Positions 1-64,000 of a stretch of DNA of 64,000 bases are shown here, in pieces. Position 1 is the stretch's first letter, and each line of letters starts with the position of its first letter. The stretch is from an uncultured Desulfobacterales bacterium. GTDB taxonomy: Bacteria > Desulfobacterota > Dissulfuribacteria > Dissulfuribacterales > QOAL01. The notes under the pieces were generated by a model. It had not been told where the DNA came from, ran no database searches, and worked only from the letters and a program-made list of their open reading frames with translations. Location: NCBI GenBank assembly GCA_964573805.1, contig CAZNKP010000024.1:827-64826 (forward strand), read 5' to 3'. A program made the translations under genes and the position numbers.

Positions 1-978
1 CTTATTGATACAAAAGAGAGAAAAATCAATCTAGAATGGCAAATCAAAGACCTTGGTACCGGCACATTGAATCTCACAAATTTTATGGAAAAAGTTTCAC
101 CAGGGTTAGTAGATTCCAGAAACCTCACCGGATGGTGGTATGATCCTGCTTACGATGGGATGGGATTCTTTATTGAGGCAAAAGGGGAAACAATTTTTCT
201 GGCATGGTACAATTATGGTGAAGGCGGTTCACCCATGTGGTTAACATCTACTGGAGAATTCCCTGACAAGGCTACCACTTATTCCGGCACTTTTTCTTCC
301 TGGCGGAACGGCCAAAGCCCTGGCGTAGTATATAAACAACCTCAAGAATTGCCTGGCTCTGGAAACATCACCCTGACCTTTTCCAGCTCCGATAAGGCCT
401 TGGCAGTAATAAATGAAAACACAATCCTGTCACTTGAAAAATTCATGCACAGTAACGAAGAGCCAAAATCTTACATGCCACATCCGTGCAACGACGAGGA
501 ACCAGGAATGGTCAAATGTGGCACAATGACCATTGATGGAGACTATAGGGATTGGACAGAACACTATAGGGTTTATGCTGACATAGACGGACCAGAATGT
601 GACAACGCCCCGGGACTCGATATCAGGGAAGTTTATCTTGCCCAAGATGAGACCTTCATCTACATGCGTTTTGTGCTTAATGGACCTCTGGCCCCCACTT
701 ATGCATATAAATTTGGAAACAGCTTCAGACACATCTTTATAGACCAAAACGAAAACGGCCGCTCATATTTTTATGCAAATGCCTTTGGATTTCCACAGTC
801 TCTTCTGCCGCCAGACTTTCTCCATATCGATGGGAACCAATTCGAATGCAAATTTTACAAATCTGACGTGATGCCCTACTGGAAAGATGACGAGAACCTT
901 GCAACCTGGAATGGACAGGGTTTCATTACAGAGTGCAGGGACTATATCCCTCTTCAAGGGTTGAAGTTTGACTTTTGA
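1..978 (+). CDS. Partial CDS (5' end outside window): uncharacterised protein with a WY-rich domain shared with the 6016-8169 protein
   Basis: Frame 1 is open from nt 1 (LIDTKERKINLEWQIKDLGTG precedes the TTG at 67) to the stop at 976-978. LTGWWYDPAYDGMGFFIEAKGETIFLAWYNYGEGGSPMW aligns with two repeats in the 717-aa protein. The C-terminal half is Cys-containing. Confidence 0.6.
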   Translation, partial: LIDTKERKINLEWQIKDLGTGTLNLTNFMEKVSPGLVDSRNLTGWWYDPAYDGMGFFIEAKGETIFLAWYNYGEGGSPMWLTSTGEFPDKATTYSGTFSSWRNGQSPGVVYKQPQELPGSGNITLTFSSSDKALAVINENTILSLEKFMHSNEEPKSYMPHPCNDEEPGMVKCGTMTIDGDYRDWTEHYRVYADIDGPECDNAPGLDIREVYLAQDETFIYMRFVLNGPLAPTYAYKFGNSFRHIFIDQNENGRSYFYANAFGFPQSLLPPDFLHIDGNQFECKFYKSDVMPYWKDDENLATWNGQGFITECRDYIPLQGLKFDF

Positions 979-1077
979 TAACCGTCCCACTTTTACTGTG
1001 CAGCGGACCACGGTCAAGTGGGTGGTCCGCTGATCTTTATGAAAACATCCGCACATGGCCTGAACTTCTCTTAACAT

Positions 1078-3669
1078 TTAGGACCTGTATACCTTCTTGG
1101 TCCATTTGGCATGCGGGGTTATCTCCTTTCTGACAAACAGGTGGAACTTATGTCTACCCCTCCTGAGCTGATCGAATCTATTATATACATGGACCTTTAC
1201 AAGATCTGTTACAAAGGCAGAGGCTATGGAATAACCCCAAATCAGGCCTATTTCTGGCCATGTTATCGGAGTTATCAAACCAAATCCATAGGCAGCAATA
1301 AGCGTACCTGCTACCTTTGTAACAATGGCCGACCAAACCATGATAGGAGCCGGATAAGGTCTTTCCCAGAAGTGACCCTTTGTTCTAGCCACAAAGAGTA
1401 CCAGATGCCCTGCAATGGCCATCTTGAGAAAGACGTAGGTCTGTACCTGGGTCACGTCTAGATGCAGCCAATCCAAGGCAATAAGCAACATACCAAAACT
1501 GCCAACTATACCCACAATTCCCATGGATGTTGCGACAGTTATCACCTCTGCCATATTCCACCGGGCCGGTTCTGGATTTAGCCTGGTATTATCATATGCA
1601 ATGGTCATAATGGGCACATCATTGAGGAAGGCGAGTAGGATTATCATTATGGCCGTAATGGGATAAAAGTTAAAGAATACCATTGCCAGGACTACAAAGA
1701 CCATTATTCTGATAGTCTCTGAGATCCTATAGATAGCATAGGAATTCATGCGTTCAAATATTTTCCTAGCCTCTTCCACGGCCCTGACTATTACTGAAAG
1801 TCCAGGAGCAGTCAAAACCAGATCGGCAGCAGCCCGTGCCGCATCCGTAGCGCCAGAAACTGCAATACCAACGTCTGCCTGTTTAAGCGCAGGAGCATCA
1901 TTCACCCCATCTCCGGTCATACCAACTATATGATTCTTTTTCTGCAATGCCTTTACAATGGCAAACTTATGCTCTGGAAAGACCTCTGCGAAACCGTCTG
2001 CCTGCTCGATTATTTCCGGTGCAGCCGTAACAAAGGTCTCATGGGTGCCGTCGGCCAAAAATTCAGACACGGGCTTTATATTTGTACCTAGTCCCAACTT
2101 TTTGGCTATCTGCTTTGCTATGGCCAGGTTGTCTCCCGTAACCATCTTTATAGAAATCCCATAGCGTTTGGCATGACGGATGGTTTCGGCTGAGTCTTCG
2201 CGTGGAGGATCAAACAAAGGCAAGATGCCCAAAAGCTCCCAGCTTTCACCATCTCTTGAAACCGCTACCCCAAGAGTCCTGTAACCCTGTTGTGCAAACT
2301 TGTTCACAACTTCTTGGACCTTTTGGGTTGTTTTAGCATCTGGTTTTGCCAAGGCCAAGATAACCTGGGGAGCCCCCTTTGAGACCTTCATAATACTTCC
2401 ATCATCTGCCTGGATCTCTGCCTCTGTACGCTTCCTGACGGGATCAAAGGGGATGAAGTGTAGCTGCCTAAACTTTTTTAACAAATCCTTCTTTTTAAGG
2501 GCCATCAAAATAGCCTTGTCAATAGCGTCTGCATCCTCTTCCTTGCATGCAAGTGCCGCATAAAGAATCAGTTCCTCTTCGTTTTTGGCTCCTATGGTTA
2601 CAGGTTCACCGAGGGTAAGCTCGTTTTTGGTCAAGGTACCTGTCTTATCGGAACAGAGTATATCCATCCCTGCCATCTCCTCAATGGACTCAAGCCTTGA
2701 AACAATGGCCTTCATCTTTGAAAGGGCCAAGGCACCTACAGCCATAGTTACAGAAAGGACAGCCGGCATGGCTACAGGAATAGATGCTACAGTTAGAATA
2801 AGAGCAAACTGAACCAAGTCGAGCCAAGGGGCACCCCTATGAAGTTGAAACAGAACCAAGACAGCCACTAAGGCCAAGGAAACATAGATCAGGTAGTCGG
2901 CAATTGTGAGGACTGCTTTTTGGAAATGAGAAACAGTCTTGGCACTAGAAACAAGCTGGGCCGTCTTCCCAAAATAGGTATTTTTGCCTGTTGCCGTTAC
3001 TATCGCGACCATCTCCCCTTGTTTAACAATGGAGCCAGAGTAGGCATTATCACCCCTTGACTTGCTAACAGGAAGAGACTCACCTGTCAGTGCAGATTGG
3101 TCTATGCTGAGATAGTCTCCCTCAAGCAAAACCACGTCTGCAGGCACAATATCCCCCAGCCGCAATCTGATAATGTCTCCAGGGACAAGGGTAGAGGCAT
3201 CCACCTCCTGCCACTTCCCGTCTCTAAGAACCCGGGCCTTAAGAGCAAGCTTCTTCTTCAAGGCTTCTACGGCATTACCTGCCTTATATTCCTGCCAAAA
3301 ACCGACAGCTGCATTGAAGACAAGAAGGGCACAAATAATAGCAAAATCACTCCAATGCCTTACAATGGCCGACAAGATGGCGGCTACCTCTATCATCCAG
3401 GGTATCGGTCCCCAGAAGTAGCTGAGAAACTTTATTATCGGGTTTACCTTTTTCTCCTCAAGGGTGTTAGGACCATATTGGGCAAGACGCTTCTGTACCT
3501 CTTGTGAAGTCAAACCCTTTGGACTGGCCTGAAGGGACTGAAACAAACTTTCCAGTTCGGCTTCGTCAAGGTGTCTTTCCATTGAGACCTGACGGTTTTG
3601 GGAACTTGAATCGGTTTCTTTGGCTTCCTCGCCGTTCTGAGAAATAGTTGCGGAATTTGTATTAGCCAT
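1078..3669 (-). CDS. P-type ATPase, plasma-membrane H+-ATPase-like (type IIIA)
   Basis: 863 aa with TGESLPV actuator motif, CSDKTGTLT phosphorylation site, MVTGDN and GDGVNDAPALKQADVGIAV hinge, and about 10 hydrophobic segments. The N-terminus (GLTSQEVQKRLAQYGPNTLEEKK) is typical of the H+-ATPase subfamily. Confidence 0.9.
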   Translation of the reverse strand: MANTNSATISQNGEEAKETDSSSQNRQVSMERHLDEAELESLFQSLQASPKGLTSQEVQKRLAQYGPNTLEEKKVNPIIKFLSYFWGPIPWMIEVAAILSAIVRHWSDFAIICALLVFNAAVGFWQEYKAGNAVEALKKKLALKARVLRDGKWQEVDASTLVPGDIIRLRLGDIVPADVVLLEGDYLSIDQSALTGESLPVSKSRGDNAYSGSIVKQGEMVAIVTATGKNTYFGKTAQLVSSAKTVSHFQKAVLTIADYLIYVSLALVAVLVLFQLHRGAPWLDLVQFALILTVASIPVAMPAVLSVTMAVGALALSKMKAIVSRLESIEEMAGMDILCSDKTGTLTKNELTLGEPVTIGAKNEEELILYAALACKEEDADAIDKAILMALKKKDLLKKFRQLHFIPFDPVRKRTEAEIQADDGSIMKVSKGAPQVILALAKPDAKTTQKVQEVVNKFAQQGYRTLGVAVSRDGESWELLGILPLFDPPREDSAETIRHAKRYGISIKMVTGDNLAIAKQIAKKLGLGTNIKPVSEFLADGTHETFVTAAPEIIEQADGFAEVFPEHKFAIVKALQKKNHIVGMTGDGVNDAPALKQADVGIAVSGATDAARAAADLVLTAPGLSVIVRAVEEARKIFERMNSYAIYRISETIRIMVFVVLAMVFFNFYPITAIMIILLAFLNDVPIMTIAYDNTRLNPEPARWNMAEVITVATSMGIVGIVGSFGMLLIALDWLHLDVTQVQTYVFLKMAIAGHLVLFVARTKGHFWERPYPAPIMVWSAIVTKVAGTLIAAYGFGLITPITWPEIGLIWGYSIASAFVTDLVKVHVYNRFDQLRRGRHKFHLFVRKEITPHAKWTKKVYRS

Positions 3670-3877
3670 GATGGGCCTCCCTTGAAATTGATCTATAGCC
3701 TAACCAAACAAAGGACCTGCTAGAATTTACGTTAAACACGCTTCAAGAGGTTTCAAGGAAGCAAAGATTTCCCATTTTCTTTCTTGGCATATCAGGCTTG
3801 ACGCCTTAATAAGGCATACATAGCGTATTTTTTGTGTGCTTCCCAGATTCTTTGTAAGGACGCAAGGAGGGAAAGCT

Positions 3878-4894
3878 ATGAAAATTTTGGTTTACAGTGC
3901 AAGATCATACGATCAACAGTTTCTTGAAAAGGCAAACCAAGAAAACCTATGCATTTTTCATTTTACAGAGGCGCAACTTAAGCCCGATTCGGTGGTTATG
4001 GCCAAAAATTTTGACGCTGTTTGCTGTTTCGTCAACGATGACTTAAGCAAAACTGTGCTGGAAAGGCTAGCATCCTTTGGCATAAGGCTCGTGCTACTGC
4101 GTTGTACAGGTTTTAACAATGTGGATCTGGAATGTGCTGAAAAACTAAACATAACAGTAATGCGAGTGGCAAAGTATTCACCCTATTCGGTGGCAGAATT
4201 TACCGTTGGCCTTATGCTCAACCTTAACCGCAAGATCCACAGGGCCTATAACAGGGTCAAGGAGGAAAACTTTCTGCTAGACGGACTCCTGGGTTTTGAC
4301 ATGCATGGCAAAACTGTGGGGATATTGGGAACGGGCAAGATCGGCACCGTAGTAGGAAGAATCCTCTCACAGGGCTTTGGTATGCGGGTCCTAGCCCATG
4401 ACATGGTAGAAAATCCAGAAGTAAAGGAATATGGAGGGACCTATGTCAAGCTTGATGAACTGCTCAAGCTATCCGATATAGTGACCCTGCACCTACCACT
4501 CACACCTGACACCTACCATCTTATTAACGAGGAAAGGCTTGCCATGATGAAGAAAGGGGCAATGCTTATCAATACCAGTAGAGGGGCCATTATAGATACA
4601 CGGGCATTGATCGAAAGCCTTAGGTCTAAACACCTGGGTGCCGCTGGTCTTGACGTTTACGAAGAAGAGGGTGACATTTTCTATAAAAACCTTTCCGGCC
4701 AGATCATTGATGACGAGGTTTTTCTGCTGCTTCTCACTTTTCCTAACGTCATTGTTACTGGGCACCAGGCCTATTTCACCAAAGAGGCCCTAACACACAT
4801 CGCCGAAACCACCATTAAAAATGTAAAAGATTTTCTTGCCAACAGATCAAACGAGAATGTGCTGGTAGCCAATAAGGTCCTCAGAAATCTTTAA
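3878..4894 (+). CDS. ldhA: D-lactate dehydrogenase (D-isomer-specific 2-hydroxyacid dehydrogenase)
   Basis: Collinear with E. coli LdhA as I remember it (MKILVYS..., VFVNDD, LLRCTGFNNVDL, GILGTGKIGT NAD fold, NTSRGAIID, TGHQAYFT). AAGGAGG RBS at 3864-3870 precedes the ATG at 3878; the ORF-track start at 3836 is probably too long. Confidence 0.85.
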   Translation: MKILVYSARSYDQQFLEKANQENLCIFHFTEAQLKPDSVVMAKNFDAVCCFVNDDLSKTVLERLASFGIRLVLLRCTGFNNVDLECAEKLNITVMRVAKYSPYSVAEFTVGLMLNLNRKIHRAYNRVKEENFLLDGLLGFDMHGKTVGILGTGKIGTVVGRILSQGFGMRVLAHDMVENPEVKEYGGTYVKLDELLKLSDIVTLHLPLTPDTYHLINEERLAMMKKGAMLINTSRGAIIDTRALIESLRSKHLGAAGLDVYEEEGDIFYKNLSGQIIDDEVFLLLLTFPNVIVTGHQAYFTKEALTHIAETTIKNVKDFLANRSNENVLVANKVLRNL

Positions 4895-4909
4895 TAGAAT
4901 ATGGATTCA

Positions 4910-6016
4910 TCAAGGCGTGAAAGAAATCTCCAAGCGGACCCTTGAAACATTGCTCGTCATTGTACCGTAAGACCATGGAATACCGTCCAAGATGGTCGTA
5001 AATGCTGAAACAGTAAAAGATTCCCCTGTAAGCTCAGGATTTGCTGGAACAGAGAAGACGAAGGGCTCCAGCCTTGTTTTAGGCTTCCAGCCACTCTTTA
5101 TGGGGACAGGCTCTTGGAGCCTTTCTCCATCTTGAGTTAGATACCAAACCATACCCTCTTTATCGGTTATTGTCACATAGAGATCCCCTCTGAAGCAGGG
5201 TCTGGTAACAATGGCGGAAATGGAAAAATCCATTAAATCTCCAGGAAAATATCTGGATCGACTTGCCGCAATAGCCAGCCTGACGGGTTCTTTCGCCTTT
5301 GCTGCAAACCATACAGTCGACCACAAATCAATAACATCCTGTACCGCATTGGCATAACAAGTCTGTGAAATCGTTTTCAGGCTATCGAGCCCATTACCAT
5401 TTTGATATTCCTGCACAATTGGGGCATAGTACCTGTTTGCCCTTGCAGCACTTTCCATTGCCTTTATATCTATATCGTCCCAGAATTCGCTCCCCTTATA
5501 AGAAAAATGCAGAAAATCCCTATCCTGATATAGATCAAACTCATATAATAAATGTATCCAGTCGTTGTCATTCAGATAGTCATCAGTATGCAACGGCTGG
5601 TTCAGGTCTTCTATATAGTGAGCAATACGGCCAAGGGTCCTTGCAACCTCTTCCATGGCACAACAATTTTCCCTCAAACATGAAATCAGTTCTTTAGAAA
5701 GCAACTGCACATATTCAGGCCCATCCGTCTCGTCCCTAGGCTTCCGGTGAACGTTCCATTCATGATGTGGCCAATCCTGCAATATCAAGTCAGGGACCAT
5801 AGAATTCCAAAGTATGGAATCTTTATAGGGAGAAAGGGCCTCTTTCAGCTCAATAGGCAGATTATCATAGGCTATCCTGGTGATATCTTTGTGCATAAAG
5901 GTTTGCCAAGATAAACACTCACGGCAAGGGAATAAAAATACATTTAAAAACATAAAGAGAGGGGCAAGGGTAACAAAAATACACCCTTGCCCCTCTCTTT
6001 TAAAATCAAATATCAT
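4910..6016 (-). CDS. Exported zinc-dependent phospholipase C / S1-P1 nuclease-like protein with an extra C-terminal beta domain
   Basis: N-terminal hydrophobic leader, then W-x4-H (LSWQTFMHKD) and HYIEDLNQPLHTDD, which resembles the Zn-PLC HYxxDxxxPxH motif. ATG at 6016 overlaps the upstream stop (TGATG), suggesting translational coupling. The family call is tentative. Confidence 0.45.
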   Translation of the reverse strand: MIFDFKREGQGCIFVTLAPLFMFLNVFLFPCRECLSWQTFMHKDITRIAYDNLPIELKEALSPYKDSILWNSMVPDLILQDWPHHEWNVHRKPRDETDGPEYVQLLSKELISCLRENCCAMEEVARTLGRIAHYIEDLNQPLHTDDYLNDNDWIHLLYEFDLYQDRDFLHFSYKGSEFWDDIDIKAMESAARANRYYAPIVQEYQNGNGLDSLKTISQTCYANAVQDVIDLWSTVWFAAKAKEPVRLAIAASRSRYFPGDLMDFSISAIVTRPCFRGDLYVTITDKEGMVWYLTQDGERLQEPVPIKSGWKPKTRLEPFVFSVPANPELTGESFTVSAFTTILDGIPWSYGTMTSNVSRVRLEISFTP

Positions 6017-8169
6017 CACTGGCTGGTAAATACATATCCAAGACAAGATCCATCAAAGGTAAATCTCCCTCTATTTGCACCCTTGGTCACCACAATACTA
6101 CCTGACACCGGGGTATTTTCACACTTGCTAGGATCTATCTCCAGATTTTCCATAACTATCTGATAATCAGCCACAGTCATAGGGCCGGATGTGCTTATGA
6201 AAAAGTCGGATTGGGATGAACCCTGGCTTATTGTAAAACTGCCAACCACAGGGCCGCTGCTGGTTTGAAGATTCATATTCACACTGCCAGCACCTTGGGA
6301 CTGGCCCCTAATCGATACGGTTCCAGATGTTGTATCTTGAGCCACTACCAGATTAGTAAATGTAATATCTACAACGCCACCATTGCCAAGTGTCTGTACA
6401 AGGCCAGTAATATACGATCCGCTAGAATCTCCTAAAGAAGATATGGAGTCCATATTGATATTGGTGAGCCTCAAGTTTATCTGTCCTTGGAGAGGTTGAT
6501 GATCTACTGTCTGTAGATTGAGGTTTACGTTGCTTGAACCACTCAACAAATCAGAAGATCCAGACGTGGCAAGATTCAATACAACAGATGCCGACCCACT
6601 ACCTAAAAACTCCCCGTTTCGAGTGAGATTCTGGACCGCAAGCTGGCTATCAAGGTGTATACTGTCGGTGCTCATAGTAATATTCAGTGGCAGATTGATG
6701 CTTCCAGTCCATCTATTACCTGCCTTATCAGTGCAACCTGAGCCAAAATCTATTTGTAAAGGAATATACATAGGACCTGACAAGGTGAGATTACTAAGAT
6801 CGCCATAACTTATCTTTGGACATGTTGACTTTTCAATATTTGATAGATCAAAGGATGCAAAACCCTCTGTCAGGCCATCTATTACATCACTACTATCTGT
6901 AAAGATACTTAAGACATCGTCAACCGCCATTTCCAGTTCGAGTTCTTTATTGTCCACCTGGGTACTTAGGAGAGTGACCGATGTCTCTGGCTTGCTCCAA
7001 CCAGAATTCATAGGAGCTGGCAAATCTATGTTTACACCAATGGTTCCGTGGGTCAGGTCTGCAAAATTTCTGGTGATTGTTCCTGCTGTTGCAGAACGGA
7101 AACCAGAATCTTGACAGTTGGGACACGGACCAAAAAAGACCAGAGCCGGTACGCTTGCATTTGAAAAGGCATCCTGGCCACTGGAAGAGTTTAATGCCCA
7201 CCTAGGCTCTCCCTGGGAATCATAAAAATAGGCCACAATGGCTACTGTATTGCCCTGGGTATCTATGGAATAACCATAGCCAGGCTCTGCGCTGTTGTAC
7301 CAGAGTCCAGTCAGGTTAGACTGGGGAATGTCATCTGCCATCCTAAAACGTTCCATGGTTTCGCTGCCACTTTGACCATTCAAGTTCCACCTAAAAATTG
7401 CCTGGGTGCGATTCTTGAATTCCAAGGAAATATTACCAACAGGAGTGGGAGTGGCACTCGAGCCATTCCAATGATATCTGTTCAATGTGGCTGTCCATGT
7501 CTTTGAACCAGAATACGGCCCTATGGCAAGATACCATGTCGGTGTCTGGTCTGGATTATAGGTATACCAAACCGCCGCCAGATTGTTGCCGGATACTTCA
7601 AGGTCTATTCCATGTCCCGGTTCTGCCTTATTGTACCACAATCCAGACTGGGGCGTAAAAGATGGATTTGACATGGAGGACCCGCCACTGCCGGAGGAAC
7701 TGCTTCCAGCAGAAGAATTGCCTGAAGAGTTAGAAGAAGAACTGGAAGAACTTCCTACCCGGCTGGTAGCCCTAACAGTAACGGTAGTGGCATAATTGTT
7801 TAAATTAACTAAAGATACATACCAAGTACCTGGAGCTATAGGAGGAGAGGTAGATTGATTTATTGTAACACTTTCATGCCAAGAGGGTGATTCAGAAGCA
7901 AAATCGGAATTGGCATGGATCTCATCACTAGTGGTCCCTATTGCAGGCTGTCCTTTTTTGACATAGAGGTCTATGTCACCAGAACCACTTGCAATTTCGA
8001 TGGTTATTGATACTTCGTCAGCCTCTATTATAAGAGGATAATAATCAAGGCTCATCGGATCGAGCCTAACAGAAATTTCTGCCACATTTGCACTTAATAG
8101 GCTAAAATGGCCCAACAAAAAAAGCGCGCATATACCAAACCAGACCCCTATCCCTGTAATTCTTTTCAT
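6016..8169 (-). CDS. Secreted multidomain protein: signal peptide, PPC-like domain, Ser-rich linker, two WY-rich repeats, beta-rich C-terminal region
   Basis: Signal peptide MKRITGIGVWFGICALFLLGHFSLLSANVA. PPC-like block (GSGDIDLYVKKGQP...GTWYVSLVN). Linker SSSSSSSNSSGNSSAGSSSSGSGGSS. Repeats GLWYNKAEPGHG... and GLWYNSAEPGYG.... AAGGAGGAG RBS upstream. Confidence 0.8.
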   Translation of the reverse strand: MKRITGIGVWFGICALFLLGHFSLLSANVAEISVRLDPMSLDYYPLIIEADEVSITIEIASGSGDIDLYVKKGQPAIGTTSDEIHANSDFASESPSWHESVTINQSTSPPIAPGTWYVSLVNLNNYATTVTVRATSRVGSSSSSSSNSSGNSSAGSSSSGSGGSSMSNPSFTPQSGLWYNKAEPGHGIDLEVSGNNLAAVWYTYNPDQTPTWYLAIGPYSGSKTWTATLNRYHWNGSSATPTPVGNISLEFKNRTQAIFRWNLNGQSGSETMERFRMADDIPQSNLTGLWYNSAEPGYGYSIDTQGNTVAIVAYFYDSQGEPRWALNSSSGQDAFSNASVPALVFFGPCPNCQDSGFRSATAGTITRNFADLTHGTIGVNIDLPAPMNSGWSKPETSVTLLSTQVDNKELELEMAVDDVLSIFTDSSDVIDGLTEGFASFDLSNIEKSTCPKISYGDLSNLTLSGPMYIPLQIDFGSGCTDKAGNRWTGSINLPLNITMSTDSIHLDSQLAVQNLTRNGEFLGSGSASVVLNLATSGSSDLLSGSSNVNLNLQTVDHQPLQGQINLRLTNINMDSISSLGDSSGSYITGLVQTLGNGGVVDITFTNLVVAQDTTSGTVSIRGQSQGAGSVNMNLQTSSGPVVGSFTISQGSSQSDFFISTSGPMTVADYQIVMENLEIDPSKCENTPVSGSIVVTKGANRGRFTFDGSCLGYVFTSQ

Positions 8170-8391
8170 TAGCGTCTCCTCCTTTGCCCTTGACTTCGGT
8201 TCTTTTTATATCATCTGCAATTGATATTCCTAAAAAATAAATAAATGTAACAATTAAAAAGATTAAAAAGGCGTAGAATTGACTGTTTTTTATATGCTCT
8301 CAAAGTGAGGTAAAAAAATTACACAGAATGGAAAAATTTTTCCGTTAAAAATAGTTCCTGTAAGAAGAAAACTACAAGTCAACAAAATCAA

Positions 8392-8419
8392 CCAAACAAA
8401 AAGGGGCCTGAGGCCCCTT
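8392..8419 (-). terminator. Rho-independent terminator after the 8454-8798 gene
   Basis: GGGGCC-TCA-GGCCCC hairpin (minus strand) followed by TTTTTGTTTG. Confidence 0.7.
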
Positions 8420-8453
8420 CACTTATAAAATAGACGATGTTGAAAATTCTTTG

Positions 8454-8798
8454 CTATTCTTCAAAAAATTTCTTTTCAACTTCAATACCTGCATCCTCTA
8501 AGCGCTTGTAATCTTCTTTTAACCTTGCGTTTGCAAGGTTCAAACAGGCCTTTTTGGCCTCAAATGACTCTGTTGAAAATTCGGTAGCATAGGTCTTTCT
8601 TACTGTGTAGTGTTGTCCATCTATATCAAAGACAAAATCAGCTGTATACAAAAAGGCCTCCATTTCCTCTGTAATTTCTGCTTCTGGATGAACCAAATAC
8701 TTCACCGGCTGCTTAAACACATTGACCCTACAGGTTGCCTTTTCCGCACCCTTTGCCTTTTCTATAATTTCTTCAAGTCTTGTTTTTAGTCTTTCCAT
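8454..8798 (-). CDS. Hypothetical small acidic protein (114 aa)
   Basis: ORF with an AAAGGGGGG RBS just upstream of the ATG and its own terminator. I recognise no motif. Confidence 0.6.
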   Translation of the reverse strand: MERLKTRLEEIIEKAKGAEKATCRVNVFKQPVKYLVHPEAEITEEMEAFLYTADFVFDIDGQHYTVRKTYATEFSTESFEAKKACLNLANARLKEDYKRLEDAGIEVEKKFFEE

Positions 8799-8900
8799 TT
8801 TGTCCCCCCTTTTATTAAAAAATCAGATAGTTAAACAGTTCCGTTTCGCTTTTTATAATTTCAAGGTAAGTATTAACTCTCTCCAGTCAAGCAAGATTAA

Positions 8901-8929
8901 GAAAAGAAAAAGGGCGGCCAAGGGCCGCC
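8901..8929 (-). terminator. Rho-independent terminator ending the amtB-glnK-porin operon
   Basis: GGCGGCC-CTT-GGCCGCC hairpin on the minus strand followed by CTTTTTCTTTTC. Confidence 0.7.
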
Positions 8930-8973
8930 AAAAAACAAGGGTATTAAAATCAGAGAAATCAGGGAAATCTTGA

Positions 8974-9768
8974 TCAGAATGAAAAACCCACTGTAACACC
9001 CCCATAAATAAAATTGTTGTGGCTACTCCCAAGGGCCCTTTTGGACATATCCTTGGACCCGTCCCCACTCAACGGGAATACCCAGTCAACCTCTGGCGTT
9101 ATATTAAAATATCTGGCGGCCTTGCTGCTTACAAAAGTGGACATTGGTATGGACATGGATACCGAGGCCTTCCCATGATGTAGCCCAGAAAATTCATCAT
9201 TAGGATCATCAGGATCTGGATATGCCCCTGAATCATCTGAAAACAGCGCGCTGGCAAGCAAAGAAACATCAAGGCTTACATCCCTGCCCACAGAGAGGCT
9301 GTGAGAGATCTCCAATGTTAAATAAGTGCTGGAATAGTGAGCAAACTCCCTGTAAGCGCTTAAAGTTGGTGACAAAAACGAGTTTATCGTGGCTGAGATG
9401 TAAAATTCCTGGCTATCAAGGGCTTGGTCGAGGGCATAGTATATATAGCCAATAGATGTGCTTACAGGTCCGAAACTCTTCTCATAACTTAGCGTGTAAT
9501 CGGTCTCTGTAAGGTTGTCCAAGGCCTCTATATTATCGTAGAGGTCTGTATCATAATTGGCCCATATATTTGCAGAAAAACCCTTGTATGAAAAAGTGGT
9601 TGAAGGCTGAATAACAAGGGAATTTTTACTGAGCTGTTGGCCTCTCCAAATGTAAGCGCTAAAAAAACTCACCGACAGGTCTGCACCAGGCCTATCCTCT
9701 TGACAAAAGGCCGGCCCAGCTCCCACAAGAAACACCGCCATCAAAAACACCGTTACAATTCTTTTCAT
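8974..9768 (-). CDS. Outer-membrane beta-barrel protein (TorF/Gcw_chp-like porin candidate)
   Basis: Signal peptide MKRIVTVFLMAVFLVGAGPAFCQ, alternating beta-strand pattern, and a C-terminal aromatic end (GGVTVGFSF). The N-terminal block SAYIWRGQQLS...GFSANIWANYD resembles the Gcw_chp family as I remember it. Confidence 0.65.
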   Translation of the reverse strand: MKRIVTVFLMAVFLVGAGPAFCQEDRPGADLSVSFFSAYIWRGQQLSKNSLVIQPSTTFSYKGFSANIWANYDTDLYDNIEALDNLTETDYTLSYEKSFGPVSTSIGYIYYALDQALDSQEFYISATINSFLSPTLSAYREFAHYSSTYLTLEISHSLSVGRDVSLDVSLLASALFSDDSGAYPDPDDPNDEFSGLHHGKASVSMSIPMSTFVSSKAARYFNITPEVDWVFPLSGDGSKDMSKRALGSSHNNFIYGGVTVGFSF

Positions 9769-9812
9769 TTTCGCCTCTCCCTTCTAGTCTTTTAGCTTAT
9801 TTTTTTTGAGAC

Positions 9813-10147
9813 TTAAATTGCCTCCATTCCCCTCTGGCCAGTCCTGACCCTTATGACATCTTCAACTGGCAACACAAAGATCCATCTCCTATCGTTCCAG
9901 TCCTGGCCTTCTGACAGATAATATCGATCACCCTTTCTAGATCTTTGGTCTCGACGATGATCTCTATCTTTATCTTTGGGATAAAGTCCACCACATATTC
10001 AGCCCCCCGATGGATCTCCTTATGCCCCTTCTGCCTGCCATGACCTTTCGCTTCAGAAACAGTCATGCCAGTAACCCTTATCCCATAAAGGCCTTCCTTA
10101 ACATCATCCAGACAAAACGGTTTGATAAAGGCCTCAATCTTTTCCAT
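9813..10147 (-). pseudogene. glnK: P-II nitrogen regulatory protein GlnK with an apparent frameshift after Gly89
   Basis: Canonical PII N-terminus and T-loop (GHGRQKGHKEIHRGAEY, Tyr51) up to TGTIGDG, then SLCCQLKMS*. The next frame from 9878 to 9813 reads FVLPVEDVIRVRTGQRGMEAI*, the canonical PII C-terminus. Confidence 0.85.
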
Positions 10148-10186
10148 GGCCTTGTCTCCTTTTTACAAACTGATCTTTTAACGGCC

Positions 10187-11539
10187 CTAATTGATTACCT
10201 GAAAATCGTTGTAGGCATGGCTGCCGTGCTCTGTAATATCGAGCCCATCCAATTCCTCTTCCAGACTAACCCTTAAACCGATGATTGTGTCTATCGCTTT
10301 GAACAGAGCAAATGCAGTGCTGAACGACCATATAAAACAGGCAGCAATCCCTATTAGCTGGGTTGTTACCAAGCTGACAGAGCTACCTCCCATATTGAAA
10401 AGACCCGCGGCCAGGGTCCCCCATGCACCACATACACCGTGCACGGATACCGCTCCCACAGGATCATCTATTTTGAGTTTGTGATCTACAAACAAGACAG
10501 CTAACACTACAAGGCTTCCAGCAACCAGCCCTATAACAATGGAACTCATAGGAGACACATTTGCACACCCTGCAGTAATGGCTACCAAACCTGCCAATGC
10601 ACCATTCAGGGTCATTCCGATTTCCGGTTTCTTAAAAAGTATCCAAGATACAACCATGGCTGCTAAAGCACCTGCTGCAGCAGCTTGGTTGGTATTGACA
10701 AAAATCATTGCAATTGAAACATCAGCTCTGGTTGTAGAGCCGGGATTAAAGCCAAACCAGCCAAGCCATAGTATAAAAACACCCAAGGCGGCGAGAGGAA
10801 TATTGTGGCCTGGAATGGCCCTAACCTCACCCTTTGGACCATATTTGCCTGTTCTAGGTCCAAGGATCATGGCACCTGCCAAGGCACACCAGGCGCCTAC
10901 AGAATGAACTACCGTTGACCCTGCAAAATCAATAAAGCCCAGCCTCTCAAGCCAGCCGTTTCCATTTAGCAGACTGCCCCAGGCCCATGAACCAAATACA
11001 GGATAGATGACTCCACATATAAAAACACTGTAGCACAGATAGGCGACAAACTTTGTACGCTCTGCCATTGCCCCTGAGACTACAGTGGCTGCCGTTCCAG
11101 CAAAGACCACTTGAAACATCCAAAAGGCTAGTATCCACTGGTCACCATCTGGTCCCTTCCAGCCACTTAGGAAAAAATCCGTAGTACCAAAGAAGCCGTT
11201 GCTAGTGGCCCCAAACATAAGGCCAAAACCAACTGCCCAGAACACTATAGAACCGATGGAAAAGTCCATCATATTCTTCATCATTATGTTTATGGCGTTT
11301 TTTGCCCTGGTAAAACCTGCCTCTACCATGGCAAAACCCGCCTGCATAAAGAAAACCAAGGCCGCGGCTACCAGTGTCCAGAGGTAGTTTGCATGGGTCT
11401 GGACCTGCTCTATGGCCCTTAGATTGGATTGAACTGTTGGTGCCTTTGCTACATCATGTGCCCAAACATCCATGGCACTCCCCAAAAGAACAAACATAAT
11501 GGCTACAAGGATTCCTAAAAACGTCCTCCCCCGTTTCAT
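10187..11539 (-). CDS. amtB: Ammonium transporter AmtB
   Basis: 450 aa with a signal peptide, 11 or more hydrophobic segments, and Amt signatures (DFAGSTVVHSVGAWCALAGAMILGPR; VHGVCGAWGTLAAGLF). AAGGGAGGG RBS. Confidence 0.92.
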   Translation of the reverse strand: MKRGRTFLGILVAIMFVLLGSAMDVWAHDVAKAPTVQSNLRAIEQVQTHANYLWTLVAAALVFFMQAGFAMVEAGFTRAKNAINIMMKNMMDFSIGSIVFWAVGFGLMFGATSNGFFGTTDFFLSGWKGPDGDQWILAFWMFQVVFAGTAATVVSGAMAERTKFVAYLCYSVFICGVIYPVFGSWAWGSLLNGNGWLERLGFIDFAGSTVVHSVGAWCALAGAMILGPRTGKYGPKGEVRAIPGHNIPLAALGVFILWLGWFGFNPGSTTRADVSIAMIFVNTNQAAAAGALAAMVVSWILFKKPEIGMTLNGALAGLVAITAGCANVSPMSSIVIGLVAGSLVVLAVLFVDHKLKIDDPVGAVSVHGVCGAWGTLAAGLFNMGGSSVSLVTTQLIGIAACFIWSFSTAFALFKAIDTIIGLRVSLEEELDGLDITEHGSHAYNDFQVIN

Positions 11540-11583
11540 GACTAACCCTCCCTTATAAAAATCTCTTACTTAAAAGACCATGA

Positions 11584-11599
11584 CGCAAATTGGGGACCA
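11584..11599 (-). promoter_or_regulatory. Candidate sigma54 (-24/-12) promoter for amtB-glnK
   Basis: Minus strand reads TGGTCCCCAATTTGCG. GG and GC have the correct spacing relative to consensus TGGCAC-N5-TTGCW, about 45 nt upstream of the amtB ATG. Confidence 0.4.
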
Positions 11600-11743
11600 A
11601 CTGGACTTTAATTTATAACTAATTGTTTTTATTAAAAATAAATAGAAATTCCGAAATAGGAGTAACTATAAATATTACGAAAATGTAAGATTGAGATTAA
11701 AAAATCATGACAATTTTGTTAAAATAGTCGACTGGCATTCGTA

Positions 11744-12436
11744 TTATAAAAGGCACTTGACACAAATCCTTGAGACCTTTTCCGACAAGAGCAGGCCCAA
11801 GTGACTAGTCTTAACAACAAAAAATCTATCAAGCCATGGCGCCTTCGTATCCTCTAGGGCAACCATGCCGTCGCCAGGGCCATTCATAAAAAACATGCCT
11901 AGACCTAAATTCATGGTACCGGCCACCATTACGGCATATACGCTCCCGGCAGGAATGCTGCATCCCGTTTTCAGCGCCGAAAGGCTCTTGCCTGTTAGCA
12001 TACGTACAATAAAAGAACCGGAAAGACGCCTGGCCAGACTGCTGCCCTGTAAAGGGGTGCCCATAAAAATGCATCTTTCAATTGAAAGATCCAAATCCAT
12101 AGAGCCTTCTGTCATAGTGCGGAGAAGGCCACAAACCAGTAATCCCCCATAACTGTGGCCTATGAAGGAGACCTTTTTGACACCTGTATCCCTGACAAAA
12201 CGGGCCAGATCCCTTACATTGTCATGAAAGGGCCTTGATATGGAAGGATAAGAAAAGATTACAGGATCGAGCCCCGCCCTTTTTAGCCTATACCTCAACA
12301 GATACAATATCCATCCGCTTGTCCATATTCCGTGTAAAAGTATTACTTTTTTTATTATACCACCCTCTTCCTGAGATACAGACGAACCTATAAAACTTTG
12401 TGGCCGTCTGGCACCATCCTGAAACCAAAACTGCAT
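11744..12436 (-). CDS. Alpha/beta-fold hydrolase (lipase/esterase-like)
   Basis: VILLHGIWTSG oxyanion region and GHSYGG nucleophile elbow. Confidence 0.7.
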   Translation of the reverse strand: MQFWFQDGARRPQSFIGSSVSQEEGGIIKKVILLHGIWTSGWILYLLRYRLKRAGLDPVIFSYPSISRPFHDNVRDLARFVRDTGVKKVSFIGHSYGGLLVCGLLRTMTEGSMDLDLSIERCIFMGTPLQGSSLARRLSGSFIVRMLTGKSLSALKTGCSIPAGSVYAVMVAGTMNLGLGMFFMNGPGDGMVALEDTKAPWLDRFFVVKTSHLGLLLSEKVSRICVKCLL

Positions 12437-12619
12437 CTTTGCACATTATTTTCAAGACAACAATAAACCACCTCACCCTTTCGGCAACAAATAACAGTCT
12501 ATTTTCCTAAACAACAAAACAGAAGGGGCAAAATTAATTTGGACACACACGAGCCCAAGGTACAGGTATGGAATACAGCCTGAAAAGTCCCATGCTATCA
12601 ATATTTTAAAGATATTAGC

Positions 12620-12648
12620 TTGACACAGGGCCCATGGATAATGATAAT
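12620..12648 (+). promoter_or_regulatory. Candidate sigma70 promoter for the usp gene
   Basis: TTGACA (12620-12625), 17-nt spacer, GATAAT (12643-12648). Confidence 0.5.
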
Positions 12649-12720
12649 AAATTCAGGATTAACGATTCGGGATTATCAATTGCTTAATTGTTGTACTTAA
12701 AAAAACCAAAGGAGGGAGAG

Positions 12721-13176
12721 ATGCCAGAAATAAAAAAGATTCTATTTCCAGTGGATTTCACAACGGCCACGACCAAAATTATGCCCTTTGTTAAAGATAT
12801 GGTAAAGGCCTTTAATGCAAAACTCTACATACTGCACGTTATCAGAAGCCCTGAAGAATTTGCAGGCTTTGAAATGGGACCTGCATGGTATGCAGCCATG
12901 GAAAAGGACCTCAAAGAAGGGGCCGAAAAATCCATGAAGAGACTGGTCACAGAGCAACTCGAAGACATTGGAGATGTTGAAACTGCCATTGAGGTGGGAG
13001 ACATAGTGGATACCATAATCAACTTTGTAAACGATAATGGCATAGACATGATAATTATTGGTACCCATGGCAGAAAGGGACTGGAAAAGGTTATGTTTGG
13101 AAGCGTTGCAGAAGGAGTCATAAAAGACGCACCTTGTCCAGTACTGACAATAAATCCATATAAGATAAAAAAATAG
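12721..13176 (+). CDS. Universal stress protein (UspA family)
   Basis: ILFPVDFT N-terminus and the C-terminal ATP motif GTHGRKGLEKVMFGSVAEGVIKDAPCPVLTI. AAAGGAGGGAGAG RBS before the ATG at 12721. Confidence 0.85.
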   Translation: MPEIKKILFPVDFTTATTKIMPFVKDMVKAFNAKLYILHVIRSPEEFAGFEMGPAWYAAMEKDLKEGAEKSMKRLVTEQLEDIGDVETAIEVGDIVDTIINFVNDNGIDMIIIGTHGRKGLEKVMFGSVAEGVIKDAPCPVLTINPYKIKK

Positions 13177-13209
13177 CTTTAAATTCTACAAACCTTTGAT
13201 AAAAAGATA

Positions 13210-13230
13210 GGGGCTTAAAGCCCCTTTTTT
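13210..13230 (+). terminator. Rho-independent terminator after usp
   Basis: GGGGCT-TAA-AGCCCC hairpin followed by TTTTTT. Confidence 0.75.
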
Positions 13231-13253
13231 AATTATTTGGAATAGGCCTAATC

Positions 13254-15917
13254 TTGACCCGGAAAAGACCCTGTACAAAGCCAATAACTCTTGTAACCAC
13301 TCATATAAATGCGGACTTTGATGCACTTGCCTCTGCTGTTGCAGCTGCCATTCTTTACGCCCCCGATGCTGCCATAGTCCTTCCAGGAGCCATGGAAAAA
13401 GCTGTAAGACAATATCTTAAATATCTAGAGAGGGAAAACTCACCCCTTGCCAATCTGTTCATCAATCTAAAGGATGCGGATCTATCCCGTCTCGAAAAAA
13501 TAGTGATAGTCGACACAAACCAGAAAGGACGATTAGGGCATATTGCCCAGCTATTGGACAGACCTACACTTCAAATAATTGTCTTTGACCACCACAAAAA
13601 AAACGAGTGCGATATAGAATATGAAAAGTACGTATCCGGCAATTTGGGAGCCAATACCACGTTAATGCTAAAATACATCAAAAAAGAAGATATAGAGCTG
13701 ACTCAAGAACAGTTAGACCTGTTTCTCTTGGGAATTTATGAGGATACGGGTTCTTTTACCTTCCCTTCCACCACGCCAGAAGACCTTAAAATGGCTGCAT
13801 GGTTGATTGAAAAGGGAGCAGACCTTAAAAGGGTATCAGAGTTTTTGGCAAGCCGGTTCACGCCCGAACATATCTCGGCCCTCTATGATCTCCTGGAATC
13901 AGCCCAGACCGTAAACTTTGGCCATGTGCCAGTAACTATAGCCAAATCCTCATCTAGCATGTACATAGATGACTTTTCTGTCCTGGTTCATGAACTCATG
14001 GATATGGCGCGTGTCTCCGTACTTTTCACCCTGGCCCTTATGGACGATCATGTAATCGTAGTGGGAAGAAGCAAAGACAAAAGAGTAGATGTAGGTCGTA
14101 TCCTTCAAGAACTGGGGGGCGGGGGCCATCCCTTTGCTGCATCGGCATCCCTTAAGGCCATGACCCTTTCGGAAGCAGAAAACAAGCTAATAGCCGTCCT
14201 CTACTCCCATCTTGGCCAAGGTCCAAAGGTCAAAGACATAATGTCAAGCCCGGTTATCTCGGCAAGACCTGACACTCCGATCTATGAAGTACACGACCTC
14301 ATAGCCAAATACGGCTTTTCCATAATTCCTGTAGCTGTTAATGGAAAAATAAAAGGATTTGTCACAAGGAACATAATAGAAAAGGCTATTTACCACGGGC
14401 TTGGCGCCCAACCTGTTTCAGAGTATATGTCAACTGAATTCCAGTCTCTTTCTCCTGAAGACGACATAGGCAAGGTCCAACAGGCAATAGTCCAAGGTCA
14501 CCGCAGATTCATCCCGGTTGAAAAAGACGGTAAGCTTGTCGGTATCATTACTAGAACAGATCTGCTGGAGGTACTTAGCTCTGATCCAGCAAAACGTCCC
14601 GAATCCCTTATCCCTCCAAGTGCCAACAGAAGAAATATAAAAAGGCTTATGGCCTTACAACTTCCATCAACAACCCTGCAACTCCTTGAGAAGGCAGGTA
14701 AGACCGCAGATGAACTAGGTATGAACGTTTATGTAGTTGGTGGTTTTGTTAGAGATCTGCTCCTTAAAAGACCAAACCTGGACATTGACCTTGTGGTAGA
14801 AGGAGATGGTATCGCCTTTGCCAAGAAGTTTGCCAAAGATTTTTCTGCAAGGGTCAGAGCCCACAAAAAATTTGGCACGGCTGTAGTCATCTTTCCTGAC
14901 GGATCAAAAATAGATGTGGCTACAGCCCGTTGGGAATATTATGAATACCCTGCAGCCATGCCTACAGTTGCCCTGTCCTCCATCAAGCTAGATCTCTTTA
15001 GAAGAGACTTTACAATAAATACCTTGGCCATAAAGTTAAACTCCAAAGACTTCGGTCTGCTTATTGACTTTTTTGGCGGCCAAAGAGATCTCAAGGACGG
15101 AATAATCAGGGTACTCCATAGCCTGAGCTTCATAGACGACCCTACGAGGATGCTAAGAGCCGTCCGCTTTGAGCAAAGATTCGGATTCAAAATAGGCAAA
15201 CATACCCTAAGGCTTATCAAAAACAGCCTTAGGCTAGGGATACTAGACAGGCTGTCATCTAAGCGACTTTTTACAGAGCTAAGGATAATCCTTGAAGAGA
15301 GTGACCCCAGACCTTGCCTTGTAAGGCTTTCAGAGCTTGAGATCTTAAAGGCCATTCATCCTGGCCTTTATATTAAAGAATCCGAAAAGGCCATTTTAAA
15401 TTCTATATACGACGTCCTCGCCTGGTATAAGCTTCTGTTTCTAGACCAGAAGATCAAGAAATGGCAGATCTATCTGACCGGACTAGTTACAAAACTGCCG
15501 ATTGAGGAAAGACAAAAGGTAATAAAAAGACTTGGGCTAACTGGCCGCATGGCTCGTGAAATCATGACTGCATCAGAAGAGGCACAAAAGCTTATTCAAG
15601 AGATGAAAAATAGGCCATCGCTTAAAAATAGCCAGGTTGTGGAACTCCTAGAAGACAGATCCCCCGAATTTCTACTTTACTGCATGGCCTTATCTGACGG
15701 AGAGATCAAACAGACTATTTCAAGATATATAACCGAGCTTTCAAAAATAAGGCCCAAAATCAGCGGCAAGGACCTTAAGGCCCTTGGCTTTACTCCAGGT
15801 CCCCTTTATCGTAAGATCCTTGACACTGTAAAAAAGGAGCGTCTCGACGGGCACCTTCGCTCCAAAAGACAAGAGATTGAATACGTAAAAAAACACTTTG
15901 GAGAAAAAAATACATGA
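13254..15917 (+). CDS. Fusion protein: DHH/DHHA1 phosphoesterase + CBS pair + tRNA nucleotidyltransferase/poly(A) polymerase (CCA-adding family)
   Basis: DHH motifs (HINADFDALAS, IVDTN, VFDHHKK), DHHA1 GGGH (GGGGHPFAASA), and two CBS modules (IMSSPVIS...; YMSTEFQSL...). The polymerase-beta head is YVVGGFVRDLLLKRPNLDIDLVVEGD with RRDFTINTLA. TTG start. Confidence 0.85.
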   Translation: MTRKRPCTKPITLVTTHINADFDALASAVAAAILYAPDAAIVLPGAMEKAVRQYLKYLERENSPLANLFINLKDADLSRLEKIVIVDTNQKGRLGHIAQLLDRPTLQIIVFDHHKKNECDIEYEKYVSGNLGANTTLMLKYIKKEDIELTQEQLDLFLLGIYEDTGSFTFPSTTPEDLKMAAWLIEKGADLKRVSEFLASRFTPEHISALYDLLESAQTVNFGHVPVTIAKSSSSMYIDDFSVLVHELMDMARVSVLFTLALMDDHVIVVGRSKDKRVDVGRILQELGGGGHPFAASASLKAMTLSEAENKLIAVLYSHLGQGPKVKDIMSSPVISARPDTPIYEVHDLIAKYGFSIIPVAVNGKIKGFVTRNIIEKAIYHGLGAQPVSEYMSTEFQSLSPEDDIGKVQQAIVQGHRRFIPVEKDGKLVGIITRTDLLEVLSSDPAKRPESLIPPSANRRNIKRLMALQLPSTTLQLLEKAGKTADELGMNVYVVGGFVRDLLLKRPNLDIDLVVEGDGIAFAKKFAKDFSARVRAHKKFGTAVVIFPDGSKIDVATARWEYYEYPAAMPTVALSSIKLDLFRRDFTINTLAIKLNSKDFGLLIDFFGGQRDLKDGIIRVLHSLSFIDDPTRMLRAVRFEQRFGFKIGKHTLRLIKNSLRLGILDRLSSKRLFTELRIILEESDPRPCLVRLSELEILKAIHPGLYIKESEKAILNSIYDVLAWYKLLFLDQKIKKWQIYLTGLVTKLPIEERQKVIKRLGLTGRMAREIMTASEEAQKLIQEMKNRPSLKNSQVVELLEDRSPEFLLYCMALSDGEIKQTISRYITELSKIRPKISGKDLKALGFTPGPLYRKILDTVKKERLDGHLRSKRQEIEYVKKHFGEKNT

Positions 15918-16561
15918 CAGACATTGGTTCCATAATCCAAAAAATACTTATCTTAACGCCTCCCATTTTGTTTGCGGTAACAGTCCACGAGGTGGCTCAC
16001 GGCTGGACCGCCTGGAAGCTTGGAGATCCGACTGCAAAGGCGATGGGCAGGCTCACACTCAATCCCATAAGGCATCTGGACCCAATTGGAACCCTGGTAT
16101 TTTTTATAACTCAAATGATAGGCTGGGCAAAACCAGTGCCTGTAAATCCTCTCAACTTCAAGGACCCCAAAAGAGACATGATATGGGTTGCCCTGGCAGG
16201 GCCGATCTCCAATATCCTGCTTGCTGTTGCAAGCGCTTTCATTCTTCGCTCGATAATAGGGCCCTTGTCCGGACTGTCCGACTCCATGAGTTATTTCATA
16301 AGGCCTATCCTATATATGGCTTTTGTAAGCATTCAAATAAACATCGGGCTTGCCATTTTCAACCTGATACCCGTGCCTCCACTTGACGGAAGCAAGGTGC
16401 TTGCAGGCCTGCTACCCCAAAACATGATGCATCACTACGAAGCCTTAGAGCGATATGGCTTTATAATTCTACTCGTGCTCATCTTTACAGGGGTTACAGA
16501 CCGAATTATAGTCCCGCTCATTAATTATGCTAACAGACTCCTTATAGGCCCTATCATTTAA
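15914..16561 (+). CDS. Site-2 protease family (peptidase M50) membrane metalloprotease
   Basis: HEVAHG HExxH motif in the first TM segment and a downstream NLIPVPPLDG motif. ATGA overlap with the upstream gene. Confidence 0.8.
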   Translation: MTDIGSIIQKILILTPPILFAVTVHEVAHGWTAWKLGDPTAKAMGRLTLNPIRHLDPIGTLVFFITQMIGWAKPVPVNPLNFKDPKRDMIWVALAGPISNILLAVASAFILRSIIGPLSGLSDSMSYFIRPILYMAFVSIQINIGLAIFNLIPVPPLDGSKVLAGLLPQNMMHHYEALERYGFIILLVLIFTGVTDRIIVPLINYANRLLIGPII

Positions 16562-16587
16562 AGGCATTGGAAAGGATCGTTTCAGCC

Positions 16588-17589
16588 ATGAAAAAACGCT
16601 GCTTGAGCGGAATGCGTCCGTCTGGGAAGCTTCATCTAGGTCATTTGCATGGAGTGCTTGAGAATTGGAAGCGTCTCCAGGAAGAGTATGAATGCTTTTT
16701 CTTTGTTGCAGACTGGCATGCCCTTACCACCAACTACAAGAAGGCATGGGAAATTCCACAAAACATATCAGAGATGGTTCTCGATTGGTTGGCCGTAGGC
16801 ATCGATCCAGAAAAGGCCACTCTTTTTGTTCAATCGGATGTTAAGGAACATGCTGAATTACACCTTTTATTGTCTATGATCACTCCACTTGGCTGGCTTG
16901 AAAGAAATCCCACATATAAAGAACAGAAACAGCAACTAAAAGACAAGGATATCTCCACTTACGGATTCTTGGGCTATCCAGTCCTTCAAGCAGCAGATAT
17001 TATTATGTATAAGGCCAATAAGGTTCCGGTGGGCATAGACCAGCTTCCACACGTTGAGTTAACAAGAGAGATAACGAGAAGATTCAATTATCTTTACAAA
17101 GAGATATTTCCTATTCCAGATCCGCTTCTTGCCGAAACTCCGAAACTGCCAGGCCTCGATGGCAGAAAGATGAGCAAAAGTTATGGCAATTCGATCTTCA
17201 TTTCTGACACACCAGAAGAGGTCACTCAAAAGATTATGACCATGGTGACGGACGTGGAGAGACCAAGAAAATCTGACCCTGGTGACCCGGAAAAGAGGTG
17301 TATAGCATTCAACCTTCATAAACTTTACTTGCCAAAGGAGCGTTTGGCACAAATTGTAGAAGATTGCAAGGCCGCAAGGCTTGGATGCGTAGCATGCAAA
17401 AAAGAACTTGCAAAGGCGGTGGTGGATTTTCTAATGCCTGTATGGGAAAGGAGGAATAGTTTTTCTCAATCTCCTGAAATAGTCCCAAAGATACTGAAAT
17501 CTGGTGCAGAAAAGGCCAGAAAAGAGGCGCAAAATACAATGGCCCAGGTGAGGGAGGCCCTGTGGAGCCAAAATGCACAGTCAGATTAG
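16588..17589 (+). CDS. trpS: Tryptophan--tRNA ligase
   Basis: SGMRPSGKLHLGHLHG (HIGH region), KMSKS motif, VGIDQLPHVELTREI. A TTG at 16567 is an alternative start. Confidence 0.9.
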   Translation: MKKRCLSGMRPSGKLHLGHLHGVLENWKRLQEEYECFFFVADWHALTTNYKKAWEIPQNISEMVLDWLAVGIDPEKATLFVQSDVKEHAELHLLLSMITPLGWLERNPTYKEQKQQLKDKDISTYGFLGYPVLQAADIIMYKANKVPVGIDQLPHVELTREITRRFNYLYKEIFPIPDPLLAETPKLPGLDGRKMSKSYGNSIFISDTPEEVTQKIMTMVTDVERPRKSDPGDPEKRCIAFNLHKLYLPKERLAQIVEDCKAARLGCVACKKELAKAVVDFLMPVWERRNSFSQSPEIVPKILKSGAEKARKEAQNTMAQVREALWSQNAQSD

Positions 17590-18284
17590 ATACGTTTGAA
17601 GGCCCTCTTGATTTGCTCCTTCACCTTATTATTAAAAATCAGCTTGATATAACAGACATCCCCATCTCTGAGGTTACGACCCAGTACGTCCAATACCTGG
17701 AGTTTCTCCAAGCACTGGACATAGAAGTAGCTGCAGAATATCTGCTCATGGCGGCAACTCTAATTCATATAAAAAGCAGGATGTTGCTACCTCCAAAACA
17801 AGAACAGGCGCCGGAAGACCCAAGGCTCCAGATCACCATTGCTCTTCAAGAGCTCAAAAAGGCCAAAGAGCTTGCAGATAAACTGGAGTCCAGACCTATT
17901 CTAGGAAGGGACGTATTTACAGGCACACCAGAAAACATTGACCCGGAAGGTTCGACAATCCTTGAAAAAGACCTAGTCCCTGTAAGCGTGTTCGAGCTTG
18001 TGGAGGCCTTGAAAAAACTGCTTAAAAATCCGAAAATTCCCAGGACCGTGGAGATAGAAAAGGCAAGAATTGGACTTTTGGAAAGAATCAGGCAGATTGA
18101 AAGGCAGATTGAATCGCAAAAAAAATTGAGTTTTTTTGAACTCTTCTCTGGAGAAATGGAACGTCTATTGGTGATAGTTACCTTCTTGGCCATGCTTGAA
18201 CTGTCAAAAAGGGGGAAAATAAGGCTCTTTCAAAGAGAAAATGACGAAGACATAATAATCGTGAAGCGCACCAGTAACTCATGA
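17562..18284 (+). CDS. scpA: Segregation and condensation protein A
   Basis: N-terminal FEGPLDLLLHLIIKNQLDITDIPISEVTTQY and a C-terminal winged-helix-like region, typical of ScpA. Confidence 0.8.
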   Translation: MEPKCTVRLDTFEGPLDLLLHLIIKNQLDITDIPISEVTTQYVQYLEFLQALDIEVAAEYLLMAATLIHIKSRMLLPPKQEQAPEDPRLQITIALQELKKAKELADKLESRPILGRDVFTGTPENIDPEGSTILEKDLVPVSVFELVEALKKLLKNPKIPRTVEIEKARIGLLERIRQIERQIESQKKLSFFELFSGEMERLLVIVTFLAMLELSKRGKIRLFQRENDEDIIIVKRTSNS

Positions 18285-19066
18285 AAACCTCCATGCAAAT
18301 AGCTGCCTATCAGAAGTGGTTTGGAGAATACGCCCGTTCCTATATATCTGTGGCACCATCAAAAGACAGGATGGCAATGGGCCTAAAACTTATTCACAGC
18401 CAACGAGTAAGAAAACTTGCAAAGAAACTTGCCCTAGAGCTATCCCTTGATAAAAAGCAGGTCTTCCTTGCCGAGCTTTGCGGCCTGTTTCACGATATTG
18501 GAAGACTGCCACAATTTAAAAAATACAAGACCTTTTTTGATGCAAAATCAGAAGACCATGCAGCCCTTAGCATCAATGTATTAAAGAGACATGGTGTCCT
18601 TTCAGATCTTGGTGCAAAAGAGGAAGCTGATATTCTTGATGCCATTTTCGTTCACAACAAGCTCTCTGTTCCCAAAGGATTCCATGGGCAAAAACTTACC
18701 CTTTCAAAAATCCTGCGAGATGCAGACAAAATAGATATTTTACGGGTCTTTGACGACTATTACAGAAAGGGAATTGGAGCAGAGGATATAAATCTTGGCC
18801 TTCCCCCAGGCAAGACCATCTCAAAGGATGCCTTGGATGAATTCAAAGCTGACAGGATAGTCAGGATCGAACATGTACGAAACCAGCTTGATTTTATAGT
18901 AATGCGCCTTAGTTGGCTTTTTGATATTAATTACAAACAGTCCCTTGGCACTGTTGCAAAACGCAACTACATTCACACCATGTTCCAAATGCTTCCTGAA
19001 GGGAAAGGAAAAGACATGGTAAAAGAAAAGATTACCACCCTGCTAGAGGAGAGACTTGGCAGATGA
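18281..19066 (+). CDS. HD-domain phosphohydrolase
   Basis: H...HDIGR...D pattern (LFHDIGRLPQF; LRDADKIDIL). ATGA overlap with scpA. Confidence 0.7.
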   Translation: MKTSMQIAAYQKWFGEYARSYISVAPSKDRMAMGLKLIHSQRVRKLAKKLALELSLDKKQVFLAELCGLFHDIGRLPQFKKYKTFFDAKSEDHAALSINVLKRHGVLSDLGAKEEADILDAIFVHNKLSVPKGFHGQKLTLSKILRDADKIDILRVFDDYYRKGIGAEDINLGLPPGKTISKDALDEFKADRIVRIEHVRNQLDFIVMRLSWLFDINYKQSLGTVAKRNYIHTMFQMLPEGKGKDMVKEKITTLLEERLGR

Positions 19067-19338
19067 ACAAAAAAAAGACCCTTGTATACAATATCCTTTT
19101 TTTAACAGGCTCTGCTGCCATCATCATATTCTTATGGATGGCTCCACCCGAAACCACAGCCAAGCTACCCTATGACGATAATCATCGCACTTTTTATGAC
19201 ATGCCTAAAAAACTGGCAGAAAAACAATGCGCCCAATGCCATTCCAAGAAAGCTGGCATGCCCCTTCCCGAAAAGCATCCGCCCAAATACAGATGTCTGT
19301 TCTGCCATAAAAAGGCCAAACCGAAGACTCAGGACTAG
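19063..19338 (+). CDS. Small membrane-anchored diheme c-type cytochrome
   Basis: N-terminal TM helix (LVYNILFLTGSAAIIIFLWM) and two CXXCH motifs (CAQCH, CLFCH). ATGA overlap with the HD gene. Confidence 0.65.
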   Translation: MNKKKTLVYNILFLTGSAAIIIFLWMAPPETTAKLPYDDNHRTFYDMPKKLAEKQCAQCHSKKAGMPLPEKHPPKYRCLFCHKKAKPKTQD

Positions 19339-19339
19339 C

Positions 19340-20188
19340 ATGGAACTGTGGTTCACTGAAAAACACACAAAGGGCACGGGCATTATTCTCAAGTGCAAAA
19401 GAACCATTTACTCTACCAAAAGCCCGTTTCAGCAAATAGACGTCTTGGAAACAGAAGACTTTGGCAGAATGTTACTCCTTGACGGCCTTGTCATGACTAC
19501 TGAAAGGGATGAGTTCATTTATCACGAAATGCTTGTGCATCCGCCTATGCATTATCATGGAAACGCCAGAAACGTGCTTGTCATAGGAGGCGGTGATGGT
19601 GGAGCTGTAAGGGAGCTTCTTAAATATCCTTCAATTGAACATGTAACCCTTTGTGAAATTGATAAAGAAGTGGTAGAAACTGCCAAAAAATTTTTCCCTT
19701 CTCTTTCCAGTCGGCTTGATGATCAAAGGGTAGAACTGATATTCCAAGACGGAAGCACGCTACTGAAGGAATCAAATCGCTGTTTTGACCTCATTGTAAT
19801 TGACTCAACAGACCCTATAGGAGCAGCCAAGGCCCTATTTACCAAAGAATTTTACAGTACTTGCCAAAGGGCCCTAGCAGATGGTGGACTTTTATGTGCG
19901 CAAAGTGAATCTCCCATCTATCATACGGCCATAATTAAACAGATGAAAACGGACATGGAAAACGCTGGCTTTGGCTTTGTCTGTGCATACACAGCGCCAA
20001 TTCCTACATATCCTGGGGGCTATTGGTCCTGGATGATGGCTGGAGCTGGCCATTTTCAATTGGACAACCTTGTGACCGGCCTTTTACCTGAAAATGAATA
20101 TCACAAACTTAATTACTTTAACTGCGAGATACTAAAGGCGGCATTTAGCCTGCCAAACTTTTTAAAAAAGGCCATATCTTCACCATGA
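19340..20188 (+). CDS. speE: Spermidine synthase (polyamine aminopropyltransferase)
   Basis: MELWFTEKHT start, GRMLLLDGLVMTTERDEFIYHEM, VIGGGDGG, DSTDPIG. Collinear with B. subtilis SpeE as I remember it. The ORF-track start at 19172 overlaps the cytochrome gene and was not used. Confidence 0.88.
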   Translation: MELWFTEKHTKGTGIILKCKRTIYSTKSPFQQIDVLETEDFGRMLLLDGLVMTTERDEFIYHEMLVHPPMHYHGNARNVLVIGGGDGGAVRELLKYPSIEHVTLCEIDKEVVETAKKFFPSLSSRLDDQRVELIFQDGSTLLKESNRCFDLIVIDSTDPIGAAKALFTKEFYSTCQRALADGGLLCAQSESPIYHTAIIKQMKTDMENAGFGFVCAYTAPIPTYPGGYWSWMMAGAGHFQLDNLVTGLLPENEYHKLNYFNCEILKAAFSLPNFLKKAISSP

Positions 20189-21366
20189 CACCAGAAAAAG
20201 ACTATGGGAAACACCTGCTTTTAAAGGCCAGGGACTTTTCTTCCTGGTTGATATCCATCAGGAGAGACATCCACACCCATCCTGAGCCGGCCTTTGAAGA
20301 AGTACAGACATCTAAATATATATGTTCTATATTGGACCAGCTCCATGTGCCTTTCAGAAACAATGTAGCCAAAACAGGAGTAGTTGCAGAGATTGGCAAA
20401 AAGGACAGCCAGCGGGTCGTATGTGTAAGGGCAGATATGGACGCCCTCTCCGTAGATGAAAAGACCGGACTAAAATTTTCATCGAAAAGGCCAGGAATTA
20501 TGCACGCCTGTGGACACGATGGCCATGTTGCCATGCTCCTTGGTTGCGCACGGCTTCTTAAAGAAAAAACGCCACGCAGTGGATTGGTCCGGCTTCTATT
20601 TCAACCTGCAGAGGAAGGGCAAGGAGGGGCCAAGAGAATGGTAGAAGAGGGATGCCTTGACAGATGCATTTGCATATTTGGAGGACACATAGACACCCAT
20701 TTTGAGGTTGGACAAATTGCCCTTCAAGAAGGCATCATGTGTGCCTATGCAGACAGACTCCTTATCGAAGTCAACGGGAAGGGAGGACATGCTGCCCGTC
20801 CACATGAGGCAGCAGACAGCATAGTAGCAGCAAGCAACCTAGTAGTGATGTTACAGGCAGCCTTGAATAAGCGGATTAACCCGCAATATCCAGCGCTGAT
20901 ATCCATTGGCACAGTCCGAGGAGGAAGCGCACCAAATGCCATTGCTGACAAGACAGTCCTCAGAGGCACCATAAGGACTACGGCAGATGAAGTAAGAAGA
21001 CAGGCCTTCGAAATTATAAAAGACTGTGCCAAGGCAGTGGATCTAGCCTTTGGTGTAACTACAACGGTCCTTTTCCCGGAGCATTACCCACCAGTAATAA
21101 ACAGCAAAGAGCCTACCAAAATTGCGACCACTGCTGCAAGAGAGGTGGTTGGTGAGGCTGGCGTGCTTTCTTATCCTATTCCAAGCCTTGGTGGTGAGGA
21201 TTTTTCCTTTTATCTTGAAAAGGTACCAGGATGTTTTGTAAGATTTGGAGCAAAAAAGAAGGGCGTAGAGGCTCCAGCTCATAGCTCATATTTTGATTTT
21301 AACGAAGACGTCCTGCCAATAGGCGCGGCGTTTTTTGCAAACTGTGCGCTAAAGGCCCTTAGCTAG
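20185..21366 (+). CDS. M20D-family amidohydrolase (N-acyl-amino-acid / hippurate hydrolase-like)
   Basis: RRDIHTHPE, MHACGHDGH and FQPAEEG metal-ligand blocks. ATGA overlap with speE. Confidence 0.8.
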   Translation: MTPEKDYGKHLLLKARDFSSWLISIRRDIHTHPEPAFEEVQTSKYICSILDQLHVPFRNNVAKTGVVAEIGKKDSQRVVCVRADMDALSVDEKTGLKFSSKRPGIMHACGHDGHVAMLLGCARLLKEKTPRSGLVRLLFQPAEEGQGGAKRMVEEGCLDRCICIFGGHIDTHFEVGQIALQEGIMCAYADRLLIEVNGKGGHAARPHEAADSIVAASNLVVMLQAALNKRINPQYPALISIGTVRGGSAPNAIADKTVLRGTIRTTADEVRRQAFEIIKDCAKAVDLAFGVTTTVLFPEHYPPVINSKEPTKIATTAAREVVGEAGVLSYPIPSLGGEDFSFYLEKVPGCFVRFGAKKKGVEAPAHSSYFDFNEDVLPIGAAFFANCALKALS

Positions 21367-21408
21367 TAAAAACACCGGCATGACGCCTTTATTGGAGATG
21401 GTAATTTC

Positions 21409-22521
21409 TTGACAGAGGCCATTTCTTTTAAAAAGAGCAAGGACTTTACAGTTGGAATAGAAGTCGAGTTTCAACTTCTTGACAGACAGACCTTTGGCCT
21501 ATGTCCAAAGGCAGTTGAGATAATATCCAGCCTACCCAACCACCTGCAAACCAGGATCAAGCCAGAGTTTATTCAATCCATGGTTGAAGTAAATACAAGG
21601 GTGTGTGACAGTGTGCTGGAGGCTGAAGATGACCTAAAAGACACGATCAGATATCTGGAAAGGACAACATCTCTGTATAATTGTTCCATATTTGCCTCTA
21701 GCCTCCATCCGTTTTCAAGTTACCAGGACCAAAAATTATACCCTGATCCGCGATATAAAAAGATATTAAAAGAGCTGCAGGTCATAGGTAAAAGGCTTAT
21801 AACCCAAGGTCTTCATTGCCACATAGGGCTGAACTCAGGTCAAACTGCCATAAAAGTCTTTGACAACCTCAGATCCTTTTTGCCTATGCTCCTTGCCCTC
21901 AGCGCCTCAAGCCCCTTTCTGGAAGGAAAAGATACAGGATTTGCCTCATTCAGATCAAAACTTTTCGATGCTTTGCCTCGTTCTGGCATGCCTGACGCCT
22001 TGGAATCCTGGGATAATTATTGCCAGTTGGTCAATCTGCTCAAAAACTGCGGCATCATAAACCAACCCAGAGACATTTGGTGGGATGTGAGGCCAAGCCC
22101 AGAGCTTGGAACTATAGAAATAAGAATATGCGATATTCCAGCAAGATTCCAACAGATCATGGCACTTTGCGCACTCATTCAGGCCCTTGTTGTCGCAATC
22201 TCAACAGATAGCATCTCGTTATTCCCTATGCACATTGCAGTAATCCTCAGCAACAAGTGGCAGGCAGCACGTCATGGTTTAGATGGCGTGTTTGTGGATC
22301 AACAACGGTTTGAAAAGAGGATGATGAAGTCCATGCTGATAAAGACGATCAATGCCCTTGAGCCTATTTTTGATGAGCTTGATTCAACAAAATACATACC
22401 AGTCCTAAAAAAAATGATACACAACGGCCCCACCAGCGAACTGTTTCGAAGGCGGTTGCAAAGGCTTGGAAAGCTTGAAAATGTTATAAACAGGTTTCAA
22501 AGAGAATTCTGGAAGGAATAG
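21409..22521 (+). CDS. Carboxylate-amine ligase, YbdK/GCS2 family
   Basis: FTVGIEVEFQLLD N-terminal block and HCHIGL, typical of glutamate-cysteine ligase family 2. TTG start with a GGAG upstream. Confidence 0.75.
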   Translation: MTEAISFKKSKDFTVGIEVEFQLLDRQTFGLCPKAVEIISSLPNHLQTRIKPEFIQSMVEVNTRVCDSVLEAEDDLKDTIRYLERTTSLYNCSIFASSLHPFSSYQDQKLYPDPRYKKILKELQVIGKRLITQGLHCHIGLNSGQTAIKVFDNLRSFLPMLLALSASSPFLEGKDTGFASFRSKLFDALPRSGMPDALESWDNYCQLVNLLKNCGIINQPRDIWWDVRPSPELGTIEIRICDIPARFQQIMALCALIQALVVAISTDSISLFPMHIAVILSNKWQAARHGLDGVFVDQQRFEKRMMKSMLIKTINALEPIFDELDSTKYIPVLKKMIHNGPTSELFRRRLQRLGKLENVINRFQREFWKE

Positions 22522-22539
22522 ATGGTTGCATAACACCAA

Positions 22540-23409
22540 TCAGGAGTTGAAAATAACACAGAATTCTTCTGCCTCATTCATGGCCTTTTCAAGAATCTTT
22601 TGGGAAAAAGAAGAAGTTACACCAAGACTCTCCTCCAGGACCTGTTGCATGCAAAGGACCTCGTCAGCTTCCTCTTCCCCTTCCCTGTATCTTATCTGAG
22701 ATACTGCCGTCACAGCCTCTGGGACATAGCTGCCGGCACTACCATTATGGTGATACAAAATGGCATCCAATAGATAATCAGGAAATTGCCACTTTTCTGC
22801 CATAAGCGCACCCACTGTTTGATGATCTAAGCCAAAAGTCTGTTTTTCAAGCTCTTCTAGCCTTGCCTGTCTATCTTCGTTCCACATCTCCAGGGTCATG
22901 CAATATTCCTGCTCCTTTACATGTATCAAGACAGGAATGGCCATATCCTGAAGAAGCCCTGCTGTAAAACACTCTGCTTGAGTGGTCGGATGCAAGGCCC
23001 CGGCAATAGCCTTGGCAAGGCAGGCCCTTTTGGCACTGATCCTCCAGAAATCCTGCTGTTTAAGACACAATTTCTCAGTCTTTGGTATTGCGTTTCTTAC
23101 AGCTATTGGGAGAATTATTCCTTCTAATCTGTTTTTCCCAAGCAGACTTATGGCATGTTGGATATTGCCAATCTTGCGCGGCAGCCCAAAGGCAGCAGAG
23201 TTGACAGTTTTTAACACCTTTACATGCATACCAGGATCCGCTTCAATGAGTTTAGATATATCTGAAAGTGGCGTATCAGGATCCCGTAACATCTCCAGGA
23301 CCTTCATTACAGAGGCAGGAAAAGATGGCAGTTCATAGTCTTCCAAAAGCTGCTTCAGATGCTCCCCTGGAGCCTTCCTTTTCTTTTTAAAAAAATCAAA
23401 AAAACCCAC
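22540..23409 (-). CDS. HDOD-domain signalling protein
   Basis: LPSFPASVMKVLEMLRDPDTPLSDISKLIEADPGMHVKVLKTVNSAAFG is a typical HDOD N-terminal block. The start lies 2 nt after the upstream stop. Confidence 0.8.
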   Translation of the reverse strand: MGFFDFFKKKRKAPGEHLKQLLEDYELPSFPASVMKVLEMLRDPDTPLSDISKLIEADPGMHVKVLKTVNSAAFGLPRKIGNIQHAISLLGKNRLEGIILPIAVRNAIPKTEKLCLKQQDFWRISAKRACLAKAIAGALHPTTQAECFTAGLLQDMAIPVLIHVKEQEYCMTLEMWNEDRQARLEELEKQTFGLDHQTVGALMAEKWQFPDYLLDAILYHHNGSAGSYVPEAVTAVSQIRYREGEEEADEVLCMQQVLEESLGVTSSFSQKILEKAMNEAEEFCVIFNS

Positions 23410-23411
23410 TA

Positions 23412-24410
23412 TTATTCTCCTCGTCTGGCCATTTTGTTGCTAAAAATTGATAAAAGCCCACCGAGCATCATGTAGCCAATAACCACCTCACACATAACAA
23501 TAATTTGGCCAGCCACATTCTTGGGCACAACATCCCCAAAACCGAGGGTGGTTAATGTCACCACACTCAAGTAAAGGTCTGATATAGGCGTGGGATGAGA
23601 ACCATAGTCTACCCCTGCCACAGAATATAGCCATGCAAAAAACAGTATCTGTACCACAATCCAGAAACACCATCTGGACATGCTCCTGCCGCAATCGCTA
23701 CTGATAAGCCACAGGTAATAAAGCAACCTTGCAACCTTTCCAGATTCTTTGAACTCTTTAATATAGTTCTGGTCGATTACAAAACGGTGAAGCAAATATG
23801 CTCCTGCAAAGTTTATGTTTCTCATATCTGCGCCTATCCAGTTCGCACTCCTATATCCCTTCACTTGCCTAAGCCTTGTATTTCTCATATCTGCATTGGT
23901 GAAAAGGGCCCCTGACACATTACACATGGAAAGATCCGCACCTTTAAGGTTTGCCTCTGTAAAATCGGCCTCTTTTAGATCTGCCTCCCTTATACGGGCA
24001 CACCTAAGATCTGCGCACCTAAGATCTGCACCTGACAGATCTGCCTTGACAAAACCTGCCTGGCGCAGATCACTGCCAAAAAAGGTGGCACTTTTCAAAC
24101 TGGCCATACCAAAACTCGCATGGGGCCCATATACCCGCTCCATATGTGCCCTGTCTAATTTTGCTCCTGTAAAGTCAGCCCCCTTCAAATTGGCCTTTAT
24201 AAACATGGCATCTCTCAAATCTGCATTAAGGAATATCGCCCCTTGGAGATCGGCCCTAGAAAAATTGCATCCTGCCAAATTTCTGCCTTGAAAGTTAGCC
24301 TTTTTCAGGTCTCTTCCGGAAAAATCTTTGGCCTTTCTGTCCAAAGATCTGGAAGGGGATGGAGCTTTATCATGGCTCCATTTGTCAAGCACGGTAAAAT
24401 GTGGACCCAT
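23412..24410 (-). CDS. Pentapeptide-repeat domain fused to a 2-TM potassium-channel pore
   Basis: About 35 tandem A(D/N)LxX pentapeptides (ANFQG RNLAG CNFSR ADLQG ...), then TM1, a pore helix plus selectivity filter TLTTLGFGDV, and TM2 (AGQIIVMCEVVIGYMMLGG). Confidence 0.85.
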   Translation of the reverse strand: MGPHFTVLDKWSHDKAPSPSRSLDRKAKDFSGRDLKKANFQGRNLAGCNFSRADLQGAIFLNADLRDAMFIKANLKGADFTGAKLDRAHMERVYGPHASFGMASLKSATFFGSDLRQAGFVKADLSGADLRCADLRCARIREADLKEADFTEANLKGADLSMCNVSGALFTNADMRNTRLRQVKGYRSANWIGADMRNINFAGAYLLHRFVIDQNYIKEFKESGKVARLLYYLWLISSDCGRSMSRWCFWIVVQILFFAWLYSVAGVDYGSHPTPISDLYLSVVTLTTLGFGDVVPKNVAGQIIVMCEVVIGYMMLGGLLSIFSNKMARRGE

Positions 24411-24637
24411 TTTATTTTTTACTAAAACTTATTCCTTTTTTTCTTTTATCGTCTTATCTTGATTTTTTTTGAAGAACTTTAAAACTTATGCGATTGTCTA
24501 ATAACGTTTAAGTTGTCAGCTTCTTATCGAAACCAACAAGACATACTCGATTGTAATTTTTAATCTGTTTGATAAAAAAGCCTCTGGCATTGTACAGGTG
24601 ACGCATGTAAAAGGGGTTCTACCAGGAGAGAAAAAAC

Positions 24638-26404
24638 ATGAGCGAAACCTCAAAAACAAAAAAACTCTCAGAGCTGCAGGCAACTGCCATTTGCGGAAAC
24701 GATATAACATCTTCGGTACTGTATGTTTCTGCACTGTCCATTGCGGCATCTGGCAAATATGCCTTTATAGCTCTTCTTATCGTGGCTGGAGTCTTGTACC
24801 TGTTTAGAAAAATCTACGGTGAGGTTGTCGGTGCCCTGCCACTCAACGGTGGTGCATATAACGCACTCCTCAACACAACCAGCAAATCAATGGCCTCCCT
24901 TGCTGCAAGCCTGACCCTCTTATCATACATCGCCACATCGGTAATATCCGCTTCTGAGGCAATGGCCTATCTCCATTCGATTATCCCGGCCCTTCAGATT
25001 ATACCTGCAACCATAGCACTGCTTGCAATCTTCATGGGGCTTACCATCCTTGGCATTGGAGAGTCCGCCGCAGTAGCCGTGGCCATATTCATATTTCATC
25101 TTGTATCCTTGACCTTGCTTGCAGGCACAGTGATCCTGTACCTGATCCACGAAGGAATCGGTACTCTTCTAATGAACTGGCACATGCCAACTCCCCATGG
25201 AAGCCTAATAAAAGACTTGTACTGGGGATTTTCTGCTGCCATGTTGGGGATCTCTGGTTTTGAAAGTTCTGCAAACTTTGTTGAGGAACAACAAAGGGGA
25301 GTCTTTCCCAAGACCCTGCGCAACATGTGGATTGCTGTAAGTATCTTCAATCCACTTATGGCCTTTCTTGCCTTGGCCATAGTTCCTATTCCAGATGTGC
25401 ATCAATATATGGCACACCTATTATCCCATATGGGAGAGACTGCAGGAGGCGAATGGCTGGCCATGCTGATCTCAATAGATGCTGCACTTGTACTTAGCGG
25501 TGCTGTGCTTACCTCTTATGTTGGCGTTACAGGTCTGGTAGAACGAATCACACTCGATAGGATTTTCCCTGCATTTTTTTTAAAAAAGAACCGCAGAGGA
25601 AGCTCTTACAGGATAATTATTGCCTTTTTCATATTGTGTGTCTCGATACTGTTTATCACCAATGGACAAGTGGAAGTACTGGCAGGCGTCTATACTATCT
25701 CCTTTTTATCAGTCATGGCCCTGTTTGCAGTTGGGAACATACTCCTAAAAGTCAGAAGAAAATCCCTTCCAAGGCCGGAAAGGGCCAGTTGGCCAGCAGT
25801 TTTCATTGCTCTTACGGCAGTATTGGCTGCCCTTGTTGGTAATATTATCAAAGAGCCGGAACCAGGACAGCCCGCGAATATAGTTGTTTTTGCAGAATAT
25901 TTTATTCCAACCATTATGCTTGTGGCAATAATGCTTAACAGAATAGCCCTTCTCGAAATATTACTCAACTTCATCGAATTCCTCTTCGTGCCTATTTTAA
26001 GGTTTGTTACCAAGGTGAACCAAAAAATTTATGAAACAATAGATAGAATACAGTCACAAGAGTTCGTCTTTTTTACCCGGGGTGATAATATTGCCAACCT
26101 TAACCGCGTACTGCTTTACATAAGACAGAACGAGCACACAAAAAAGATAAAAATTGTTACTGTTATGGAAGAAGAGGACAAAGAGCTTTTGGAAAAGCTA
26201 GAGCAGGATATTGAGTTCCTGAAACGGGAGTATCCAGATATTGAAATAGAATTTGTGAAGATCAAAGGGAAGTTTACCCCCGAACTGATCAAGAAGCTTT
26301 CAAAAAAATGGGGGATACCTATAAACTTCATGTTTATTGGCTCTCCTGGAGATCACTTTCCATACCGAATAGAAGAGCTTGGAGGGGTAAGATTAATTAT
26401 TTAA
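24638..26404 (+). CDS. APC-superfamily permease with a C-terminal cytoplasmic domain
   Basis: 588 aa. About 12 hydrophobic segments with an APC-like N-terminus (ICGNDITSSVLYVS), then a roughly 140-aa hydrophilic tail. Confidence 0.7.
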   Translation: MSETSKTKKLSELQATAICGNDITSSVLYVSALSIAASGKYAFIALLIVAGVLYLFRKIYGEVVGALPLNGGAYNALLNTTSKSMASLAASLTLLSYIATSVISASEAMAYLHSIIPALQIIPATIALLAIFMGLTILGIGESAAVAVAIFIFHLVSLTLLAGTVILYLIHEGIGTLLMNWHMPTPHGSLIKDLYWGFSAAMLGISGFESSANFVEEQQRGVFPKTLRNMWIAVSIFNPLMAFLALAIVPIPDVHQYMAHLLSHMGETAGGEWLAMLISIDAALVLSGAVLTSYVGVTGLVERITLDRIFPAFFLKKNRRGSSYRIIIAFFILCVSILFITNGQVEVLAGVYTISFLSVMALFAVGNILLKVRRKSLPRPERASWPAVFIALTAVLAALVGNIIKEPEPGQPANIVVFAEYFIPTIMLVAIMLNRIALLEILLNFIEFLFVPILRFVTKVNQKIYETIDRIQSQEFVFFTRGDNIANLNRVLLYIRQNEHTKKIKIVTVMEEEDKELLEKLEQDIEFLKREYPDIEIEFVKIKGKFTPELIKKLSKKWGIPINFMFIGSPGDHFPYRIEELGGVRLII

Positions 26405-26803
26405 ATGCGGGTTATAGCTACCTTTGCCAAAGGGGAAATCGGCAATTTTTGATCACATTCTACAGCTTAACTTGCCGGAATAACATAAAATTACTGATGA
26501 AATCCATGCAGATGAAAGGGGGGGTAGAGCATGTATTTGGAGTCCAGCTTCAATGGGCTTGAAATCTTGTTGTAAGAACAGTTGGCAAGTTAATGGCCTA
26601 CCTAAAGATAGGTCTTTGGAACCTGGCATATAATCTTTCTTGATCGTTACAGTCTAGTTGGGGTTTGAGGCTAAAAATAAGACAAAATATCTTGGAATAT
26701 ATGTTCTTTTAAGGCTGCAATCACCTTTCTTTTTCTATTGATCTGATATAGAAAAAACAACGAATTTTGGTGATCGTTTTCTTTACATCAGATACAGAAA
26801 AAA

Positions 26804-27331
26804 ATGAAAAACACCTTCATCATTTGCTTTTTCTGTCTACTGCTTATTCCTAGTGCTTTTTCAGCCTGTCAACTACTGCCCATGCCAGACAGGGCTCCAG
26901 TTGCCCCACCTGCGTCCCTTCCCATTCCAATCGTTTACGACCGCCGGGATACTCCCGAACACCTCATCGCTTCCTATATCAATGCCATCAACCGGAAGGA
27001 ATTCCAGCGAGCCTATGCCTATTGGGAAAATAAAATGCAATCTTACCATGATTTCGTCGCAAGCATGATGGACATTTCCCACATCACCCTCATGGTTCGT
27101 CTGCCTTCATATATTGAAGGTGCCGCAGGCAGCCAGTATGCGGAACTCTTTACATTGCTTCTGATAACCAACTGCAATGGGACCCAGCACGTTGAAAAAA
27201 CATGCTTCATAACCCGGCGTCCCAATCCCGACATGACCGACACTCCAACGCAATGGCAGATTTACAGTGCCACCACCAATTCTGAACCAGAAACGGACAT
27301 ATGGAAACTGGCTACTAGTTGCAGTAACTGA
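26804..27331 (+). CDS. Hypothetical lipoprotein
   Basis: Signal peptide with a lipobox-like SAFSAC. No recognisable domain. Flanked by long non-coding stretches. Confidence 0.55.
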   Translation: MKNTFIICFFCLLLIPSAFSACQLLPMPDRAPVAPPASLPIPIVYDRRDTPEHLIASYINAINRKEFQRAYAYWENKMQSYHDFVASMMDISHITLMVRLPSYIEGAAGSQYAELFTLLLITNCNGTQHVEKTCFITRRPNPDMTDTPTQWQIYSATTNSEPETDIWKLATSCSN

Positions 27332-27474
27332 TCAAAACAACCTCAATTTTTCCCAACCATGAAGTGATACCCGTTTCTTATACAGCCATTGGTTCGTTTT
27401 GTTTTTCCGTTTGCTTCGAGACTTCTGATGAGGTCTAGGTATATTGGCATTTTATAGGATGCTCGCAGGACTTG

Positions 27475-27978
27475 CTAAAGCTCGTAAAGGGTATCGTCTA
27501 CTGTAGGTGGCAGATATTTTCTCTTGAGCCCTTTTATGGCCTTTTTTGTCCCTATATTTTTGAAGATATCGTCATCGTCTAAAAGATCACCCATCTCTTC
27601 CTCGATTTTCTCAGGGTCTTCCCCCGCCTCCATACGGCTTATTGCCTCTTCTATAGTCCCTCCTATCTCCAATCCGGCAGAATCAAAAAGTTTTCTCATA
27701 AATTTGGCAGCTTGTCTCGGATCGTTTTCATCAATATTTTCCGCTTCAGAGGCAAGAGACATCATTGCCTGTTCAAGCTTGGATTCATCTATATTTCCAA
27801 ATGGATTGTCATCTTCAGGGCTGTTGCGTTTTTTTGATATGGCGAATATGGACATCCTCTTTTCGAGTTCAGGCCGTCCACATTTGGGACATGATGGCCT
27901 TTTATCTACATTTATACGCCGGGAAAAAAAGTTAAATATCATATGACAGTCTGAACAATAAAACTCATATATTGGCAT
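27475..27978 (-). CDS. FmdB-family zinc-ribbon protein with an acidic tail
   Basis: MPIYEFYCSDCHMIF...CPKCG zinc-ribbon signature. ATG at 27978 was preferred over the ORF-track start. Confidence 0.7.
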   Translation of the reverse strand: MPIYEFYCSDCHMIFNFFSRRINVDKRPSCPKCGRPELEKRMSIFAISKKRNSPEDDNPFGNIDESKLEQAMMSLASEAENIDENDPRQAAKFMRKLFDSAGLEIGGTIEEAISRMEAGEDPEKIEEEMGDLLDDDDIFKNIGTKKAIKGLKRKYLPPTVDDTLYEL

Positions 27979-28285
27979 GAAGCTGATCCTCCTTAACAAC
28001 TACACCACCATTATCTTCTTTGTCTAAAAAATTGATTAATCATTTAAGGCTCCCTTCTCAAGGTCTTTCCATAATTCTTTAAAGGTTAATGCCACAAATT
28101 ATGAAATTTTTCATTTGCAAAAAATAACACTTTATTATTCGTAAAAGCTAATATAAAATAGTTGAGCCATCCAAAGATGACTTGATTCACACCTAGGGAG
28201 GCGGGAATTCAGTTTCCATTCCTGAAACGGATCTTTTCTTCTTTGGAAAAATCGTTACAAGTTTTTGAAAGGAGCACTACTTTAA

Positions 28286-28486
28286 ATGGCAGAAGGAAAG
28301 GTTAAATGGTTCAATGACAAGAAAGGGTATGGTTTTATCGAAATCGAAGGCGAGTCCGATGTCTTTGTGCACTATTCAGGCATAAAGGCAGATGGCTTCA
28401 AATCTCTAAAGGAGGGAGAATCTGTCACATTCGATATCGAGGAGACCAGCAGGGGTCCTCAGGCAGTAAACGTAGAAAAGGCCTAA
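28286..28486 (+). CDS. Cold-shock protein (CspA family)
   Basis: [15 protein letters not shown] (RNP1) and VFVHYS (RNP2). GAAAGGAG RBS. Long upstream untranslated region, typical of csp genes. Confidence 0.92.
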
Positions 28487-28499
28487 AACAACCAAAAAT

Positions 28500-28521
28500 G
28501 GTGCCCTGTTAACAGGGCACC
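28500..28521 (+). terminator. Hairpin terminator between convergent csp and paaK-like genes
   Basis: GGTGCCCTG-TTAA-CAGGGCACC perfect stem. An A-run lies upstream and a weak T-tract downstream, so it may act in both directions. Confidence 0.6.
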
Positions 28522-28575
28522 TTCAAATATCTCTGTCCATTCACTAATCATTTCCAGAATTCGTCAGCACAATAA

Positions 28576-29898
28576 TCACTTCCCGGCAAGGAATTGAGCA
28601 TTGCTAACAATAATATGGCCCTTCTCTAAAAAGGGAAGGATGGATCTATATTCAACCGGCCTGATCCGGCACCTTATGCCCATAGACTCCAGAAACAGAT
28701 CTTCTGTATCTCTTATCCAGTTGTGAAGCTGTGGCAGGCTACCAGTAAAAAAGGATTCATCAATTGCAACAGGGATATCTACCTGGGTTAGGTGCTTGTT
28801 CCTGCCGAGCACAATCAAAAAGGACAACTCCTTACCGCCGGTAGAATAACAGATAAGGTTTCTTACGTGCTCGGGCGATATCTTTACACCCCTTACCACA
28901 ACAATTTGGTCACATCTTCCACTAACAGGGGCCATACGCCAAGTTGTCCTGCCACAAGGGCATGTATTGATTTCCAGCTTTGTTATATCTCCTGTCCTAA
29001 AACGCAAAAGAGGATTGGCCCTGGCCGTAACAGTTGTTATAACGAGTTCTCCTTCCCGCCCGGGCTCCAGCACCTCTAGGGTCTCTGGATCTATTACTTC
29101 AGGGATTACGTGATCAAGGGCTAAATGAAGACCTTGTTTTTCCGAACACTCGTAGGCCATGGTAGGACCACATGCCTCAAAGATGCCGTATGCAGCCCTT
29201 GTCTCAACATCAAGCTCCTGTACAAACACATCCCTCACATCTTGGGTTAGGGTCTCGCCTAAAAGGATCATAAGGCGTAGATTAAGGGCTGCAAGAGGCA
29301 TGTTTCTTTCCTTAAAGGTCTCAAGCATATAAAGGCCATACGATGGGGTAGTAACCAAAACAGTGGTTTTGAAGTCTACCATAACCCGTATTCTGCTGAG
29401 GATAGAGACAGGATCAGGAGGAATAACAAGGGCCCCCAAAAACTCTGCCCCCTCTTTAAGGTCTTGACCATGAAGAGACATGCCCGGATCAAGGCAAATC
29501 TGCACTATGTCGTCCTCATTTACTCCAGCGGACCGAAAAAACCTAGCCGTAAGCTCTGTTCTCCTTTTCAGGTCTGGCTTGGCATAACCCAGGGCAATTG
29601 GATTCGGCTGGCCGCTTCTCAAGGTATGAATACGGACGATATCGCGAAGGGGCACTGAAAAGAGTCCGTAAGGATAGTTTTCAGAAATGTCCTTCATACT
29701 AGTAAAGGGCAATTTGACAATATCTTCTACAGAACCTATCTGATCCGGTCCGATTCCCGTCTCCTCCATCCTCTTCCGATAGAATGGAACCCTGTTATAT
29801 GCCCGGTTTACAGTACTTTGGAGAAGCTCTGTATGCCATTGACTCCATGCATCTGGAGAAAGATATTCTACACGGTCCAGTTCCATGTCTCTTTTCAC
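28576..29898 (-). CDS. Phenylacetate--CoA ligase family (PaaK-like adenylate-forming enzyme)
   Basis: PaaK-type N-terminus (VPFYRKRMEETGI...VKLPFTSMKDISENYPYGLFSVP) and AMP-binding core blocks. 4-nt overlap with livF. Confidence 0.75.
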   Translation of the reverse strand: MKRDMELDRVEYLSPDAWSQWHTELLQSTVNRAYNRVPFYRKRMEETGIGPDQIGSVEDIVKLPFTSMKDISENYPYGLFSVPLRDIVRIHTLRSGQPNPIALGYAKPDLKRRTELTARFFRSAGVNEDDIVQICLDPGMSLHGQDLKEGAEFLGALVIPPDPVSILSRIRVMVDFKTTVLVTTPSYGLYMLETFKERNMPLAALNLRLMILLGETLTQDVRDVFVQELDVETRAAYGIFEACGPTMAYECSEKQGLHLALDHVIPEVIDPETLEVLEPGREGELVITTVTARANPLLRFRTGDITKLEINTCPCGRTTWRMAPVSGRCDQIVVVRGVKISPEHVRNLICYSTGGKELSFLIVLGRNKHLTQVDIPVAIDESFFTGSLPQLHNWIRDTEDLFLESMGIRCRIRPVEYRSILPFLEKGHIIVSNAQFLAGK

Positions 29899-30629
29899 CT
29901 TTCTGATAGGTCTTTGTAATCCTTACCAAGATAGGCCCTTTTAATTTCACTGTCTTCTGCAAGATCAGAGGCCCTGCCCTGCAATACTATACGGCCTGTC
30001 TCCAGTATGTAGGCCCGATGAGAAATCTCGAGGGCCTTCTTGGCATTCTGTTCCACAAGCAATATGGTCATGCCTTCTTGGTTGAGTTCAACTATCGTTC
30101 TGATAATGGTATCAACAAGCCTTGGAGCAAGACCCAAAGAGGGCTCATCCAGGAGAAGCAATCTAGGTTTTGCCATAAGGGCCCTACCAATAGCAAGCAT
30201 CTGCTGTTCCCCTCCACTCAATGTGCCAGCAGTCTGGTTGATACGTTCCTTGAGCCTTGGAAAGAGTGTAAAAATCCTATTCATTTCCTCATTGATTACT
30301 TTATCATCAACATTCTTCCTAGCATAGGCACCTAGCATCAGATTTTCATATACTGACAAAGGGCTGAAAAGTTGCCTTCCCTCCGGACAATGGGCAATAC
30401 CAAGGGCCACTATCTTGTCTGGGGATAGGCCTTTGATAGAGTGGTCGAAAAATTTTATTTCACCAGAAACAGAACCAATAAGCCCGGATACAGAAAGAAG
30501 AAGGGTGGTTTTTCCTGCCCCGTTGGCACCAATAATAGAGACTATTTCACCTTCATCCACGTGAAGGGAACAATTTTTAAGAACTTGGATGGGGCCGTAA
30601 CTGGCATTTAAATTTTTTATATGAAGCAT
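29895..30629 (-). CDS. livF: Branched-chain amino acid ABC transporter ATP-binding protein (LivF-type)
   Basis: Walker A GANGAGKTT, signature LSGGEQQML, Walker B LLLLDEPS. Confidence 0.85.
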   Translation of the reverse strand: MLHIKNLNASYGPIQVLKNCSLHVDEGEIVSIIGANGAGKTTLLLSVSGLIGSVSGEIKFFDHSIKGLSPDKIVALGIAHCPEGRQLFSPLSVYENLMLGAYARKNVDDKVINEEMNRIFTLFPRLKERINQTAGTLSGGEQQMLAIGRALMAKPRLLLLDEPSLGLAPRLVDTIIRTIVELNQEGMTILLVEQNAKKALEISHRAYILETGRIVLQGRASDLAEDSEIKRAYLGKDYKDLSER

Positions 30630-30705
30630 CTGGATATTTGCCCTTTAGCATCATATCTCTATTTTAGGCCATCGCAAGAAAAGACGGCCTTTGTTTTTTT
30701 CATGT

Positions 30706-30728
30706 TGCCATATTGCCTCAATATGGCA
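30706..30728. promoter_or_regulatory. Inverted repeat TGCCATATT-N5-AATATGGCA in the livF/livK divergent region (candidate operator)
   Basis: Perfect 9-bp arms at 30706-30714 and 30720-30728. A third direct TGCCATATT copy lies at 30760-30768. Confidence 0.4.
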
Positions 30729-30963
30729 CATGAAAAACCTTTTTTCCAGCTCTTCCTGCTGCCATATTTGAGCTGTTTTTCGATTTTAATGGATCAAAAC
30801 GTGTGATCCAGCAACACGACTTCCAAGATCCCCAGACAAATCTGCTGCAAAGAACATAAAATAAAAGTTGAAATTTTATATAGATACCACAGTTAAGCGT
30901 TGATAAATGCGCTCTTTTTGTGTATTAGTCAACACATATAAAAATTCAGAGGGAGGAGAAGAA

Positions 30964-32115
30964 ATGCGTTTCTTGAAAAACCTTATCACCATCCTGGCGG
31001 TCTTATCAGTTGTAACTATTACTTGCAGTCCAAACGTTCAAGCCAAAGATACCTTGAAAATAGGTTCCTTTTTGGCAGTAACAGGGCCTGCATCGTTCCT
31101 TGGAGACCCCGAGTTGAAGACCCTTCAAATGTATATAGACGAGATAAACGCCAATGGTGGGATAAACGGTCACAAGATCGAATTCATCCATTATGACACA
31201 AAAGGCAAGGCCAAAGAGGCCAAAAACTTTGTCAACCGTCTTATCAAAAAAGACAGGGTTGATGTAATTATTGGGGGTACCACCTCTGGCAACAGCCTGG
31301 CCGTAATCGACATAGTTGAAAAGGCAAAGGTTCCTTTTATCTCCCTTGCCGGTTCCATCAAGATTGTCGAACCGGTGAAAAAGTGGGTTTTCAAAACCCC
31401 CCATACAGATAAGATGGCAGCAGAAAAAATCTTTACAGACATGAAAAAACGGGGGATCAAAAAGGTCGCTCTCATCACTGGGAATGGCGGATTTGATAAG
31501 TCTGGCCGTGCCCAGTGCCTAGCACTTGCGCCGAAGTATGGCATTGAGATAGTGGCAGATGAAAAGTATGACAATGCCGACACAGATATGACCACCCAGC
31601 TTACAAAAATCAGGGCAACGGATGCCCAGGCAATAATAAACTTTGGTTTTGGAAAGGCCCCTGCAATCGTTGCCAAGAACATCAAACAGCTTGGAATAAA
31701 ACTTCCTGTTTACGAGTCTCACGGCGTTGCATCAAAAAAATTCATAGAACTCGCAGGAGATGCGGCAAATGGTATAAGGCTACCTGCTGCAGCTCTCATA
31801 GTGGCAGACCAGCTACCTGCTGACGATCCACAGAAAAAGGTGCTTTTGTCATACAAAAAGAAGTTTGAAGAAAAATACGGTCCGGTCTCCACCTTTGGAG
31901 GTCACGCCTATGACGCCCTTTTCATAACAGTGGATGCTGTAAAAAGGGCTGGAACCATAGACAGGTCCAAAATCCGTGACGAAATCGAAAAAACTCACGG
32001 ATTTATTGGCACAGGTGGAATCTTTAACATGAGCCCCACGGATCACCTTGGACTAAACCTAGACGCATTCAAAATGATCGAGATAGAAAATGGTAATTGG
32101 AAACTGCTTTACTAA
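30964..32115 (+). CDS. livK: ABC transporter periplasmic substrate-binding protein (Leu/Ile/Val-binding family)
   Basis: Signal peptide MRFLKNLITILAVLSVVTITCSPNVQA and a type-I PBP pattern (LKIGSFLAVTGPASFLG...). GAGGGAGGAG RBS before the ATG at 30964. Confidence 0.85.
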   Translation: MRFLKNLITILAVLSVVTITCSPNVQAKDTLKIGSFLAVTGPASFLGDPELKTLQMYIDEINANGGINGHKIEFIHYDTKGKAKEAKNFVNRLIKKDRVDVIIGGTTSGNSLAVIDIVEKAKVPFISLAGSIKIVEPVKKWVFKTPHTDKMAAEKIFTDMKKRGIKKVALITGNGGFDKSGRAQCLALAPKYGIEIVADEKYDNADTDMTTQLTKIRATDAQAIINFGFGKAPAIVAKNIKQLGIKLPVYESHGVASKKFIELAGDAANGIRLPAAALIVADQLPADDPQKKVLLSYKKKFEEKYGPVSTFGGHAYDALFITVDAVKRAGTIDRSKIRDEIEKTHGFIGTGGIFNMSPTDHLGLNLDAFKMIEIENGNWKLLY

Positions 32116-32141
32116 TAACTCTTTAATATAGCTTGTCAAAA

Positions 32142-32176
32142 CCCCCGTTCCAGACACCTGGACGGGGGTAATTTTT
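32142..32176 (+). terminator. Intra-operon hairpin/attenuating terminator between livK and livH
   Basis: CCCCCGTTCCAG-ACAC-CTGGACGGGGG stem followed by TAATTTTTG. Confidence 0.55.
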
Positions 32177-32220
32177 GCCCTTTTTCAAAAAAATATTTTT
32201 GTGCCAGGAGAGCCTTCTAA

Positions 32221-33093
32221 ATGGACCAACTTCTGCAATTCATAATAAGCGGATTGACTGTAGGGTCCATCTATGCCCTCGTTGCCCTGGGCTTTTCCAT
32301 TATCTATAACGCCTCAGATGTGGTAAACTTCGCCCAAGGAGAGTTTGTAATGATAGGTGCCATGAGCACAATCTTTATGCTCAAGGCAGGGCTCTCCTAT
32401 CCACTTGCAGCTTTCCTTGCCATTGCTGTCACGGCCTGTGTAGGCCTGGCCCTGGATAAGTTCGCAATTGAACCGGCCAAAAACGCTACGGTAGTAAGCA
32501 CCATTATTATTACCATTGGGGCATCGATATTTCTGCGTGGAGCGGCTCTGCTCATCTGGGGAAAAGAGATTTACGGCCTCCCCCCTTTCACCTCAAACGA
32601 TCCTATAAAAATTGGGAGCGCAACCATTCTTCCCCAAAATCTGTGGGTTATGCTTGGCACAGCCGTAACGGTCTTTGCAGTTAAATACTTTTTTGACCAT
32701 ACAAGGATGGGGAAGGCCATCCTTGCCTGTTCTTATAACAAAAAGGCTGCATATCTTGTGGGTATAAATGTGAAAAGGATGCTGCTTGTCTCTTATGGCC
32801 TTTCAGCCGCCCTTGGAGCTGCTGCAGGACTTCTTGTCACGCCCATTACATTTATGTCCTATAATGCAGGGGTCATGCTAGGGCTTAAGGGTTTTTGTGC
32901 TGCTATCCTAGGAGGAATGGGAAACTCTATGGGGGCTGTGCTTGGTGGCATTCTTCTTGGGATCGTTGAGACAGTAGGGGCAGGATTCATTTCATCAGGA
33001 TATAAAGATGCCATAGCCTTCCTCGTCATAATGTTGGTTCTCTTTGTCAAGCCAAGCGGCATACTGGGAAAAGGAGAGACAGAAAGGGTATGA
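32221..33093 (+). CDS. livH: Branched-chain amino acid ABC transporter permease (LivH-type)
   Basis: 290-aa polytopic membrane protein with a LivH-type N-terminus (LLQFIISGLTVGSIYALVALGFSIIYN). Confidence 0.85.
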   Translation: MDQLLQFIISGLTVGSIYALVALGFSIIYNASDVVNFAQGEFVMIGAMSTIFMLKAGLSYPLAAFLAIAVTACVGLALDKFAIEPAKNATVVSTIIITIGASIFLRGAALLIWGKEIYGLPPFTSNDPIKIGSATILPQNLWVMLGTAVTVFAVKYFFDHTRMGKAILACSYNKKAAYLVGINVKRMLLVSYGLSAALGAAAGLLVTPITFMSYNAGVMLGLKGFCAAILGGMGNSMGAVLGGILLGIVETVGAGFISSGYKDAIAFLVIMLVLFVKPSGILGKGETERV

Positions 33094-34049
33094 AAAGGCT
33101 TTCTGGATTTGTTCTTTTTGGCGCCATCTGCCTCATCTTGCCCATAGTCTTTCCAGATAACTATTATGTTACAGTAGTCGGACTAACCATCTTCATAAAT
33201 ATAATATTGGCTGTCAGCCTTAATCTCCTTATGGGCTTTGCTGGTCAGATTTCCCTTGGCCATGCTGCATTTTTTGGGCTTGGAGCCTATTCTTCGGCCA
33301 TCCTCACAATCAGGTACGGGATAAACCCCTGGCTCGCCATGCTGGCGGGATCCGTCTTTGTATGCATCCTTTCTTATATTTTATCGCGCCCCATTCTGAA
33401 ACTAAAGGGCCACTATCTGGCCATGGCCACCCTTGGACTTGGAATAATAGTACATATATTCTTTGTTCAGGCAGACGAACTGACCGGGGGTCCAGACGGC
33501 ATCTCAGGCCTTCCTCCTCTCTCTATTTTGGGCATTGTCATAGACTCGGATATAAAGTGGTACCTGGTCCTTTGCACATACATGCTTCTAAGTGTGCTCT
33601 TTTCACTGAATATAGCAGATTCGAGAGCGGGACGTGCCCTTTCTGCAGTACATGGAAGCGAAATAGCTGCCCAGATGATGGGTATCGACACTGCAAAGGT
33701 AAAATCCCACATCTTTGTCTTTTCGGCCCTTATGGCCTCTATTGCAGGAAGCCTCTTTGCACATCAACAGGACTTTGTAAGCCCTGAATCCTTCAGTTTT
33801 TTCTTCTCTATCGAGCTTGTAACAATGGTGGTCCTTGGTGGTCTTGGCTCAACATTTGGTGCTGTTATTGGTGCGTTCATTCTATCTATTCTGCCGGAGG
33901 TGCTGATCGTCTTTGAAGACTTTGAGGTACTTATATTCGGGGCCATACTGATGATCATAATGATCTTTTTGCCAGAAGGACTCTTTGTTGCCTTGAAAAA
34001 CAAGGTCTTGGCGCTACTGTCTGCCAGAGCCAAAAGGGAGAGCGCTTAA
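33090..34049 (+). CDS. livM: Branched-chain amino acid ABC transporter permease (LivM-type)
   Basis: Polytopic protein with GQISLGHAAFFGLGAY block. ATGA overlap with livH. Confidence 0.85.
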   Translation: MKRLSGFVLFGAICLILPIVFPDNYYVTVVGLTIFINIILAVSLNLLMGFAGQISLGHAAFFGLGAYSSAILTIRYGINPWLAMLAGSVFVCILSYILSRPILKLKGHYLAMATLGLGIIVHIFFVQADELTGGPDGISGLPPLSILGIVIDSDIKWYLVLCTYMLLSVLFSLNIADSRAGRALSAVHGSEIAAQMMGIDTAKVKSHIFVFSALMASIAGSLFAHQQDFVSPESFSFFFSIELVTMVVLGGLGSTFGAVIGAFILSILPEVLIVFEDFEVLIFGAILMIIMIFLPEGLFVALKNKVLALLSARAKRESA

Positions 34050-34051
34050 CA

Positions 34052-34813
34052 ATGGCTGCCCTTCTTGAGGTAAAAAGACTTGAAAAACGTTTTGGAGGTC
34101 TGAAGGCCATATCTGAGCTTAGTTTTTCAGTGCCTGAAAGGATGATTTTTTCCATTATAGGTCCAAATGGGGCTGGGAAGACCACCCTTTTTAACCTCCT
34201 TACCAATATTTACAGGCCAAGTTCAGGCTCCATACTCTTTAAGGGAAAAGATATAACGTCATTGCCACCATTTAAGATTGCAAGACTCGGTATAAGCAGG
34301 ACTTTCCAAAATCTTCAAGTGTTTCTCAACATGAACGTGATAGAAAATGTCATGGTGGGCTGCCACCTGCGTTCAAAATCAGGCCTAATAGCCTCTGCTC
34401 TCCGTCTGCCCTCTGTTATCAAGGAGGAGAGAGACGTAAAACAGATGGCCCTTGAATCATTAAAATTCTGTGGGCTTTCAGACTATGCCAACAGGCCGGC
34501 AGGAGGGCTTCCTTATGGAATCCTGAAAAAACTCGAAGTGGCAAGGGCCATCGCTGCCAAGCCCAAGCTGCTCCTTATGGATGAACCTGCTGCTGGACTT
34601 AACGATACGGAAACTGCAGAGCTTTGCCAACTTATTAAAAGGATATGCGATTCTGGCATTACTGTATTGCTTGTTGAGCACAACATGAGCCTTATAATGG
34701 AGATCTCCCAAAGGGTGTTGGTACTCAACTATGGAAGGCTCTTGGCTGAAGGCCCTCCTGAGGAGATCCAAAAAAATCCAGAGGTGATTGCGGCCTACCT
34801 TGGCCAAGGGTGA
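34052..34813 (+). CDS. livG: Branched-chain amino acid ABC transporter ATP-binding protein (LivG-type)
   Basis: Walker A GPNGAGKTT, LivG-type signature LPYGILKKLEVARA, Walker B LLLMDEPAAG. Confidence 0.85.
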   Translation: MAALLEVKRLEKRFGGLKAISELSFSVPERMIFSIIGPNGAGKTTLFNLLTNIYRPSSGSILFKGKDITSLPPFKIARLGISRTFQNLQVFLNMNVIENVMVGCHLRSKSGLIASALRLPSVIKEERDVKQMALESLKFCGLSDYANRPAGGLPYGILKKLEVARAIAAKPKLLLMDEPAAGLNDTETAELCQLIKRICDSGITVLLVEHNMSLIMEISQRVLVLNYGRLLAEGPPEEIQKNPEVIAAYLGQG

Positions 34814-34976
34814 CAAAAACGCCCATTGCCCAATGCCTCTTGGCATATTTGATGGAAAAGTATATGTTTTCTTGCTGTCTGAACGAATATTCACCCTGAC
34901 TTCCTAAACGGGAATTACGCTTTCAGGGTTGGCTGAATGCCATAAAAATTCACATGATAAGGAGATACTGCTTCTT

Positions 34977-37900
34977 ATGGAAACCTATAATAATCCCCGG
35001 GAAAAAGATGCATGCGCCATTATAGCCTTTGTTGACAAACGGGGCCGGAGCACCCATGCAAATATAGCAAAAACCATTGAGGCCCTTCAAAAGATGGGGC
35101 ACCGTTCAGGAGATATTGATGGAGAAGGAGATGGCTGCGGCATACTTTGTGACATACCAAGAAAAATTTGGGCAAAACGCCTGGAAAAAGATGGACTTAG
35201 CCGGCATCTTGCAGATAGTAGAAGCTTCTTTGTGGGCCACTTTCTGCTTCCATGCTCAATAGTGAAAGATGAAAAGTCTGTCCTTGAGAAGATAAGACAA
35301 ATATTTAAAAAGGAATCCATAAAACTCCTTTTGGAGGTAAAAGGTAACACAAGAAACTACGAGCTTGGACCACGGGCCTTGGCTGAAGCTCCTCTGTTTT
35401 GGCAAGTAGCAGGAATGCTGGAATTTTCCACAATCCAGGAGGCACAGAAAAGCCTTTTTATGATCCAGATGGAAATAGAAAAGGAAATACCTGAAATCCA
35501 CATTGCCTCTCTCAGCCCAGACTCGGTGGTCTACAAGCTGCGAGGTACGCCTGATCTCCTTCCGAGGGTCTTTCCAGAGCTGATGGACAAAAATCTGACC
35601 TCCATTATCAGCCTTGGCCACAGCAGGTACTCCACCAACACCCTGCCCACGATGGAACGTGCCCAGCCATTTTCAGTGCTTTGCCATAACGGCGAGATAA
35701 ACACTATCGAACGCCTAAGAAGCACCGGAAGGATACTTGGCATAGAGCCGGTTCCGGGAGGAAGCGACTCCCAGGATCTCAATCGCATAATCGAGGGTCT
35801 CATCAATATGTACCAGCTTGATCCAATGGAGGCCCTTGAGATGGTGTTTCCTGCCATACACAGTGAGGTCGAATATTATGAAAAGGACCTACAAAAGGTC
35901 TTTGATTTCTACCGTTGGTTCTTTCCCAGCTCTGCACAGGGCCCTGCAGCCGTAGTTGCCAGATATGCCAACATATGCATGGGAAGCGTAGATGCTCTAG
36001 GGCTGAGGCCTTTATGGTTTGGCGAAAGCGACTATGAGTATTTCCTCTCGTCTGAAAAGGGTGTGGTAGATATAAAAAATACCATGACCGATCCGATTCC
36101 ATTGGCTCCTGGAGAAAAAATAGCCATAGAGGCCAACCTTGGCCAAAAGGCAAAGGTGTACAGACACACCCAATTTCAGGAAAGGCTAAAGGAACTCATG
36201 CATCAGCGCAGGACCAAACTGGCCCTGCTGGACGGCCTTGTCCGGTCTGATTCTGTAAAGGTAAAGGATTCCGCATCCTTAGACTCCCTAGGGCTAAAGC
36301 TGAAATCGCCACATAAGAAATATAAGGAAATAAATCTCCTAGGGGCCTTTGGCTGGCAAAAATATGATATGGATCTTAGAAAACGTGTAGCCCTTGAGGG
36401 CATAGACATTATCGGATCTATGGGACACACTGGCCCCTTGGCTGCCCTTATGCCAGAGGCGCTTCCAAACTGTTCAGAATTTTTTAAGGAAAACGTGGCA
36501 GTTGTTACAAACCCTGCGATCGATAGGGAAAGAGAAGCCGAACACTTCACAACCAGAGTCATCCTGGGGGACAAACCATGTCTACTTGTTGAGCAAGATA
36601 AGGCCCCTACCGGCCTTGAGATCCTTTGTCCCCTCCTTTTGGATTACCAAAGCCTCGAAGATATCCTTGACAAAGGAAAAATCAACGGGCTGGCAAGGAA
36701 TCATGGCTCAGTAGTGCTTGAAGATATCCTTTCGTACTTTTCAGGAAACGGCCTCGATCCCTCAAGGGTCAAGATGCTTAGTTGCGTATTCACCCCGGCC
36801 AAGGAGCTAAAAAGCCAACTTGAGGCCATGTGCAAGGAAGCAACAGATGCAGTTAAAAATGGAGCTGTCATAGTGCTTCTTGACGATAGCAACGCATTCG
36901 TCCAAGACGAATGTTTCATTGACCCTGCACTGGCAGTGGCCTATCTCAATCAAAAGCTGGAAGAAAAACATCTTAGACGCCGCTGCAGCGTTATAGTCCG
37001 CTCTGGAGCCATTAGGAACCTGCATGACATCATGTTTCTTTTAGGAATGGGGGCGGACGCGCTAAATCCGTATAAGCTTTGGCAGACGGTTACTTCGTTT
37101 GCCAATGACAAGGTGGACAAGCCCAAGACCATTTCAAACACTATAGACGTATTCCAAAAGGGTATGGAGAAGGTCATGTCCACCATGGGTATACATGAAC
37201 TTTGCGGCTATGGCCGCATATTTGCCGGCATTGGCGTAACCGAAGAATTTGAAAAGATATTTAAGGTACCCTGCTTTTGCAAATCAAAGGATGTAGGGCT
37301 TGGCTTTCATTTAATGGAAAAGCTCGGCATGGAACGCATTAAGCGGGCCTTGGAAGCGGAAGAAATACCACTTTATGGTGAACCAAACAGGAACGCAAAG
37401 GTTGGCCGTATATTGAGACAGACTGCTGAGGGCAAAAAGGGCTATCTTGAAATGGCAAAGGGCCTGGCGAAGATAGACGAGCAGATGCCCATTGGAATAA
37501 GGCACCTTTTAAAGCCTGTCTTCCCTGAAGAGGAAAAAAGGCTCACTATGGATCAAGTGGACATATCTATTGGCTACCATGACATGCCAATTGTCATTGC
37601 AGCCATGAGCTTTGGCTCCCAGGGAGAAAATTCTTTCAGAAGTTATGCAGAGGCCGCAAAGAAGGTAAACATCATTTGCATGAACGGTGAGGGCGGCGAG
37701 ATCCCCGATATGCTTGGAAAATACCGGAAGAACAGGGGCCAGCAGATCGCCTCTGGCAGATTTGGTGTCTACATGGAGCTTTTAAACTCTGCCGACTATC
37801 TTGAGATAAAGATAGGCCAGGGGGCAAAGCCTGGCGAAGGTGGCCACCTGCCAGGCCAAAAGGTATCAGAACAGGTGGCAAAGGCCCGTCACTGCAAGCC

Positions 37901-39536
37901 TGGCATCACCCTTATCTCCCCGTCAAATCAGCATGATATTTATTCTATTGAAGATCTAGCCCAGATCATTACAGAACTCAAAACTGCCAATCCCTATGCC
38001 AAGGTTTCGGTAAAAATACCAGTTACCAGTGGTGTGGGAACCATTGCAGTAGGCATTGCCAAAGCAGGTGCAGACATTGTGAACCTAAGCGGTTTTGAAG
38101 GCGGAACAGGTGCAGCAAGAGAACACGCCAAACGGTATGTGGGGGTTCCGATCGAAGTTGGCGTGTCAGAGGCCCACAGGGCCCTTTGCGAGTCAAACCT
38201 CCGTGACAAGGTTGAGGTTTGGGCAGATGGAGGGCTTAGAAGCGGTGCCGATATAGTAAAGATGATTCTGCTTGGAGCCAACAGGGTCGGCATGGGGACA
38301 GTAGCCCTCATGGGAGTCGGCTGCATAAGCTGCCACAGGTGCCACCTTGATAAATGCCCTCGTGGAATATCCACTCAACTTCAGACCAAAGAGCAGGCAG
38401 AGGCAAGGGGTGTAAAGGGCTTTTCTCCAAGAAAGGTTGATATAGAAGCAGAAAACCTTGCAAGGCTGTTGAGAGCCCTTGGAGATGAGGTCCGCCAAAT
38501 ATTGGCAGACATGGGAGAAAAGAATCTCCAAGACCTGGTTGGCAGGACTGATCTGCTGCAACAATACAGATTTCAAGACAGGCTTGACGCATCAGGTGTC
38601 CTTGCCAAACCGGATCTATCAAACATTCCCGACAACTTTGATCAGGAAAAGAGCATGCGCCTTCCTCTCAACTACCTCACCAAGCTTATCAGTGACTTGA
38701 TAATTGATGAGTTTGAGCAAGGTAAAAAGGTAGTGAAGTTCAAGGAACAGGGAGTAAAAAGTACGGACAGGGCAATGGCAACATATCTCTCAGGAGAGAT
38801 TGTCAGGCGCTATGGCATCTCTACAGACAAAAAGGCCAAGATCAGGCTGACCTCATCTGTACCAGGTAATGGACTTTGCGCCTTCAACATCACAGCCGTT
38901 GATGCCAGCATTATAGGTGGAGCACAAGACGGCACTGTAAAAGGCAGTTACGGCGGTATAATCGGAGTATTTAAGGGAATAAACTACCTTGGCAACAGAG
39001 TAGATGGCTCCACAGGTAAAAGTTTCGCTTATGGTGCAATAAAAGGGACCTTTCTCATTCAAAATATGGCGGATTCCAGGGCCTGCATCCGCTTTTCAGG
39101 GGCCGATGTGGTCTTTGGCAGACGAATCACCGAGCCTGTTGATGATTCCAAGGGCAACATTGCCCACAGGGCATTTCTAAAGGGCTTTGCCTTTGAATAT
39201 ATGACAGGAGGAAGGGCAGTTGTTCTAGGGGACCCTGGACCTTGGATGTGTGCAGGAATGACGGGTGGGGTCATATATCAGTGTCTTTATCCGGAGTACA
39301 ACTTTGATGTCTCTTCTATTAAAAGACGCCTGGCAAGGGGTGCGATAGTAAAGGTGGAAAAACTTACTGATGAAGGCGTAAAAGACATCAGAGAGCTGCT
39401 TGGACTTTACATTGAGGAGCTTCGTTCAACCTTTCAGATGGAAGAGGCAGAGGCAGTAGAAAAAATTATGAATAACGCAAAAGAGCGTTTTATAATGATA
39501 GTGCCCAAAAGCTTCAGGCCAAAATCTGCTGGCTAA
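34977..39536 (+). CDS. gltB: Glutamate synthase large subunit (GltB-type)
   Basis: Class-II amidotransferase N-terminus with Cys after a short propeptide (EKDA/CAIIAF). Also a central domain, an FMN domain (ISPSNQHDIYSIEDLAQ), a 3Fe-4S Cys cluster (GCISCHRCHLDKCPRGI) and a C-terminal GXGXG domain. AAGGAG RBS before the ATG at 34977. Confidence 0.9.
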   Translation: METYNNPREKDACAIIAFVDKRGRSTHANIAKTIEALQKMGHRSGDIDGEGDGCGILCDIPRKIWAKRLEKDGLSRHLADSRSFFVGHFLLPCSIVKDEKSVLEKIRQIFKKESIKLLLEVKGNTRNYELGPRALAEAPLFWQVAGMLEFSTIQEAQKSLFMIQMEIEKEIPEIHIASLSPDSVVYKLRGTPDLLPRVFPELMDKNLTSIISLGHSRYSTNTLPTMERAQPFSVLCHNGEINTIERLRSTGRILGIEPVPGGSDSQDLNRIIEGLINMYQLDPMEALEMVFPAIHSEVEYYEKDLQKVFDFYRWFFPSSAQGPAAVVARYANICMGSVDALGLRPLWFGESDYEYFLSSEKGVVDIKNTMTDPIPLAPGEKIAIEANLGQKAKVYRHTQFQERLKELMHQRRTKLALLDGLVRSDSVKVKDSASLDSLGLKLKSPHKKYKEINLLGAFGWQKYDMDLRKRVALEGIDIIGSMGHTGPLAALMPEALPNCSEFFKENVAVVTNPAIDREREAEHFTTRVILGDKPCLLVEQDKAPTGLEILCPLLLDYQSLEDILDKGKINGLARNHGSVVLEDILSYFSGNGLDPSRVKMLSCVFTPAKELKSQLEAMCKEATDAVKNGAVIVLLDDSNAFVQDECFIDPALAVAYLNQKLEEKHLRRRCSVIVRSGAIRNLHDIMFLLGMGADALNPYKLWQTVTSFANDKVDKPKTISNTIDVFQKGMEKVMSTMGIHELCGYGRIFAGIGVTEEFEKIFKVPCFCKSKDVGLGFHLMEKLGMERIKRALEAEEIPLYGEPNRNAKVGRILRQTAEGKKGYLEMAKGLAKIDEQMPIGIRHLLKPVFPEEEKRLTMDQVDISIGYHDMPIVIAAMSFGSQGENSFRSYAEAAKKVNIICMNGEGGEIPDMLGKYRKNRGQQIASGRFGVYMELLNSADYLEIKIGQGAKPGEGGHLPGQKVSEQVAKARHCKPGITLISPSNQHDIYSIEDLAQIITELKTANPYAKVSVKIPVTSGVGTIAVGIAKAGADIVNLSGFEGGTGAAREHAKRYVGVPIEVGVSEAHRALCESNLRDKVEVWADGGLRSGADIVKMILLGANRVGMGTVALMGVGCISCHRCHLDKCPRGISTQLQTKEQAEARGVKGFSPRKVDIEAENLARLLRALGDEVRQILADMGEKNLQDLVGRTDLLQQYRFQDRLDASGVLAKPDLSNIPDNFDQEKSMRLPLNYLTKLISDLIIDEFEQGKKVVKFKEQGVKSTDRAMATYLSGEIVRRYGISTDKKAKIRLTSSVPGNGLCAFNITAVDASIIGGAQDGTVKGSYGGIIGVFKGINYLGNRVDGSTGKSFAYGAIKGTFLIQNMADSRACIRFSGADVVFGRRITEPVDDSKGNIAHRAFLKGFAFEYMTGGRAVVLGDPGPWMCAGMTGGVIYQCLYPEYNFDVSSIKRRLARGAIVKVEKLTDEGVKDIRELLGLYIEELRSTFQMEEAEAVEKIMNNAKERFIMIVPKSFRPKSAG

Positions 39537-39859
39537 CGCATGGGTCAGTTGCCACCATTCCGTTGGCCCCTTGGCGGCAACTGACCCCACTTGTTATCCC
39601 CCATTTTTGAATTTTAATTAATTTTTCCAATAAGATATCCTCTACATTTCTCCTGGAATCAATAATTGCCATTACATGCGCATTTCTTTCATGCACTCTA
39701 TACATTACCCTCCAGGGAGAAATTATTAATTCACAGTACACAAAAATACCTTGTTCCTGTAACTCGGGGATATAACGACCACGTTGGGGTGAATAGCTCA
39801 ATGCTTTCGAGATCAGAGACAGCAGACCTGGTCCAAGCTACCCTGTATTCCTCATCCAT
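39514..39859 (-). pseudogene. Degraded RelE/ParE-family toxin gene
   Basis: N-terminal MDEEYRVAWTRSAVSDLESI (ATG at 39859) is in one frame. The C-terminal core PQRGRYIPEL...WRVMYRVHERNAHVMAIIDSRRN is in another. The segment normally between them appears to be missing. Confidence 0.6.
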
Positions 39860-40103
39860 CGGACACTACAATTTGTCTTGAGCTTTTTTAAGACCGCATC
39901 ATCTGGAATTACGTCACCTGTTTTTATTTCTTCTTCTGAAATGGCAAAAATTTTTAACAACCCAATAGCATTTCTCATTTTTTCATAACCTTATGAATCT
40001 TGCAGTACTGCTCGCGGCTCACCATTTTGAGTAATAATTACAGGCCGACGTGTCTCATTTACTTGTTTTGGCAGATCAGCTGCTTTTGCCTTCAGGCCAA
40101 CAT
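39838..40103 (-). pseudogene. Degraded Phd/YefM-family antitoxin gene
   Basis: Reads ...LKAKAADLPKQVNETRRPVIITQNGEPRAVLQDS*GYEKMRNAIGLLKIFAISEEEIKTGDVIPDDAVLKKLK, with an in-frame TAA at 39991-39993. The only nearby ATG (40103) is out of frame. Confidence 0.6.
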
Positions 40104-40122
40104 AAAAATTCCCCCAAAAACT

Positions 40123-40154
40123 AAAAAAGGGGGGCCATATGTCCCCCCCTTTTT
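40123..40154. terminator. Bidirectional hairpin terminator downstream of the MCP gene
   Basis: AAAAAA-GGGGGG-CCATATGT-CCCCCC(C)-TTTTT. A G6/C6 stem flanked by an A-run and a T-run. Confidence 0.7.
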
Positions 40155-40180
40155 GTCTTTTATTCTAAGGAGATGGCGGT

Positions 40181-41725
40181 TTAAGCGGTCTTAAAACTCC
40201 TCATCATCTCTTCTAGACTGTTTGCAAGGGAATTTAACTTCTTAGAATAGTTGGCAGTCTCTTCAGCAACAGACTTGACCGACCCTGCAAGGTCTGCAGT
40301 ACTTGTGCTTTTCTCCTTTACACCCCTAACCTCTGTCTCTGCCTCTTCCATATTCACGCTGATCTCAGACACTGTTGCTGTCTGTTCCTCTGCAGCAGAG
40401 GCAATTGTATTTGCAAGATCGTTAATCTGACCAACAATATTTGTAATCTCTTCAACTGATGTAACAGCCACCCCTGTCTCTGCCTGAATAGCCTGAATCA
40501 TGTTGGTAATCTCGTCGGTTGCCTCGCTTGTCTGCCTTGCGAGTTCTTTTATCTCGTTAGCGACAACAGCAAACCCCTTACCCGCCTCTCCTGCCCTTGC
40601 TGCCTCTATAGTGGCATTAAGGGCAAGCAGATTGGTCTGTTCTGCAATGGTGTTGATTACCTGGATGATACTTCCTATCTTGTCCGAACTCTCTCCTAAG
40701 CGCTGGATAACTTCGTTTGCCTTGTATGCCTTATCCTGGGCATCATTGGTAATTGCTGCAGTATGGGCGACACTTTGGGCAATTTCTGTAGTTGCCTCGG
40801 TAAGCTCTTGCGAGGCCCTGGTAACAGACATGATCCTGTCATCAACCGACTCAGCGGCCTGCACCACCTCATTTACTATTTCATCCATAGAAGTGGCCCT
40901 GTCAAAGACAGTATGACTTATCTGATCAAGCTTTTCTGACGAGCCCTTAATTTCTATAGAATCCTTTTGGATCTTCTTTACCATCCTGTTTAGTTTTTCA
41001 GCCATGCCATTTAGGGCATCGCCAAGTTCCTTTAACTCACCTTTTACCTTGATATTTACCCTTGCCTTCAGATCCCCCATTGCTATGCTTTCTATCATTG
41101 GGAAGAGTCTGCTAAGGGGACGGAGCACCTGTACATGTATGAACCATACAGAGAAACAGAAGATAACAACTCCGGCTATCAAGAGGGCGATCTCAATCTC
41201 TTTTAGCTGTTTAATAGACTCCATGGCCATCTTTTTATAGGCTTGGGTGACAACATTCGCCTGTTTTAAAAGGGGAATATTGTACTTAGATAAATAATCC
41301 AAGGCCCTTTTACCTGCATTAGAATCTATTTCGGACGTAGCAACCTGCTCTACCCTGCTCTTAAATTCGTTCCACAGGGAGGCAAGCCTATCCAGCTCTA
41401 CAACCACCTTTTCGTTAATGGTGGGATCCATGCCGAGATCAGTGCTACCGTTTTTGAGTATCATGAGGCTCTTTTGAAACAAGGCTTCGGTCTTTGACAA
41501 GGCCTCCTGCCACTTCTTATCCTTGGTTAGGGCAAAGAGATAGGCCTCTTTAGTCATCTTTTGAGTTAGCATCCGCTGGCGGCCTGCCATGTCTATGTAC
41601 ATACTATCTTTTTCCTGTTTGGAAAGCTTGTAAAAAGTAGCAACCACGGTGATAACATTAATCAACAACAGGGAGACCATCACCAAGACTATCTTCCCTT
41701 GGATACTGCCAAAAGAGAATTTCAT
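40181..41725 (-). CDS. Methyl-accepting chemotaxis protein (PilJ/NarX-type N-terminal sensor, HAMP, MA domain)
   Basis: [13 protein letters not shown] box, a HAMP region, and the conserved signalling hairpin [35 protein letters not shown]. Confidence 0.9.
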
Positions 41726-41938
41726 TGCATTCCTCCTGCTTTTTTAAATTGGCTTGGTCATTATCCTTATCGACTGCAAGAGAAAAAGATTAAAGGCCTT
41801 TTTTGAAAAAACATGCATTATTCCTGCAAACCTTAAAACAAAACGGCTAAAAATATACAATTGAACAATTCGCAACTCAATTTTCTTTTACTGTGTGACT
41901 TTTTTCCCTTGACAACATACGGTGAAATATAATATCTG

Positions 41939-41956
41939 AATGAATACGCATTCATT
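41939..41956. promoter_or_regulatory. Inverted repeat AATGAAT-N4-ATTCATT upstream of the TetR gene (candidate operator)
   Basis: 7-bp perfect arms at 41939-41945 and 41950-41956, just downstream of TTGACA (41909-41914) and a TATAAT/TAATAT-like box (41928-41935). Confidence 0.4.
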
Positions 41957-42045
41957 TGTTAAGCAATCAGAAATGTTGATTAAACGGCTTTGGAGGTCTC
42001 ACTGCCTCCATTCCTAATTAATCTTTCAACGAGGAAAAATACCTT

Positions 42046-42693
42046 ATGAAGGTGGCAGATAAACATGGCCGTATAATTCAGGCCGCAATAAAGGTGTTTG
42101 CAAGAAACGGCTTTTTCAATTCTAGGATTGCAGAGATAGCAAAAGAGGCCCATGTTGCCGATGGAACCATCTACCTCTACTTTAACAACAAGTATGATAT
42201 ACTCATAACCATATTTGAGGAAGAGATGGGTAAGATCATTGCCAGCGTCAAACAGGAACTCGCCAAAATAGACAATCCCTGTGAAAAACTGGAGGCCTTT
42301 GCCTTTCAGCATCTAAGCCTGGTAGAGAAGAATAAAGACCTTGCAGAGATAATTCAGGTTGAACTTCGCCAGAGCAGCAAGTTTATGAAGGAGTACCGGA
42401 ATAGAAAGTTTGCCGAGTATCTCCAGATAATATCTAATATTGTAAAAGAAGGGCAAGAAAAAGGGTTATTTCGGCAAGATGTTATGCCTGGCATATTCAA
42501 AAGGGCCTTTTTTGGAGCACTTGACGAGATGTCTCGATTTTGGGTCCTTTCACCTAAGAAAAAATATGGAGTAAGGACTGCAGCGAAACAAATAAGTCAC
42601 TTTTTTCTAAATGGCATTCTTGCAGGCCCTTGCCCAGCCCTGTCCAAAACAAAAAAAAACAAGGCCAAAAGAAAAAGGACCAGTCATAAGTAA
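42046..42693 (+). CDS. TetR/AcrR-family transcriptional regulator
   Basis: N-terminal HTH (AAIKVFARNGFFNSRIAEIAKEAHVADGTIYLYFNNK). Lys-rich C-terminal tail. Confidence 0.85.
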   Translation: MKVADKHGRIIQAAIKVFARNGFFNSRIAEIAKEAHVADGTIYLYFNNKYDILITIFEEEMGKIIASVKQELAKIDNPCEKLEAFAFQHLSLVEKNKDLAEIIQVELRQSSKFMKEYRNRKFAEYLQIISNIVKEGQEKGLFRQDVMPGIFKRAFFGALDEMSRFWVLSPKKKYGVRTAAKQISHFFLNGILAGPCPALSKTKKNKAKRKRTSHK

Positions 42694-42717
42694 CCTTTAC
42701 TTGCATCTAGCTTTCTT

Positions 42718-43647
42718 ATGAGCCAATTCCTTGAATTACTCAAAGATTACAGGGATTTTATTCCTGATTTTCAACATCTACTTGAACACCTTAAAAAACC
42801 ATTTCCTGTATATTTCAGGTTCAACACCATCAAAATCGACCTATTAGAGGCACGGGGCTTTTTACAAAAGGAGAAGGTCAAATTTCAAGACACAGCAATT
42901 CCTGAACTTGTCAAGATCTTATCATACCGGCATGAAAGGCCTCTTTTGAGCTATCATCTCGGTTATATATATCCTCAGGCCCTGTCATCCTGTCTACCTG
43001 TCTTGGCACTTGGCCCTAAGCCTGGAGAATGGATACTAGATCTGTGTGCTGCACCTGGAGGCAAGGCCACCTATATCGCACAACAGATGGAAGACAAAGG
43101 ATTCTTAGTTGCCAACGACAGAAAAAGAAATCGCATAACTTCCCTCCTTTCAAATATAAAAAGGCTTGGAATCACAAATACCCTTGTGACCCAAGGAAGA
43201 GGAGAACACCTAAGCCTACCCTATTCTTTTGACAAAATATTAGTAGACGCTCCTTGCAGCGGCCAAGGACGATACAGATTGGATCCCAAAACTGGACATA
43301 TAAAGCATGTTGTCAAGGGTAAAACAAATTTACCTGCCATACAAAAGGCCTTGATAAAAAGGGCCTATGACCTACTCAGGCCAGGTGGCATCTTGGTCTA
43401 TTCAACATGCACTCTAAACGTTGAGGAAAACGAAGAAGTAATACAGTTTCTGTTAGAAAGGAGAAGGGGACGTTTGATCCAATTTCAACTTCCAGTGGAA
43501 TCATCTCCAGGTATTACCAGCTTTAAAGGGAAAAAATATGACAGACAAATCCAGTTTGCAAGACGTCTTTACCCCCATAAGATCGACTCGGTGGGATTCT
43601 TCATTGCCAAGGCTGTTAAACCAGGCCCAGAGAACGGTCCTGCTTGA
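42718..43647 (+). CDS. NOL1/NOP2/Sun-family RNA m5C methyltransferase, catalytic part (RsmF/RsmB-like)
   Basis: SAM motif DLCAAPGGKATYIA, catalytic DAPCSGQG and YSTCT, terminal GFFIAK block. Confidence 0.8.
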   Translation: MSQFLELLKDYRDFIPDFQHLLEHLKKPFPVYFRFNTIKIDLLEARGFLQKEKVKFQDTAIPELVKILSYRHERPLLSYHLGYIYPQALSSCLPVLALGPKPGEWILDLCAAPGGKATYIAQQMEDKGFLVANDRKRNRITSLLSNIKRLGITNTLVTQGRGEHLSLPYSFDKILVDAPCSGQGRYRLDPKTGHIKHVVKGKTNLPAIQKALIKRAYDLLRPGGILVYSTCTLNVEENEEVIQFLLERRRGRLIQFQLPVESSPGITSFKGKKYDRQIQFARRLYPHKIDSVGFFIAKAVKPGPENGPA

Positions 43648-44086
43648 ATTTTTATGGACAAGATTCCGTATATCCTATAATAGCCTAGAACCATTTGACA
43701 TGTTCGCCTTTTCCAGACAGGTCTTTCTCTTTAGCAAACAAAACAAGGCCATTAAATGGCCTGAAGGCGCCTTTGTCAGATGCGGACTTCCCTTCTTGCG
43801 AAATGTAGCCGGCTATCTAAAGCCAACAACGGTCTTTATCCAACGTTTTGGCCATCTGGCAGCCAAAAATGTGCTAAATTTGACTATGGAGGATACGATA
43901 AGGTTTTGCAAAGAAGGGGAGCTGGTTGTTGATCCTGCATCCAAAGGCCTTGAGCTGCCAGGATATGTAATGGTCAAGGTGGAAGGGCACTTTTTAGGGG
44001 CCGGCCTGCTTTTAGAAAAAAACAGATTACTATGCCGACTTCCAAAGGCAATCCGGCAGGCACTCTCAAAGGCTACTCCCTGGTAA
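43538..44086 (+). CDS. RsmF-type C-terminal module (CI + PUA-like domains) in a separate frame; true start uncertain
   Basis: The C-terminal PGYVMVKVEGHFLGAGLLLEKNRLLCRLPKAIR resembles the RsmF PUA-like domain. This frame is open back to 43538 and overlaps the methyltransferase ORF by 110 nt. The first non-overlapping ATG is at 43700. Confidence 0.55.
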   Translation: MTDKSSLQDVFTPIRSTRWDSSLPRLLNQAQRTVLLEFLWTRFRISYNSLEPFDMFAFSRQVFLFSKQNKAIKWPEGAFVRCGLPFLRNVAGYLKPTTVFIQRFGHLAAKNVLNLTMEDTIRFCKEGELVVDPASKGLELPGYVMVKVEGHFLGAGLLLEKNRLLCRLPKAIRQALSKATPW

Positions 44087-44852
44087 TAGTCTCTGCAAGC
44101 CTTTCAGCACAAAAAATAAGGGATTCAATATCTAGGAAATCAAGGGCCCTTTTATCAAAAAGCGCCTTAACCTCGGCAGGGAGGCCATCGTCAGGATCTT
44201 CATCCCAAAAATTAAGCCTGACCGGCACCTTTGGCAGCACTGGAACGATTACACAGACATCAGCCGGACATTGAGACACCTCATCACCTCCAAGCCCTAT
44301 ACAACTTGCAAGGAACTTTTGGGGCATCCCTGCAAAGTTTCTGGCTATCTTTTCCTCGGTATAACGTTTTAATGTTACAACCTTTGAAATAGAATTTGGA
44401 AACGATTCAAGCCCTACCCACTTGCCACTTAACTCTCCCTTGCCCCCAAAGAAAAGATAGTTATAGAGAAGTATCTGATCCCTTGTCTCTAACTCTGTAC
44501 CATCCTCAAAAAATACAGTTTCAGGGCTGATAAATATATCCTTACCAAGATATCTGAAACAGATAGCCGGGCCTTTTGCGATCTTAACAACCTGCCCACC
44601 AAGTCCATCGGCCCTTTCTTTCAAATCGAGCCCTCTTACCTTTGTCTTCAAATCCTTCACAAGGGCCGTTTCTGGATCCTCTTTCAACACAATTTCGGAA
44701 GAGGTGTCCTCATGATCCTCAATATAAGGACAAGACGTCTTTGAGACCCCTCCAGTATGAACCGCTGCTGCAAAGGCCAGACACGTAGGATAACCACATT
44801 TTCCGCAGTTGTTCTTTTTGGTCTGCTTCAGTATGTCAAAAATACCTTCCAT
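44073..44852 (-). CDS. Putative Fe-S cluster domain + DUF3786-type protein
   Basis: N-terminal CGKCGYPTCLAFAAAV...CPY matches the RnfB-like putative Fe-S domain. The remainder resembles DUF3786 proteins as I remember them. Confidence 0.6.
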   Translation of the reverse strand: MEGIFDILKQTKKNNCGKCGYPTCLAFAAAVHTGGVSKTSCPYIEDHEDTSSEIVLKEDPETALVKDLKTKVRGLDLKERADGLGGQVVKIAKGPAICFRYLGKDIFISPETVFFEDGTELETRDQILLYNYLFFGGKGELSGKWVGLESFPNSISKVVTLKRYTEEKIARNFAGMPQKFLASCIGLGGDEVSQCPADVCVIVPVLPKVPVRLNFWDEDPDDGLPAEVKALFDKRALDFLDIESLIFCAERLAETITRE

Positions 44853-44907
44853 TTGAAGAGAATTAAAATTTACAAAATATTTTTATAAAGCTTAGCAATA
44901 GAAATCT

Positions 44908-45423
44908 TTAACGTTTATTATGCAAGCCTGGATATTTTGATCCTCTATTGTATTGATAGTTGCTCTTGATCCAGGCGCTTCCCATAAACTTGATGTTTTT
45001 TATACCATTACATTCGAGTTCCTTTTCCAGCTCCGGCGTCATGGACGTAAAACTTGTTATGTCACCATTATCTCTAGTAATAGTTACAAACACCCTCTGA
45101 TTTACATATGGATAAAAATGTATCCTACCCCCTATTATTAACTGATGTTGACTAGCGTCAAAAGAAGTGCAAAAGCCTGTAAACTCATCAGGCACACCTT
45201 TGGTAAAGGCTTTCTCTAAGCGAAAACGGACTCTCTTTGTCATAAAATGCTCTGAATTGCCGACGATCTCGACTTTGGTCACTGTGGCTATAGCCTGAAT
45301 AGCAGACTGCCGAGCCCTCTGGTCATAATAGTCAGCCCCTAAAACAGCCCAAGAAACAACCGCGTTTAAGGCATAGGTTCCAAAAGACAGAAGAAAAAAC
45401 AACAAGTGATATAATCTCTTCAT
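44908..45423 (-). CDS. Hypothetical exported/membrane-anchored protein
   Basis: MKRLYHLLFFLLSFGTYALNAVVSWAVLG leader. AGAGGGGGTG RBS before the ATG at 45423, which was preferred to the ORF-track start overlapping the rhomboid gene. Confidence 0.55.
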   Translation of the reverse strand: MKRLYHLLFFLLSFGTYALNAVVSWAVLGADYYDQRARQSAIQAIATVTKVEIVGNSEHFMTKRVRFRLEKAFTKGVPDEFTGFCTSFDASQHQLIIGGRIHFYPYVNQRVFVTITRDNGDITSFTSMTPELEKELECNGIKNIKFMGSAWIKSNYQYNRGSKYPGLHNKR

Positions 45424-45449
45424 AGGACACCCCCTCTTATAGGCAAAAA

Positions 45450-46286
45450 TCAGTGCCTTCCTTGAAAGGACAATGCCAAAACAAATAAAAGACCCGATAA
45501 CAGTCCAGAGATAAATCCCCAAAAATGTGCCAATATATCTATATTGCCCTCACCTGTACCAAGTAAACCCAAAAGAGCAAGGCCAGACAAGAAGACTTTA
45601 AAGGCCTCCCTTACACCATTAATCCTCTGCCTCCATATCTTTATAGAACAGTAGGCCCCTATAGCTGCAAAAATTGATGTGGACAGCCCAATAGACACAT
45701 GATCGTACTGAAAGGTTAAGGCATTAAGATAATTCCCAATGGCACCTGATAGCAAAACCGTAATCCAGCCAATTAAGACCCCAGTTTCTTCAAATAACAC
45801 GCTGAAAAACACAGCAGCCATAAACATATTACTAAAAAAATGGGCAGGATCTGAATGTAGAAAAAGGGCAGTGAAACAACGCCAAGGTTCTCCATTCAGG
45901 ATCTTTTCAGTATCTGCAGAAAAATTTTTTAGAAGATAGTCCCTGACTTCGTATCTAAACGTTATAGACATAAGACATGCAAAAAAAACCAGGGTCAAGA
46001 GGCTTTTTTTCAAATAGATAAAAGGCTTGGGGGGCTGGCCTGGTGAGATTTGCTGAAAATAGTGAATGTTTTCTTTGATAAACAGTTCAATCTCTTTTTC
46101 AGCAATATCAAGAAGGTCTTCTTTTACCCAAAGAACATATCTTCCCTGGTTGGTGCTTTCCCTGTTATCCTTCAACTCATGAGGAATCCCCCTTGCTGTT
46201 AAAACTAGGGAAAAAAGACGTGCTTTCTCAGGGCTATCTAGATAAAGAAAGGGCTCCATAGAAAGGCCCTGGGGTTCCAGGGCCAT
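45450..46286 (-). CDS. Rhomboid-family intramembrane serine protease with an N-terminal cytoplasmic domain
   Basis: WRCFTALFLHSDPAHFFSNM (the H..H..N region) and the GxSxxxF catalytic Ser block GLSTSIFAAIGAY, followed by a later His (ILAHFWGF). Confidence 0.8.
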   Translation of the reverse strand: MALEPQGLSMEPFLYLDSPEKARLFSLVLTARGIPHELKDNRESTNQGRYVLWVKEDLLDIAEKEIELFIKENIHYFQQISPGQPPKPFIYLKKSLLTLVFFACLMSITFRYEVRDYLLKNFSADTEKILNGEPWRCFTALFLHSDPAHFFSNMFMAAVFFSVLFEETGVLIGWITVLLSGAIGNYLNALTFQYDHVSIGLSTSIFAAIGAYCSIKIWRQRINGVREAFKVFLSGLALLGLLGTGEGNIDILAHFWGFISGLLSGLLFVLALSFQGRH

Positions 46287-46300
46287 GCTTATTCTTTTTA

Positions 46301-47674
46301 TTATAATTCACCGTTCAAAAATTTCTCAATAGACTCGGCAGCAACTCTTCCCTGATAAGCTGCCTTTGCCACGGTTTGAGGTCCCAGTACATCGTCCCCT
46401 CCTGCAAAAATCCACGGAACAGAAGTCTGCAGGCTATCAGGATTCACTTCAAAAGTCCCCCAAGAAGTCCTCTTTATCTCCATGCCAGCAATAACTGTTG
46501 AGTCTACCCTCTGACTTATTGCTGCCACAACTGCATCTGCCTCAATAAAAAAATTGGAGCCATGGATAGGCACAGGACGGCGTCTTCCAGACTCGTCTGG
46601 CTCCCCTAACTCCATACGGATGCATTCAATCTTTTTCAGCCTTCCAGCCTCACCATGAATTGAAACAGGGGCTGCCAAAAATTCCACCCGCACCCCTTCT
46701 TCTTCCATATGATGAATCTCTGTCTCTGAGGCAGGCATTTCCTTTCTGGTCCTGCGATAAAGTATGAACACATCCCTTGAACCGAGCCTAAGAGCAGTTC
46801 GTGCAACATCTATAGCCACATTTCCTCCCCCAACTACCACGACCTTCTGACCAAGATCTACGTCTTTTCCAAGATTTACATCCCGCAAGTAATCGACTCC
46901 ATGAAGGACTCCATCTAATTCCTCTCCTGGAATACCAAGCTTTCTGCTCTCATGGGCCCCAACCCCAACAAAGACAGCCCCAAAACCTTCATCCTTGATC
47001 TCTTTTAATGTCTTGTCTTTTCCAATAGTAACGCCATCTATAATTTCTACCCCACAACTTTGAAGTGCATCAAACTCTGCCTTTATTATATCTCTTGGGA
47101 GTCTGAACGGAGGAATCCCTACCGACAACATACCGCCAGGTATTGGTAAGCTGTCATAAATTGTACACTTTATGCCCCTATGGGCAAGATTATATGCTAC
47201 TGTCATCCCTGCTGGCCCTGAGCCTACAATCGCAACCTTTTGACCTGTAGGAAGAGCACAAGGCTTCATAAGCTCCTTGCCATGCTCTACCATCCAATCC
47301 ACCACATAGCGCTCGAGCATCCCAATGGCCACTGCTTCCCCCTTTTTAGCACGAATACAACCACCCTCACATTGAAATTCTTGGGGGCAAACCCTTGAAC
47401 ATATTGCGGGGATAGAACTTGTCTTTCTAATAGTCCAGTAAGCATCTTCTATCTTGCCTTCCCGTAAGAGCTTTATAAAGGAAGGAATATCATTATGCAG
47501 GGGACAGCCTTGAACACAACCAGGCTTTTTACATTGAAGGCACCTCTCCGCCTCCAGTTTTGCTGTATCGTGGTCGTATCCAAATACTATCTCTTTAAAA
47601 TTGTCTATCCTCTCAGATACCGAAAGTTCTCTGGGCCTTTGCCGAGGAATTGCCATTCTTTCCTTTGGTTTCAC
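46301..47674 (-). CDS. GltD/NfnB/SudA-type NAD(P)H-dependent Fe-S flavoprotein oxidoreductase (glutamate synthase small-subunit homolog)
   Basis: N-terminal Cys clusters (CLQCKKPGCVQGCP; CSRVCPQEFQCEGGC) and two dinucleotide folds (VAIVGSGPAGMT; VVVVGGGNVAID). Confidence 0.8.
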   Translation of the reverse strand: MKPKERMAIPRQRPRELSVSERIDNFKEIVFGYDHDTAKLEAERCLQCKKPGCVQGCPLHNDIPSFIKLLREGKIEDAYWTIRKTSSIPAICSRVCPQEFQCEGGCIRAKKGEAVAIGMLERYVVDWMVEHGKELMKPCALPTGQKVAIVGSGPAGMTVAYNLAHRGIKCTIYDSLPIPGGMLSVGIPPFRLPRDIIKAEFDALQSCGVEIIDGVTIGKDKTLKEIKDEGFGAVFVGVGAHESRKLGIPGEELDGVLHGVDYLRDVNLGKDVDLGQKVVVVGGGNVAIDVARTALRLGSRDVFILYRRTRKEMPASETEIHHMEEEGVRVEFLAAPVSIHGEAGRLKKIECIRMELGEPDESGRRRPVPIHGSNFFIEADAVVAAISQRVDSTVIAGMEIKRTSWGTFEVNPDSLQTSVPWIFAGGDDVLGPQTVAKAAYQGRVAAESIEKFLNGEL

Positions 47675-48130
47675 TTATTCCTCCTTGACAACATTGCATT
47701 CACAATACTAAATGGAATTCAAAATCAGACTGTGAGGTCAGTCAAAAATGGACTTCTTCTGTGCAAAGGATAACCGCCAAACAGATGCAAGTAAAGGGTG
47801 TCTGCACCCAAACGATTTCTGTAGCCATAGGACCGCCTGTATAATCTATTTCATGCAGAAGGAACAAGAACGCAAAGAAAAACAGGCCAATAACAATAAC
47901 AATAAAAAAACAATAAGTAGCAACCTTGAATAATTTTCTTTTTTCTCTGGTTTGACAATCAAGCCTTTTTGGCCATTGAAACTTTTAAATTATACGTAAC
48001 ACCTCTCGTCTATTTCAATGTTAAAAAAATCAGCAAAAAATTACATCTTGTTTAAATTAAAGCCCGATCTATCTAACTTCTGATACCATCCGTCATAGGC
48101 GGATAGAAGGTCTTAAAGGAGCATAACAAC

Positions 48131-48982
48131 ATGAAAAAAAATGACCTGGAACTCACTGTCCTTTGCGAAAACTCAGTAGCTGGTCCTTTTGGCCTTATTG
48201 GAGAGCATGGATGGTCAGTGTTAATAGAGGTAAGAGGACGAACTATTTTGTTCGACACTGGCCAAGGACTTGGAATTATAAATAACAGCAGGAGACTGGG
48301 CAAAGACCTGTCTAAGGTGGACCTGCTGGTCCTAAGTCATGGACACTACGATCACGCATCTGGAATCCCACAGGTTCTTTCCTTAAAGGCATTTCTACCC
48401 GTTATCTGTCATCCTGATGTCTTTGTTCCTCGTTACTGGCGCAAAGACAATGTTAGGAGATTTATTGGAATGTTTCACAACAGGGACTATCTGGAGTCGC
48501 TGGGATGTAAGTTTTGTTTTTACACCTCTTTTTCAGAAATATTACCAGGTATTTATATTACAGGAGAAGTGCCGCGAACCACTGACTTTGAACTGCCAGA
48601 TCCGCATATGGAGATAGAAATTGAAGAGGCTGGAGAAAAAATTACTAAACAAGATCCATTGAAAGATGACCTTTCAATGGTTGTAGACACCCCCTCAGGC
48701 CTAATTGTAATACTTGGCTGTGCACATGCAGGACTTATAAATATACTGAGACATATCCGTTCACACCTGCCGAACAAGAAAATTCATACGGTGATAGGTG
48801 GCACACACCTGGGCTTTGCAACAGATGAACAGTTTGAGCGTACAGTGGAGGCAATTAGGGAATTTGACATAAAAAGAATTGGGGCATCACATTGCACAGG
48901 CCTAACAAACTCGGCCCGCTTATTTTGTCGACTAAAAGAACGATTTTTTCACGCCTCTGTTGGTGTGACCTTAAAAATTTAA
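48131..48982 (+). CDS. MBL-fold metallo-hydrolase (COG1237-like)
   Basis: HxHxDH motif (LSHGHYDH) and later His/Asp ligands (GCAHAG, GGTHLG). AAGGAG RBS. Confidence 0.75.
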   Translation: MKKNDLELTVLCENSVAGPFGLIGEHGWSVLIEVRGRTILFDTGQGLGIINNSRRLGKDLSKVDLLVLSHGHYDHASGIPQVLSLKAFLPVICHPDVFVPRYWRKDNVRRFIGMFHNRDYLESLGCKFCFYTSFSEILPGIYITGEVPRTTDFELPDPHMEIEIEEAGEKITKQDPLKDDLSMVVDTPSGLIVILGCAHAGLINILRHIRSHLPNKKIHTVIGGTHLGFATDEQFERTVEAIREFDIKRIGASHCTGLTNSARLFCRLKERFFHASVGVTLKI

Positions 48983-48983
48983 A

Positions 48984-49027
48984 AATGATGGCAGGCAGGG
49001 TTAATTTATCCACCGCCTGCCATCATT
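48984..49027 (-). terminator. Long hairpin terminator after the collagen-like gene
   Basis: 13-bp perfect arms AATGATGGCAGGC / GCCTGCCATCATT with an 18-nt loop. On the minus strand it is followed by TTTTTAAATTTTT. Confidence 0.65.
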
Positions 49028-49040
49028 AGAGATGATTTAG

Positions 49041-49514
49041 CTATTCCTTCTTTTTCTTTGATTTAGAGGCCTTGGTTCCAGACGTTCCCTTGGGTCCTCT
49101 TGGTCCTCTCGGGCCTCTTGGCCCCTCTGGCCCTGGTGGACCTGGTTCTCCTGGTGGACCTTGCGGCCCTTCCGGACCCGGAGGTCCCTGCGGACCCGGT
49201 TCACCCTTGTCTCCCTTTGGACCCGGTGGCCCCTCTGGCCCTGGTGGTCCTTGCGGACCCTCTGGCCCTGGCGGACCTGGTTCTCCTGGTGGACCTTGCG
49301 GCCCTTCCGGACCCGGAGGTCCCTGCGGACCCGGAGGTCCTGGTTTGCCTGGAGGCCCTGGAGGTCCAGGATCTCCCTTTGGACCACGAAGTCTACCACT
49401 TTCCAATGCCTGTTTAATCTCTTCGATGTCCTTTTGCAGGGCAGTCAGTCTTCGGTATGCAAGGATACCAAAAATACTGAGCCCGATCGCCAAGAATGCA
49501 AGAACAATAGCCAT
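49041..49514 (-). CDS. Membrane-anchored collagen-like (Gly-X-Y)35 protein
   Basis: AAGGAGGG RBS before the ATG at 49514. N-terminal hydrophobic helix, a short heptad-like segment, 35 uninterrupted GXY triplets and a Lys-rich tail. Confidence 0.8.
49125..49334. repeat. Internal direct repeat in the collagen-like gene (two 75-nt copies, 135-nt period)
   Basis: 49125-49199 and 49260-49334 differ at one position (GGTGGA vs GGCGGA). The offset equals 15 GXY triplets. Confidence 0.9.
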
Positions 49515-49609
49515 TTTCCCTCCTTAAACTGAATAGTTACATGCGAGGTAGAAGCTACCTATCTTTATGACATTTTTCACTATTTCCTCTCCCTGCTTAA
49601 CAAAAATGG

Positions 49610-49638
49610 AGGTTAGACCACCATTTTAATGCAGTCAA
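49610..49638 (-). promoter_or_regulatory. Candidate sigma70 promoter for the collagen-like gene
   Basis: Minus strand: TTGACT (49638-49633), 17-nt spacer, TAACCT (49615-49610). Confidence 0.3.
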
Positions 49639-49853
49639 TATGAAATTTTCGATTTGTTATCAAAAAACATTTCGATCCGCCTCTAACAATTATGAATTTT
49701 GCTTCCAAAAAATAAAATGCTTGAGGAAAATGGCTGTAAGCAACTCATTAATATTAAAGATTATTCTCGGAATACGGTTTGGTTACAAAAACAAAAAACA
49801 GCCCTAAAACGCAATTGTAAACACCCTGCACAACAAAAATCTAAAAAAACCTG

Positions 49854-50015
49854 CTATCTTCGCTTTGGCGTATCTTTCCCGAAAAGCGCCGCCCAGTAGC
49901 CTCTTACAAGATCAATTGGTCCATTTTGTATTAATGCAGAAACAAGACATGCTAGAGCCCAAAGGGCTACTAGAGCACCAATGCCAAAAAACAAACCAGC
50001 AAATATGGTTGTCAT
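49854..50015 (-). CDS. Candidate small membrane protein (53 aa), absent from the ORF track
   Basis: MTTIFAGLFFGIGALVALWALACLVSALIQNGPIDLVRGYWAALFGKDTPKRR*. One TM helix plus a basic tail. The ATG lies 21 nt downstream of the ypfJ-like stop, with GGGGA upstream. Confidence 0.4.
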   Translation of the reverse strand: MTTIFAGLFFGIGALVALWALACLVSALIQNGPIDLVRGYWAALFGKDTPKRR

Positions 50016-50036
50016 ATGAATCTATCCCCGCAATTT

Positions 50037-50921
50037 TCACAAATTAACTTGCGAAAATGTATTACACTGGCTCATGTCACCAGACCTAAATCCCTTTAGA
50101 AACCAGTTCATCCGCTGCGTGGATGTCCCATGGGTAAAACTATCTGGAACAACATAACCCTGCGTCTCCTTCTGCAGGGTATCATCTCCTATTCGGCTAG
50201 CTGCATTCAGGGCCTCCTCAATATCTCCTGGTTCGAGATGCCCCCTGGCATAGTGTCCCCAGATGCCAGCCAGACAATCTGCCTGAAGCTCCACGGGAAT
50301 CTGGAGATGATTTGCCTTAACCTTGTCACCCTTTCTCAATGCCTGTTGCTGGAGAGAACGAATCTTTGTAAGGATCCCCAACAGATTCTGCACATGATGG
50401 CCTACCTCATGGGCCAAGACATAGGCTTGCGCAAAATCTCCTGGAGCATTAAATCTGCGGGCAAGGTTGTCAAAAAAACCTAAATCAAGGTAGATCTTCT
50501 GGTCTGCAGGACAGTAAAAGGGACCAACCTGTGCACTAGCAAAACCGCATCCACTATGAGTAGCGCCTCTATAAAGCACCAATACCGGGGGCCGGTACCG
50601 CGTACCATATTTGGGCAGTATCTGCGTCCATACATCTTCTGTTGTTGCCAAGACCTTTTTAATGAAAACCGCCTGACCATCATTCTTTACCTGATGCACA
50701 TCAGTTTGTGGAGGTCCTTGCTGCAACAAGGCAAAAGGATCAAATCCCATAAGATAAGCTCCAACACCGATGGCAATAATTGCCCAACCAAACTTTGTCT
50801 GCAGAAGCACCCTTATAAGTGGCCATATCATGAAAAGACCCTGAAGAGAGGCCCTTGGACCACCTCGCCTGAAACGACGATCTTCTACATTTTGGCTCTC
50901 TCGTTCGTCATCTAGACGCAT
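50037..50921 (-). CDS. ypfJ: YpfJ-family neutral zinc metallopeptidase
   Basis: N-terminal MRLDDERESQNVEDRR, one TM segment, and HExxH (LAHEVGHHV). Confidence 0.8.
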   Translation of the reverse strand: MRLDDERESQNVEDRRFRRGGPRASLQGLFMIWPLIRVLLQTKFGWAIIAIGVGAYLMGFDPFALLQQGPPQTDVHQVKNDGQAVFIKKVLATTEDVWTQILPKYGTRYRPPVLVLYRGATHSGCGFASAQVGPFYCPADQKIYLDLGFFDNLARRFNAPGDFAQAYVLAHEVGHHVQNLLGILTKIRSLQQQALRKGDKVKANHLQIPVELQADCLAGIWGHYARGHLEPGDIEEALNAASRIGDDTLQKETQGYVVPDSFTHGTSTQRMNWFLKGFRSGDMSQCNTFSQVNL

Positions 50922-50946
50922 CCGCCACCTTCCTTTATTCTAGAAT

Positions 50947-53121
50947 CTATCTTGGAGTCCAACCTCCTATTCCAAGAAGCTCCAGATTAACCAATATGGA
51001 GGTATCATCAGAATCGGTCTTTACCTTACCTTCTATAGCCCAACAACTTGAAGTATAGCGAAGCACATACTTGGATTCTATCTGCCTATTCCTTTCAAAA
51101 TCCTGTTTGATATGAAACCGAAAGGACCAGGCAGCAGTAAGTATGGCATTCATATCAAAATTCAGCTCGTTTATATCCTCAAGCTTATGATACCTATAAT
51201 CTAGATCAAATGTAGACCCTCTATATCCCACATATCTCCATCTGACATTATGGGTACGGAATCCATCACCATAAAAATTATACTTTGTATCGTAACGTAT
51301 CCAAAATTTAGAAAAAGGAGTAAAATCAAATTCTCCATACAGATCAGACAATCTCTTCCTTTCAAACTCCTGGGCAGAAAGTACCGTTGGCTCCTTATGA
51401 AAATTGTAAGACTGTTCGAGCTTGATCCTGAAAAGATCCGAATAGGAATATCTGTCCTTGGACAACCATCTTTTACTGCTCACAAAGGATAAAAGGGTAA
51501 AAATGACCTTGTTATGTTTTTCATAATAGTCTCGGGTGTCAATGTTTGGAATATCTCTATTACTTCTATGGGGTGTGTAAACATATCTAATACGTGGAGT
51601 GATGTAGTGACGCCACAGGCTGCTACTGCCGCGTGAATAATTTCTGGCAAAGGTCTTGGTCATATCAGCCATTATAGAGTATCTAAATTTGTTGGCCGTA
51701 CTATCAGGATCATCCTGATTCTCCTCCCGTCCGTATGCAACATAGACAGTATCTTCAACTGAACCTGTAACAACAAGATCTGCCCAATCTAAAAGATCAA
51801 AAGGCACGGATAGAGACGGATTTAGCCTTATTCTATGCTCCTTTGTTCCCTGTTCACGCCAGTAATCTGTGTAATCAAAGTCAAAGGCATAGTACAGGTA
51901 ACGATTCAACAGTGGCTGTTTAAAGGAATGAAAAAAAACGCTTGGCAACGTCTGAACTGTAAATCCCCTTTGTCCAAAAAAATGATTGTCATTGTATCTG
52001 CCATGGAAACCAATGAACATCTCTTCGGTCTCCTTAGTAGCTTGGGCAACTGAAGGTCTTATCTTGTCTGTATCCTCTGCCAGATTACGGTGAAACCACT
52101 TTCTAAATGCCTCATCACTTTTCGTAAACCCCATAAGGCCTGTATCAAATTCCTGTAAATAGTCCATATCGCTCATGAGGTCTACATCGAGTTTACCCAT
52201 AAAACCAAAGGGTAACTTTTGGTCCAGCTTGCCTCTAACCCACCACCTAAAATCGTTACCCCTGTTGTGACCATCACCATTGAAATCGTTATCGTCTTTT
52301 TTGTCGCTCAAAAAATTGTATCTGACAATTGCCCTGTCTATTTGGGAAAAAACATGCCTGTATTCTATACCCTCCATCCAACCGCGGCTTGACATTGGAT
52401 GTTGATAAAAAGTGAAATCCATACTGTCGTTTAAGGCCAGAAAAAAGGGGATGTTTATGCCAATACCATTTCTTTTAGAGGATGTATATTCAGGAATAAG
52501 AAAACCTGTCTTACGATAACGGTTTATAGGTACATAAAGCCAGGGTGTATAGAGAACTGGCACATCCTTGATCTCGAAAAAGGTATTTTTGGCCTTGGCC
52601 TCTCCATCAACGGTCAAGGTAAGATCCTTACACTTGAACCTCCAATCTTGATTTGGCATTGGACAGGTGCTGACGGTGGCATCCTGGGCGTGGTATTCTT
52701 CAGGTCCTGTTTTTTCCAGCTTTTTGGCAGTAAGATGAATATTGTTACGCTTGAGATAAAGAAAGGCATTTTCCATTCGACCCGTGGATGTCTTTAGATC
52801 TAAAATTCCCCTGGAACCCTTGAGCACGTCTTGGCCAAGATGAATTACCACATGCCCGCTTGCATATATCCTTCCAGTGCCTTGGTCATAAATAATCTTA
52901 TCTGCATAGACCCTTAACTTACCTCTCTTGATCTCTACCGAACCTTGGGCTATCACTGCCCTAGAGTTATGGAAAAAAACCAGCTTTTGTGCCTTGATAT
53001 CCCAAGGTCCGCCTCCATCTTTTACTCTGGCATAGGCAGAAAAAGACAAGAAAGATATCAACAGGACCACCAAAAATCCTAAAAAAACAAAGTAGCCCCT
53101 ATCCCTCTTGGCAATAAACAT
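50947..53121 (-). CDS. lptD: LPS-assembly outer-membrane protein LptD (OstA family)
   Basis: Signal peptide from the M at 53121 (MFIAKRDRGYFVFLGFLVVLLISFLSFSAYA), an OstA-like N-terminal beta-jellyroll region, and a large aromatic-rich beta-barrel. Confidence 0.75.
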   Translation of the reverse strand: MFIAKRDRGYFVFLGFLVVLLISFLSFSAYARVKDGGGPWDIKAQKLVFFHNSRAVIAQGSVEIKRGKLRVYADKIIYDQGTGRIYASGHVVIHLGQDVLKGSRGILDLKTSTGRMENAFLYLKRNNIHLTAKKLEKTGPEEYHAQDATVSTCPMPNQDWRFKCKDLTLTVDGEAKAKNTFFEIKDVPVLYTPWLYVPINRYRKTGFLIPEYTSSKRNGIGINIPFFLALNDSMDFTFYQHPMSSRGWMEGIEYRHVFSQIDRAIVRYNFLSDKKDDNDFNGDGHNRGNDFRWWVRGKLDQKLPFGFMGKLDVDLMSDMDYLQEFDTGLMGFTKSDEAFRKWFHRNLAEDTDKIRPSVAQATKETEEMFIGFHGRYNDNHFFGQRGFTVQTLPSVFFHSFKQPLLNRYLYYAFDFDYTDYWREQGTKEHRIRLNPSLSVPFDLLDWADLVVTGSVEDTVYVAYGREENQDDPDSTANKFRYSIMADMTKTFARNYSRGSSSLWRHYITPRIRYVYTPHRSNRDIPNIDTRDYYEKHNKVIFTLLSFVSSKRWLSKDRYSYSDLFRIKLEQSYNFHKEPTVLSAQEFERKRLSDLYGEFDFTPFSKFWIRYDTKYNFYGDGFRTHNVRWRYVGYRGSTFDLDYRYHKLEDINELNFDMNAILTAAWSFRFHIKQDFERNRQIESKYVLRYTSSCWAIEGKVKTDSDDTSILVNLELLGIGGWTPR

Positions 53122-53123
53122 GC

Positions 53124-54263
53124 TCACACCACTGACGAAGGCATGAATATCTTGTTGTAAAGGTTCTGGGCATATCTGTCTGTCATACCTGCAATAAAAT
53201 CGCATACATGTCTTTCGTAAGGGGTTCCCTCGTTTTCGATCACCCTCTCCTCTTCAAAAAGCCGCTTCCTTTCACTGAGAAATGCATCTTTATTTTTTAT
53301 AAAGTATTCATAGAGTTCAAACAGTATCTTTCTTGCCTTTTCAAATTCTCTATGGACTTGGGGAGCACGATATACGTTATCATAGAGAAAGGCCCTCAGA
53401 CCTAGCATGGTCTTCAGCATTTCAGGACTTATATCAAGCTCAATTCCCTTGTGAGTCACCCTAGTTGTCCTGATAACATCTCTGATCATTGAAGAAATCC
53501 TGCTACTATGGGTTTCTCCAAGGACCCTGGTCACCTCTTCTGGAACCAGGGACTGTTTTATAACCCCACTCCTTATAGCATCGTCCAGATCGTGGCTTAG
53601 ATAGGCTATGACATCTGCAATCCGTACTATCCTGCCTTCAACGGTCTTAGCGGACTCACCTGGTTCTTTGGGAATTATATTTCCAAAACCCTTTGAATGT
53701 TTAAGTATACCATCTCTGACTTCATAGGTCAGATTAAGCCCTTTGCCTCCATTCTCCAAAACATCAACTACTCTGAGGCTCTGACGGCAATGACTAAATC
53801 CTCCTGGAACAATTTCATTAAGTACGGTCTCTCCAGCATGTCCAAAGGGAGTATGCCCAAGATCGTGACCAAGGGCTATCGCCTCGGTCAAGTCTTCGTT
53901 CAGACGAAGGGCCCTTGCAATTGTCCTTGAAATCTCTGCAACTTCCAATGTATGGGTAAGCCTTGTCCGATAGTGATCTCCCATAGGAGATAGAAATACC
54001 TGGGTCTTGTGTTTGAGCCTTCTAAATGCCTTAGAATAGACTATGCGGTCTCTATCCCTTTGAAATGCCGTTCTAATGGAACACGGGCTCGTCTTAAAAC
54101 GTCTACCCTTTGTTTCACTGCTAAGACAAGCATGGGGACTTAGTATCTGTTTTTCACGAAGTTCAAGCTCGTCCCTTACTGTAAGGGTGCCATTGACCTT
54201 CAAGCCTGTTCCAGAATCGATATACATGCTGATTGTTATAACTTTAATAAAAGTTGCAATCAA
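53124..54263 (-). CDS. dGTP triphosphohydrolase-like HD-domain protein
   Basis: [47 protein letters not shown], and C-terminal DFIAGMTD. Confidence 0.8.
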
Positions 54264-54275
54264 TAGTCTAAAGGA

Positions 54276-55322
54276 CTATTGGAAAAATTCTCCCGCCCTG
54301 AAAAGCTCCTTGTGAATAAAAAAATCAACAATAAGATAAAGTGTGGAACCTGCGCCACAGAGAACCAAATAGGCCGTAGCAGCGGCTGCAGGTCCCTGCC
54401 CTGCGGCAAGCATACCTATAAAAACCATTATAAGAAACGGAGTAAAAAATCTCTTTTTATAAAAAGAAATATCTATCTTCCCCTCCTGGACAGCCCACAT
54501 ATCAATCCCCTGGGCTGCGAACTCAACTGCGAGTATCAGCACAACAATCAGATGGGCATTGTCTGGGGCCAATGGCAAAAGGGAAAGACCCAGCAAGGGA
54601 TTCACCAGTGAAATCAACAAGTCCAACAGGGCATCTGGCCCTCTTTGCCATAAACCAGGCAGACAGGCAACCACGTACTGGGCGCCCGAGACAAGAGTTA
54701 CTAATAAAACAACTATTCCGTAAGTCAATTCCACCTGTCTTGCTGGCAAGGTTGCTGCAATAAAAAATCCCATGGCCTCAAGTGCCAAGGCCGTTTTCAG
54801 CCTGGATGTAAGCCCCCCGCTCTTTGCATGGACAGCAACAGACAAAAAAACCGTTGCCAAGAAGAGCCCTGCCAAAAACGAAATAGTTACCGTCTTATCA
54901 GGGAATGTATTAGTTAAAAGAATGAGGCCTACTCCTATCATTTGAAGGGTTGTCTTGATTTTTGCAAGCTCTGTTACTCTGAGTCCCTTTCTTTCAGGGG
55001 TCATAAACCGTCTCATCTCTGTAACAAGAAACTCTCTAAAAAATATAGGCCATACTATCCACATAGGGAGGATCTGCAGATCTGCCAAAGGAACCAGTGT
55101 TACTGCAACAAAAATCTTATCTGCTATGGGGTCAAGGAGTCTGCCAAGAGACGTTACCCCGTACTTTCTGGCCAGAAATCCATCGAGATAGTCTGTCAGT
55201 CCAAGGACAGACAAAATCAGCAATGCCGCAACCCGAGAGGCTGTACCTCCATAGATGAGAAACAAGGGCAAGGGCAAAAGCACTATCCTTAGAGTAGTTA
55301 TTTGGTTGGCAGAAATCTTCAT
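54276..55322 (-). CDS. CDP-alcohol phosphatidyltransferase family protein with an extended polytopic C-terminal half
   Basis: DYLDGFLARKYGVTSLGRLLDPIADK (DG-x2-AR...G-x3-D-x3-D). At 348 aa it is roughly twice the size of a minimal PgsA-type enzyme. Confidence 0.75.
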   Translation of the reverse strand: MKISANQITTLRIVLLPLPLFLIYGGTASRVAALLILSVLGLTDYLDGFLARKYGVTSLGRLLDPIADKIFVAVTLVPLADLQILPMWIVWPIFFREFLVTEMRRFMTPERKGLRVTELAKIKTTLQMIGVGLILLTNTFPDKTVTISFLAGLFLATVFLSVAVHAKSGGLTSRLKTALALEAMGFFIAATLPARQVELTYGIVVLLVTLVSGAQYVVACLPGLWQRGPDALLDLLISLVNPLLGLSLLPLAPDNAHLIVVLILAVEFAAQGIDMWAVQEGKIDISFYKKRFFTPFLIMVFIGMLAAGQGPAAAATAYLVLCGAGSTLYLIVDFFIHKELFRAGEFFQ

Positions 55323-55873
55323 CGGACAGTGTTATTCCTCTGTATCCAGATATCGTAAAAGGCCTCCAACAACTCCCCGCGAGCCATGCTAAGCCTCTGT
55401 AGATCGGCAATGAAGTCCCTGTAGTGACGGGCCGGACCAATCTCAAGTTGAACAAGAAGGGGATCGCAAAAATACCAAGTACACCTATATGGCCGTTGTA
55501 TCCTGGGAAGCACACATCCCTTTTCTCCAATGAACTGACAAATGGCCTCCTCATCCACATCGAGATCGTAGTTTGGAATCTCCAAACCCATAGCAAGAAA
55601 ACCCACTACATCTGCAAATTCAGGGAATCCAAACTTGTTGGCGCAACAAACCGTACCACAATACGGACATACCTTTGCTGTATAAGATTGAATAAGGGGA
55701 TCTAGTTTAGCAAAAGCTGCTTTAAGAGCCGGCACCTTTTCTATAACTTTGATAAGATCTTTCTTGTAAATTAAAAAAAATTCCTTTAAACCCTCTATTT
55801 GCCCCCAAAACTCTTTGGGATTTTTATAATCAAGCCTCGGGAATACTGTGGTATCAAAACCTATTACGGCCAT
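55319..55873 (-). CDS. Uncharacterised Cys-rich protein (184 aa)
   Basis: CPYCGTVCCANKFGF...CQF...GCVL...CTWYFCDP. Its stop overlaps the downstream start by 4 nt (ATGA-type overlap). I recognise no domain. Confidence 0.55.
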   Translation of the reverse strand: MAVIGFDTTVFPRLDYKNPKEFWGQIEGLKEFFLIYKKDLIKVIEKVPALKAAFAKLDPLIQSYTAKVCPYCGTVCCANKFGFPEFADVVGFLAMGLEIPNYDLDVDEEAICQFIGEKGCVLPRIQRPYRCTWYFCDPLLVQLEIGPARHYRDFIADLQRLSMARGELLEAFYDIWIQRNNTVR

Positions 55874-55915
55874 CAGATCTCATACCTCAAAAATTATATA
55901 TTACAAAACGAATCG

Positions 55916-57034
55916 TTAGACATAATCCTTGTAATCTCCTTTAGCCAAAACCTCCACAAGCTCCCTCACTCTGTCAAGTTCCCTTCTCGGACAGACCAAC
56001 ACCGCATCATCAACACAGACAACAACCATATCCTGAAGCCCTATAGCACCTACAAGAACATCACCTTTAGAAAAAACAAGACTCCCCCGGCAATCAACAG
56101 TAGCTACCTTGCCGGACAATGCATTCCCTGACTCATCCTTTGAGAGCATTCTGTAAAAACTCTCCCATACCCCAAGATCATACCACTCAAAATCACAGGG
56201 AAATACTACAAGATTTATATCCAAACCAGATGCACCAATGCCACGACATCTGGCAAGCTTCTCTAAAATAGCCGTGTCAAAGGAGTCCTCTGGAAGACAA
56301 TCATAAATCTGACGCACTTCATCTAAAGATATCTCATCTCTGCTTGCACATATCCTATAAAGAGGTTCCCAGACACTAAAGGCATCGTCTTTTAGAAGCA
56401 TATCCAAGACCTTAACCGAGAAAGAGAGCATTCCACTATTCCACAAAAAACGGTTTGAACGGAAATAGGCATTGGCCGTCTTTGGGTCTGGCTTTTCATG
56501 AAAACTAGTCACTTCCATGCAATTCCAGTTGCTGCACTGACCAACCGTACCCCCTGCTTCAATATAGCCATAGGATGTTTCAGGGCTGTCTGGCCTAATG
56601 CCATAAGTTACTATGGAGAAATTGGCAGAGGCCCACTCCATACCCGCCTCGATTATATTGGCAAATCTGTCCGTTGGTTTAATGGAATGGTCCGAGGGGA
56701 ATACTGAAACAACTGCCTCCGGACACCTTTTGCAAATTGTCATAACACCCAAGATAACAGCTCCTGCAGTGCCCTTAGGCACTGGCTCTACAATAATCTT
56801 TGAGCTGTCAAGATCTGGCAACTGACGATTGACCTCATCAACCTGGTAGGGTTTGCAAACCACCCAAATACTGTCTCTGTCAAAAAGGAGCCTCGCCCGC
56901 TCCATGGTCTTTCCAAGAAGTGTAGGTCCACTTTCAACTTGCAAGAACTGTTTCGGCCTTTGAAGCCTGCTCATGGGCCAAAGCCTTGCTCCTATCCCCC
57001 CTGCAAGGATAAGGGCGTGTTTTTGCGTTCTCAT
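55916..57034 (-). CDS. manC: Mannose-1-phosphate guanylyltransferase-like nucleotidyltransferase (no cupin/PMI domain)
   Basis: LILAGGIGARLWPMSRLQRPKQFL N-terminal signature and an FHEKPD block. Confidence 0.75.
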   Translation of the reverse strand: MRTQKHALILAGGIGARLWPMSRLQRPKQFLQVESGPTLLGKTMERARLLFDRDSIWVVCKPYQVDEVNRQLPDLDSSKIIVEPVPKGTAGAVILGVMTICKRCPEAVVSVFPSDHSIKPTDRFANIIEAGMEWASANFSIVTYGIRPDSPETSYGYIEAGGTVGQCSNWNCMEVTSFHEKPDPKTANAYFRSNRFLWNSGMLSFSVKVLDMLLKDDAFSVWEPLYRICASRDEISLDEVRQIYDCLPEDSFDTAILEKLARCRGIGASGLDINLVVFPCDFEWYDLGVWESFYRMLSKDESGNALSGKVATVDCRGSLVFSKGDVLVGAIGLQDMVVVCVDDAVLVCPRRELDRVRELVEVLAKGDYKDYV

Positions 57035-57822
57035 AAGTCCTTGTCCTTATGTACAAAAAGTTCAGAAAATATAGCAGCGCCATATATGGCGGCCGTTTCA
57101 CTTCTAAGTATCCGATTTCCAAGGCCTGCCAATATAAAACCCATATCCCTCAAAAGGTCTTTTTCTTTACCGCTGAATCCGCCCTCAGGCCCTACTGCAA
57201 GAGCAGCAGGAAACAAAACGTTTCTTTCCTGTAACACATGCAAAAGGCCTGCACCTCTTCTCTCTGTCAAAAGAGCAACCTTGCAGTTAACATTTGCAAC
57301 TGCCTCAAGGGCATCTTCCAGACAAAGGGGACTTTTGACCTTGGTGGCTGCAAAACCCCTTGACTGTTTCAAGCCCTCCAGGCAAAGCCCCTGCCATCTT
57401 TTCCTCCTCCTCTCCACTCTTTTGATATCAGATTCGGTTAACCTGCTTCTTTCAGTTACAACAGGTTGGATATAGGCAATCCCTATCTCCGATAGTTTTG
57501 ATACAGCCAGGTCGAACCGCTCAAAGCGAATTGCAGAAAGGAGGATGGTGACAGGCACGACATCATTCCTAATATCGAGTGTTTCCAGAATATTAAGGAT
57601 GATTCTTGCACCTTCCACACTTGCGATCTCTGCGATCATCACCCTCCCGCAACCATCCGCAAGCCGAACACGCTGTCCCTTTCTAAGCCTCCTTGCCCTG
57701 CCAAGATGCAAGGCCTCCTTGCCAGAAAGGACAACAGTTCCCCTGACATGGAACTGGTCCTTTGGAATCAAAAACTGGGGCAGATCAAGCCACTGCTGTT
57801 CTGAAACTCCAACAACACCCAT
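57031..57822 (-). CDS. rsmE: 16S rRNA (uracil1498-N3)-methyltransferase RsmE
   Basis: PUA-like N-terminus (ALHLGRARRLRKGQRVRLADGCG) and the SPOUT C-terminal motif AVGPEGGFSGKE. The start is uncertain (57822 or 57852); both overlap the end of prmA. Confidence 0.8.
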   Translation of the reverse strand: MGVVGVSEQQWLDLPQFLIPKDQFHVRGTVVLSGKEALHLGRARRLRKGQRVRLADGCGRVMIAEIASVEGARIILNILETLDIRNDVVPVTILLSAIRFERFDLAVSKLSEIGIAYIQPVVTERSRLTESDIKRVERRRKRWQGLCLEGLKQSRGFAATKVKSPLCLEDALEAVANVNCKVALLTERRGAGLLHVLQERNVLFPAALAVGPEGGFSGKEKDLLRDMGFILAGLGNRILRSETAAIYGAAIFSELFVHKDKDL

Positions 57823-58697
57823 CGGCTGTCTTTTCTGTCCGGCCTTTTGCACATCATTTTCAGACCAAGACTACAATAGGCCTCACTTACTGCAGCTGCC
57901 TGGTCATCAAGTATGCCACTAAGGATAAGCCTTCCTCTTCTCGCCACCTGCTTGCTAATATCTTTACTCAAGACAAGAAGGGTGTCTCTATCTATATTGG
58001 CAAGCACAATATCAAAGGGACCTTCTACATTCCAAACAGGGGTGGTGCTCACATAAATCCTGTCATGCACATGATTAAGACTAGCGTTTGCCCTCGCTAT
58101 TTCAACAGCATCTGGATCGTTGTCTACCGCAATAACATTCTTGGCTCCAAGCTTAGCGGCACAAATAGCCAAAATACCCGAACCAGTACCAACATCAAGC
58201 ACCGAGGCTGAATCAAGAAGGCCTTGTCCTGCAAGTTCTTCCAACTTCTCAAGTATAAGCCTGGTTGAAGGATGACTTCCAACACCAAAAACGCGACCAG
58301 GATCTATCTCTATCACTACTTCATCGACCTGTGGAACGTACTGTTCCCATGTAGGCTTTACCACAATACGCCTGCCAATCCTCAAAGGCTTAAAATATTC
58401 CTTCCACTTATCATGCCAGTCTTCCTCGATTATCTTTTCTTCTTCAAACGTGATCTGGATATCCGGATGAATGGCAGCGAGTTCTTCAATATAGGTCTCT
58501 ATGGCCCTTAAAGCCCCTGACTCGAGGTCTTCCCTGCTAAGATATGCCTTTATGCGAACCAGTTCTTCGTTGCCAGGGACATCCTCAATCACAACTCCCC
58601 TTCCAAGCTCAGAAACAAGAAAATCCGCCAAGACATCTTCAACACTTCGTTCAGATCTTATGCAAAGCTCTATCCAGAGTTTCTTCTCTTTCCCCAT
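57768..58697 (-). CDS. prmA: Ribosomal protein L11 methyltransferase PrmA
   Basis: PrmA N-terminal domain (LWIELCIRSERS...), the WHDKWKEYFKP block, and SAM motif LDVGTGSGILAI. Confidence 0.85.
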   Translation of the reverse strand: MGKEKKLWIELCIRSERSVEDVLADFLVSELGRGVVIEDVPGNEELVRIKAYLSREDLESGALRAIETYIEELAAIHPDIQITFEEEKIIEEDWHDKWKEYFKPLRIGRRIVVKPTWEQYVPQVDEVVIEIDPGRVFGVGSHPSTRLILEKLEELAGQGLLDSASVLDVGTGSGILAICAAKLGAKNVIAVDNDPDAVEIARANASLNHVHDRIYVSTTPVWNVEGPFDIVLANIDRDTLLVLSKDISKQVARRGRLILSGILDDQAAAVSEAYCSLGLKMMCKRPDRKDSRWVLLEFQNSSGLICPSF

Positions 58698-58808
58698 GCT
58701 TATCATAAAATAATCATATTCCGATAACATTGATGAAAAGCACATTAACTGCAATTTTGTTTTAATTACAAGGTATTCTTTAAAAAAGGATATTACAACA
58801 GCAAGTTC

Positions 58809-60548
58809 ATGAATGATCTCTATTCAGATAAAGACTTTATATTCACTTTACTTAAGAACGAGGGTTGGATTTCCCAAGACGACCAAAAATATTTAGAAGA
58901 AAAACATCATATTGCCTTTCGAAAGGGAATAGATCTTATCCAATGGATAGACTCACTTGGACTAAAAAGGGCTGACAAGCCTGAACGGTTCATTACCGAG
59001 GCAGATCTGTTGGAACTCCTCTGTCACAAAAAAGGTTGGGAGTTTAAACGGTTAGATCCTCTCAACCTGGACATGGAGGTTGTTACTAGAACCCTTCCCT
59101 CATCTTTTGCCAAAACAAGGCTTGTTCTTCCCATAGAATGGCACGGCAACATTCTAGAGATTGCCTCCTATTATCCTGAACAGGAAGAAATCAAGGAAGA
59201 CATAAAAAGGGTATGCAAGGCATCTGTAGCCTTTGTAATAGCACCAAAGTCCGATATTGAACGGGTTATACATGAATTTTTTGATTTCAGAACCTCTATC
59301 GCAGCTGCCCAAGACTTCCTCACCGCCCCAGAAGTGGACATCTCCAACCTGGAACAATATGTTAAACTCTCTGGCAAAGACGTCCAGGCCAATGACAAGC
59401 ATATAAACAAGGCGGTAGACCACCTGTTTCAGTACGCATTAAACGAAAGGGCCAGCGACATACACATAGAACCAAAAAGAAAGGAATCCGTAGTCAGATT
59501 TCGTATTGATGGGGTACTGCACACCATATACAGACTCCCTAGAATCGTACACGAGGCCCTTTGTACCCGTATAAAGGCCCTTTCCAGACTGGACATTGCA
59601 GAGAAAAGAAGACCTCAGGATGGACGGATCAAACTATCTTGGAAGGGGGAAGATGCAGAAGTTAGGGTTTCAACCATACCGGTTGCCTTTGGTGAAAAGG
59701 TGGTGCTCCGTTTACAGAGTGCCCAGATACTTATGAGTGACTTGGATAGCCTTGGCTTTTCAAGGCGTGACTTTATAACTTATAATCAATTCTTACAAAA
59801 CACCAATGGCATGATCCTAATGACCGGACCAACAGGTTCTGGGAAATCCACAACCCTTTATTCCACGCTTAGATATCTCAGCAGGCCAGAAGTAAACATC
59901 GTGACCATAGAAGACCCTATTGAAATGGTCTATGAAGATTTCAATCAAATCGCAGTCCAGCCCCAGATAGACGTCACCTTTTCCACAATTTTGAGAAATA
60001 TCCTCAGACAGGATCCAGATATAGTCATGATAGGCGAGATAAGAGATGCAGAAACAGCACGTTATGCAGTCCAGGCGTCTCTTACCGGCCATCTTGTTTT
60101 TTCAACCCTGCATACCAATGATGCAGCTGGAGCAGTGACAAGACTTCTGGACCTTGGCCTTGAACCCTATCTAATTGCCTCAACCCTTCTCGGAGTAGTT
60201 GCCCAAAGGCTGGTGCGCACCATATGTCCAGAGTGTAAACGCCAGACCTGGATTGCATCCCAAGAACTTGAAGCCTTTGGATGCAAATTGAAACAGGAAA
60301 AGGCCAAGGTGTATTACGGTGAAGGATGCAATGCCTGCAGAAAAACCGGATATTTGGGCCGGATTGGAATATACGAAGTATTGTCTGTTTCTCCTGCGAT
60401 TAAAGAAATGATTCATCGAGGACATTCAGAATCGGAAATAAAAAAAAGAGCTCTAAAAGAGGGAATGAAGACCCTCAAGTTCGATGCCTGCACAAAGATG
60501 CTGCAAGGCATCACCACTATGGAAGAAATTATTAGGGTTACTTATTAA
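58809..60548 (+). CDS. GspE/PulE/PilB-family secretion ATPase
   Basis: T2SSE N-domain, Walker A GPTGSGKST, His box GHLVFSTLHTND, and tetracysteine CPECK...CNACR. Confidence 0.88.
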   Translation: MNDLYSDKDFIFTLLKNEGWISQDDQKYLEEKHHIAFRKGIDLIQWIDSLGLKRADKPERFITEADLLELLCHKKGWEFKRLDPLNLDMEVVTRTLPSSFAKTRLVLPIEWHGNILEIASYYPEQEEIKEDIKRVCKASVAFVIAPKSDIERVIHEFFDFRTSIAAAQDFLTAPEVDISNLEQYVKLSGKDVQANDKHINKAVDHLFQYALNERASDIHIEPKRKESVVRFRIDGVLHTIYRLPRIVHEALCTRIKALSRLDIAEKRRPQDGRIKLSWKGEDAEVRVSTIPVAFGEKVVLRLQSAQILMSDLDSLGFSRRDFITYNQFLQNTNGMILMTGPTGSGKSTTLYSTLRYLSRPEVNIVTIEDPIEMVYEDFNQIAVQPQIDVTFSTILRNILRQDPDIVMIGEIRDAETARYAVQASLTGHLVFSTLHTNDAAGAVTRLLDLGLEPYLIASTLLGVVAQRLVRTICPECKRQTWIASQELEAFGCKLKQEKAKVYYGEGCNACRKTGYLGRIGIYEVLSVSPAIKEMIHRGHSESEIKKRALKEGMKTLKFDACTKMLQGITTMEEIIRVTY

Positions 60549-60574
60549 CAAATCCAAAAGAAACCATTTAGTTC

Positions 60575-61504
60575 TTAGGGAGACAAAAGCTCCTCTTTCT
60601 TTCTTTCATAGGTGGCCCTGCTAATATCGCCCTTGTTGTAAAGCTCCCTGAGGATCCGCAATTTTCTCCTAATCTCTGGATCATCTAAAGCACTCGATCC
60701 CCTGCGTATAGTCTGATGTCTTTTCACTCCAGGCGACTCAAACTTTATCCTTGGTGCCTCTGCTTGAGGAGTTAATTCCTCAACTTGTTGATCTCTTTTC
60801 ATCCTGTGTCTCTTTCTAATAGGAGCAGGCCTAAAATCATAATCTAGATCAATAATAAGCCAGTTGGTATAAAAAGGCTGCTGAAACAAGGAAAAGGTCG
60901 ACCTCTCCACCTTTTTCAGGGCCATACCAGGACCTGGAACCAGTTTCCATGGATTTGCAATTGGCCTGTTGGTTGGATCTCCAATAAACTGACGAATCGC
61001 CTCTGAATAGTTTACCCCTTTGAAGTTTATAGTTCTAAAAACAATATTAAGTTTTCCATCCTTTATAAACATTATACCGCTTGTGAAAAAATCATTGGAA
61101 AAAAATACCAGCACCTGTTCTTTTAACATAAATGAGAAGTCTATCACCTCATCTGGTTGTGCTATTTCAAAGGCCTTTTTAAGCGGTCTTAGAAGCCTTG
61201 CTCGAACCGTGCTACTAAATACAGGAACCTTTTTTGCTTCTCCAAGGACATCCGAATCTTCATAGTAAATAGCCCCGAGTATCCGGTTCAACTTCAGGAG
61301 GCCAAACTGATAGGGATGCTCAAAGCCTCCCTTGGTTACAAGATCTGAACCAGATTCGTACTTGATCAACCTGACCCGCCAGTTATCACCCTTTTCCACC
61401 GGCCGAAACTGATTACGGGGAAACATTGCACAAGAAAACAAAAAAATGGATAATAATATATAAGGCCATGCATATCTTCTCATCATATAAACAAGCTTAA
61501 TCAA
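60575..61504 (-). CDS. Hypothetical lipoprotein with a C-terminal SHOCT-like motif
   Basis: Leader YILLSIFLFSC (lipobox-like). C-terminal LRILRELYNKGDISRATYERKKEELL resembles the SHOCT short C-terminal domain. Confidence 0.55.
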   Translation of the reverse strand: MIKLVYMMRRYAWPYILLSIFLFSCAMFPRNQFRPVEKGDNWRVRLIKYESGSDLVTKGGFEHPYQFGLLKLNRILGAIYYEDSDVLGEAKKVPVFSSTVRARLLRPLKKAFEIAQPDEVIDFSFMLKEQVLVFFSNDFFTSGIMFIKDGKLNIVFRTINFKGVNYSEAIRQFIGDPTNRPIANPWKLVPGPGMALKKVERSTFSLFQQPFYTNWLIIDLDYDFRPAPIRKRHRMKRDQQVEELTPQAEAPRIKFESPGVKRHQTIRRGSSALDDPEIRRKLRILRELYNKGDISRATYERKKEELLSP

Positions 61505-61648
61505 TCATTTTCACTGTTGCAAAATATTTTGCCCCCGGCCAACCTTTGATAATAATATTGATATTAGTCAAGGCTACGATTACAAAGACTAGGTAATATT
61601 ATGTTGTCTGATATTTGTTAATAGAGCTTAAGGAGGATTTATAGCAAT

Positions 61649-62308
61649 ATGTCACAAGTTGCAGTTCCCGGTCTAATTCCCCAAAAAGATGGCTCATTTG
61701 CCATATATGTTGAAGTTCCTAAAGGTGCTTGTCCCCATGCCAATGACCTTCAAACGTTGGCTCAAATGATGAATGAGCTCGAATGCAAGGTGCATCTAAC
61801 CACTGCCCAAAAATTTATGATATTGGACCTGGACGAAGAAAGGGGCAAAAAGGCGTTAGAATATCTTTCCCAAACCAGCCTTTACGCCAAGACTGCCATG
61901 GACCTTTCACAGCCAAGGGTCTGCGTTGGAAAACCTTATTGCAAGCTTGCCTTGCAAGAGACCTTTCCACTTGCAGAAACGCTGGTAGAAAAACTTGCCA
62001 GAGAACCTATTGCCAGAAAGATTAAGGTTGGGATCGCAGGATGCCCTGCCTGTTGTTCTTGGGCGAACATTCTTGACATTGGATTTGTTGGCGTTAAAAG
62101 CGGTTTTCAGGTCTTTATTGGCGGTCATGGAGGGGCGAAACCACGAATTGCTGAAAAGATGGGTTTGATAACCACCCATGACCAGGCAGTGGAGCTTGTC
62201 TCTAAGATAGCTAAACTATTCAGAGAAAATGTAAGGATAAAGTCAAGGCTTGACAGGGTCATAAAAAAGATAGGAATTGAGAAATTTAAAAAGGAAGTGG
62301 GCCTTTAA
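61649..62308 (+). CDS. Small siroheme/[4Fe-4S] nitrite-sulfite reductase family protein (low-molecular-weight assimilatory-type sulfite reductase-like)
   Basis: C-x5-C (CVGKPYC) plus GCPACCSWANILDIGF, which fits the NIR/SIR signature G-C-x3-C-x6-[DE]-[LIVMF]-[GAT]-[LIVMF]. AAGGAGG RBS. Confidence 0.65.
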   Translation: MSQVAVPGLIPQKDGSFAIYVEVPKGACPHANDLQTLAQMMNELECKVHLTTAQKFMILDLDEERGKKALEYLSQTSLYAKTAMDLSQPRVCVGKPYCKLALQETFPLAETLVEKLAREPIARKIKVGIAGCPACCSWANILDIGFVGVKSGFQVFIGGHGGAKPRIAEKMGLITTHDQAVELVSKIAKLFRENVRIKSRLDRVIKKIGIEKFKKEVGL

Positions 62309-62498
62309 ACATATAGCCTGTAAGAGCTGGAGCGTTAAAAAATTTCTTATGGCTGCCCTACAAAAAACCGTTTTTTGTTCGATAACGGCTTGCCTCCCCC
62401 CAAAAATGATCTTTGATACTGGTAACATGTCTACGTTTATTTTTCTTCAGGCCCCTTGTTTTTGAAGCAAAACTCCTAAATCCTTCTTAGAAGGGGCC

Positions 62499-63545
62499 TT
62501 ATACATTGAATCTGAAATTTATAACATCCCCATCCTGCACCACATAATCTTTTCCTTCAAGACGGACCTTACCGGCCTTTTGAGCAGCGTGGTAGCTTCC
62601 TGCCAATATTAAATCTTCAAAGGCCACCACTTCTGCCCTAATAAAACCCCTTTCGATATCAGAATGGATACGGCCTGCTGCCTTTTGGGCTACCGTACCC
62701 CTTTGAACAGTCCAGGCCTTTACCTCATCTTCACCAACAGTGAAAAAAGAGATGAGGCCGAGAAGATTATAAGACTCCCTTATGAGCAAATGGGTAGCAG
62801 GTTCCTCTATACCCATATCTTTACGGAAAAGCTCTGCTTCATCTGCAGGAAGCTGAGACAGCTCCATCTCGAGAGCACCCTTTATCTTAACGGCTACTAC
62901 TCCAGGAGGAAGTTTTACTTTAATGCCTTCTGGCTCCTGATCTTCTCCTAAATTCAATACGACTATGCAGGGCTTTGCAGAAAGAAAGGTATAGCCTCTT
63001 AACTCAGGGGCGCTTCTTATTTCCTCATCTTCTCTAAGGGCACGGCCGCTATCAAGGAATTGATAAGCCTTTTTAAGGAGTTCAAACTCTCTAGGATTGC
63101 CCTTTTTCCCCTTTTTGAGCTCCTTCTCCATACGTTCAAGGCGTTTTTCAACTATCATCTGATCTGTAAGAAGAAGCTCTGCCTCAAAATCTTCAAGATC
63201 CTGCTGAGGCCTGGATGGCTGGCCTGCAAAATCAAAACAACGCACCACATGGACAAGGGCGTCACAGGGTCTCAAAAGACGTAATATGGTCTCTACAGAA
63301 TCCTTTTCTTTCCCTGAAGCCAATCCGCCGCCAAGATCAACGTACTGTATAATCGCCGGACTGGTCTTCTTGGGTTTGTACATCTGGCTAAGCCTTTGCA
63401 ACCTCGTATCAGGAACCTTGACCTGTGCTATATTTGGATCTTTCTTTCCGCCTGAATAGGCAGACACCTCCGCTTCGCTTCCTGTAAGCGCATTGAAAAT
63501 GGTGGTCTTTCCAGCACCGGAAAGGCCTACTATTCCTATCTCCAT
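62499..63545 (-). CDS. ychF: YchF-type ribosome-binding ATPase (divergent)
   Basis: G1 GLSGAGKT. The C-terminal half is collinear with E. coli YchF as I remember it (AAGRIHSDIERGFIRAEV...GKDYVVQDGDVINFRFNV). Confidence 0.8.
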   Translation of the reverse strand: MEIGIVGLSGAGKTTIFNALTGSEAEVSAYSGGKKDPNIAQVKVPDTRLQRLSQMYKPKKTSPAIIQYVDLGGGLASGKEKDSVETILRLLRPCDALVHVVRCFDFAGQPSRPQQDLEDFEAELLLTDQMIVEKRLERMEKELKKGKKGNPREFELLKKAYQFLDSGRALREDEEIRSAPELRGYTFLSAKPCIVVLNLGEDQEPEGIKVKLPPGVVAVKIKGALEMELSQLPADEAELFRKDMGIEEPATHLLIRESYNLLGLISFFTVGEDEVKAWTVQRGTVAQKAAGRIHSDIERGFIRAEVVAFEDLILAGSYHAAQKAGKVRLEGKDYVVQDGDVINFRFNV

Positions 63546-63586
63546 GACCCATTCCTTTTTATTTGTGTTTCGTTAACAATAGACTT

Positions 63587-64000
63587 TTAAGAATCGCCAC
63601 AAGGTCTCGTATCACCTTGAAGTTTCAAAATGGCATGAACCAGCACATCTGCAACTGCCTCCAGACCATCTTGCACAGCCTTTGGACTTCCTGGAAGATT
63701 TATGATAAGACATCCAGCCCTTACTCCAGCAATTCCCCTAGAAAGCATTGCCCTGCTAGTTTTTTTAAGACCAAAAGCACGAATGGCCTCGCTAATTCCC
63801 GGCACCAGCCTTTCGATCACCTTATATGTGGCCTCTGGCGTCACATCCCTTGGAGAAAGCCCCGTCCCTCCTGTGGTAAAGATAAGATCAAGCCCGCATT
63901 CATCCACCCATTTAACAAGAATTTCACAAATTTTTCCTTCCTCGTCAGGACAGATCTCCCTACACTCTACCTCAAACTGGCCTGTATTTTTGAGATAATC
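63587..64000 (-). CDS. mogA: Molybdopterin adenylyltransferase / MoaB-MogA family (5' end outside window)
   Basis: TTGGTGLSPRDVTPEAT MoCF-biosynthesis signature. The frame stays open to the window edge (DYLKNTGQFEVECREICPDEEGKI...). Confidence 0.8.
   Translation of the reverse strand, partial: DYLKNTGQFEVECREICPDEEGKICEILVKWVDECGLDLIFTTGGTGLSPRDVTPEATYKVIERLVPGISEAIRAFGLKKTSRAMLSRGIAGVRAGCLIINLPGSPKAVQDGLEAVADVLVHAILKLQGDTRPCGDS

Follow-up and report, generated by a model that had tools for sequence, protein, structure and literature searches.

A small conserved bacterial membrane protein with a collagen rod, a lysine-rich tip and a predicted cytoplasmic orientation

The prokaryotic collagens listed in a review of these proteins are wall- or surface-bound only (PMC8968730). 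Scl1/Scl2, Lcl, BclA and Bucl8 each carry a hydroxyproline-free Gly-X-Y domain (PF01391) whose repeat number varies among strains. They also have signals for export, globular domains for trimerisation or ligand binding, and an anchor to the wall, exosporium or outer membrane (PMC8968730). The protein described here shares the collagen domain and the variable repeat number but has none of those other features, and the proline content of its family (33–42%) is far above theirs.

Other bacterial collagen-like proteins are anchored by a transmembrane (TM) segment. Those of the P0013, P0022, P0032 and P0049 type run, like ours, from an N-terminal helix through a helical spacer into collagen, within 150–260 residues. 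They differ in two ways. First, their N-terminal tail is rich in basic residues (two to six Lys/Arg, compared with none here), which predicts an N-in topology with the collagen outside. Second, they end in a Cys-containing globular module, and their N-termini have no similarity to that of our protein.

The closest architectural parallels are found in animals. Class A scavenger receptors are homotrimers that join a TM segment, a coiled coil and collagen, with a Lys-rich collagen region implicated in ligand binding, and one of them, SCARA3, ends at its collagen domain with no globular head (PMC3567963). The same order, closed by a cationic collagen end, recurs in SR-AI/II, MARCO and SCARA3 and in collagens XIII, XVII, XXIII and XXV; we treat this as architectural resemblance, not homology, since the sequence relation is confined to Gly-X-Y. 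The animal proteins are glycoproteins of type II: 30–55 N-terminal residues form a cytoplasmic domain, the collagen is extracellular, the helical spacers are far longer and hydroxyproline is used. In our protein, by contrast, only Met-Ala/Ser precedes the helix and the charge bias is reversed. Type XIII collagen reportedly needs a short juxtamembrane sequence to trimerise, according to work by Snellman from 2000.

A third comparison is with bacterial proteins of N-out/C-in orientation. ZipA, EzrA, RNase Y and YhcB place a helix within their first few residues, follow it with basic residues, and continue into a cytoplasmic coiled coil or, in ZipA, an extended Pro-rich tether, ending in enzymatic or protein-binding domains. 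We know of no collagen in these four proteins and of no homology between them and ours.

The gene lies within a window of 64,000 nucleotides of DNA from an uncultured bacterium. It encodes 157 amino acids on the minus strand (49041..49514, from the ATG through the stop codon), ordered as Met, a 19-residue hydrophobic helix, Arg-Arg, a heptad coil, 35 Gly-X-Y triplets and the tail ASKSKKKKE. An in-frame TAA, read directly 12 nt upstream of the ATG, makes an N-terminal extension impossible. The gene stands out in base composition, with a GC fraction of 0.60–0.65 against about 0.42 in its surroundings. An earlier note on this DNA, made from the letters alone, had proposed the succession of helix, heptad coil, unbroken collagen and Lys tail. 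That layout proved to be conserved in seven distinct orthologues, and the protein is a minimal, conserved TM-coil-collagen-polylysine variant among bacterial collagen-like proteins.

A helix, a coil, a collagen rod and a lysine-rich tail

The collagen domain (aa 44–148; 49071..49385, minus strand) comprises 35 uninterrupted Gly-X-Y triplets and is 41% proline. Position X is Pro in 27 of the 35 triplets and position Y in 16, giving 11 GPP triplets. Its match to the Pfam family Collagen (PF01391), at E=4.4e-19, scores 68.4 bits where the cut-off is 27.2, and no other Pfam family is found in the protein. With its long unbroken Gly-X-Y run and high imino-acid content, the protein is collagen-like by structural definition as well. 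At a rise of 0.286 nm per residue, 35 triplets would make a triple helix of about 30 nm.

Part of this rod is a recent internal duplication (49125..49334, minus strand), in which aa 61–85 (49260–49334) equal aa 106–130 (49125–49199) with a single synonymous difference in 25 codons. Duplication of this kind accounts for variation in repeat number, and probably also for the breaks in assemblies, where short-read contigs end within the collagen gene. The C-terminal collagen block behaves differently: aa 128–144 (49083..49133, minus strand) do not differ at the protein level between any of the orthologues, although as many as 14 of 15 synonymous sites have changed, and the motif GPE-(GPR)3-GPK-GT is kept across them. 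The Lys/Ser-rich tail that follows (ASKSKKKKE, aa 149–157; 49044..49070, minus strand), itself preceded by K148, varies in sequence and in its last residue (E, K or T), and every orthologue has five or six lysines within its last 15 residues. Gene context indicates no ligand for this tail.

At the other end, the TM helix (aa 2–20; 49455..49511, minus strand) is invariant at 16 of 19 positions in the seven orthologues, and its small residues A6, A9, S13 and G16 follow heptad spacing. Directly after it stand Arg21-Arg22 (49449..49454, minus strand), present in seven of seven orthologues within a YRRL motif kept in all; by the positive-inside rule, we propose this pair as the determinant that would hold its side of the helix in the cytoplasm. 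A short heptad coiled coil comes next (aa 23–39; 49398..49448, minus strand), with L23, L26, I30, I33 and L37 in the a and d positions, and passes straight into a G40-x-L42-R43 junction. Across orthologues the a and d positions remain hydrophobic while b, c and f vary, and dN/dS in the coil is 0.12–0.5. The AF2 model, a monomer that bears on this helix and not on a trimer, shows a single continuous helix over residues 2–38, with pLDDT of 84–87 for the first 20. Taken together, these features make it very probable that the protein is membrane-anchored, and we also expect, with somewhat less assurance, that its chains trimerise and form a triple helix.

The orthologues show how far this architecture can stretch. 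DNA-level scanning and neighbour look-ups yielded at least six further distinct orthologues, hence at least seven with the window gene, all sharing a syntenic position, lptD on one side and an MBL hydrolase gene on the other, in flanking DNA that is 65–81% identical. The nearest named kin of the relatives that bear them are Thermodesulfobacteria, and one orthologue (L097) comes from a hydrothermal sulfide-chimney metagenome of the East Pacific Rise, traced to sample IMG 3300005095. Across seven orthologues, 262 Gly-X-Y triplets contain no interruption; proline stays at 33–42%, GPP triplets are many, and (GPR)3 is invariant. Rod length ranges from 14 to 58 triplets (about 12–50 nm), with 50 triplets in two independent assemblies and 58 in one other (43–50 nm); counts from short-read metagenome-assembled genomes (MAGs) may be collapsed, as in L088, with an N-gap in its repeat, and L087, with only 14 triplets. 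L086 offered just a 24-codon hydrophobic ORF and was not accepted as an orthologue.

Orientation of the rod

Every orthologue has no Lys or Arg before the helix and three to five in the 15 residues after it, as the earlier note had observed for the window protein in pointing to an uncharged N-terminus with basic residues behind the helix. Acidic residues of the coil partly offset this charge (3–5 positive against 2–4 negative). Among 31 other collagen-like proteins that we compared, each with a hydrophobic segment at its N-terminus, 24 show the reverse charge bias and just three a marginally similar one, so that the present protein is an outlier among anchored collagens and carries the bias of an N-out/C-in bitopic protein. 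The positive-inside rule is statistical. Established topology work holds that a hydrophobic segment is not exported when basic residues come right behind it. From the distribution of charges we predict an N-out/C-in orientation, which would place the rod in the cytoplasm and which we think distinctly the likelier topology. The length of the rods points the same way: given the usual width of a periplasm, the longest (43–50 nm) would hardly seem to fit upright in one.

We propose that the protein is a small bitopic inner-membrane protein, most likely a parallel homotrimer. Its extreme N-terminal helix (aa 2–20) would insert into the cytoplasmic membrane, where the invariant Arg-Arg, with almost nothing ahead of the helix, would fix the N-out/C-in orientation. 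About 2.5 heptads of coil and the small-residue face of the TM helix would put three chains in register, and this register would nucleate, from N to C, a hydroxyproline-free and very Pro-rich triple helix of 14–58 triplets (~12–50 nm). The trimer would end in a tip made of the GPE-(GPR)3-GPK-GT block and the flexible Lys/Ser tail, bringing together some 15–18 lysines and nine arginines. Such a protein would act as a rigid membrane-anchored spacer whose polycationic tip holds a polyanion, with nucleoid DNA, RNA, polyphosphate and an anionic inner-leaflet surface as candidates. We put the probability of this whole reading, a homotrimeric cytoplasmic collagen rod anchored in the inner membrane with a polyanion-binding tip, at roughly 0.5; polyanion binding by the tip is, taken separately, an even bet. 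The prior for a cytoplasmic collagen is low, because none has been described and the prokaryotic ones reviewed are only wall- or surface-bound (PMC8968730).

In the main rival, for which the earlier note had already left room, the helix is an uncleaved signal anchor of N-in/C-out orientation. The collagen trimer would then cross the periplasm as a stalk, its Lys tip bound or cross-linked to peptidoglycan or to the outer membrane's inner leaflet. In function the protein would resemble Lpp, TolA or the TonB Pro-rich rod, as a spacer or tether within the envelope. Described prokaryotic collagens are all extracytoplasmic (PMC8968730), and most of the other TM-anchored collagen-like proteins in our comparison have an N-in charge bias with collagen outside. 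The host is a diderm, as the presence of LptD indicates, the collagen gene always adjoins lptD, an envelope gene, and rods of 26–35 triplets (22–30 nm) match periplasmic dimensions. Lpp, moreover, is linked to peptidoglycan through a C-terminal Lys. Lpp, TolA and the TonB rod, relevant to this periplasmic reading only, are elongated structures, trimeric or extended, that bridge or fix distances in the envelope; their folds and anchors differ from those of our protein, Lpp being an outer-membrane lipoprotein and TonB and TolA N-in anchors with basic N-termini.

Several observations speak against a periplasmic stalk. No positive charge lies ahead of the helix and the Arg pair follows it immediately, the end residue of the tail is not conserved, and a 12–50 nm range of rod lengths in close relatives is hard to square with a fixed envelope gap. 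Nor does the neighbouring lptD point to a shared function: the outgroup L093 has lptD and the MBL gene side by side, with no collagen gene at the same junction. We consider a periplasmic stalk unlikely on balance.

Far less probable is an ordinary exported surface collagen, set free in the periplasm or at the surface once a signal peptide is cleaved, and acting there, in the manner of Scl, Lcl or BclA, as an adhesin or fibre. This is the default among bacterial collagen-like proteins (PMC8968730), and the protein does match the NCBIfam models for Scl2, Scl1 and Lcl, if weakly and through its repeats only. The scores, 71.3 bits against a cut-off of 325 and 64.3 against 400 for the Scl1/Scl2 models and 52.2 against 500 for Lcl, fall far short. 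Within the 157 residues there is no Scl1/Scl2 signal peptide, N-terminal variable globular domain or C-terminal LPXTG, no C-terminal GAG-binding domain as in Lcl, and neither the C1q/TNF-like C-terminal domain nor the exosporium-targeting N-terminus of BclA; the sequence ends instead in its nine-residue tail. The N-terminus itself is a poor signal peptide, with an uncharged n-region before a 19-residue hydrophobic core. It has no Cys and therefore no lipobox, and a Tyr at −1 relative to the Arg pair, hence no A-x-A-type cleavage site with small residues at −3 and −1. Near-invariance of the whole helix would also be atypical for a signal peptide that is cut off and discarded. The contrast with Scl1/2, Lcl and BclA that the earlier note had drawn thus stands.

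Conservation, origin and expression of the gene

Searches at the protein level gave nothing beyond matches to the collagen repeat. A search with the whole protein returned 3955 matches, all through Gly-X-Y and the best at 40% identity; none of the 120 listed shares its N-terminus or architecture. A word search with the N-terminus found no match, and ten weak HMMER matches to aa 1–56 among 1.84 billion representatives were set aside as non-homologous, since each falls on the 'helix-LRGPKGD' junction in an unrelated protein, either a multi-repeat or a phage one. Exact look-ups in a collection of 15 billion sequences found neither the protein, nor a version from an alternative start, nor the antisense ORFs, nor five orthologue proteins. 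A genome scan with the neighbouring Zn-peptidase gave, among the matches listed, distant relatives only, none of them above 62% and none with synteny or a collagen ORF. The family was probably overlooked because gene callers skip the gene or annotate the wrong strand. NCBI MAG annotations call the sense ORF; JGI called the antisense ORF in L097.

Could the gene be the captured remnant of a phage tail-fibre or mobile-element collagen gene, without a cellular role? Many collagen matches are phage tail proteins, the helix-to-collagen junction weakly resembles phage minor tail proteins, and among the matches listed the gene occurs in one clade only and is absent at the outgroup junction. Yet the context consists of chromosomal housekeeping genes, with no phage or plasmid genes around the collagen gene; the N-terminus has no significant match in viral contigs, phages or plasmids, which leaves no similarity outside the repeats; and position and strong purifying selection persist across species-level divergence. 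A remnant of this kind is most improbable.

A non-functional ORF, whether a by-product of GC-rich tandem repeats or the shadow of a real antisense gene, is effectively refuted: repeats of the collagen type do open in several frames on both strands, JGI did annotate the antisense ORF and the protein is missing from the 15-billion-sequence collection, but codons 1–23, outside the repeats, show pN of 0–0.06 against pS of 0.12–0.72 (dN/dS at most about 0.1 over the helix, synonymous sites near saturation), the sense frame is intact in every length variant and chosen in NCBI MAG annotations, and start codon, ribosome-binding site (RBS) and promoter-like block are conserved on the sense strand. The collagen gene is genuine: purifying selection on it is strong, its architecture is conserved and its rod length varies. 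Homologues that keep the Gly-X-Y frame, the TM helix and the Lys tail were the check that the earlier note had named, and their lack was to count against it; all three are kept, and at least six further orthologues share the frame.

The expression signals are conserved on the same strand. A promoter-like block, ATATTGACTG-N-ATGGTGGTCTAAC (49610..49642, minus strand), combines a −35 element TTGACT (49633–49638, minus strand) with a −10-like TAACCT (49610–49615, minus strand) across a 17-nt spacer; its match to consensus suggests promoter function. TTGACT and ATGGTGGTCTAA are invariant in six of six aligned loci, 122–134 nt 5' of the ATG. The pair returned by a simple promoter scan uses different hexamers, is not conserved across loci, and was rejected. 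Downstream, in the presumed 5' UTR, a purine-rich box, GGAGAGGAAATAGTGAA (49576..49594, minus strand), is conserved at the nucleotide level in six of six loci. A GTG at 49580 could open an 18-codon upstream ORF whose stop is the TAA within the main RBS; as a leader peptide it is doubtful, its length varying from 7 to 21 codons across loci and its peptide not being conserved, so that only the nucleotide box is kept. The Shine-Dalgarno sequence AAGGAGGG (49518..49525, minus strand) lies 3 nt before the ATG, and TAAGGAGGGAA(A/G)ATG is invariant at every aligned locus, in agreement with the strong RBS noted earlier.

An intrinsic terminator (48971..49027, minus strand) closes the unit. Folding bears out the stem-loop that had been suggested: the hairpin at 48984–49027 has a stem of 15+2 bp and a folding energy of −28.7 kcal/mol (z=−5.8 relative to shuffled sequences), and the U-tract UUUUUAAAUUUUU comes next. 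It escaped a simple terminator scan, in all likelihood through having a loop of more than 8 nt. The terminator is common to the collagen gene and the convergent gene for an MBL-fold hydrolase (48131–48982), whose stop lies at 48982. The loci L083, L084 and L085, when folded, each gave a GC-rich hairpin with a U-run, all different in sequence, so that the four terminators folded in total are independent hairpins. Rfam finds no family within the window, and its sub-threshold matches (miRNA precursors, V_AS9) at 48941–49036 overlap the terminator hairpin.

The collagen gene is a monocistronic unit, as the earlier reading of an independent expression unit had it: the loci share its promoter-like block, RBS and start codon, and the terminators checked have different sequences. 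Its neighbours are also as first described, with the convergent MBL hydrolase on one side and, on the other, a non-coding stretch (49515–49853) before a 53-aa ORF (49854–50015). No partner gene is evident here either. We considered whether the gene works together with the 53-aa ORF or with the Zn-peptidase and dropped the idea, since both are absent from some loci that retain the collagen gene (L084 and L094 lack the small ORF, L087 lacks both).

Implications for bacterial collagens

The family exposes a blind spot. At least seven orthologues lie in public DNA while the gene is missing from 15 billion proteins, with one antisense call and contigs that break in the repeat, and small collagen-like genes may be systematically under-called. 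It may also be of practical interest. If the rod folds at the growth temperatures of vent Thermodesulfobacteria, it would provide a model from nature for a collagen that is very thermostable and free of hydroxyproline, and a proposed trimerisation module of just 43 residues with a tunable rod length is of interest for recombinant collagen materials.

More tentatively, and as a possibility we think less likely than not, this could be the first collagen to work inside a cell. In a thermophilic vent bacterium, a membrane-tethered triple helix would reach into the cytoplasm, and about 40% Pro, an N-terminal clamp of TM helix and coiled coil, and the C-terminal (GPR)3 block would stabilise it in place of hydroxyproline. 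Its trivalent polylysine tip would hold a polyanion (nucleoid, RNA, polyphosphate or membrane surface) tens of nanometres away. The bacterial collagens known so far are all exported, as proteins of the surface or the spore, and a cytoplasmic rod, if true, would widen the uses to which collagen is put.

A collagen gene and its orthologues

The minus-strand gene at 49041..49514 is as the earlier note had described it: its ATG start, 157-aa length, collagen run and tail were all found. An in-frame TAA lies 12 nt 5' of the ATG, so the protein has no earlier possible start. The protein comprises a 43-residue N-terminal segment, 35 unbroken Gly-X-Y triplets (aa 44–148) and a terminal ASKSKKKKE. Proline fills position X in 27 of 35 triplets and position Y in 16 of 35, GPP occurs 11 times, and the collagen domain is 41% proline. 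A match to the Pfam Collagen model (PF01391, E=4.4e-19) places the predicted protein in this repeat family. The gene forms a GC island (0.60–0.65 against ~0.42 in its surroundings), as expected from GGN and CCN codons. GGC and CCC are strongly avoided, at 5% of Gly codons and 2% of Pro codons versus 28% and 20% in 12 long window ORFs, which may help the gene to avoid extended stretches of G or C, slippage or mRNA structure. The gene also contains a near-perfect 25-codon duplication (49125–49334), in which aa 61–85 equal aa 106–130.

Scanning JGI metagenomes with the back-translated N-terminal 48 residues recovered at least three syntenic orthologues (loci L083, L084 and L085), and walking from PilB homologues of relatives added four further loci (L087/L088, L089/L090, L094 and L097). 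L094 differs from L084 by one nucleotide. Locus order runs from lptD through, at some loci only, a Zn-peptidase gene and a 53-aa ORF to the collagen gene, a convergent MBL-hydrolase gene and a gltD-like gene; the flanks keep this order at 65–81% nucleotide identity.

Orthologues carry between 14 and 58 triplets, which would give rods of 12–50 nm at a rise of 0.286 nm for each residue. The window protein (35 triplets) would form a 30.0-nm rod, L083 (145 aa, 31 triplets) one of 26.6 nm, L084/L094 (206 aa, 50 triplets) 42.9 nm, L085 (201 aa, 48 triplets) 41.2 nm, L089 (135 aa, 26 triplets) 22.3 nm, L087 (96 aa, 14 triplets) 12.0 nm and L097 (229 aa, 58 triplets) 49.8 nm. The L087 value is possibly a collapsed one, its sister scaffold L088 having an N-gap in the repeat. 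The 50-triplet form is present in two independent assemblies. An in-frame block of 22 triplets makes up the length difference between L085 and L089 (201 versus 135 aa), whose genomes are closely related. Either rod length evolves rapidly through unit duplication or repeats have collapsed in assemblies.

Selection and expression signals

Codon-level comparison shows a real gene in the sense frame. Across codons 1–23, pairwise synonymous difference is 0.12–0.72 and non-synonymous difference 0–0.06; constraint is weaker over coil codons 24–43 (dN/dS 0.12–0.5). A 17-residue C-terminal block, GPE-(GPR)3-GPK-GT (window aa 128–144), is identical in all orthologues, yet up to 14 of ~15 synonymous sites differ. 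The earlier note would have been undermined by a lack of homologues preserving this frame; instead, all length variants are in frame, and 262 triplets in total contain no Gly interruption. The layout it proposed (membrane helix, heptad coil, unbroken collagen run, Lys tail) is conserved throughout. Of the 19 helix positions (aa 2–20), 16 are invariant and three vary (A/S2, L/V8 and L/M18); Y20-R21-R22-L23 never varies. Coil a/d positions are always hydrophobic (L23, L26, I/V/L/F30, I/L/M33, L37) while b, c and f vary. G40, L42 and R43 are invariant at the junction, as are the opening triplets GPK-GDP-GP. Every tail carries 5–6 Lys among its last 15 residues, though its sequence and final residue drift.

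Upstream and downstream signals agree with the ribosome-binding site and terminator read earlier. AAGGAGGG lies 3 nt 5' of the ATG, and ATATTGACTG...ATGGTGGTCTAA and TAAGGAGGGAA(A/G)ATG are invariant in the aligned loci. A 15+2-bp hairpin (−28.7 kcal/mol, z=−5.8 versus shuffles) with a U-tract occupies 48971–49027, directly past the MBL-hydrolase stop (48982; gene 48131–48982), and probably terminates both convergent genes. Terminators folded at four loci are all hairpins of differing sequence. The window hairpin also gave sub-threshold Rfam matches to miRNA precursor families. A spurious or antisense gene is excluded because selection, frame retention, invariant upstream signals and independent terminators all fit the sense frame.

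The 5' UTR contains a purine-rich box, GGAGAGGA(A/G)A.AGTGAA (49576–49594, minus strand), conserved at the nucleotide level and placed identically in L083, L084, L085, L087 and L089. Its GTG (49580) starts an upstream ORF of 7–21 codons, and in four of six loci this ORF ends in a TAA that overlaps the main RBS; the encoded peptide shows no conservation across the compared loci. The box may be a leader ORF, a second RBS or a regulator site.

Predicted membrane topology and a proposed trimer

The charge asymmetry first seen in the window holds in every orthologue, with no K/R before the helix and 3–5 in the next 15 residues. It is rare elsewhere: of 31 further collagen-like proteins that carry a hydrophobic segment at the N-terminus, 24 have the opposite bias and only 3 share this one, marginally. 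By the positive-inside rule, this pattern predicts an N-out/C-in protein with a cytoplasmic rod, to which we assign a probability of about 0.65–0.7. ZipA, EzrA, RNase Y and YhcB have the same layout. A periplasmic stalk is the less likely but leading alternative; the 43–50 nm variants would fit poorly upright in the periplasm, and the charges flanking the helix run against it. The protein has no Cys and hence no lipobox, and no small −3/−1 cleavage motif precedes RR. A Tat-type signal is rejected because RR stands behind the hydrophobic core, not before it. At 2.8 kb from the collagen gene, another gene (45450–46286, minus strand) encodes a rhomboid-family intramembrane protease; the usual substrates of rhomboids are N-out single-pass helices with abundant Gly and Ser.

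The predicted anatomy suggests a parallel homotrimer. An AF2 monomer model gives a single helix over residues 2–38 with the remainder extended, and small residues A6, A9, S13 and G16 share one heptad face of the membrane helix. This face and ~2.5 coiled-coil heptads could put three chains in register, from which a triple helix would nucleate N to C. A similar N-terminal arrangement is described for class A scavenger receptors and for the collagenous transmembrane proteins of animals (PMC3567963; reportedly also Snellman 2000, cited in PMC8968730). The rod consists almost wholly of GPP, GPR, GPQ and GPE and ends in the invariant (GPR)3 block. These four are among the most stabilising triplets without hydroxyproline in host-guest peptide work. 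The trimer tip would carry ~15–18 Lys and 9 Arg, and SR-A offers a precedent for polyanion binding by a charged collagen end (PMC3567963). The boldest reading, a cytoplasmic, thermostable collagen tether, is less likely than not.

Host, distribution and an overlooked family

LptD is encoded in the window, so the host is a diderm. The window PilB is 83% identical to a protein of an NCBI 'Thermodesulfobacteria bacterium' MAG and 75% to a Thermodesulfatator sp. protein, and L097 comes from an East Pacific Rise hydrothermal sulfide-chimney metagenome (IMG 3300005095); the host is therefore likely thermophilic. In this chimney metagenome, MAGs of Thermodesulfobacteria made up an abundant part of the active chimney (PMC7329443). 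The collagen gene appears confined to one clade, because lptD directly abuts the MBL gene in the more distant L093 (PilB 76% identical) and a CRISPR-like repeat array (~1–900) follows lptD at the expected site in L091/L092 (L091 PilB 77% identical). Peptides repeat regularly in the six-frame translation of this array. L091 also encodes a ribonucleotide reductase large subunit with intein and LAGLIDADG domains (17236–20595; precomputed Pfam matches).

The neighbouring 53-aa hydrophobic ORF (49854–50015, minus strand) has counterparts in L083 (7642–7800), L097 (1041–1184), L089 (1058–1192) and L085 (4–93). Its 49–65% identity across loci marks it as a real, conserved small membrane protein by prediction, with no match in Pfam or NCBIfam. 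It always accompanies the Zn-peptidase gene (PF04228; 50037–50921, minus strand); L084/L094 and L087 lack the ORF and retain the collagen gene. Among the genome matches listed, the closest Zn-peptidase is from a Campylobacterota MAG (isolate L_MetaBat.230; L002), at 62% identity and without synteny. The gene is absent from L087 and the outgroup L093, a patchy distribution that may stem from horizontal transfer.

The earlier contrast with Scl1/2, BclA and Lcl is upheld. NCBIfam Scl1/Scl2 and Lcl models score 52–71 bits against cut-offs of 325–500, and the protein has no signal, globular or sorting domains, so membership in these families, BclA included, is rejected. According to a 2022 review, prokaryotic collagens are bound to the wall or surface, Bucl8 being an outer-membrane case; no inner-membrane or cytoplasmic example is mentioned there (PMC8968730). 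In architecture the protein comes nearest to animal class A scavenger receptors, above all SCARA3, which lacks a head domain; the likeness is convergent, and the orientation predicted here is opposite.

Whole-protein searching returned thousands of matches, every one via the repeat, and none of the 120 listed shares the N-terminus, which alone found no match. An exhaustive HMMER scan of aa 1–56 against 1.84 billion representatives gave ten weak matches, all rejected as homologues since they align at the helix-to-collagen junction of unrelated proteins. The exact 157-aa protein is absent from a 15-billion-sequence collection that holds both neighbours, as are the five orthologue proteins looked up. 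Independent Logan short-read contigs from the same organism (SRR8542060) match the flanking DNA at 100% identity and end at 49152 and 49498, both within the gene. At L097, JGI annotation calls an antisense ORF (21–572, plus strand, 183 aa) over the collagen gene (73–759, minus strand). Mis-calling and repeat-induced assembly breaks may have hidden the family from protein searches, and small collagen-like genes are perhaps systematically mis-called. With its orthologues, the gene defines a small family of minimal, membrane-anchored collagens in vent Thermodesulfobacteria that had not been catalogued before.
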